The notes: generated by a model not told the origin, from the letters alone. Numbered from the stretch's first letter, positions 1-43,024 are shown. The stretch is DNA of 43,024 bases from Polymyxa betae A26-41 (GCA_003693705.1 RBZT01000414.1:1-43024); one strand, 5' to 3'. Translations and numbers: made by a program.

Positions 1-527
1 CATGGTGATGCTGGTTTGACGGGTCGTAAAATCATCATCGATACGTATGGAGGATGGGGCGCCCATGGTGGTGGTGCTTTCTCAGGTTCGCTTCTTGCTA
101 TCTTACTATCTCTTGTCTTATGGTTTGGTTTCAGGAAAAGACCCGACTAAAGTTGATCGATCTGCAGCTTATGCCGCCAGATGGGTTGCTAAGTCTTTAG
201 TTGCTGCTGGCCTCGCCAAGCGTGTCATAGGTTCGGGTCTCGCCTTCTTATTTCAAGCTCCCTAATATTTGTGGAACAGTGCAATTATCTTATGCCATTG
301 GTGTGTCTCACCCGCTTTCCGTTTTCGTCGATTCGTACGGAACCGGTGTGAGATCTGATGAGGAGCTGCTCAAGATCGTTCAAGATAACTTCGACCTTCG
401 TCCGGGTGCTATCATTCGCGAACTTGATCTCAAACGCCCCATCTACGTTGAAACGTCTGCCTATGGACATTTCGGTCGAAGTGAGAAGTCTTTCACCTGG
501 GAACAACCTAAACAGATGAAATACTAA
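1..527 (+). CDS. metK: S-adenosylmethionine synthetase, 3' part (5'-truncated by window). Exons <1-85, 135-230, 280-527
   Basis: Spliced translation [55 protein letters not shown]...VQLSYAIGV...[26 protein letters not shown], containing the MAT signature GGGAFSGKD. Two 49-nt GT-AG introns (86-134, 231-279) restore the frame. Confidence 0.97.
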
Positions 528-1668
528 ATCGATCTATAACATTGTTGCTTATAAATCTATAATTGCCATTCTCTTAACTGCTGGCTTTAAGAAATGTGCC
601 CTTTTTGTTTCTGTTCCAATGGAACATCTAGGATCACCGCTGAATTCGGGAGCCGTTACGGTTAACATGAATTGGTAGCAGTTCGATTGGGGCAGTCCTC
701 CTTCGACGGAATGGAAGTCTGAGAGGGCGATGTTTTAATTTCTGCAATAGAACACCTATCAATGTTCCGCGCTGGTAGACTTCAATTTTTTATATAATTT
801 TGACGAATTGAACAACTTTAACGTCGTCCAGGCGCTTGGCTGATTTGCTTACGGTGTAACATTATCACATCATCTGTGTGGGCGCAGCCACTTAAACGAC
901 ATATCGTTTAAATAACAAGAGCAGTTCCTATTTGGAGAGGGATACCACATTAACCATCCAATCGCCACCCCAGTTCACGAGGCCATCAGCAGTATGTCTC
1001 TGCTTGGAGGTTTAACAGCAAATAACCATGCTATAGTGAATGCATTCGTGGAGAAGTATTTCCAGCATTCCCACCAGAAAGTCTTAGGCATCATTGGCGG
1101 ATACACGGCTCTTTATTGTCAGTCCAAGTCTATTTCTTTATTTCTGCAACGTCTTTTCTTTAACTTAATTTAGAAAGTCTGTCAATCTAATGCTCACATT
1201 TCGCTAGACTTGGTAAAGTCCTTGAAACCGACGAAGGCGCCTGTTCCAGCATCATCACCATCTCAACCGTCTGGAGCTGGTTCTAAATACGGCTTCGAAA
1301 TTCCAACTTTGGAGACACTCGACGTAACATTTTTTTATTTTCGTAGCAGGATGTTCATTGATTGTTTCTTTATCAGCAATGGGCTGCAAATGAATCCAAT
1401 GTCAAGGCCTGGGAGTCCTGGATATCTAAGCCCGATAGCCTCAACGAGTGGGCGAAACAATTCGAGAAGTAATTTTTGCAATAAAAGCCCATCGAGTCCA
1501 ATGGTAACATTCTACACTGAATTGAATTGTCTCTTTTGTGATGGCCTTGACGCCATCTCTAATGTCATACAATCCTCCATCATACGCGGAAATATTCATG
1601 AATCTTTATGCATATTTAACTGATTGCTATTCTTGCAAGATACGGGCGGCTTTGAAATGCTAGCACGT

Positions 1669-2658
1669 TTATTTAGTTGAGAAATATTCCTTGTCGGCGG
1701 GATTATTCTGGTTGAATATATGAAGACGCACATAACCATCTTCAGCGCCAGAGGCGAAACTCTTACCATCCGGGTTGAACGCCAACGTATTGATAGGACC
1801 GAAATGACCGGCAATGGCGCCCAGCATATCCTGATATACGATATGGTAGAAGATGGATTCGAATTTTCCTTGTCGAGTATGGGTCTGTGTGACATTCATC
1901 GCTTCTTCACCACCACCAATAATCACATAAGGCATCAGCGGTGAGATAATAGCAGCGTTCACTGGACGATCTGTCTTGAAGACTTTCAAGCAATCCAAAG
2001 ATCGCGTATCATACAGCCTGGCGGTTGTATCTTTCGATGACGTAATAAACATGGACTTATCCTTGGAGAACGACATGTTGTTAATGCCTTTAGAGTGGTC
2101 GGTCGCACGGCGAATCTCTTTACCGGTTTCAACATCCCAAACACGAACGCTGCCGTCATCACTAGCCGAAATGATGGACTCATTGAGAGGACCCCAGACG
2201 GCCCGGTTGATCTTGAGTTCGTGGCCAACAAGCTCACGAATCGGTTTGTCTTCAATGCGGTCAACATCGCCGCCGTGAATATTGTAGATGAAAATCTTGG
2301 GGTCTTGTCCCATGGCTTTATCACCAACAGTTAAAATCTGTCGGTCGCCTAACGCGAATCCAACAGCACGAACTGGTGACGCGTGTGTGAAAGAGAACAG
2401 TTCTTCTCCAGTTTCTAACTTCCAGAGTTTGGCGCTGTTATCAGCGGCACCAGTTAGGAACAGCGACGAATCAAAGTTCGAATCGCAGTGCCAGACCGAA
2501 CCTTTGTGGCCATTAAATGTGCCGAGGCGTTCGCCTGAATCGGCATACCAGGCGGTCGGTTTGTGGTCTTTGCTGCATGAGAACAGCAGATCACCCTCCC
2601 GGTTGAAATGCAGATGGGTGAGCGGACGCTCGTGGCCCTTGAGCAGGATGGGTCTCAT
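1669..2658 (-). CDS. EIF3I: Eukaryotic translation initiation factor 3 subunit I (WD40), intronless, 329 aa
   Basis: Starts MRPILLKGHERPLT...REGDLLFSCSKD and contains GGGEEAMNVTQT and GHFGPINTLAFNPDGKSFASGAEDGYVRLH, all characteristic of eIF3i/TIF34. Confidence 0.97.
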   Translation of the reverse strand: MRPILLKGHERPLTHLHFNREGDLLFSCSKDHKPTAWYADSGERLGTFNGHKGSVWHCDSNFDSSLFLTGAADNSAKLWKLETGEELFSFTHASPVRAVGFALGDRQILTVGDKAMGQDPKIFIYNIHGGDVDRIEDKPIRELVGHELKINRAVWGPLNESIISASDDGSVRVWDVETGKEIRRATDHSKGINNMSFSKDKSMFITSSKDTTARLYDTRSLDCLKVFKTDRPVNAAIISPLMPYVIIGGGEEAMNVTQTHTRQGKFESIFYHIVYQDMLGAIAGHFGPINTLAFNPDGKSFASGAEDGYVRLHIFNQNNPADKEYFSTK

Positions 2659-3162
2659 TGAAGGAAGACCCGAGGCGAGCTAAGCTGACAAGAACGACGA
2701 CGGAGTCCGCGGAGTGGTCGCGCATGGTTACGGACCATTTCCGGAATTTGTGGAAAGAACGAGATTTCTGATTGTCGGGATCCCGATCGAAGCAGTGTAG
2801 AGTTGTTAACAGCGCAGACGCGATGTCGCTTATTCTTCATGATATAACAAATTATATTCTTAAATTTAACGATTATTTATATCGATTATTCATTATTGTC
2901 AAAGAGTATGACAGTCACAAATTTCGAAATAATCATAAAGGGGATTACAGTACTCCAAACTAACAGTTTTTTTTTATTCCAGTTTCAAAGTTTGATTTAA
3001 CGATAATGCTTCATCCCAGTTAACGATTCTTGTAAAGTAAAACGATCAAGCAGTCCGCTGAGATATCGGTTGCATTCTCAAATGGGCGAGACACAAGAAA
3101 TCCGCAATAGACGACTATAATTACAACAAAAGGAAACAAGAGGCAGAGGGGCGGTCAAGTAC

Positions 3163-5076
3163 TCAAACCAATGGCTGCAAAAGCCTGAAATCGGCATCGA
3201 ATGCTCTGTCAATTATACCGAGCCATCGCCCCAGCTTGCAAACGGATGCCATTGATGCCACAATGGACATAACGATAAGCACCATGAACGGCGATTTCCA
3301 TATCATTGAAGTAAACGTCACCAAAACGACGAATGTCTTCACCAAAGTTATTGCCCAAGCTCCTTTCAAACCGAAAGGAACAACATAAGGTCGAGGCGCA
3401 TCAGGCTCTTTATACTTTAGCACCATAAAGGCTGCAAATTCGAAGAGCAAGCAGCTACAATTGAGTAACATCTCGAATTCGATGAGGAAGGAGAAGTCGG
3501 CCAGAGACAGCAAGGCAGTGATAATGAACTGGACAATGAGGGCATTGATTGGTGTCACAAAACGAGTTGATAGTTGCGACATGCACGATGGTAATGTTCG
3601 GAACGTGACTGTTGACATCGGGTCGCTATCACAAGCCATCGCCCACATCCGTCTAGAGGTTGAAGCGATTCCAGCGTTCTAAAGCATCGTTAGAAACGAA
3701 TGATTCGACAGCGGAGATCGCTAACGAGCTGGCCAATGCTTCCACAAGTGCAGGCGACTCGCATCCAAACGGCCATCCAGGGCGCCACACGCAAAGCGGC
3801 GTCAAAAAACGCATCGCTGTGCCAAAGCAGTGGGTCGGGTATGATGCTGTACGATACGATAATCGGAATGATATAGGCGCAGGACGACATCAGCAGAGCC
3901 AGAAAGATGCCCAGTGGGTACGTCTTTGAAGGGTTAGATACCTCTCCAGCAATAGCTCCGAGAGCGTCCCATCCTACCAATGAAATTAAGAACATCAACA
4001 AATAATGGGAAAAGACAGCACGAACCAGTATTAGACCAGAGTAGGACAGAAGCCATCAAGCCCCAATCAAGAGTCTTTGGCATTCGCGACCAAACGTGCG
4101 GTTGGAAATGTGTCACAGCGTATGGTATTTCGACAGCGAACACTGACTGAGGACAGATATCAGTTAACAATAGAGATTTAGAGAGCAGTATAACCATGGT
4201 AACGATTAAAAGAAATATTGAGATTAGGCCGACGAAATCCAGTCCGAGAGCGTTGAAGAATGAAACTGCAGCGAGAAGGATAATCTTGACAGCATATCTG
4301 CCGATGCGACCCAAGCTATCAGGCATGTAGGCGGCGACCAAGCTTCTATTAACAGTTCTCAACAACGATGCGAAGGAGAGGGAAAAGCAAAGTACGGATA
4401 GAGGCAAATGTCGAATAAAGAGACGAGCAGAGAGGAATAGGCATTGACAACCCCCGAGGTCTCCCCGAGAGCTCTCCAAACCCAGATATACGAGCCTAAC
4501 AAGTACACATAAGTGGAAGATGCTTAATAATATCCAGTTGTCTCACCTCCATTCTCCGGCATCATGGTTGACAACTCTAAGAACCAGAATAAGTACGAGT
4601 TTAGTTTAAGCAATGTAGCAACAAGATGAATAACATAATCGAAAACGAAGAGCCTTTTGTAGACCTATGTGGAAAACGAATCTAAGAGATTTTGATGCGG
4701 GAGAACCGTGCGAAATTGGGACAAAAATAAAGTAAAAAAATTCTGTCGACAGAAAACATGGTACCAGCTGTCATGAGAGATTGCGGGATACCCCATAGGA
4801 AAGGCAATAAGACAAGGCCAATGAGGCAGTATAATACGCCTCCAGCGCCCACTGCATCTTCTAATCCGAACGGCCCTGTTCGGTGGCTGTCAACAATCTC
4901 ATACTTTCGTTAAGAAAGCGCATACCTCCGCATGTCAGAAAAAACGATAGGACGACAAAGCGCCATAGAGATAAAACCCGAACTGGTTTTTGCTTCAAAT
5001 GAACGTCATTATCAACGTCAAGTTCTGGTTGCGACTCGATCCATCTATCTGGCGAGGATGTGGTCGTGCCGCCCAT
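3163..5076 (-). CDS. APC-superfamily amino acid/polyamine transporter (PUT/RMV1/LAT-like), multi-exon
   Basis: Exon pieces FFLTCGG..FGLEDAVGAGG..GLVLLPFLWGIPQSLMTAELSTMMPENG, LLWSNTG/WDALGAIAGEVSNPSKTYP and FEFAAFMVLKYKEPDAPRPYVVP, with many hydrophobic helices. Not all exon boundaries were resolved. Confidence 0.88.
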
Positions 5077-5745
5077 CGGCGGCCACGCTCAGTCCTCGTC
5101 AGGACCAGGACGAGCTGGGATCGAACGACAAGCGAGTCGGGTGCTGCCCGCTGGACGTCGTTATTTGAACAGAAAGCGACGGCGGCGTTATGGGATAGAG
5201 AGTGTGAAAGGTTAGGGTCCAGATGCGGCAATAACTGCAGACAGCTGATTAAGTGAGGTGGACAACTGCGGTTTAGCTGGAACGAATACGGTGGTGCAGC
5301 TGGTGATAGATTGGCGAAAGGCGGAGAGACCGAAAACTGTCTCTGTATGAGAGAGGTTAAAAAGGAGCGATTTAAGGAAGGAGCGTGGCGATACAATATG
5401 GAGACCCGAAGACCGATTGGATGCGCTGTTAAGGGCATTTGAGCCTTACGATACGTTACACCATGCGCATTGAAATATTCACCGATTTCCACTGAAATCC
5501 TGGTCTGATTTGTTACCACTGTAACTGGATACCGGCTGATATGAAGCTCTTTGCAGATTTTTAGTGTGGGTCATCTCACAGTGGCTTGAGTGGGCCGCCG
5601 TCTTTGCGTTACTGTCATCACTGCTCTTTACATTTCTCTCTTCTCGTTTCTATTTCGTTGTCGTCATCATCATGTCGGTTTTCGATCGGAGGCGATGGCG
5701 GTGTTGCGTGAAGGTGTGCGGGGACCCCCGGATCCATTCCGTATC

Positions 5746-6312
5746 ATGCTGAAGTCGGTCGTGGCCATCGTCCGATTCGGGAGTGCCTCTCGCCGTCTAG
5801 CGGCGGCTGCGGCGCCGGCTGGCAGTTCGAAAAAGAAAAAGAAGGCAATGACGAAAGCCGGAGCATCATTGGCAGACCGTGAGGCATCGGCTGAGGATGC
5901 CAAGATGTACGATGAAATCATGAAGTGGATGGATTCGAAGGGCCCCATCGATGATCGAACTGCCGAGGTGTTTATCAATTGCTTGGGTTTTACCGAATTG
6001 TGCAACAAGCCATTTCCAAATGAATCTCCAATGTTTTTCAATTCTAAGGCTTCCACTGAATGGGTTTAGGAGAAAGCTGAACACGAGCGAATTGCCAAAG
6101 AATACAGTCGGAGATGCGGTGAGCGTGATCGTCAGCATGTGGCGTTCTTCAAAGAGCGGATCGCTTTACGAAAAGCAGCAATCGCCGCTCTACCGACCGA
6201 GGCCCTGCGCCAAGCTGCGCTCCTTGAACTCGAGAGCGATCAGTTTCCGCTATATATCCCACATGCTGCTGTTCATCCACCTAATCCCGATTATACTCAT
6301 GCCCAAAAATAG
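5746..6312 (+). CDS. MRPL40: Mitochondrial ribosomal protein mL40-like. Exons 5746-5967, 6070-6312
   Basis: Basic presequence-like N-terminus and KKKKK. After a GT-AG intron (5968-6069) it reads EKAEHERIAKEYSRR...RKAAIAALPTEALRQAAL...FP...HPPNPDY, resembling the mL40 C-terminal ALP..L..AA...FP....PP..Y pattern. Start codon is uncertain. Confidence 0.7.
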
Positions 6313-6542
6313 AGCGTCTTAATCACAGAAAATGTTGATAAATTCCGAGACTGGTGCCGTTACTGACACAGCAAAGTTTAAAACTTTGTTCTTGAACATA
6401 AATCATTAAAAGAAAACTTTTGATTGGCGTTTGGCCAGAGCTAAATACATCACTTGTAATTTGTTTGATGTCGGGCCGATTTTGCTGGAATCCTCAAGGG
6501 TGATCTACGCAGATTTGAGTGGATCGGTGCGAGATTCTCAGC

Positions 6543-7451
6543 ATGGTTGCGATGGCCATTGACGACGGTCGGCCATGGACATATGAGATCGTGCCTCAGG
6601 CGACGCTGAGCGCCTTGCAACCGAGCCCAGATGATGGCCGCTACTTGGCTTATGTCACCGATGCCGCTCTTACCATCATCGATGACAACCAGTCTGTTAT
6701 CGCCTCCGAGCCACACGGCTTCAGCTACGTCTCCAGTCTCGACTGGCATCCATCCCAGGCCATACTGGCCACTGCCAACTCGAATCGCACCGTCTCTCTG
6801 CATCATCTAAACCGCGACTCTGTGCGCTCGGAATCGTTCGCCATTCACGACGACGCTGTTAACGCCGCCGCCTTCACAACATCGTCGCTTTTATCGGCTT
6901 CTGATGACGCTACGATTCGCGCCGTGTCGTTGAGGGACGGTACGACCCAGGTCCTGCGCCGTCTGCAATCTGCAGGTGTCACTGTCCGCGTCCATGAGAA
7001 TATCATTCTGGTCGCTGAGCTTAACGGTGCCGTTCATCTCCTGGACGAGCGAACACCGCAAACTTCTAAAACATTCCAGGCGCCGAATCCGCTCATTGAC
7101 GCCGATATGGCGTTTCCATACGTCGGCGTAGTCACTGATCATGCCATCGCTCTTTATGATTTACGACGGCCGGCAATACCCGCCCGTATCAGGAAGATCG
7201 CCACGCCGGCGTCGGCGCCACCTTTGCAGAGGATTCGATTCTCACCCTGTGACACGAGAGTGTTCGCCTTGGCCCAAGCTGATGGGGTGGTCGTTTGGGA
7301 TGTCGAACAAGAAGCGCCATTGGGGTCGTTTGGGCAAAAAGTCGCCCCAATGGGGCTAGCATGGCACCCGACCCGCCTCTGGTGTTATAGCGGTGACGAT
7401 TTTCAGATTCGACGGTGGGCTATTCGAGAGCGCTTGAAACTATATTGTTAA
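6543..7451 (+). CDS. NUP37: WD40 protein, nucleoporin Nup37-like, intronless
   Basis: Ordered motifs SASDDATIR, LQSAGVTV..H, LVAELNGAV, PLIDAD, VGVV and GLAWHPT..C..GDD..I..W parallel metazoan Nup37 as recalled (SVSDDHTCR, LHSPGMSV.WH, MVAEKNGTI, PLMSAH, VGAV, GLSWH...C..GGD....W). Confidence 0.72.
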   Translation: MVAMAIDDGRPWTYEIVPQATLSALQPSPDDGRYLAYVTDAALTIIDDNQSVIASEPHGFSYVSSLDWHPSQAILATANSNRTVSLHHLNRDSVRSESFAIHDDAVNAAAFTTSSLLSASDDATIRAVSLRDGTTQVLRRLQSAGVTVRVHENIILVAELNGAVHLLDERTPQTSKTFQAPNPLIDADMAFPYVGVVTDHAIALYDLRRPAIPARIRKIATPASAPPLQRIRFSPCDTRVFALAQADGVVVWDVEQEAPLGSFGQKVAPMGLAWHPTRLWCYSGDDFQIRRWAIRERLKLYC

Positions 7452-8704
7452 AATTATGTAATCTTCTGTAAAAAAAAAATTATACTTACCCCTTCCGGTT
7501 CTATTCTACAAATGTACTCCCTGCAGTATTAATAACTCTATCGATTATTAATCAATGCCGATATCAGATATGGAAACCAAATGTTTTATTAATTTTAGCA
7601 ATGAAACGTACTCAATCCGATCGAACACTCACCTAAAAGCAACATATCAGGGGTCTGATGATGAAAGCGTGAGAAATAATCTCAATATACAAAAATCAGA
7701 AATTTCCGTTATTGTTGTTCGTCTTCATAGAAATTCAGGCGAACGAGACAATGAAATCATCATACTGAAAAATATAATGAGTAATTTCTGTACCTTAAAT
7801 AACCTCGGCGCTGTACGTGACAATTCACAGATCCATAACCTATACACAATTTCAATCAGTACAGATAAGAGGCAATCCCGAAATGGGAAATGTTAGGATA
7901 GGTTCATATAGGAGCGAAAGACAAAATTGAGTTTCCCCATCGCTGTTAGCTGCGGAGTGAACTATGCATTGATAATCATAACAAAGATATCAAAATCATG
8001 CTACTACATACCACGATCGATTGAAATGCCAACCAAAGCGATACAGAATGAATGCGGACGTTGGTCGATGAGACCATGAGGTTGCGGATTGATTCAGCTC
8101 CGTCACGGAGATCGAGATATTAGAGCATCCCGTCATACTACGAACGAGGAACCCCTACCGGTTTTGAAAAGCCGGGAAAAAATGTCGGTTTCCAATGAAA
8201 ATGTACAATATTTTTCATTTCATTCTATAGAGTTTACTTGCTTTGCTGTCAAATCTTTACATGGTTGTTGATTGAAAACACGAATGGATTTGGACTTCCA
8301 TTTTCATCATGATAAAAGGCTCTGCTCTATTCCTTCACCTAGTTTCATTAGTCAATGTTCCTCCGTGCATTCCGTTCAAGATTTATTTGAGAGCAAAATG
8401 ACGCTGTTCCTGTGATGCAAATCAGTTAGAGAATACGAACCTTGTCTGAATTCAGAATAGGAAATTGTACTAATACACCTTTCACAATGAACGATGAATC
8501 AATGAACTTTGAATCGATTGTGCTCTTGTATTTGATGCCACGAACGTGTTTTTCACGAGCTTCTCGTTTCAAACTAGTATGCTCCCTGTGAAAATTCAGG
8601 CCAATGCAGAAGCCTTTGCTTGCAATTGTCGTATTTAAGACATTAGTGGTAGTTTAATTCAATAAATATAGTTAAGGTATTGTAATTAAAGGGATAGATA
8701 GCAA

Positions 8705-9577
8705 TTATTGTGTGAGGATCAGGACCAGATCAAGGTCGGAATCGGGCTGACAGAGATATGACCAGGTTTTCGCTTGCCTGACCAGATCAATCTGGCAGCA
8801 AAGCTGTGATAGGCTCGGTCTTTCCAAGAATTTCACAGAGACCTTTCGTAGCATTGATGTAGCCGCGAACAATGCATCCCTATCGACTATGGTGTTGTCA
8901 GCAATTAATCATTATCAGGTTTGAAAATAGTAAAGCAAATTAGGATAACCAAAACTACTTTGTTCAGAAAACCGTCATAAAGATATTCCTGCAAGACAAC
9001 AACGCTTTGCACTTTTTGTAAAAATTCCGATTCGGCGGCAAAAAAAATTCAAATTTGTTGAAGAAATCGGATGAACTCTATGACAAAAAGCGCGCTTAAA
9101 GCCTTATACGTACCATAAGAATCTCCAAACGATAGGACTGTTCGGCCTATGAACGTGTCGTTTAAGGCTCGGAACGCCTGCACCTTCCAGTCGGCTGGTG
9201 AGTTAGGGAAGTGCCGTTCGAAAGCCGACCTGGCCGAAATCACAGTGATCTTGGCCAGCAAGGGTATGACACCTGGTAGGAACCTCTGGGCCGACATCTG
9301 AACCCATCCCGACTCGCTATTCGTCACGATGAAAACGGTGCCAGAAGCGACGGCTAAGCTGAGGAGCTCGAACACGGACGATTCCAGCGCCTTGAGCTCA
9401 TGCTGAATGATGGGCGTGAACTGATGCCCGCCCTCGATGCCATAACCATAACACGAGAGATCTGTAGACGCCAGCAGGGTATCATCCTACACGAGATCAG
9501 CCCAGAGTTGAGCAGATGACGGTGCCGCTTACCCAATCGAAGATGATGACGGGTCGCTGGTGCCTATGCACGATCAT
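8705..9577 (-). CDS. HAD-superfamily (DxD) phosphatase-like protein of a family common in SAR protists, multi-exon
   Basis: Spliced product VIIFDW|DDTLLAST...VFIVTNSESGWV...VISARS..E...WKVQAF...VLSFGDSY|VDRDAL...SVKFLERP contains HAD motifs I (DxD), II (TN), III (K) and IV (GDS). Start is uncertain. Confidence 0.75.
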
Positions 9578-10037
9578 GATCGTTCAAATGGTCGACGTCA
9601 GCCTTATGTCGAATGTCTTCGGGTCAAGGCTGATGCCGCGACGGAGCCGCCCGCATAACGCATCCCTAACAAGCCACTGAGCAAGATTTGGTTCGACGGA
9701 TGTGCTGCCGAGCCGACGCAACTTCGACGGAGTCTGCCGAGCCGATCCGACTGCGACGAAATCTAAATCTGTCGCAGGAGCCAAGGTGAATGATGAAGTG
9801 TTTGCAGGTGCTTTGTCTGGTGAGCGGACAACTCCAGAACTTTCGTAAACTTTTATTCAGAACAAGGCAGATTTATCAGCATATTGTTAAAAAATTCAAC
9901 GCATACATATTGGTAGGCTAAATAGCTGTATAAAGACACCATCTATGATTTCATGGGCGACTTGGCTTGTCTACAAATGCTTCGTCTTGTTATCATCTCG
10001 ACAGAGATGAAATCGTCCGAACTGAGGCGGGTTCGTT

Positions 10038-11929
10038 CTAGGCAGCCTTTTGTCCAACACGTTTTTGCTTTTGGGACTTGGTTTTAGCAGAGCCAGCATG
10101 TTTACGAGAATCATGCCTGGACATTCGTGCCTGATCTCGCATTCCTTTGCCACCATTCCAGAATTCACTGCCAGCTCGGGTCGTATCTGTGTTCAATAAA
10201 CGACAATAATATCAACGATGCAGATCGTCTTACTTCGACCACATGGACATTTTCCAGTACCAGAAATTGCCGATTCTTGTGAGCAGTAGCCACAGATCTG
10301 TCTTAGGGCCCATTTCATTTCATGTGGATTGGAAGCAGTGCCAAGCTCGTGGCAGATGTCGCAAGGGAACGCCTTCCCACAGCACGGGAACCTTAACCAT
10401 CGGTATGATTTCGAATAATGCTTGCAGGTGCCGAAATCAGGCAGAGGTGTTCCTTTCTTAACGGCACTCAGCGATTCAACAGATCGAGCAGGTCGCACTG
10501 TAAAATCTCACTTTCAGCTTTGTAAACAAATGTATCAGAACCATACAAGAGGGTTTTTCGGACGCTGTCTCTTGCTTCGATTTCTTTGAAAGTGTAGCAG
10601 ATTCAGCAGTGGACTTTCCAACGAGCTCGACATCGCCGCAAACGAGCGTCATTGCTAGAAAGCATTCCCGACAATGAACGAGTAGTTTTTTAGGGCCCGA
10701 TTCAATGCGTTCCATTAACAGATCGCTGGAGCATCCTGCACAAGAAGCCCAGATATCGGATGGAAGATAGTCGACGACGTCACAATCCGAAGTCTGGACG
10801 GTCCCGAATCGGAAATTTGAGATGTGGACGATCTCGAAGGAAAACTTGGCGGACCATTGCTCGTTGCAGGATTCGCAAGAACCGGATTCGAGCAGGGTTG
10901 GGACCAGCTTGGCATCGAAATTACGGCCGCATCGAGAACATTTTAGAACTAATCGCACGATGCGGATCCGAGCCATAGCGATATTAATCAGCTGAATCGA
11001 TGGGAATATGAGCTCGACACCTTGCGAGGCAGGTTTCAGCTCTTCCATTGCCGGTAATGGCTCCGGCTGCGACTATAAAAAATTTCAACAATCAATATGC
11101 AGATTCCGAACAAAGTACCGGTTCAAAGGTGATTTCTTGCAAATTTTCAGTGATTTGTCTCACTTTCGAATGGTGCTCAGATTCTGCTTGCAGCGCTGAT
11201 CGGATCTCTTTAAATCGTGCGATACAATCAGCAGCTGTCTTGCCGTCAACCTTTTCGGAGATTAAACGCCATCTGGCTTCAGGCGATTGCTCTTTGGACT
11301 TCGGCACAGACTTCAATGCTTGTTCAAGCTGCGACTGTTGCTCAGGAGTCCATGAATTCGTACCAACTGGAGCTTCTTGCTTCGACTAACAATCTAGTTA
11401 TTCGCATTTTGAATATTTGAGAACACCAACAGGACCTGCTGCTGTTGATTTAGAACATCACATCCCAGCTTCATCAAGCCGTTCAGATTATCGTCGAGCC
11501 ATTTTAAAACGGCGATAATCATTGACGAACGTCCTCGCCTCTTTTCACAGAATTTTAACAACCCTTCAATAATAACCCTGTAATCCAGCGATCAATGCGA
11601 TACGATAACCACAAAACATGAGCAGAACCTGCGAATTTCGACAGCCTGATTATCATTGATCTTGAAGCTTGGCAGCTCGGATGGATAACTTTCTGGAATA
11701 GAAATCTCTAAAGGAAGACATTTCACTCTGGAAAAACGCTGTCGATATTCCGGGTCCTGACATTCGAAATCGAGAGCGATTCGAACAACCGAGTTATCTG
11801 GGTCTCTGGTCATCCTAACCGCTAAGATCAGCATCGACAGCTTAACCGTCTGACGATTGCAGACCGGAACGCGGACGAACGATACGTTCGTTGAAGGTGT
11901 CGAAGTTCCGAGTCCAGATCGGCAGCCAT
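10038..11929 (-). CDS. Uncharacterised protein: RWD-like N-terminus, SANT/Myb domain, Cys-rich region and C-terminal CHY zinc finger, multi-exon
   Basis: Contains IPESYPSELP (RWD/UBC-like YP), WTPEQQSQLEQALKSVP...RWRLISEKVDGKTAADCIARFKEI (SANT) and GTCKHYSKSYRWLRFPCCGKAFPCDICH...ICGYCSQE (CHY). The last exon reads FWNGGKGMRDQARMSRHDSRKH. Confidence 0.8.
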
Positions 11930-12264
11930 CGCGATGTCCGTCGCCGATCGCTGCTTTTTGCAATAACATGTTGATAGTTATGACATTATGAGGCTATTGT
12001 GCTCTCTATGAAGCCAGGAGGCTTCTACTTTGTATCCTTGGTTTGTTAAGGTCTGAAATTCGAGGGTTCGTTTAGGATCACTATTTCACGAAATCAAAAC
12101 GACTGCTTTGAATTGCCAGAGCGATAGATTCAAACTATTTTGTAGAACTATCAGTAGACCATCATTCCTTCTCTACGACAAGGCACTGTTTTGGACCATG
12201 GCGTCCTTTGATATGCAAGCGGTGAATGCGGCGAGAAAAGGGGGAATTCAGACTTGATAAAAAA

Positions 12265-13800
12265 TCATTTCATTATGATCATGAAAGCAATTCCGATTAG
12301 GACAGGGACAGCTGTTAGTAATGCAAATAGGACCTGGACCATCGGTTTAGTGACGGGAGGCTTCACCGAATTCTGATCAACGGGAGCCTGCTCTCGAGCA
12401 GACGAGTTCGATGAGAACTTCTCTACACAATTATCCAAAGACTGCAGCGAATTTTCTAGGCCGATATATTCCTAATGCGCAGTCAGAATTCAACCATGAA
12501 TAATGACAATGTGCCCAACTTGTATACGGTCGTTGACCTCTTCAAGGCTCTCATCAGGGAAGACATAATCGCATAGATAGAACTGTGAATCTGGATCAAG
12601 AAACATTATTCGTTTCGGTAACTGGCAAGTCGCATTCCTATCAATTCAATGAGAAATAGAATCTTGCAAGAGCACCGCTACGTACACAGCAGGATTCACT
12701 TTGTCAACATTGAAGTCTTGAAACAGTCTCCATCGATAAACCGAGCTGATGATCTAGTATGACTTCATCGGACAGCAGATACAACTCGATAGGCGTACTT
12801 TTGAATTAGATCAGCCTGAAGGGCATCAGCAGCATCGGCAAGACTCGCCTGAGGAAGAGCATAAGCGATGCCGGTGAAGGTGCCTTCAAAGCGGCCGATC
12901 GTTGCCAATTCCGTTCGGGTTTGCAATGTTGGCAGCAGGAAATCAATCTGGTGCTGTGAGGACTGAAGTTTAGCCAATGGTACCGAATTCGTCTTCGTTA
13001 TAGTAACGTCCTGTAGGTCGATTAACATTCATGTAATGCTAATATATCAATCCACAAACTGAAGATGAATCTTTCAAAACTGGAACAGATTTTTGCAAAA
13101 ATGAAGCCAGACTGCCTTCGAAGTCGGGTGTATTCAATGATGTTAAAGGTAAAGAAACTGAAATCTGGGTGCGGAAACAATGAAGACACTCAGTCAGTTT
13201 CGATTGTGGTTTAACAGTGATATTAATCTTCGATGTTCGACTATGCCGACGACATCTGTAAAGCAAGAATTAGTAGATGGATGATAAAGGGGAATCTGTG
13301 AACTTTCAGAATCGGCTCCATAGAAGCTGGATATCAATGCCTGGAAGTATAAACAGAACGATGAGGACTCCAAACATTACGGTGAGGAAAGAGAAGTCCA
13401 GAGATGAAAACCAGCAGAAACGGCTGTAAATATTGTAGGCGCGTACCTTACTTTGGACTGCTCAACACTGAATTCTAACAGTGAGGTGAACTCAGCTTGA
13501 CCATTGAGTATGCCAATAGGGATGATTCCCCCTGGCAACATTGCAGTTAACTGTTTGATAAATGTAGAGACCCACTTTACAGACATCGGCCCGGATGGAA
13601 CACGAATCTGTTCGCGAGAATTAAATCATATCGGATGCCGCTCGAATGGAGTATACACTAGCAACGACATGGGCGCTGGTGTTATTGATCAGCCCAATCA
13701 AGGCATAAGGCGATTGAGCAATCTGCAACAGTTTCGTTTCTAATTGCGATTCAATGATGACAGTCTTGATGTTCTCTATAGACGGCGACGATGCAGACAT
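12265..13800 (-). CDS. ODR4: ODR-4-like ER membrane protein, multi-exon, C-terminal TM anchor
   Basis: Contains WVSTFIKQLTAMLPGGIIPIG (ODR-4 W...Q...MLPGG..G), A.DALQADLI, LPKRIMF...LCDYVFPDE and a hydrophobic C-terminus ending AVPVLIGIAFMIIMK*. Confidence 0.75.
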
Positions 13801-14251
13801 CTTAAACACTCGTTGCAGAACAGCACCAATATACAGTATTCTGAAGCCAGTTCAGAAAGTTATTTTTTAACCGAAGTTGCGTAAAAAGTTGTGCATTTTC
13901 TCTTTCCGTGATTTCATCAAAGCCGCGAAGTCATAATCTATTCAAATCAGTAAACACCTGAGTGGTTTTATCGGGAGTTCTTCTGAGCTGGTCGTCTCTC
14001 AAATTAAAAGTCGATTATGATGCACGAGCAACTTCTAAACAACATCACGCTTTTTCAAGAAACGCCGTTCGCAGCGAAGCTTGAAACAGCTTATCATACA
14101 TAGTCTCAAGTATGGGCGACTCTCAACTACTCAATTTTTGTTCTCATAGCCGTATTAGGTCAAACTTGTAATCTTACGACATTTAATGAACTTGGTATAA
14201 AGCTAAGAGTGGGTTCTCAGGGCCCGATCACGCAATAGAGGGCGAATCGCA

Positions 14252-15461
14252 TCATTGCTTTATTGGATACAGTACAGGCGAAGTCGAATGCGATCGCTGG
14301 ATTTTAGCATCGTCGCCCGACTTCTGAAACGCGTTGAAGATTTGGGAGGTCGTCGGGGCGCTGGTCGGCCCCGCTGACGACATCGACTTGAATCTTGGCA
14401 CCGGACGAAGGTCGCTCAATCCATGAGCGAATCGACACTTGTGCTCATATGGACACGAACCAAATTGCGAATAGGTTCGACAAATAGCAGTCTTGAACAA
14501 TTGCGGATTGCAGACCGATTTCTTCTGGGCGTTCTCGTCACTATGATCAGTCGCAGCTGGAGATAATGTGATCTGGACCGATTTCAAGTCAGAGGCAAAT
14601 GTCGGGATCTGTTGGGTGGATATCGATCGAATCGAAGTTGGGACTGTATGCGCCATACTCTCCTCTGGAGGCAATACGATGGCATCGGTTGCAGCTCGAA
14701 GCTGTTCGACACCATGAGCGAACTGACACTGACTATCATAATCACAACGCCCAATCAGTTGCCATTGACGGCATAGTTCAGTCTTATAAGTTCGTCGATC
14801 TCGAATAAATGTCGATCGACGTGCTACGTGATGTTGCTCTTTGTGATGATTCGTCTCGTTTTTCATCGTTTTTTGTGACTTTTTACGAAGCTGCTGAGGA
14901 CCATGAGCGAATTGGCAGCTGTCTCCGTATGGACAGAACCCAATCGTTGAGAATGTTCGACATAATTCGGTGTGATATAGGCTATTATGAGTCTTGTTAT
15001 CATGCCCATCCTTATGATGCGAAAAACTTGCGAATCGATTCAGAACCGGAGCTTCCTGTCCCGAATTATCGTTATTGTGAAAACTAGCTGAGCGAGCCTT
15101 GACAACTTTAGGAGCAGACAATAGGTCGGATGACGGCTCTGGTGATTGCAACGCCGAGCTTCGACGTAGTTCCTCAAATCCATGGGCAAACGAACAGCTT
15201 GTTCCGTATTCGCAGATCCCGTTCGTCATGAAAGTTCGGCAAAGCGATGTTTTGTATTTTCGAGCATAGACGAGTGCCTTTCGGCCATCCTGTGTTGCCG
15301 CTGCCGTTGCTGCAGGCATGATAGAGTAATGTCACAGGTTTAGACAATGATAGGATTTCTGGCTGACACGCGTCCATGTCATCGGATGGGGCACGCGCTG
15401 GGGGCAGTTTGACCGGTTTTTTGATTCGATCTTGATAGGTAACCACAATAGCAGCTGTCAT
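14252..15461 (-). CDS. CCCH zinc-finger RNA-binding protein (tristetraprolin/ZFP36-like fingers x4). Probable exons 15461-15368, 15309-14252
   Basis: Four C-x8-C-x5-C-x3-H fingers, each led by YKTSL/YHTEL/YKTEL/FKTAI and ending FAHG. A 58-nt GT-AG intron (15310-15367) joins the upstream ATG ORF in frame. Confidence 0.9.
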
Positions 15462-17181
15462 ATCATAAGAGTCGACTGCTTTATCACCGCTACAGATTCT
15501 TTACTGTACATGATCTAGAAACGGGAGATAGAACGCTGGAGTCTGTTTACCTATCCCATCGCTAAACGAGATCGACAGTCATCGAAATGTGGATTATGCA
15601 AGCAGTGAACACCGAGACAGCATAGGCTTGACCAACGGCCGATTGTTGTTGCTTGACAATTTTGATGCGTTGATGACTGATCACGATGACCCGGACATCC
15701 TCTAGCACCATTACTTGAAACAGAAGACGAGATGTGAACCAAACCATACCTGAGTCGGCCAGGAGCTTAGCCTTGCTCTGCCCGGCGCCGAGAAAATCTC
15801 GTTTGAAGTTGCCTGATTCAATCCACTTCGTGATGTGCTCCAAAAACGAACCTTAATTCGCCATCTGTGATCAATAGTAAATTTCAATACGCTCAAACAC
15901 ATTCAATGGAATCGTACCTGCAAGCATCTTAATGACTCCGGTCGTACAGCATCCACCGACACGAGCATGATTGATACGTCCCTAACACGTCGGCGCCAGC
16001 TTCTTCTGAATCAACTTCGGACTCCTAATGTCGATATCTCGACTCCTTTCTTTATATGAACACTTGATAGTGACCTTTGAGACATTTGACGTGGCCTTCT
16101 GTCAGTAACGCAACATCATTCATTAGGCATGTCGATGGGCTCTGCTTGAATAGGGCACCGTTGGTTGAAGCCAGCAGCTTGGCAAAAAATGTAATCGCAT
16201 TGAGATACTTTGAATATAAACTGTGAAGAACAATCGTGATGCTCCAGTCGCCTCGCTATCCGCCACAGTTTGGAATTCGGCTTAGACGACAGCATCGGAA
16301 TGTGGGAATGTTATGCATGATATCCAGAACACGTAGGCTTAAGCTTTCAGATGGCCTTGAACGCAACTGAACGGAGAGATCGTTTATAGATGGCGAGCTA
16401 ACTGATTCTTGCAGGCATGATGAAAATATATGATTGCTCAGTTGAGACTCTAAAATCGTAGAATTTCAGATTGAGAGCAGCTGAGGACTCAATACTTTCC
16501 AACTAAAACTGAATTGTGATAGCGCGGCCGCGAGCTCACGCAAGCAACGATATCAACATGCGATTTTGGTCGACCTGGACATCATCCTACACGTACGCGG
16601 CAGTAACTTGGGTCACAATTGAAGTCGCGAATGCCTTCGTGAACTCGGTGATGGCCAGTAACTCGATCCGCTATAGCTTCCAAGTAGACATATCAAGTAA
16701 GAGGACGAATATCGTTGCTTTTTGCCAAGATCCAATTACCAATAGCGTGAGCACCAACATTATCGAAACTGTCACATAACTATAAATTCACCGCCTTTAT
16801 GAAGCCAGAATCAAACCGGGTCCAACAAGATCCTAGAATCTCTGTCTCATGCATTGGCATCAACTCCATGTCAGAAGGAGAGGCTTGGCTGATTCTCGAA
16901 TACGATTCCTTGCGGTTTAATTTCCATCGAAACGAAAGGCCTTTGATTGATCATCACATGAAAAAACAACGCCGAATGGTCATTGCCTGCAGTCTGCTCA
17001 CTTTTACAATCGCAGAACTCTTCATCGGATCCGATAGGAAGACTCTTGTTGGCTGCTTGGAGCAACATTAAAAGCAAAATAGCCAATGTAACATTACCTT
17101 TCACAATTCTGTGAAGTGAGAAAATATTTCCGGAGAGTTGAAGTTGGCGCGCGATTCGAAGGTCATCCCATTCAGGGAGAA

Positions 17182-20100
17182 ATGACAATCACATACGACG
17201 ACATCGAGATTTCCAAAGAAAACCTGCAGCCTTTACCTCAAGGCCGGCGCGAGTCGTCATTAGCTGCTAGCGGGACAGCTCCCATGGCGCCGCATGCTTC
17301 GCGCCATCCCCAAGCGCAGCAGTTTGAGCGTGAGCTGGTCGACGCCGATCGCAGCTCCGATCCGCTGGAGGTCTGGCTCCGATATATTAAATGGACGGAA
17401 GACGAATTCAGCTCTGGAGGCGACAGGTCCCATATCACGGTATGCTCTTGTTGCTGTACGGTTTTGTAAAGTTTAATTTTTTTAAGAATCCAGTAATATG
17501 AAATTTTGATGTTGATTTGTTCTCTTTTCAAAGTTTGCATCTGCCTGGAGTCGTTTTACAATTATCCTGCATTGTCGGTTAAACCTTCAGAGCAGATATT
17601 ATTAGAGCGCTGCTGCAAAAAATTCGCCGACGATCTTCGATATAAAGATTCACGAAAATATTTAAAAGTTTGGATCAAATGTGAACACCTGAAGTCGCCA
17701 ACCCTTCTACGTTTGATTCCTTATCTGTTTAGTTGCCGACCATTGCAGCGCCGGGGTCGAAGAGCTATTCGAGTTCCTGCGGCTGAAATCGATCGGGCAG
17801 TCGCAAGCCTTGTTTTATCAGGCTTGGGCCTGGGTTCTCGAAAGCAAACGCGATTTCCAAGGCGCCGAAGACGCCCTTGCCGAAGTTATCGCTGTCGAAA
17901 TGTCGCGAATCAAGGCTCACTTTTATTCAGGGAATCAACAAAGGTGCCAAGCCTGCTGCGAAATTAACTTCGGCGCTAGACGCCTGTCGTTCTCGACGTG
18001 CGGCAGCCGCCGATTCTGTCGAGTCGTCTTCCGGAACATCACGAGCCGCGTTGTTGCAGTTGCAGAGGAAAGAGGCGATCTCATCATATCGAATCGGTAC
18101 ACAGCCGAAACCATTGCCGATACAATCGGTGCCAAATCAGAACGCTGCACATATCGATGTCTTTCACGACGAAAATGGCCACGGGAGCAGAAGGGCGATA
18201 GACCCCGCCTGTGTTGTCACAGAATTCAATGAAACTGTTATGAATAAGGAGAATATCGCTCAACCTACGAACTGGGTCGAACCGCTACGCCGACCTCCAT
18301 TGGCACCAACATATCAGGTGAAGCGCTTGTAGATTTTTTGGACCATTCTTTCTCTTTAGATTGCGTTTTAGTTTTGTTTTTATGCCGGTTCATACCTTTG
18401 CCCTAAAGCGATGCTTTTGGGGAAATATCAAAATCAGTTTTTAAATTCGATTTGCTTATTAGAACCGCGCTGGTGCATCGCAAATCAAAGTGTTTGTTGA
18501 TCCTTCTCTTGAGCAAACTGAATCACAACGACATAATAAGGGGGCCAACTTGCGAAATCGTCTCCATGGAGCTCCGGTGTCCGAACGTCTACGCTCGGAT
18601 CCACTGCAGAGAATCCAGCAGTTCCCTCAGTCCCAAAATCAGCCAAGGGACGCAGATGCTGCCGTCGATTATGAGCGCAGCTATGACGCTGAAATGCTGA
18701 AAGACGAATCATGCCCGGATGGATTCAGCTTCGAAGAAATTAGGGCACGACATTACATGGAGAAGCGATTAACTGAAGCGCAGGACGATATGCCCATGAC
18801 TGTCAATTACAGCCAGATTCTTTCTTTGAAAGGTTGTACACGTTTTTTACTCATTCCTTATTTCACAGATAACTTTGTGGAGAATCATACTTGTTTTATG
18901 CACTTTCACTTTAAATTGAACGTTTGCCCTAGAGCCTGTTATCTTACTGTTGGTGTTTACCTTAGCATTTACCTTTTATTTCGGCGTAGGGTTGCTGGAC
19001 TAATGAATGTCTTCAGGACCAGGGCTCGCTACACCGGCTCATGCCCCATTGCAGACGCCCCTTCCTCCTGCAAACCCTCGCCGTCTGCAATTCATGATGA
19101 CACCGGCTGCAAATGTCGTTGACGTCCCTTCCATCGAAACGTTTTTAACTTCCAACAAACCTAATTCTTCAACATCTGCCCCTTCAGTTCCTTTGCTGGT
19201 CCCTCGAAACGCTGTACCACCGCCTTCACCTACTGGTACATTGGCAATAAGTTTATCACTTTGACTTTGTTTTCAATTGTCACTGTTGCCTGGTTTCCAA
19301 TATTTAAGGCTTTTCACTCCGGCTTCTATTAATCGGATTCGCTATTATAGTTACAATGACGGTTGAAACGAGAAAGGCTCTGCAAGAAGTCAGGTATAAG
19401 AATTGTTTGACCGGTCGTGATTATAAACAATACTTTCAGGTCAATGTTCTTGGATGGTACCTCAGAAGAACCCGCAGCCAATGGCGATGCCGGTTTGAAC
19501 GAGAAATGCGAAGCGACGACCGAATTCGAGATCTACCAGGATCCAACTGTAGATTTTCGGGCGAAAGAGAATGCTCCAATCCCAGCACAAACTGATCCCA
19601 CATACGATGGACCAACTACGGATCCGCTAACATGCGATGAGCATCGTCGAATTATCGGCGATTTATCTAAGGTATTTGAAACGTCCTGCCAAATTTATTA
19701 TCGGTTATTTTCTTTAAATTCCCTTTCATTCTGCTAATGGTATTTATTAGACTAAACTTCGCTGCGTGATTGACCATTCGTCTGTCCCTGCTCCCGATGA
19801 AATTCGCGATATCGCCGGAGATCAGACAATAGAGGTAGATGACGCAGACCTGCTTGTGATGGGACAGCTTGCGGAACGCGTCTTCGAAGCTCAAGATATC
19901 TCCAACGACTCATCGTTAGTCCTTAAGATTGTTCGTCCAGCGGATCCATGGGAAGCCGTTCTAAGTCAGCGATTACGAGAACGCATTCCTCAAAAAAGTA
20001 ATTCTCTCTTGATGTTTTTGCCTTTTACTCATGTCTAAGTTTTGTTCTAGCGGAGTCGCTGGTTTTAGCTTCCCGGGCATATCTGTTCGAAGACATTGCA

Positions 20101-20938
20101 TTGGTTGTGAGCCAACTTCGTGACGATATTGGCACGCTGCAGACGCTGATTGACAAACACCAAAAGCAGGGCTCATTATGCCCCGAACCTGTTGCTTTTC
20201 TATACACGCAACAGATTCTCACGATTCTTTATATGTCAGTTCATGGTCACCCATGTTGCCTTGTGTTGATCGGATGGATTAGCCTTTACAATGCCAATGT
20301 CGCTCATTGCCAGATTCAACCAAGGCATCTAATTCTGAGTGCCGAATGCCATATTATCTCTTTGATCGACTTTAGCTCTGCTGTTGACTTCAATGAATAC
20401 TCAGAAGACGCGAGGTTTGCCAGCGAACGTATCCCTTACCCATCCAACTGGAGATATGAAGTAAGGGTGGCGGTTCTCGCGACCTCACTTTTAATCATGT
20501 TTCCAGGTTGATTGTTATGGAGCGGCCTCAACAATTCATCAGTACGTTCATTGTGTTCTTTAGAAGGTCTGCGCTGTCGTTTTAAAAATAAGCGCCTCGT
20601 TTTCTGACTGCATTTATTTGTCTGCTGTATTGTCCTCACCCTATTTTAGGTTACTTTTCGGCATTGATATCGATTTCAGTCAAGGGTATCCACAAGTTAT
20701 GCGAAACGTGCAGACAAACTTGCCAAAGTAAGATAGAAACAGAAAAGTTGTGGATTAGTAACAATTGTGCTACAGCTCATATGCTATGGAAATCTGGATG
20801 TCAGTATTTCGAAGCTTGCTCATAGATCCCCAACCGTCTGCTGAACTACACGATAAAATAGAGAATCACTGGCAAAGTATTGGTACAGATCGTTTAAAAT
20901 ACAGCCTTTGCGACACCAACATCTTAATGAATGAATAA
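17182..20938 (+). CDS. BUB1: MadBub (BUB1/MAD3/BubR1) spindle checkpoint protein with degenerate kinase domain, multi-exon
   Basis: Contains ISKENLQPLPQGR (KEN1), DPLEVWLRYIKW and RYKDSRKYLKVW (TPR), IDVFHDE/VFVD/FEIYQD (ABBA-like), KENIAQPTNW (KEN2), FSFEEIRAR (GLEBS), PSPT.TMTVET.KALQEV.SMF (CD1) and kinase LKIVRPADPWE...LIDFSSAVD. Confidence 0.92.
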
Positions 20939-21187
20939 ATCGTTCTGCCTAGATAAGGTCGTGCGATATACAGAGCAGTTCATATTCTGGTCTTAGTATT
21001 AGTTTGGCAAGAATACGGAGCTAGTTTGGAAGGTGATGTGCTAAACTTACCGTCTTGAAACAGAATTCAGTGAAGACCCAAGTGATTACTTATCAGTTTC
21101 GAGGAGTCATGTATTGCATTCGGTCAATAGTATCACCATGCAGTACGGCAGACACAGCCATCGTTGAAACTTTTGAAACCACTGGAA

Positions 21188-21410
21188 TTACCACCTTGGG
21201 CTTTGCTCTCGGAGGCTTTCAACTGTCCTAATATCGATTGTTTTGATTTTCTTGCAGTTACTTGGACGGGATATTAAAGGAGGAATGGCGGCTTGATATT
21301 GGTCGCCGAGGCGTGAATGCTTCTCTGTCGGTGGCGCCTTCAGCCATCGGTTCTTTTTCGGATCAGCGTCCTGCATTGAGGTGTCAGCCTTTATCACGTC
21401 GGTTGGTCTT
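21188..21410 (-). CDS. Last exon of a small protein with an ELM2-like motif, 5' end unresolved
   Basis: HSRLGDQYQAAIPPL resembles the ELM2 start R(V/I)G..YQA.IP. A plausible CAG acceptor lies near 21410. Confidence 0.45.
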
Positions 21411-22345
21411 CTGGAACAATTCAGGTCTGCGGTAATCCAAGTCGGTCGTAATGGATGCCGCCAATTATCGACCGATAGGAAATGAATGAAATCGCCTAAA
21501 TCGAATTGGACATTCCCCTGACCAGTAAATTGCGACTGTGAGTGTGACCTTCGTTTCTTAGTTTGACTCCTCTTATGAACCTTCTCACTTTAACCTGTTA
21601 GAAGGATTCTTCACAAAATGTGTCAAAACAATCCATGCTTTGGCGTCCGGCTACCGGCTAGCGCTGGTTCAAATTATTATTATCACAACTGAGCGTTGAT
21701 TACCGTTAGGTCAGTTGGGCAAATGACCCCCTGACTTTTGTCCTCGATGCATCTCTTCTACTTTCTCAAGTGTTTTCTATCATATAACTCAAATGGATCT
21801 AGAAGGAAAACTTCAAGCGGTGGCATGTATTCACAGATTTTACTTTCTTATATCTTCATCATAGATTAAGCTAAAGTAGCATGGAGTTAGAGTCTTCGAG
21901 AAAACAATCCGCCCCCTGTTGACCACGATTAAGAAATTACCGGTCGAATCAAATCGAATCCGTTAAAAATAATACGGAATGCCTAGAAGAGGATTTTGTC
22001 ATCTCAGTACGAACTCTTAAACAGATTGAGCTCTGAGATGTCAGATGTTGATCTTCGATAGTCACAGTATCCAGGATTATATCTTCTATTCGGCCATGAA
22101 TAGTGCTCTTTCACTTGGGAACCCGCTATATCATGACAATAAAACCCAAAAGTTCCACCAAGTGACCACCTGCACTGTGGAGTTGAAGGTTCTGTCTCGG
22201 GATTCTAAAATCTGAACTCTGTGCCTCTCAGATACTGTCTATCGCCCATCATTCGTATCCAAAGCCGCTATGCGGAGTCCGTGTCCACTTTGCATTTCGG
22301 CTTTCTACTCCCATTCGGTGGCGTCGCCGCGATCCCCTAGTTGGC

Positions 22346-23219
22346 ATGGTGACCAACGAGTCGCCTGGTGATGGCCTTGATGGCCTCATGGCTCTCTCAT
22401 CGTTATCCATCCCTGCTCCGGTTCGGGTCTCGCCGCCGCCGTTGAAAATTCGCGTTCGCTCATCAGATAATGATCAAGATTGTCGTTTTCAGACCTCGCT
22501 GTTCGGCTATGATATCCGCCTTGTGCACGCTCTGATCGTCTGCATCAACGAACATGTACAATCGAAACAAAAATCGATCAGTATCGACTGGAATGCGATT
22601 TCGGCAGCGCTTAATACGCCCAGGAAACTTACAGCCAGCGAATGTCAAAGATTATGGAGGTTCGTTGATTAACAGTTTCATTCTTTACAAAGTGGTTTAT
22701 CTCAGTTTTTGATGAATTCTCCTGTTGTTTGTTAGCGCCTTTCCTGACGTTAGTCTCTGCGTTAGGTATTGTGCCTATCACATGGATGAATTTGGTAGAA
22801 GCGATGAAGACAAGATGAAATTGGATGCGTCATCGCTGGCCGATGACGACAGCGATATTGACCTGCCAACGGCGCGATCCCCCTTTCAATTCCCTGCTAT
22901 AACCGATGATAATTATTCGAATTCGAATGACCATCCAAAACGGAAATGGACGAACGCCACCGATATTAAGCTACTTCAAGCCATCTTTGAACTTGGGGAA
23001 GGAGATTGGGAAAAAATTCGATCAGTTTCCGGAATAAGTCGTGATGCAAAATCGCTCGAAGACCGATGGCGTGTTATGCAACGTTCTGTCGAAGCTGGCC
23101 GATACAAGAATGAAAGAGTGGTGGCGCTTGTTCAAGCCATCGTCGGCCGAAATCAGCCGCCGCCACAGGACGTTCAAACCGCTGCCGATGCCATTGCGTC
23201 TTTGATGACCATGGTGTAA
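22346..23219 (+). CDS. Myb/SANT-domain protein (DRMY1-like architecture). Exons 22346-22659, 22766-23219
   Basis: IDWNAIS...ECQRLWR|YCAY...DDDSDID followed by the Myb repeat KRKWTNATDIKLLQAIFELGEGDWEKI...RDAKSLEDRW. GT-AG intron at 22660-22765. Confidence 0.8.
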
Positions 23220-23509
23220 CCAATCATATTTATTTATTGCTGCAGAATTTTGTTGAAAGAATTTCTCTCCGATTTCTTCGAGGAATTTTGTTAGCGGGTA
23301 TGCTGAGCGTTGTACGGCGACCATACATCACCAACATCATCTGTAGCAGAAAACTATTCTTATAAATATAAAATAAACCAGGTCTAATATCCAGTGCAAT
23401 TCATGTGACCTTTATCCATGGGTCTCTCTAAACCTATCACTCGAATTTAGAATCGCATTCTTTCCAACAGCAACTTGTTAGTATGGGTTGCATTGTTAAA
23501 CAGAAATAT

Positions 23510-23592
23510 CCCCTGTTAGCTCAGCTGGAAGAGCGGGGCACTGTAGTGGTACTGTAATGCTCAGGTCATCCGTTCGATCCGGGTACAGGGGA
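23510..23592 (+). tRNA. tRNA-Tyr(GTA) with 10-nt intron (23547-23556)
   Basis: Acceptor stem CCCCTGT/ACAGGGG plus discriminator A (C1-G72, A73 Tyr identity). D-arm GCTC/GAGC, anticodon stem GGGCA/TGCTC with GTA at 23543-23545, T-loop TTCGATC, and a downstream T-run terminator. Confidence 0.93.
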
Positions 23593-23738
23593 TTCATTTT
23601 TGTGCAAGAATTCAAATCCGTGTTTCTGTCAAAGCCCTTTATTGCTTCCAATCAATCGCCCCAAAAGCCAGAAGGAATATCTTCAAAGAGGTTTATATAA
23701 AAGTATATATTTTTTTATAAATTTTATTTCATTAGATT

Positions 23739-23824
23739 TGGTGCATATATAAAAATTATTTGAACCGTTTTGACAGAACCTGGTGCATATATAAAAATTA
23801 TTTGAACCGTTTTGACAGAACCTG
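23739..23824. repeat. Perfect 42-bp tandem duplication
   Basis: TGGTGCATATATAAAAATTATTTGAACCGTTTTGACAGAACC at 23739-23780 and 23781-23822, followed by TG. Confidence 0.95.
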
Positions 23825-24127
23825 TTACATTCTTCAGAAGGCAATGGTCATGTGCAGAGCATCGCTTTAGTACATTGTGGTGCTCTCTACCTCAGATGAA
23901 TGGGCTGCCAAAAATCTAATCTCTTTTATCGGAGTTTCTACGAAACAGATAGTTGCTGACTTGTTTGGGCTCCATACGTTAGCGGCTAAGCCGATCAAGT
24001 GCCCTTCAGCTGGCCTCACATTCCCTCATGTCTGCCCTGGTGCGATCGTGGAGGAATTTTAAAGTACGTTCAAACCCGTAATTGCTGGTCATTTGCCAAT
24101 TTTCTATAGAGATTTTCTCACTTGAGA

Positions 24128-25652
24128 ATGTTCGGAATGGTATCTATAATGATTTGGTTTTATACAACATGGCCTGAAGCGAGTCCAGGCTCATGTCGAT
24201 AGACTTCCAAAATATGTCAAAATAGTGGAAGTCGGTCCACGTGATGGTCTGCAAAACGAGCCGGGGCATATTATTCCCACAGCCGTGAAGGTCAAGCTCG
24301 TTAACTTCCTCAGCAATGCTGGCCTTCAGTCCATAGAAACTGCTGCTTTCGTTTCGCCTAAATGGGTCCCACAGGTTGGTCGATATCTTCACTTATTTGC
24401 TGCTTTTGCTTCTTTCCGTATTCTGTTTGTCTGCCGTTAATCGCCGGCCTGCTTTGTTGAATATTTCAGATCAGTTGGGTTTAAACAGAAATTTAGATGG
24501 CAGATGGCGCCGAGGTAATGAAGAATATTCGTCGTGCCGATGGAGTGCAATATCCCGTCTTGGTACCAAATATTGAAGGGTATCGAAGAGCAAAACTCGC
24601 TGGTGCCGAACAGGTTATTATATAGTTGGTTTCTTTTACAAGTTTTTATCCCTCTTAAAGTTTTCGCCTGAAAGGTCGCTGTCTTTGCGTCGGCTTCGGA
24701 AGCTTTCAGCCAGAAGAACATCAACTGCTCTATAGAGGAAAGCTTTCAAAGATTTCAGCCCATCATTACGGAAGCATTGGCTACCGGTATTTCGGTTCGT
24801 GGGTAAGAATGATGGCGGTTTTTCTTGTTTCGTTTTTGATTTCATTCTCTGCCTTTAGCGTCTTAATATTCGCTTAAAACATTTTCTGTCTACAACTGCT
24901 CTCCAGCGTTTGCTCAAAATGCTTTCTCTTCACAATTGCTGTGATACTCATCCGCTTTACTGGCCCATATATTCAGTTTTTTCAAAATCGTTATCTAGAT
25001 ATGTGTCGTGTATCGCTGGTTGTCCATATAGCGGCCATACCAATCCAAATACAGTTGCGACAATAACATCCCGTCTTGTTGACATGGGATGCTGTGAAGT
25101 TTCCCTTGGCGATACCATTGGCGTTGGTACGCCTGGCATTATTCTAGACGTCCTTAATGCTGTCACCGCGCGTGTTCCTATTGAAAAAATTGCAGTACAT
25201 TTCCATGATACAGTATTTGTTAAAAGCATCAATGTCTGTCGCCTTTCTAATGGTTGCAGTATGGACAAGCGTTGGCGAATATTCTCTGTGCGCTTTCAGC
25301 TGGCGTTTCAATTGTAGATAGTTCTGTGGCGGGATTAGGAGGATGCCCTTATGCAGCGTAATCTTTCCTTGTATTGGTTCTATTCTATTGATTTATGTTG
25401 CTTTTAGAGGAGCGAGTGGTAATGTCGCTACAGGTATCATAAATTTTTTTGAGAGAATTTCGCGATTATGTAAAATTTGCTGAACATTTAACAGAAGACG
25501 TTCTATTCATGCTTAATGGAATGAACATTGAGACTGGAGTTTCTATGGATAAGCTACTGGAGGCCACCGAATATATCAGCAAAGAGTTGGGCAGGCCTCC
25601 TGCCAGCCGAGCGGCTCGAGCCCTTTTATCGAAACGATCGCCTGCGAAATGA
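24128..25652 (+). CDS. HMGCL: Hydroxymethylglutaryl-CoA lyase, multi-exon
   Basis: Contains [24 protein letters not shown]|[44 protein letters not shown]|[22 protein letters not shown]|GASGNVAT and [16 protein letters not shown]. The first exon/start is tentative. Confidence 0.95.
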
Positions 25653-25750
25653 ACCACCGCATTCATTGTAATTTGACTAAAGCCATATTTATCTTCCCTT
25701 CCCTATTCGCATTTTGGATTTAGCTTCCCAGTTTTACTTTTTATGGGCGT

Positions 25751-26495
25751 TTATTCTGTCTTGATTGTATCCAGATCTAATTTGAATCGAACGAACTCTT
25801 GCCTTAGGTTGTCGATTTGCGTTCTACTTGCCACTCGCCATTTCTGATACTGTTCCAGTTTCTTCCTATTTACTTGTTAGTAACCTGTTCCTTTCTCTTT
25901 CAGTATGTTCTTACCTGGCAGCATCCAACTGTATCTGCAGCTGTTTCACTTTGTTTTCTAATGTCTCGCTCTCCCTACGATGTCGCTGTTCAACTTCGAC
26001 TAAGCTCCTCTCAAACTCTTGCTGCTTTGCGGAATGCAGGTGGCTCGCTGTTACTAACGTCTCCATCGCTCGATTCTGGGAAAACTTGACTTTAAAATAC
26101 TTAACTGAATTCGGATTGTTTTCAAACCAAGTTGTGTTCAAGGTGCTTTCGTTCTGTGAGCATCGTCTCGATTTCATTGATACTGAGATCTGCATTTCAA
26201 TCAGTTCTCCAATAATCGTCGTGCTCTTTGCCAGCTTACAAGCGCTGTTATCAATCTGGCAAGCGAATTCACCATCCACAATTGACATCGTTGGATCAAG
26301 CGATTGCAGCTGATACAGCCGAATTCGATTTGGATCAATTCGGAAACACCGAGCCGATGCCTCTGCAAGTTCGGCAGCCGTTCCTGGATTCCGATCAAAG
26401 TTGATATCAGCGTTCATCAAAAGCTTGATCTGGACTGGAGATGAATTGGCATCATTTGTCGTCATCTGAGCTTCACTGGCGATCGAACTTTCCAA
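25751..26495 (-). CDS. Uncharacterised coiled-coil protein (3' exons; 5' exons probably extend to ~26900)
   Basis: A 194-codon ORF with heptad-like E/Q/K/L-rich end. Splicing after LDAAR to KKLEQYQKWRVASRTQIDNLRQEFVRFKLDLDTIKTE* gives a consistent last exon. Confidence 0.6.
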
Positions 26496-26942
26496 GTACC
26501 GTTAAGGCGATCAAGAACTATCTCATCAATTTCAGTCATGTTTGAATGAAACTTTGTACTCGATAATGCCTTCCTCATGGTATTGGTAACCCCATATGCA
26601 AGCTGAACATGATTTCAAGCATGTGATCGCGAATTGCTTTTCGCAAAACTCAACCTGCAAATTTTCAACATTTTTCTCAAACCGTCCCGACCACAGGCAA
26701 AACCATTTGGAAAGCAGAAGATGTTTAGCGCTGCTTCTCTGTTGCAGCTTCTTGTTATCCAGCGTCTGAGATCCATAAATTGCAGGATCGCAAGTACTAA
26801 AACATTTTCAGTTATTCGGAATTAGGCAGTCCGAAGCCAAGTCATCCGGCTCTCTTCGTGCGTAACTGCCTGTTCAGACAGGTAGCGTAGTGGTTGAATC
26901 GCGTCTCTCTCCTCATTTCATATCGGGCTGTAGTCCCTAAAC

Positions 26943-27950
26943 ATGGCCTGGACGACGGCGTTCAATGAACAATTAGTCAATCAACGGATTCCGGCGCTGA
27001 GCCAACCGCGACGCCGTATCTTCAAGGGACATAGTCGGCGACTACCAGGCGACGCCTTCATCAACGTGGACCCGCGTGTTATCGTTTTCACCTTGCACAT
27101 CGAGCGCGACACTCCTCCAGCCCCAGTTCCCCCTACTTCTTCATGGTTAGCTATTTGAAAAACACATTTCGTGTTTTTAGTTGCTGTTTTCAATTATTAT
27201 GTATTGATCGTTTGAATTTTGTCTTTTCCTTTTAATTCAGATGATGACGCTAAATTTTGGCAGATATTTAGGGTCCCGAGAGGAGCTAATTGAGCGGCGA
27301 CGGCAAAGACCACATCGACATGCTGCTGTACCTATGCAAGAAATTTCGGTTTATTCATATTGATTATTTCGCATACCTAAAATATCTCTTACCACTGTTC
27401 TAGTCACCGACAGTAATGGCTTTTTCAATGCTGTCTTCAGTTGTTCTCCGAATGATGTCACAAACAGCAGAGCTGATGCGGGGTTCTCGTTAGCTTCAAT
27501 CACAGCTGTGTATGATGCCCTATTCAATCCTGTCAGTCCATGGAGGGTAGAAGCTGTTTAAATTTGTCCAATGTTGTTTCGTTTTCCAGTTCGTGATTCA
27601 AAAGGCAAAGATTTTATCAAGCACATTTGGAAGAGTCATTACCCAAAACGTTGCTTCCAAACGATTAACTTTTCGGTGGAAAATAGGGTTGGTTCTTCGT
27701 AGGGAATGACCCCATAAGCATTGTAATCTTTACAAGTTAGATTTCTGGGCAAGATTGCTTCCTGATTAGTTTCAGTGCATTGTAATTGGAAATCAAGTTT
27801 AGCTCGAGCTGCAATTCGGTTCAATCTATGTAAGCGCTGTATGTCATTGCCTTCAGCTGTATAGCACGATGCGATCCAGACGTCCACTTCGCCTATCAAG
27901 TTGTGGATCAACCAAGCATACATCGCATCGACGAAATTCTGATGATCTGA
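26943..27950 (+). CDS. Probable uncharacterised multi-exon gene (model unresolved)
   Basis: Alternating open segments and short GT..AG AT-rich segments. Pieces include AFFNAVFSCS..ITAVYDALFNP, KGKDFIKHIWKSHYP and VHFAYQVVDQPSIHRIDEILMI*. Confidence 0.3.
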
Positions 27951-28210
27951 TCGAACTGTCGTCACACGCAACTTCTTTTTGTACTTTCTGACTGTTGTCA
28001 GATTGAAAATCAATCGATTTGTTGTTAGATGCACGTTTGCTGTAATTGCTGATTGATCCTAGATTCTACTTATTTTCAAAAACGCAGGTGGAGGATATCT
28101 AATAGTGCTGTTTTGAATGAAGACTATTAAAATAATAATTGCATCGGCAATGGCCAAACAGTTCATTGAATAACTCGAAACATTTGGGTAATCGAAAGAA
28201 TTCTGAAGCT

Positions 28211-28593
28211 TCAGATCTCGCCTGATTCAGCCTTCTTATGGCACTCCAAATCCAGTAAAGAGCACTTGTCACCGTTCTTCCATGGGAACGCCTTCTTGAC
28301 TATGTTCAGATATCTGTTCGCATAATTAGGCAGTTAAATAAAGCTGTTCGCTCCTGCATACGGGAGATTTGGCTTCTCTTGATGATGGCCACTGGCATGA
28401 TGTTCCATTTCAATTTTAGCATTATATGCCCCGAATGCTAATACAGCCGGCATACCGACAAACATAGTCAAACGCTTGTACAAAGCTGTTCCACCTAAAC
28501 CAAATTTTAGACATTGCGATCAGGCAATCGCAGTATGGTACTGTCAAGCTTTGCTGTGCTGAACAGCAACCGACCCAACTCGCCCAGAGCCAT
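28211..28593 (-). CDS. COX6A: Cytochrome c oxidase subunit 6A. Exons 28593-28542, 28494-28362, 28313-28211 (absent from ORF track)
   Basis: Spliced protein MALGELGRLLFSTAKLDSGTALYKRLTMFVGMPAVLAFGAYNAKIEMEHHASGHHQEKPNLPYLNIVKKAFPWKNGDKCSLLDLECHKKAESGEI has a single TM, a His-rich linker and the PYL.I..K.FPW COX6A motif. GT-AG introns are 47 and 48 nt. Confidence 0.85.
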
Positions 28594-29057
28594 TGTAGAG
28601 AGCAAGAATGGAAAACGAAGTTCAGAATTGTAAGATCTAGAGCAGCCTTCTGGACGACTCTGAATATGTTACAGCTGAGGGTTGTGGACTTGGTTGCGGT
28701 CGGCGCACCACTTCATGTAAACATTAAATCAAATGGTTTTTCTGATGAACGACGTCGCAGGAGAGACCTCTATTCTTGCCCCTTGTCGTAGCGACACTGG
28801 AAGTTTCAGTGTTAATCGAGTTTCAATGGGTCTCTGGACAATAGGTTTCTTGGCGGAAACGTGATCGCAACGATAGCGAGCTATTGTAATCAGGCGGAGC
28901 CTGCTCGATAACTGTACAAAGAAACGTTCGGTTTTGAAGATAGCTCTCCAGAAACCAATCTCTGCGATTTGAGTTTCTAGAAGATTTCAGCTTTGGCGTA
29001 CTTGAAGATCGTTCTTGTTGCACATGGTCGAAGGTGGCTGTATTTTTGCTCGAATAG

Positions 29058-32040
29058 ATGAAACATTATGGGCTTGAAATATACTCGAAGAGAAAGCAAC
29101 ATCGGCCCCACCTGCGATCTGTTCGGTTTCATGACCCGAGTGATGTCGCCCAGACAACTCAAACGATGGCTATCGAAATACCGCAAGATATTAGCATGTT
29201 TAGCATCGCCAAGATTCTATTGCGTTTTTTGGCTAAACATGGGGCTGCTCGAACCCCCTTTATATTTCAACAAATAGCTACGAAGGAATCTGTAAAAAAG
29301 CTGGCCTCTGCTATTATTTCGGAGCGAGGTCTGAATTACGATATTCGCTGTTTCGAAATCGAGCTCAATCTTTTCTCATTAGATCTGGATCTATCAACTT
29401 ATCCAATAGAAACTATTGCAACAACGCTGAAAAGAATTCTTCGTGCTCTTCCAGTTCCCATTATCCATTGCCAGGAGCAGCTTTTCGCGATCCTACGTAA
29501 CCACTCGTCTGTTGCTATGATTTATCTAATTTCTGCCAAGGGGACGGATCAGAAACTGATGAGGCAATCCCCTTAATTCGAACGCTTTTGAAGAACGAAT
29601 TGCACCCGGAGAGTTTCACTTTCTTGTAATAACTGTTTTGCTTTTTACAATCTTGGGCTTGTTCCTGGCTTGTTTCTATCGAGAAATTCCAGAATGTTTC
29701 TAAATTTCGTACAGGACTGACCTAATCAAGCTGCTGGCTGAAATTGCGGCCTGTCAGCAGCAGACACAAATGTCAGCCAATTCTCTGGCGTATCTGTTCG
29801 GACCAACACTGATGCGCGTCAAAACCGATTCTACCTTAGCGCTGCTCCATGATCCCAAAGCTATCAATCGGGCAGTTCAGTTTTTTATTGAACATTCCGA
29901 AGCTCTTTTCTCTGTATCCAAAAGAACCAAGCTTGACTCGGAAGCTCCGGAATCGAAGCCGATTTCAAAAACTCGGCTTTTCCACAAAAAGATAAAAATG
30001 GTTCTGCGAAGGCCGTTCGAAAAACCCCTGGATCTAAACCGAAATATTGAGCAAGGCGTTTCTAACTTTGCAGAGAGAAAAGCGCTCCTGGTGACGCCTC
30101 AAGACGTTAGAAATGATCTCTTAGCTTGCATTGAATTAACCGACGACGAACGGGAACTGTTTCGCGAGCCGCCTTCCTTCAGTCCTCCATCCGAACCTGA
30201 AAAAGAGAGCTCTGGCGCGGTTACTGTCCACTTTCTCACTCCCAGAAGACACCTTGCTAATGTTTATGGTATTGCTAGTTCTATGTAATCTCTAATAATT
30301 GAGCATGCTGTTTCAGATCTAGACCTGAACACAGAATCCGGAAGGTATCGAATGCAATTAGACGCTGCAAAAGTGGAGCATACTTTCGTCGAGAACGCGC
30401 GAAGGAGGGAGCTGGAATTTCTTCATGAAGAGCGTCGTGCACAAGAAGCTTTTACCCTACGCCGGACTTATAGTGGAAATAAGGAAACGGATCTCCCAGC
30501 ACCAGCATCTTCTACTAATCCGTCTATAGCTCAGCCCGAAACCGAGCAAGTGTGCTGCGAAAGTGATGCGGACACGAGCTCGACAAGAACTTCGATCTCA
30601 TCGAACTCATCTCTCAGCACCAACAAAGCAGCCCCGCCAGTAATTGAAATGCAATCGAGCTGGTGGAAGGACGTACAGCAATTACGAGATGCAGCCGCTT
30701 CCGCTTATGCTGCGACTCCTACTAGTGATATCCCGCTGGACTTTGAACAACCACCTGCAGAACCGGCTCCGATTTCACCTCATTTCGACGGCGACCATGA
30801 CACATCGTCTATCGAGAGTCTCAGCGAAGAATCAACTCATGATGTTGATGAATTAGAAGAGCCTAAAGCCCAGCTCGATTCAGATACGGATTCATTGAGC
30901 GCTAGTTCTATTGCAACAAGCGAATCGGAACGTCTTTTGGAGCAGGGACAGCACCCCATGGTTGCTGTTGCTCAAACGGCCCCAGTTGTTGTTAACAAAA
31001 TCAGGCGCGTCGAGCCATCCAATCAGATTGCCAAAAGAATGCAGCTGTTTGAACAGCGAGATCAGGATGAGGACCCCGTGTCGTCCCACGTGTCTCTGAA
31101 ATCGATTCGTGCACCGGGAGGCATAATCGATCGTCGTGCTCCAGTGACGAAATTCAAACAAATCTTCGAGAAACAAGCGGCCAATGTTGATATTGACAAT
31201 GATGTCAGAATCATTGAAAGCTCACCTAGAGTCGAGTTATCGAGTGCAACCGCGGTTGTGCGGAAAGACCAATGGCATGCAGAGGCCGCTCGAGAGATTC
31301 CAAATACGACTACCTCCAGGCCGGAAAGAGGCTATGTGCAGAGAATTAAGAACCGTCTTCTATCTGAGCCAACCATTGTCTCGCCTCAGCCGTTATCGCC
31401 ATCATCCAGAAGTTCTTCAGTTAGCAACTCGTGGAAAGATGGCAGCAGCCCAAATACTTCCCCGAAAGCTGCCTCGGCTCAGAGAGTTTCCCAGCCAGCT
31501 ATCATAAGAAAGCTCTCTATGACACGTGTTCAGAATTTAAATAGAAAACTAGCTGGGCGCCCTCAAAGTATGGATTTGTCATCACAAAGGAGCTCGCTGT
31601 TGGAACCAGCTCTGGACAGGGCGTCGTTTTCCGAAACCAGCTCGTTGAAACTTTTTGTTAAAGGCGGTCAACAGAGCTCCATACCTGAAAATGTCACGAC
31701 TTTGCCTTCTGGGTTCTACCGGATTCAAAACGCGAGAAGGCGAAATATACGTGGGGGTCGCTCACAATTCAGTGGTTCTGACGATAGCGACGAGGAAGAG
31801 GACCTGCAAACAAGCACAATGCATCGATCGCGTCCGAGTCTTTCCGCTACTGCTTTCTTGCGTCGTCTGTCGACAGCGTCATCATTCGCAGATGAGAGCG
31901 TCTCCTCATCTCGAACGGCATCTGTGCAAGTCTTCGATCCAACGTCACGAAATGGATCGCAAACCTTCATTCCTCCTGTAATGAGGGTTTCGATATCGGA
32001 TGTGACAAACGACGCTCCACTTCGGAGTTCGATCATTTGA
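29058..32040 (+). CDS. RhoGAP-domain protein with long Ser-rich disordered tail, multi-exon (5' end probably further upstream)
   Basis: IETIATTLKRILRALPVPII and QMSANSLAYLFGPTLMR are RhoGAP blocks. The >560-codon terminal exon is low-complexity. Confidence 0.8.
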
Positions 32041-32279
32041 CAGCATGCATCATTGCTGTTATATCAATCCGACGTGTTTCATTAGTTCATAGCATGATAA
32101 CAGCGCAAGAAAGATGCATTCTAGCTATGATGACACGTTTATAATAAACATTGTGATGACACGACTCCAGTCTAGTGTCTTCGTATCAAACAATCCTACA
32201 GCGCTTCATCCATTTGACCTCCATAGGCGCGGACTGTTGAGCGTTTGATAGGCTTTAATAGCAACATATTTTAATCTTC

Positions 32280-32934
32280 TTAAGCCATAACTGCCAGCAA
32301 CATTAATGCCATTGTGGCCGCTGAGACAGAAACCGTCAATGCCGAGCTTCGCTGTGACTTGGGAGTGCTTTCAGGGGCTGAGGTCGACGAATTGTCCATG
32401 TTCTCCATGGCCATGTTGTCCATTTCTGGCAAGCTACTAACGGAGGCAGCCGGTGCGTCATTCCATCCCGCGATCCCACAGTAAAATGAGGCGACGAAGG
32501 TGAACGGGCTCTCATCAGGCAGGCATTCTCGTCCTTGCTTGTCGACAGGGTAGCCTAAGATCTCTTTGGTGACAGTAACAGGGCATTTGTTGGATTGGAG
32601 ACAGTAGCGCTCCATGAATTCGGTGATATCCAGAGTGCATTTCGAGTGACGTTTAATTGCAGGGCATCCTCCTGGGTTTTGACCCCAAGCGGCCGCCTTC
32701 ATCTTCTTTAGAATGGTCCCGGCTGGGCATTCCAACGTGATCTTCTTATCACCCGGATTCGTCTCAGCGCAGACTCCAACAAGCTTCTCGTCGGACGTCG
32801 CCGTCGTTGTTACATTTGAAAGTGCTGAAACTAGAGATAGTGCCGATATAGCAACTGCAAACAATTCAGGAATCGCGAATATAGACTTGATGAAGCTTAC
32901 CAATGATGGTGACAGTTTTGCTGAATAGAGCCAT
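32280..32934 (-). CDS. Secreted, probably GPI-anchored protein with SUEL-type (galactose/rhamnose-binding) lectin domain. Exons 32934-32901, 32854-32280
   Basis: A 46-nt intron gives signal peptide MALFSKTVTIIVAISALSLVSA. Eight-Cys pattern C..ITLECPAG....AAWG...GGC...C...C...C...LG...C...YC, a Ser/Thr-rich stalk, and C-terminal SSA plus a hydrophobic tail. Confidence 0.78.
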
Positions 32935-34580
32935 GACGTGAAAGTTAAACGTTCGTGTATAGACTTTGCAAATAATAGGTTCGAAATAGGGTTAAATTCC
33001 AGAAGTGAGGATCATGGTCTATAGTGACTCCTTCCTCAGTGATGTAAAAGTCATGATCAAAGGGCGAGATGACTCAACTGATCATGTCGCTCGAGTCTAC
33101 TCCCATCGTCAATGAATTGCTGATTGCAAGCAGAAGGGTTCAATAAAGTGCCAGGCAGGAGGTAGCCCATAGACTTCCCATGTTGTTGGGTTCCTTTTGA
33201 TGTCAAAAGTTGCATTTGAAACATTACAGAATAAAGAGACCAGGCGGTCAAAGAAGAAAGAGAGATGTTCTAGAAAAGGATATTGATATTTGGATGATCC
33301 GATGACAGTTTAGTGAATTCACTTCAATCTCATACGCGAATTAGTTCAGTCTGAATGAATCAATCAGGACCACATTAATAGCTCAGATTTCACAAGAGAT
33401 TTTCACTGTCTCTCGGACGATCGCTGATAAAAAAACAATATCAGGCGGGCACATTATACGCCTTTACCTTTTTCTATCGAATTTAGGCTACAAGCCCTAT
33501 AACAGGGACGAATTCGTCAATCAGAAAAAAGTCGGACGTTTACGTGAATGCCTCTGGGCTCTACTCAGCTTCCTAACGAAGCGATCAAAATACTTTTGAA
33601 GAGAAAATATCTGCTAGACGGCTCTCATGAATGGGCGTTCAAAGGCGTCGAAGCTCATGCTACCGACAACGACGTGAACAAGGAGTTCGCAAACGCCAGC
33701 GAATCAGGAATTCAAGATGATGAGGTTGATACGGTTAAAGAAGTCAGTGAAGCCGCCATAGCGTTGATAAAAATGAAAAGTTCTCCAGGTAAACCGAAAT
33801 ATCAACTACTCTGAATCGACTAAATCTGTTCAGTCGGAGGGCATCGTAAGCGATGGAAGTTGTGCACGCCGCCCCCATTGATTGTTTTGCCACCGCGACA
33901 ATGTCAAACTCTTCTCCCGGAGCATGACAAGCAGATGGTTCAAATACGATGTGCGCCCAGGCCTCGTCGTTAACGAATACAACCCATATTCAAAACTGTC
34001 GTTCTCTCATTGCTCGCGTCGTCGGCAGAACTCGCCTTCGAACTTGCTTAACAGCTGTCTATTAGCTCCAGTGACTATGATAATGTATAAATCCATGACG
34101 AATCCAATCTGTCGACTTCGTTTTTGTTAGATACCATTCCATCGTCGTTTCTCGTCTCATTGCTGAGAGCCCAGAAACACCAGACCTTGAAACCATACCG
34201 ATCTGATTGTGAAACCATGTCAACCACCACCCTGACGTCGGGCTTTGTAAATTGAAGCTTTCAGGGATCATTTCAGCAATACTAAATCGCAAGGAGCTTT
34301 CGCAAGCACTGAAGCAGGACCTTTCGTCACTTTCCGAAGTGCAAACAGATTCGTTGCGTCAACCGCAGCAGACCTATCCGTTCAACAAGGAGAGCGACGT
34401 CATAAACATCGCGAAGAACTATTGTCATTGTGGGCAGAAAAATACTAGCTCTTCGCTTGCCAATAGAGACCCATTAAAAGGCTCTGACCGAAACAGTAGG
34501 CGATGTGCGATCCAAAAAGCTAGAGAAGGAAATGTCTCAGTTGTATCTACGACCCGATATTTCAGAACTGATAACGGTCT

Positions 34581-34886
34581 TTAAGCCAAGTTGGTGGCAG
34601 GTCCACTTGCAATAAGGCGCTCCCGAAGGCTGTCACGAGTCATACACAAATACAGGACCTTGATGTGAGTCCAAAGAGTATCGAAAAGAAGCCAACCCAA
34701 ACCGAAGCTGATAGCCCCGGTCGCAACGTAGACGCTGATATCATATTCCCTGCTGTTCGGATGATAATCAAAAATTTCCGGCACGAATAAGGTCAGGATG
34801 CCTCCGCCCAATGAGAGTATCGCGATGAAGAGCGATTTGAGAACATTGGTACTGAAGAACCAATCCAGTCCCGAAAACAGACCCAT
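34581..34886 (-). CDS. Small two-TM membrane protein (101 aa), partner A of head-to-head pair
   Basis: ATG-initiated intronless ORF with two ~20-aa hydrophobic helices. Aligns co-linearly with the 35074-35373 product. Confidence 0.7.
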   Translation of the reverse strand: MGLFSGLDWFFSTNVLKSLFIAILSLGGGILTLFVPEIFDYHPNSREYDISVYVATGAISFGLGWLLFDTLWTHIKVLYLCMTRDSLRERLIASGPATNLA

Positions 34887-34887
34887 C

Positions 34888-35060
34888 GCTGGATTTGCAA
34901 AGCTTTATGGCGACGGCGATAATCTTCAAATGGTGAAAAGACACGGCGACTTGATCTGCCCGATCGAAGATTATGAATTTGGAAAGAAGCGATCGAATAT
35001 GGCCGATCGTCTTTGCACCGTTGAAGATTATCGCCGCCGCCATAAAATTTACAAATCAGC
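34888..35060. promoter_or_regulatory. Imperfect ~55-bp inverted repeat, putative mirrored bidirectional promoter
   Basis: Arms at 34888-34942 and 35009-35060. Perfect 16-bp core CGGCGATAATCTTCAA (34914-34929) / TTGAAGATTATCGCCG (35021-35036). A third GAAGATTAT lies at 34966-34974. Each arm sits just upstream of one ATG. Confidence 0.7.
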
Positions 35061-35073
35061 TAAAAAAGAAGCA

Positions 35074-35373
35074 ATGGCACTCCGACGACAGCCGTTTCCA
35101 TCGATGAATCGCTTCTTCGGGGGCGACATCAAACGCTCGCTGACGTTGCTGGTGATGTTCTTCGCGACGTCGATCGCTTTGGCCATCACATCCCAGCAGT
35201 TCCCGAAGGGCTCGTTCCAACATGAGCTGTGTCTACAGACGGGCGGGATCTCTCTGCTCTGCGCCATGTTCGTGTCGGCGTTCGACTTCTTCTGGATGAT
35301 TGGCACCATTGTGACACTGTTTCTCACGACAAACATTCATGCGGACGTTGCTACACCGGCTGCACGACCTTAA
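35074..35373 (+). CDS. Small two-TM membrane protein (99 aa), partner B of head-to-head pair
   Basis: MALRRQPFPSMNRFFGGDIKRSL followed by two hydrophobic helices and FDFFW. ATG 35074 is preferred over 34798 because it gives the same length and upstream element as partner A. Confidence 0.7.
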   Translation: MALRRQPFPSMNRFFGGDIKRSLTLLVMFFATSIALAITSQQFPKGSFQHELCLQTGGISLLCAMFVSAFDFFWMIGTIVTLFLTTNIHADVATPAARP

Positions 35374-35861
35374 CCATGTCTAGTCTTGCCATAAACAATA
35401 AACAGCTTGTGGTTCCTTTCGATTTCTTCGACGACCTTTCAGTTTTAGTTTCAACTTTACATTTTATCACAGAGCTCATCGTTTTTTCATGGCAATCAGC
35501 GGTTGTTTGTCAAGAACGCCTCATTTCATTTCGATACTGCTTTTCCTAGGTCAGGTTAGCCCTGTTTCTTATAATCTATTCACGCTGATTCTGACGATGT
35601 CTCGTTAACAACAACCGCAGTTTCACATAGTGGATGTTTGACAAATGTTGTCGCCGGTGCCAGCCATTGCCATCAGCAATGCAATGCTGACAACATGGCG
35701 CCCATAACGACGCCCGTCGTTTCGGTCATTCCCAAATGGACGGAAAGCGACTTTGGTCCCTCTCAAGCCTGAATCTGACAAGTATGAACGCTCACGAGAT
35801 CAATGTTTGGATCAATGACGGAGCAGGGGGTTCCGCTAGGGTTTCCCTGCCTGAATTCGAA

Positions 35862-36090
35862 AAATCGAATTTTCCCACTTCGTTTTCGTTACGATCGCGT
35901 CGTCATTTCGTATCTCACTGGTGACCGCCTCGGATTTCGTTACCTGTGTCATCTTCTCCATCGTTGCTGAAAGTCGAATCCTCCCACTTCGTTGTCGTTA
36001 CGATCGCGTCGTCATTTCCTATCTCACTAGTGTCCGCGTCGGATTTCGTCACCTGTCTCATCTTTTCTCTACATTGCTAAAAGTCGAATC
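35862..36090. repeat. Imperfect ~109-bp tandem duplication immediately upstream of RRN7
   Basis: TCCCACTTCGTT(T/G)TCGTTACGATCGCGTCGTCATTTC(G/C)TATCTCACT...TCGGATTTCGT.ACCTGT.TCATCTT...TTGCT.AAAGTCGAATC occurs from ~35873 and ~35982. Confidence 0.9.
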
Positions 36091-36110
36091 ATTGTCGATA
36101 TTGTCTTCTT

Positions 36111-37793
36111 ATGATATGCGATGTCTGCCAGAGTGATCGGCTGACGAAGAATGATCTCGGGTTCCTGATCTGCGATGATTGCGGCGCTCAGAGTTTTGCA
36201 GCCACCCAGGAGGAAAGCGAATTCCTCATGGGTGAGGCGGGCGCTCGAGCGTTGCAACGCGTTCGGAAAAGCAAACCGAATGAGGCGACTCCCAAAGATG
36301 CTATAGCGCCTTTGTCGGTAATTCTGAAGGCGATTCAAGCGTCGCTGTTTGTTCAATGCTGTGCTGCTTCTAATCATTTCGGGACGAAACGTTCCCTGTT
36401 GTTACAAACGGCAGGAGATCTATTCTTAGCCTATTTTGAGAGCGTTCGCCGCGATTATGATGGCAACTTCGAGATCATATTGGCAGGACCTGGGTTAGCT
36501 CATGGCGCTCAAACAACTGGCCAGCTTCCTCAGTTCAAAGTCCATCGTTTTATCACGATCCACATTCTGGCTCTGGCTATGAATCTTATGAGAGAACCCA
36601 TCACACCGTTAGATCTCTGCATTCAGATCCGTGCTGGGAATATTCCCACTCAAGATATCCTCAAGCTATTGCCGCCTGAGATCTCATCGAAACTAACGAT
36701 TCGTCTGTATCGTTTTTTGGCGCAAGGATCGTTTCTCGTATCGCCAGAGGGTTTCACAAAAGAGATGAAACTGATTCACGAACGCATTTGTCGTGTGACA
36801 TCTCTACCTGAGCTACGTCCTGTCTCTGGAAATATTCCTCTGACCTTAACTCGTTATGTGCTTCAGTTGCAATTGCCGATAGAAACAGTAGCGCCGCTAT
36901 CTCATGCATTATTGGTTCTCTATAATAGAAGATCGCCTACCATTTCCAAATCTCATACAATAGCAGCTGTCATTTTGGCTGTCAAGCTGCTTTACGGCTC
37001 GAGGTCTCCGTCCCCTCTAGATTCGATTTTAAGCTCGTCAACTTTCGTGTCCCTCTCCAGGCTTTGCTCTGCCCCCGACCCCGATTCTGCTGATTTTGCA
37101 ACTTTAAAAACCTTCACAAAATCTTTCAACAATTTCACGGTCTACAGTCAAAGAACGAAAATCGCTGTCGGTGATGCATTTGACGATATTTATGCGGTCC
37201 AGTTTCCGGAAGAGGTTTGGGATCTCTCTGAGTATTCTGTCACCAGATCTTATGACGACCTACTAGTTCAAGATGATGGGCGATGTTTATGCTGGTATGA
37301 AGATCCTTCTCGTGGTGGTAACCAGAAGCCAATCAACGTCAATCAACGTTGCTTTTTGAAGGCAGGTGGTAATAACCCTGACATGCCTGAATACAAGAGG
37401 CTTATTCATTACGACCCTGATGAAATGCATAATGGGCATTGTATCGAGCATTATTTGCATCGGCGTCTATTTCAAATTGCCTCTGATATATTTAACATCA
37501 CGCAGCGAGATCTGGATCACGCATATCGGCATATTGTTGAATCAATATACAGGCAATATTCAGGCAAGCTATTCCAGCATGAGCAACGCAAGGATACGAG
37601 GTACCAGCAAATACTTCGACTCAGTCGCAAGCGAGGTAGAGAGCGAATTGCTGAGGACAAAGCAGAACGAAAAAGGTTAAAAGCGATGCTTCCTGCAGAA
37701 ATCAAATGTACGTCACTTGAGACATTACGTACATTGGTCGCCCAACAAAACTACTTGAAATCGTGCATGTCATCGTTATCCACTGGTTCATAA
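36111..37793 (+). CDS. RRN7: RNA polymerase I initiation factor Rrn7/TAF1B-like, intronless, 560 aa
   Basis: N-terminal zinc ribbon CDVC...DLGFLICDDCGAQS and central LAMNLMREPITPLDLCIQIRAGNIP, matching the Rrn7/TAF1B cyclin-fold pattern R.P....DL......G.IP. Confidence 0.72.
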   Translation: MICDVCQSDRLTKNDLGFLICDDCGAQSFAATQEESEFLMGEAGARALQRVRKSKPNEATPKDAIAPLSVILKAIQASLFVQCCAASNHFGTKRSLLLQTAGDLFLAYFESVRRDYDGNFEIILAGPGLAHGAQTTGQLPQFKVHRFITIHILALAMNLMREPITPLDLCIQIRAGNIPTQDILKLLPPEISSKLTIRLYRFLAQGSFLVSPEGFTKEMKLIHERICRVTSLPELRPVSGNIPLTLTRYVLQLQLPIETVAPLSHALLVLYNRRSPTISKSHTIAAVILAVKLLYGSRSPSPLDSILSSSTFVSLSRLCSAPDPDSADFATLKTFTKSFNNFTVYSQRTKIAVGDAFDDIYAVQFPEEVWDLSEYSVTRSYDDLLVQDDGRCLCWYEDPSRGGNQKPINVNQRCFLKAGGNNPDMPEYKRLIHYDPDEMHNGHCIEHYLHRRLFQIASDIFNITQRDLDHAYRHIVESIYRQYSGKLFQHEQRKDTRYQQILRLSRKRGRERIAEDKAERKRLKAMLPAEIKCTSLETLRTLVAQQNYLKSCMSSLSTGS

Positions 37794-37867
37794 TCCATCA
37801 TAAACCCAGCACAACAATGATGTAAATGACCTATTGTGATCTGCACCGTACCTGTCAGTCCATCCAA

Positions 37868-38590
37868 ATGGGGTCGATTTGCAGCCAAAATGAACCAATT
37901 TTGCCAGATAGGCTTCAAACGAAATCGCATCTGCCCCCTTTTATTGATTCGAGTGCTTCATTCTTACCTATGCCTCGCCATAATTGGCAACTGACTGTTC
38001 AAGATAACAACGTTGCTATTATAAGAGTTCCAAATTCCAGTTGCTTTGTATTAATTGGGCATACTCGCCCCATAATCGATATTCAGTATTCACTCTCTGA
38101 GCGTACAATAGTCACGCGTTCTGGCGATGGGCTTGTTCTTCTCTGGACGCTGGACAAGTTCGCCGTCGTTCATAAGGCATCGATTGTTTTAAAGAATTCT
38201 GCTGTCATTAGACTTGCCAATGACTATTTATTAGCGGCGGGTGGTAAAGAGCTAGAAATTTACACGGGGCTTGGCTGCTTTCCTGTTCGAATTCACAAGG
38301 TTTGTACCAGGAAAAGCCCGATTATTGATATCAACTGGGTAATGAACGACGTTCTGACAACTTTGAATTGTCACAATGAGATACGAACATATCGCTTGAG
38401 TCAGAAAGGCCTTATGCTGGTCCACAAAGTAGAATATCCCAAGTTGGTCTTATCGGTATATCCCCACGTTATGTTCCAGGATGACAAAGACAGCATGGTT
38501 AAATCTTGTTATAACGAGCTGACAAATTGATGACAGCGTTTCTGGTATTACATTGTATCCAAGCTTCACTTTGACAATGGTTTACCATAG
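37868..38590 (+). CDS. Divergent WD40-repeat protein with N-terminal acylation motif
   Basis: LIGHTRPIIDIQYS..ERTIVTRSGDGLVLLW is a WD repeat and the protein starts MGSICS. A possible short last exon runs to 38590; otherwise the stop is at 38530. Confidence 0.6.
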
Positions 38591-39034
38591 AAGAATTGCC
38601 TGTAAGGTTTGAGGATATCGAAGCTCGAGCAAGTTTAATTATGAATCAAAGATTGTCTCCCTCTAACGGCATCTATGTGTATCGTATTTACGCCCTGGTA
38701 TAGGCTGGGAATTCTGTCGAGTCATTCATGCCGGGGCGTTGCTTGGTTAAATTCCAATGGTGCATTCTCTAGCTGGCTCTGTTTGACCACTTGCATATTC
38801 CAAACTATGTCAAACCTATGCAACAGGTTTCATTCCTCGAGAAGCGCTTCAGAAAATCATAGTCGATTATCGCGTTTTGTCGTAATATTATAGTGTAGCT
38901 CAGCGAGGCTGAAAGTATGAACATTATTTATATACTGGAAACGAGAACTACTCAGAGCTCACCTTCAAAATCCATTCGATGTGGCCACGCTGACATGTTT
39001 GCGTCTGAAATATCTGTCTATCATACAGAATGTG

Positions 39035-40305
39035 ATGGCGCCCATGCCATGGACATCGACGTCTGTAAGGACACAACACAATCCAGCATCACCACCTGTA
39101 TCCTTGGCAATTACAGCCAAGATGTGCTTGTCCCTGATTGCCTTCGTCAGCGCTGCGTTCTGGGTCGGTGTCTGTATACAATACGTGTATGTGACGTATA
39201 GAGATGAAAGAGCAGCTTATAGGTGAAATTTGACATTATCATGGTTGGGATTGGCCTAGGTGGGCCGTGTAGTTTACTTAAAACTCTTTTAGGTCTCCAC
39301 AACGATTAGCAGCCGTTTTACATTGGCCTCGGAAGGACCTGCCTACGTGGGCTTCAGTTGATAACAATCAAACGACTTGTTTGTTTACGAAGATTGAACC
39401 ATACTTGATAGCTGATAGTCAAGGCCTGGTTTGCCTTCGTGCACACCAATCTGCAAATGGATGCTGTTTAGCTGGGCTGGCCATATCTGTACGTTGTCTC
39501 ATCTCTTTAGCTTCATTCATCATAGATTATCAGTTTACAGCTACTTTTAAAAGCACGGTTTTCACGATTACTTGATTCGAAAGCCAAACGTTTCGGATTT
39601 GACAATTGTGTAACTCTTTTGATGCAGGCTTGTAAAGAAGGCTGCTCAGATACATGGCGATGTTGTCAAAGGCATTCGCTATGTGTCTCTTGTTGTATGA
39701 CAAGGCATTCCCAAATTGGCGATATCGCAGACGCGCGACAGCGTTTCCAAATTTGCTCACATCAGTGTCAGTTTACATCGGCCAGCACTGTATCTGGCAA
39801 CCGATTTAAGAATGGTCTGAGATACTGCTACGAGCCGCTGGACAACAAGAAGCTTCCATTTGAATCAGCGATGACTATTTTGTCTGAGTACGATGTTTTA
39901 CACCTTAGTTTTCGGTTTCACTGTTTGGAAACATTTGTACACTGTTTTGAGTTGGTATTCTGTATGAGCATGAGATGTCATCTTCGGATTTGTAGGCCCG
40001 GGATATCGTGCACAATGGCATGCAATCAGCTTGGTCGAGGTTGCGAAGAATCTTTCCTAGAGGCAATCAACACATGTGATGCCTTTGAAGCCGTTGGGTT
40101 TCAATGCCCATCGAGGTGTCGAACTACAGAATCTCGTGATGCTCCCGGTGTCGTTAACGGCGAATGTGTGCTTAATGTCAAAGCACACTTATTGGATTGC
40201 GATTCCGCTCACCATGATGTTCGACGTCTATGCAGTTGTTTGCCTGATGAAATCAATCCTGATTCTGTTCGCTTCGATCACGAAGATTACCTGCCAAGTG
40301 CTTGA
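39035..40305 (+). CDS. SPRING1: SPRING1/C12orf49 (UPF0454)-like type II membrane protein with extra C-terminal Cys-rich domain, multi-exon
   Basis: N-terminal TM, then IADSQGLVC....NGCC, C..GC....CC....CVSCC and FQIC...C..TSAS....N......YCY (C12orf49 pattern). Followed by GISCTMAC...C..SF...N.C...C...H....RLCSC. Confidence 0.75.
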
Positions 40306-40508
40306 ATCCCCAGGGGTTGCCAAGTACTTGAATCCAGGGGTCAACTTGTTGCTTTTACAGGTCACTTGCCATTTATTCATAGACGGTCATCTCGGCTCTT
40401 TTAGTATTCTGCAATCAGTTTGCTGCTAGCTGCATGTTGCGGAAGCTATCCCAAGTTTCTTGTAACCCGAATCATTAGTATATATTCATCCCATAAATTC
40501 AATCTATT

Positions 40509-41815
40509 CTATTCGTCTATTGGTGTTGTCAAACAGCAAAATGTTCGATTGTATCTTGGGGTGCCTGGAGCGTCCTTTAAAATTAGTTCTTTGAGGTTCG
40601 GAAATTGGGCATTGTAAGGTCTCAACGTTTCTAACTTTCGAAGTGAAATTTTCGACTCCAGCTTGAACGAGATTAGAGCTGGCATTGTCTTCATTGCGTT
40701 GATAAACTTTGAAACATGTCCAGGGCGAACGAACTCGAGACTGCCATTGATTCGCAACTGAGTCAGACTTGTTCGGCAAGAGTGCACTAGTTCGACCAAA
40801 ACATGAAATAGGTTATGTAGCGCCTCCTTTCCATAATGTGGCATGATGCTTTTAATGTGAATATAACGCAACCTTGACGTGTATGAAGATAGCTGCGACG
40901 TTTGAGTGCTACAAAAATACACACAGTCGACAGTAAGTTCTTCAAGCAGTGGAAATGTTGAAACTATCTTTGCAATTAAGTAGGAGGCACTCGACAAAGT
41001 AATCGATCTAATTGTTTGAAACGGTTCTGAGTGGAAAATTGCTGCAACAAATGCTGCATCTAACGTTGCATTGCCTATCGCCAGACTTGAAAGCTTCTCA
41101 CATTTGGAGATGATGCCTTTTGCAGCAGTGCCTGTAAATGGCAGACGCCGGCGATTTGAAAGAACCCCGATGATGATGAGCGACTCCAGTTTCGTAGAAC
41201 GAATTGAGTAAAGTACCGAGTCGGTAATCTTGCTGCCGTATAACCGCAAATCGATGAGATTTATGCAGCGCCGTAGGAGCTTTCAAAATGATCAGAGCGT
41301 GATTCCAGCAATACAAGCAAACCAAGAACCATTTTCATTGCGACAACATAGCCTTGAAGATGGTACAGGTCCAGTTTTCGTATGGTGTCAAATCTGATTT
41401 TCAGATGGCGGAAAAACCCGGATATATAAGCATTCATATGAACGATTCCGGGATTGATTAAGCCTTCGAAATCGATGTCAGCGAACACTCCCAGTGTCTT
41501 TAAGTTTGTCCATTGCCAGCAAACGAGTGTCGAGCATGTGGCCTTATCAAGGACGTTAAGAAACGAGAAGATCTCTCTTGTGATATCATCCGGCAAATGG
41601 AAAATCCTTAGATCTACTTAGCACGATTGCAGTGAGAGAACAATTTATAACAACTGGCTAGTTTGTACAGCCTCCGGTTTCGCAGCTGGTGACATCCTGT
41701 GCTTTTTAGAGCATCGTCTAAACTGGCTGAGCAACGTTGGATCTTTCATGATCGCATCCAACGCTAGATGCTCGAGGCGTCGTCGGGACTGTCTCCTAAT
41801 GCATAAATCCATCAT
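40509..41815 (-). CDS. F-box protein with leucine-rich-repeat-like C-terminus, multi-exon
   Basis: IFHLPDDITREIFSFLNVLDKATCSTLVCWQW is an F-box. A 50-nt intron (41280-41329) joins to LLRRCINLIDLRLYGSKITD...KLESLII...CEKLSSLAI...FPLLEELTV...FPNLKELIL (LRR-like). Both ends are uncertain. Confidence 0.8.
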
Positions 41816-42013
41816 GATACAGCAATGTGGAATCAATTATGGAGAGGAGGTTTCCTCCTCTTCCCAATCCCATCTCATTGACTGTTCATGATACCTTCAT
41901 GTTACTTGCAATAGAATCTCTTCCATTGCTGGTTGCGGCCCCCTACAGTGGAGACAGCCTCTCATTCCTAAAAGTTGGAGCCGTATATATTTTTCCCGAG
42001 TAAAAAATAACGA

Positions 42014-42143
42014 TTTGTCATTTTCAAAAACCGATTTTAAAAATGACACTCCCATACCACAAAACCCTAACAAAAAATAAATCATCCATCCCACTTTGCA
42101 TTTTGTCATTTTCAAAAACCGATTTTAAAAATGACACTCCCAT
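42014..42143. repeat. Two identical 42-bp direct repeats, each an imperfect hairpin
   Basis: TTTGTCATTTTCAAAAACCGATTTTAAAAATGACACTCCCAT at 42014-42055 and 42102-42143, with internal TGTCATTTT...AAAATGACA inverted symmetry. Confidence 0.92.
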
Positions 42144-42244
42144 TCCACAAATCCTAATCCAATAAGTTCCCATTTCCAATTTTTTTCCAAATATATTTCC
42201 TTTAAACTCAAAATTACTTTAAAGGTTAATGTGTGATATTTTTA

Positions 42245-42594
42245 ATGCCATACACCTTTAAAGACGACAGAAATAAACATCAATCTCAAAAAGTAAAATG
42301 GGAAATCTGTGATAAGGAGATGAGAAGAGATGCTATTTACAGACACACAAAAAACCACGACCCAGAAGAAAAGAATAATTACAATGATAAGCAGAGAGTT
42401 AAACGAAAGGAATACCTAAAAGAATACGAGAGAAGGAAGAACGAACATAACCCTAATTATAAGAAAACCAAAATTCAAACAACAGATAGAAACGCATATA
42501 GAATTCAAGTAAACGAAAAGAGTTAAAAATTGATAAGTCTTTCCAATCATATCAAGAAGCAGAACAATAGTTATCATTTCTTCAAGCGAAATGA
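42245..42594 (+). pseudogene. Decayed intronless virus/transposon-like gene (C2H2 zinc finger plus possible AP2-like domain)
   Basis: Very A-rich. KVKWEICDKEMRRDAIYRHTKNH is a C2H2 finger with first Cys as TGG. A frameshift near 42512 continues KRKELKIDKSFQSYQEAEQ*LSFLQAK*. Confidence 0.55.
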
Positions 42595-42621
42595 AAGAGT
42601 AAATGAAAACAATTTATCAAT

Positions 42622-43024
42622 TCAAGAGGAGACAGATGATTCGCGACTAAGGTTTGGAGTGCAGCATTTGCAGCACTGGTCGACAACATAGTAAATAAAA
42701 CGATAGACCGGGAGAATTTGGGCTTCGAAGCGTCTGAGGTTAATTACGAATTGGCCGAGCGCCATAGTAAGCCGGTTTCATCAATGTGAATAAATTCCCA
42801 GTCGGTGGCATTCGAGAGAATACCCCAGACACTTTTCATCGTCTTGTGAGCATCAACCCGTGATTTGTAAAGACTTGCTGTCTCGGCAACGCATTGCCAA
42901 AAATCAGATTCTGAAATTGAGGTCTTCGCTTCAAGAGCAACAAGATGCAGTTCACGTGGTGGAGCCTTTCCAAATATATCCTTGTCTTTGCCAAATCCTA
43001 CCGTGTAGTCTGTCTTGCCACCGA
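42622..43024 (-). pseudogene. PD-(D/E)XK restriction-endonuclease-like domain (Crinkler/CR-REase type), 5'-truncated by window, apparent frameshift near 42755
   Basis: Reads GGKTDYTVG...LHLVALEAKT...FWQCVAETASL...KSVWGILSNATDWEFIHIDETG..WRS. Stop at 42744-42746, but the shifted frame continues QFVINLRRFEAQILPVYRFIYYVVDQCCKCCTPNLSRESSVSS*. Confidence 0.72.

Follow-up and report, generated by a model that had tools for sequence, protein, structure and literature searches.

Paired small membrane paralogues that act as obligate heteromers are known from the mitochondrial pyruvate carrier, MPC1/MPC2, and from the bacterial small-multidrug-resistance proteins EbrA/EbrB. Root parasites of the plasmodiophorid group (Polymyxa, Spongospora, Plasmodiophora) cannot be cultured, and many of their genes are without known function; one of them, Polymyxa betae, parasitizes the roots of sugar beet. 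Here, we describe two adjacent genes of P. betae A26-41, hereafter A and B, which are located in a window of 43,024 nucleotides (GCA_003693705.1 RBZT01000414.1:1-43024), that is, the whole stretch of DNA that was analysed. Judging from sequence comparison, A and B represent an undescribed family of paired, predicted membrane proteins of about 100 residues, which is kept and copied as a pair among these parasites.

Gene A (101 aa) is located on the minus strand at positions 34581-34886 and gene B (99 aa) on the plus strand at positions 35074-35373, in both cases including the stop codon, and each of them is predicted to encode a helical hairpin membrane protein with two hydrophobic stretches. 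Coordinates, strands and lengths of the two ORFs as well as the 187-bp spacer between them (34887-35073) agree with an earlier note, made from the sequence alone, which had also described both frames as intact; these frames turned out to be both selected and transcribed. The start codon of gene B was set by the N-terminus, which is kept across five members. Pairwise comparisons with the copies found on two other contigs (C243 and L007, see below) resulted in dN/dS values of 0.12-0.15 for gene A and 0.13-0.28 for gene B, with synonymous sites being near saturation in these comparisons. For both genes, pN/pS was lowest in the claimed frame among the six frames, the claimed frames contain zero stops, and substitutions are enriched at codon position 3. 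We conclude that A and B are real genes under purifying selection that are covered by RNA contigs. Both ORFs are short and a database family is absent, which would be expected if one or both of them were chance open frames in non-coding DNA, but this explanation is ruled out by a dN/dS well below 1, which is seen in the claimed frame only, together with the six-frame comparison; its probability becomes negligible if one also considers that, per family, up to five independent sequences, which are 42-81% identical, retain an intact frame and that RNA contigs cover both ORFs.

The evidence for transcription consists of unstranded contigs from three runs (X5, X7 and X1), of which X5 and X7 originate from two different studies, and the contig ends only approximate the transcript ends. 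A stranded raw-read run (X10) is without reads from P. betae. Contigs from X5 and X7 match the window at 100% identity and are RNA-derived, because they contain spliced joints. In these two runs, gene A is covered from 34544 to 34967 at a mean word depth of 42-127 and gene B, starting from 35037 in X7, at a depth of 18-57, with the depth over A reaching up to about three times the depth over B. Run X1 represents a variant that is about 96% identical and comprises separate contigs for A (34533-34899) and B (35011-35349), which are of equal depth (16.9 and 15.6, respectively). Compared with the window, this variant carries 11 substitutions in gene A, leading to 4 amino-acid changes, and 6 substitutions in gene B, leading to 2. 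On the 3' side of A the contigs end at 34553 (X5), 34544 (X7) and 34533 (X1), which leaves the A transcript with a short 3' untranslated end (34544-34580, minus strand, as delimited by RNA contig ends). Since the RNA contigs run through both ORFs without a single spliced joint inside A or B, the two genes are intronless, as had been proposed in the earlier note. One X5 contig extends from 34782, inside A, across the spacer and B up to 35805 and includes a 50-nt intron (35546-35595), the GT..AG borders of which are on the minus strand. Thus, a minus-strand transcript extends over at least the 3' side of B, and part of the RNA coverage over B could be antisense.

The same contigs contradict the view that the neighbourhood of the two genes is non-coding or decayed, as spliced transcripts were detected at ~32.9-34.1 kb and, on the minus strand, at ~35.4-35.8 kb; in the RNA runs examined, the sole silent part of the flanks is located at 34.11-34.54 kb. 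The first of these transcripts (32934-34102, plus strand) is very abundant, with a mean word depth of 121 in X5 and 1335 in X7, and contains a 45-nt GT..AG intron at ~33789-33833; the small protein encoded by its ORF, which starts at 33548, matches no Pfam family, and the genome contains no paralogue of it. The minus-strand spliced transcript (~35380-35805) contains a single ORF of 52 aa, which belongs to no family, and begins ~40 bp from the 5' end (35844) of an RRN7-like mRNA contig; because the two starts adjoin, this transcript may originate from the RRN7-like promoter as a divergent, non-coding product. The 560-aa ORF at 36111-37793 (plus strand) has an N-terminal zinc ribbon and probably encodes a divergent RNA polymerase I TFIIB-like factor (Rrn7/TAF1B-like); in Pfam it matches the zinc ribbon (E 8e-4) and the cyclin domain (E 0.07) of Rrn7, in both cases below the cut-offs. 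Just upstream of this ORF, and within the 5' untranslated region of the gene as judged from the start of the RNA contig at 35844, we found a 98-nt direct repeat (35861-35958 and 35970-36067; 89% identity, spacing 109). In addition, a 207-aa ORF at 32280-32903 (minus strand) with hydrophobic N- and C-termini matches the SUEL-type lectin domain (E 1.5e-6) at 28.9 bits, just below the Pfam cut-off of 31.4.

The draft genome of P. betae comprises 1,001 contigs with 27,085,946 bp and a GC content of 45.1% (PMC6328671). A second head-to-head cassette is located on contig C243 of this genome, where the gene B copy (B2; L006 1745-2059, minus strand) and the gene A copy (A2; L006 2178-2483, plus strand) are separated by a spacer of 118 bp and encode proteins with 81% (A) and 72% (B) identity to the window copies. 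Neither blastn nor tblastx revealed sequence shared between C243 and the window outside both genes. Because the flanks are unrelated, C243 is a dispersed paralogous cassette and not a second haplotype, and an allelic copy is ruled out. Profile searches of the whole genome yielded two copies of A and two copies of B, which always adjoin. B2 evolves about twice as fast as the other B copies (dN/dS 0.27-0.28), carries an Arg within its last hydrophobic stretch as well as a tail that is 5 residues longer, and may be under relaxed constraint. A third head-to-head pair is present on an 895-bp ENA metagenome contig (L007), with the B copy at 20-319 (minus strand), the A copy at 414-719 (plus strand) and a spacer of 94 bp.

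When 1.84 billion cluster representatives were searched in full with the A profile (HMMER), only two true matches were obtained, and the A type comprises only two clusters at 50% identity in this collection. The first protein, P0004, is 52% identical to A and comes from a JGI sample that is listed among wetland metagenomes in a paper; the second, P0005, is 42% identical to A and corresponds to Spongospora subterranea CRZ12078.1. With the B profile, a word-based search added two further B-type proteins, namely P0003, which is 61% identical to B and encoded on a Logan contig with a 106-aa gene upstream on the opposite strand, and P0008, which is about 72-73% identical to B. P0008 and P0004 share one 2366-bp wetland contig, on which they are encoded on the same strand, 246 bp apart. 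This tandem pair indicates that linkage is conserved whereas orientation is not, and also that a divergent promoter is not essential. Both genes are visible in four loci, three of them head-to-head and one tandem, at distances of 94-246 bp, and linkage as well as the 1:1 copy number (two copies each in the genome) are conserved. The search for further copies suggested in the earlier note revealed the second P. betae cassette, the pair on L007 and the wetland pair, and of the conserved head-to-head linkage considered there, the linkage held in 4/4 loci and the head-to-head arrangement in three of them.

In a phylogenetic tree, A and B members separate into two clades (100/100 support), the inner topologies of which agree, with the wetland pair placed outside the group of the window, C243 and ENA copies in both. 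From Spongospora an A-type protein is known, but so far no B-type gene, which counts against the cassette model. Based on these distributions, the family appears to be restricted to plasmodiophorids and environmental relatives. JGI metagenome contigs scanned with B gave no match, and a search of viral contigs added nothing to either family. Two candidates were discarded: a JGI metagenome match to A was a false positive, i.e. a 384-aa unrelated protein matching only residues 28-45 of A (67% identical), and P0006, obtained in a profile search, is a 1073-aa tandem-repeat ORF, the score of which was summed from 12 weak stretches.

A database entry for sugar beet also traces back to this locus. The gene B protein shares 100% identity with "hypothetical protein BVRB_032580 [Beta vulgaris]" (KMS93329.1), which is gene B read through the spacer, and the 727-bp beet contig L017 (AYZY01080871.1 of Beta vulgaris GCA_000510975.1) is 99.9% identical to window positions 34834-35561. 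Because its contig matches the window at this level, the beet entry is unmasked, as a by-product of our analysis, as P. betae contamination that was annotated as a plant gene; the match likewise provides an independent confirmation of the window sequence at the locus.

The relationship between A and B becomes apparent only at the level of profiles. BLASTP of A against B returned nothing except a 17-residue off-register match (E 0.61), and a global alignment of the single sequences was marginal (z 3.1, p ~0.01). With families of three and four members, hhalign reported a P of 0.07 and a probability of 0.8%; with five members per family, the score was 27.6, P 2e-4 and the probability 46%, with an alignment of 81 columns at 16% identity that contains one 2-residue gap and has the same register as the hand alignment of the earlier note. 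The missing BLASTP match and the low probability obtained with few members would be consistent with two non-homologous hairpin proteins that became alike by convergence in size, helix layout and a few motifs, but the score rose as diverse members joined. A profile comparison with shuffled controls had been named as a check on the hand alignment: with the layout of N-terminus, helix, loop, helix and tail preserved, all 300 column shuffles stayed below 27.6 (mean 12.5, SD 2.8, maximum 23.2). A control profile with reversed columns scored 20.9, which speaks for convergence, whereas MscL of P. betae, a genuine two-helix family used as a negative control, remained at background (hhalign P 0.86 and 0.62 against A and B, respectively).

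Searches of profiles against single proteins (hmmsearch, Z=1) gave a similar picture. The A profile scored each of the five B proteins at 10.9-12.7 bits, and the top A-type score of the B profile, 15.4 bits, was assigned to the Spongospora protein, the most divergent A member. The window's A, in turn, received only 4.1 bits with the B profile, again as one might expect for unrelated proteins, but scores such as those observed are rarely or never matched by layout-preserving decoys, of which 5 out of 3000 scored ≥10.9 bits, with no decoy attaining 12.7 or 15.4. Among 365 natural ORFs from the window and C243, the best non-self matches of the A profile were both B proteins. Further arguments against convergence are that the matched columns are those conserved within each family and that the predicted helix boundaries fit the alignment register. 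The two families share an FF pair as well as a basic-Ser-Leu motif that precedes helix 1; in addition, one Asp is invariant in 10/10 sequences, with Trp or Tyr three residues later. Taken together, A and B are likely to be homologous, as distant paralogues, with moderate support from the profile comparisons, and a non-homologous origin is improbable. The old duplication with diverged paralogues that had been proposed for this locus is thus probably correct, and the pair is kept at four loci.

The spacer shared by the two genes (34887-35073) includes the putative divergent promoter and both 5' untranslated regions and forms a large imperfect palindrome. Its single-strand fold has an energy of -79.9 kcal/mol compared with -43.9 +/- 3.9 for shuffles (z -9.1), a self-inverse match extends over 172 nt (34892-35057) with 71% identity, and the outer arms share 85% identity over 55 nt; across the spacer, the independent assembly contig L017 is 99.9% identical. 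The best-kept part of this near spacer-wide palindrome is an inverted repeat of 26 nt, the arms of which are 96% complementary and represent the only two copies in the genome at ≤3 mismatches. The left arm (34904-34929) is located 18-43 nt upstream of the start of A, inside the A 5' untranslated region, and the right arm (35021-35046), which carries a 1-nt deletion at 35044 in the X1 strain, is located 28-53 nt upstream of the start of B. RNA contigs reach into the spacer up to 34967 from the A side and from 35011 (X1) or 35037 (X7) on the B side, which places the right arm inside or at the very start of the B 5' untranslated region, and one RNA contig spans the entire spacer. With the arms in both 5' untranslated regions, each mRNA would carry the same sense sequence 18-53 nt before the AUG.

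The spacers of C243 and L007 are without a palindrome (z -0.6 and +0.7), and for this reason we regard the palindrome as a recent, locus-specific rearrangement, which would explain why the upstream element is far better conserved than the genes. For the same reason, the palindrome is ruled out as evidence for the old gene duplication. Between the B-side half of the window's spacer and the A-side upstream region of C243, 77 nt align with 74% identity. As to the origin of the palindrome, either an inverted copy of one upstream half would have replaced the other, or the two halves would have been homogenised; the spacer illustrates a promoter region that was recently made palindromic. An Rfam search of the spacer retrieved nothing. 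The spacers of both P. betae cassettes also share the 15-mer TCGAATATGGCCGAT (window 34993-35007 and G000:C243:12112-12126), for which the genome contains 5 exact copies compared with 0 for the reversed control. We rejected this 15-mer as a promoter element, since the other three copies, on three further contigs, are in unrelated surroundings, within or adjacent to ORFs and not between divergent gene pairs.

AlphaFold2 models built from five-row alignments predict the same hairpin for both proteins. In the A model (mean pLDDT 78), helix 1 comprises residues 2-38, the loop residues 39-45 and helix 2 residues 46-94; in the B model (mean pLDDT 75), the corresponding elements are residues 10-40, 41-47 and 48-92. 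A 7-residue loop is thus followed by a second helix of 45-49 residues, the start of which (A46 and B48) coincides in the alignment register. Lys and Arg are found at the N-terminus (4-6 in B) and in the tail (3-4 in A), and the loop is neutral or acidic. This charge distribution suggests that both ends of A and B are cytosolic and that the two proteins are oriented in parallel. N-terminal myristoylation of A was dismissed, because Gly2 is not conserved.

No described family or fold matches A or B in Pfam, NCBIfam, the PDB (sequences and folds) or the ESM Atlas, in line with the impression of the earlier note that the family was not a recognisable one. For all ten members, the best E values in Pfam-A and NCBIfam were 0.03-0.4 and thus far below the cut-offs, a sequence-profile search of the PDB retrieved no entry for B and, for A, nothing above noise (E 0.04, ABC transporter), and the best scores in the ESM Atlas, 0.75 and 0.79, were below a useful level. 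Foldseek searches with the two models returned no match below E 0.8, and VIA-align produced a flat plateau of generic helical hairpins at Z 7.3-8.8. The top fold matches were subunits of respiratory complexes I and IV, V-ATPase subunit e and WRB/Get1, and the plateau also holds ESCRT-III and other helical hairpins. Based on the models, such matches to small hairpin subunits reflect a common arrangement and not kinship.

We favor the interpretation that A and B would be subunits of one hetero-oligomeric membrane complex, with the cassette balancing their dosage, and assign a probability of roughly 0.55 to it. A duplication, most likely older than the split between Polymyxa and Spongospora, would have given rise to A and B, and the two-gene cassette would then have been inherited as a unit, been duplicated at least once and kept the supply of both proteins balanced. 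A and B may assemble side by side and in parallel into a single complex, with the residues conserved in both families serving as working or packing sites. Candidates for such sites are the FF pair and the basic-Ser-Leu motif before helix 1, a patch of small residues within helix 2, and the invariant Asp with its downstream Trp or Tyr. We counted in favor of this interpretation the linkage in all four loci, the joint duplication and the agreement between the A and B trees, and against it the moderate similarity of the A and B profiles (46%) with the reversed control at 20.9, the unstranded RNA evidence with possible antisense coverage of B, the tandem arrangement of one pair, and the faster evolution of B2 (dN/dS 0.27-0.28) with its Arg in the last hydrophobic stretch.

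The main rival is independent function, in which A and B are real paralogues that act separately, as homo-oligomers or as subunits of different complexes, and in which their adjacency is a trace of local duplication combined with the convenience of a shared promoter. Orientation is not fixed, with one relative having a tandem pair, and rates appear uncoupled, with 52% identity to A for the wetland A-type protein compared with 73% identity to B for its B-type neighbour, both of which would be compatible with separate roles. The RNA data fit both views, as the depth over A is up to ~3 times that over B in X5 and X7, whereas it is equal in X1. What makes us consider separate action less likely is that the genes are linked in 4/4 loci where both are visible and that the sole duplication within the genome copied exactly both of them, as expected for dosage-balanced partners. 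Within the favored hetero-oligomer, a more specific assembly can be envisaged, namely a plasmodiophorid-specific pore or ion-conducting complex built from two kinds of hairpin subunits, in which the invariant Asp at the end of helix 2 would line the pathway. This proposal is speculative and its probability low; if true, it would represent a type of channel or membrane-remodelling complex without described relatives and with a possible tie to zoospore or intracellular stages.

The locus defines a small, well-expressed and apparently lineage-restricted protein family, the genes of which come with a built-in partner. If A and B form one complex, the family would provide a compact model for the origin of an obligate heteromer from a duplicated membrane hairpin, and in addition a candidate lineage marker.

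With regard to described systems, divergent gene pairs such as Dictyostelium tgrB1/tgrC1 and basidiomycete HD1/HD2 have only the two-gene layout in common with A and B, and we found no homology to either of them. The head-to-head layout had led to the suggestion of a self-recognition, mating-type-like or toxin-antidote system. While tgrB1/tgrC1 and HD1/HD2 are highly polymorphic, A and B are under purifying selection between cassettes and strains, without hypervariability, and nearly invariant between strains; neither the dN/dS between cassettes (0.12-0.28) nor the ~96% identical variant X1, with its 4 and 2 amino-acid changes, revealed rapid or diversifying evolution. A second point in favor of a recognition or toxin system would be noise-level matches to bacterial membrane effectors, as 5/5 B members weakly match the two-helix region of the CBASS 2TM effectors (PADLOC 2TM_IV; best E 0.0011, ~16 bits). 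This match is confined to positions 14-77 (64 positions) of a profile of 235, B lacks the long C-terminal part of the effector, no A member matches, and in the whole-genome search the match is gone; moreover, CBASS is bacterial, whereas P. betae is a eukaryote. We therefore regard the PADLOC matches to 2TM_IV, as well as to E2, as transmembrane-composition noise. Because of the purifying selection, the near identity of strains and the conservation of the A type across genera up to Spongospora, such a system is highly improbable, and the suggestion was abandoned.

The large-conductance mechanosensitive channel MscL (PF01741) is, like A and B, a small protein in which an N-terminal helix precedes two transmembrane helices joined by a loop, the first of them Gly-rich, and a charged extension forms the C-terminus; by eye, the first 20 residues of A are similar to P. 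betae MscL. When the P. betae genome was searched with PF01741, three MscL loci were detected (E 3e-28 to 2e-15), whereas A and B were missed even with E values of up to 10 allowed, and together with the background-level hhalign comparison this led us to reject an identity of A and B as MscL. No MscL chain is present among the Foldseek and VIA-align matches listed, but a monomeric hairpin model is too generic to be informative on this point. The MscL-type genes themselves are located at G000:C462:9776-10168 (L012 1411-1899, minus strand), G000:C462:2482-2874 (L013 1423-2109, plus strand) and G000:C824:245-654; both C462 genes encode a C-terminal CxxC...CxxC tail that is zinc-ribbon-like, and one of them has weak matches to Pfam double-zinc-ribbon entries.

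MPC1/MPC2 and EbrA/EbrB thus serve as the comparison for the favored hetero-oligomer. A and B differ from them in having no Pfam match to either family, in their two helices each compared with three or four, and in charges that suggest a parallel rather than antiparallel orientation; and whereas MPC1/MPC2 and EbrA/EbrB are obligate heteromers, the complex of A and B is a proposed one. A and B are like them in being probable old paralogues of about 100 residues, in their 1:1 dosage and in their organisation as adjacent, co-transcribed genes.
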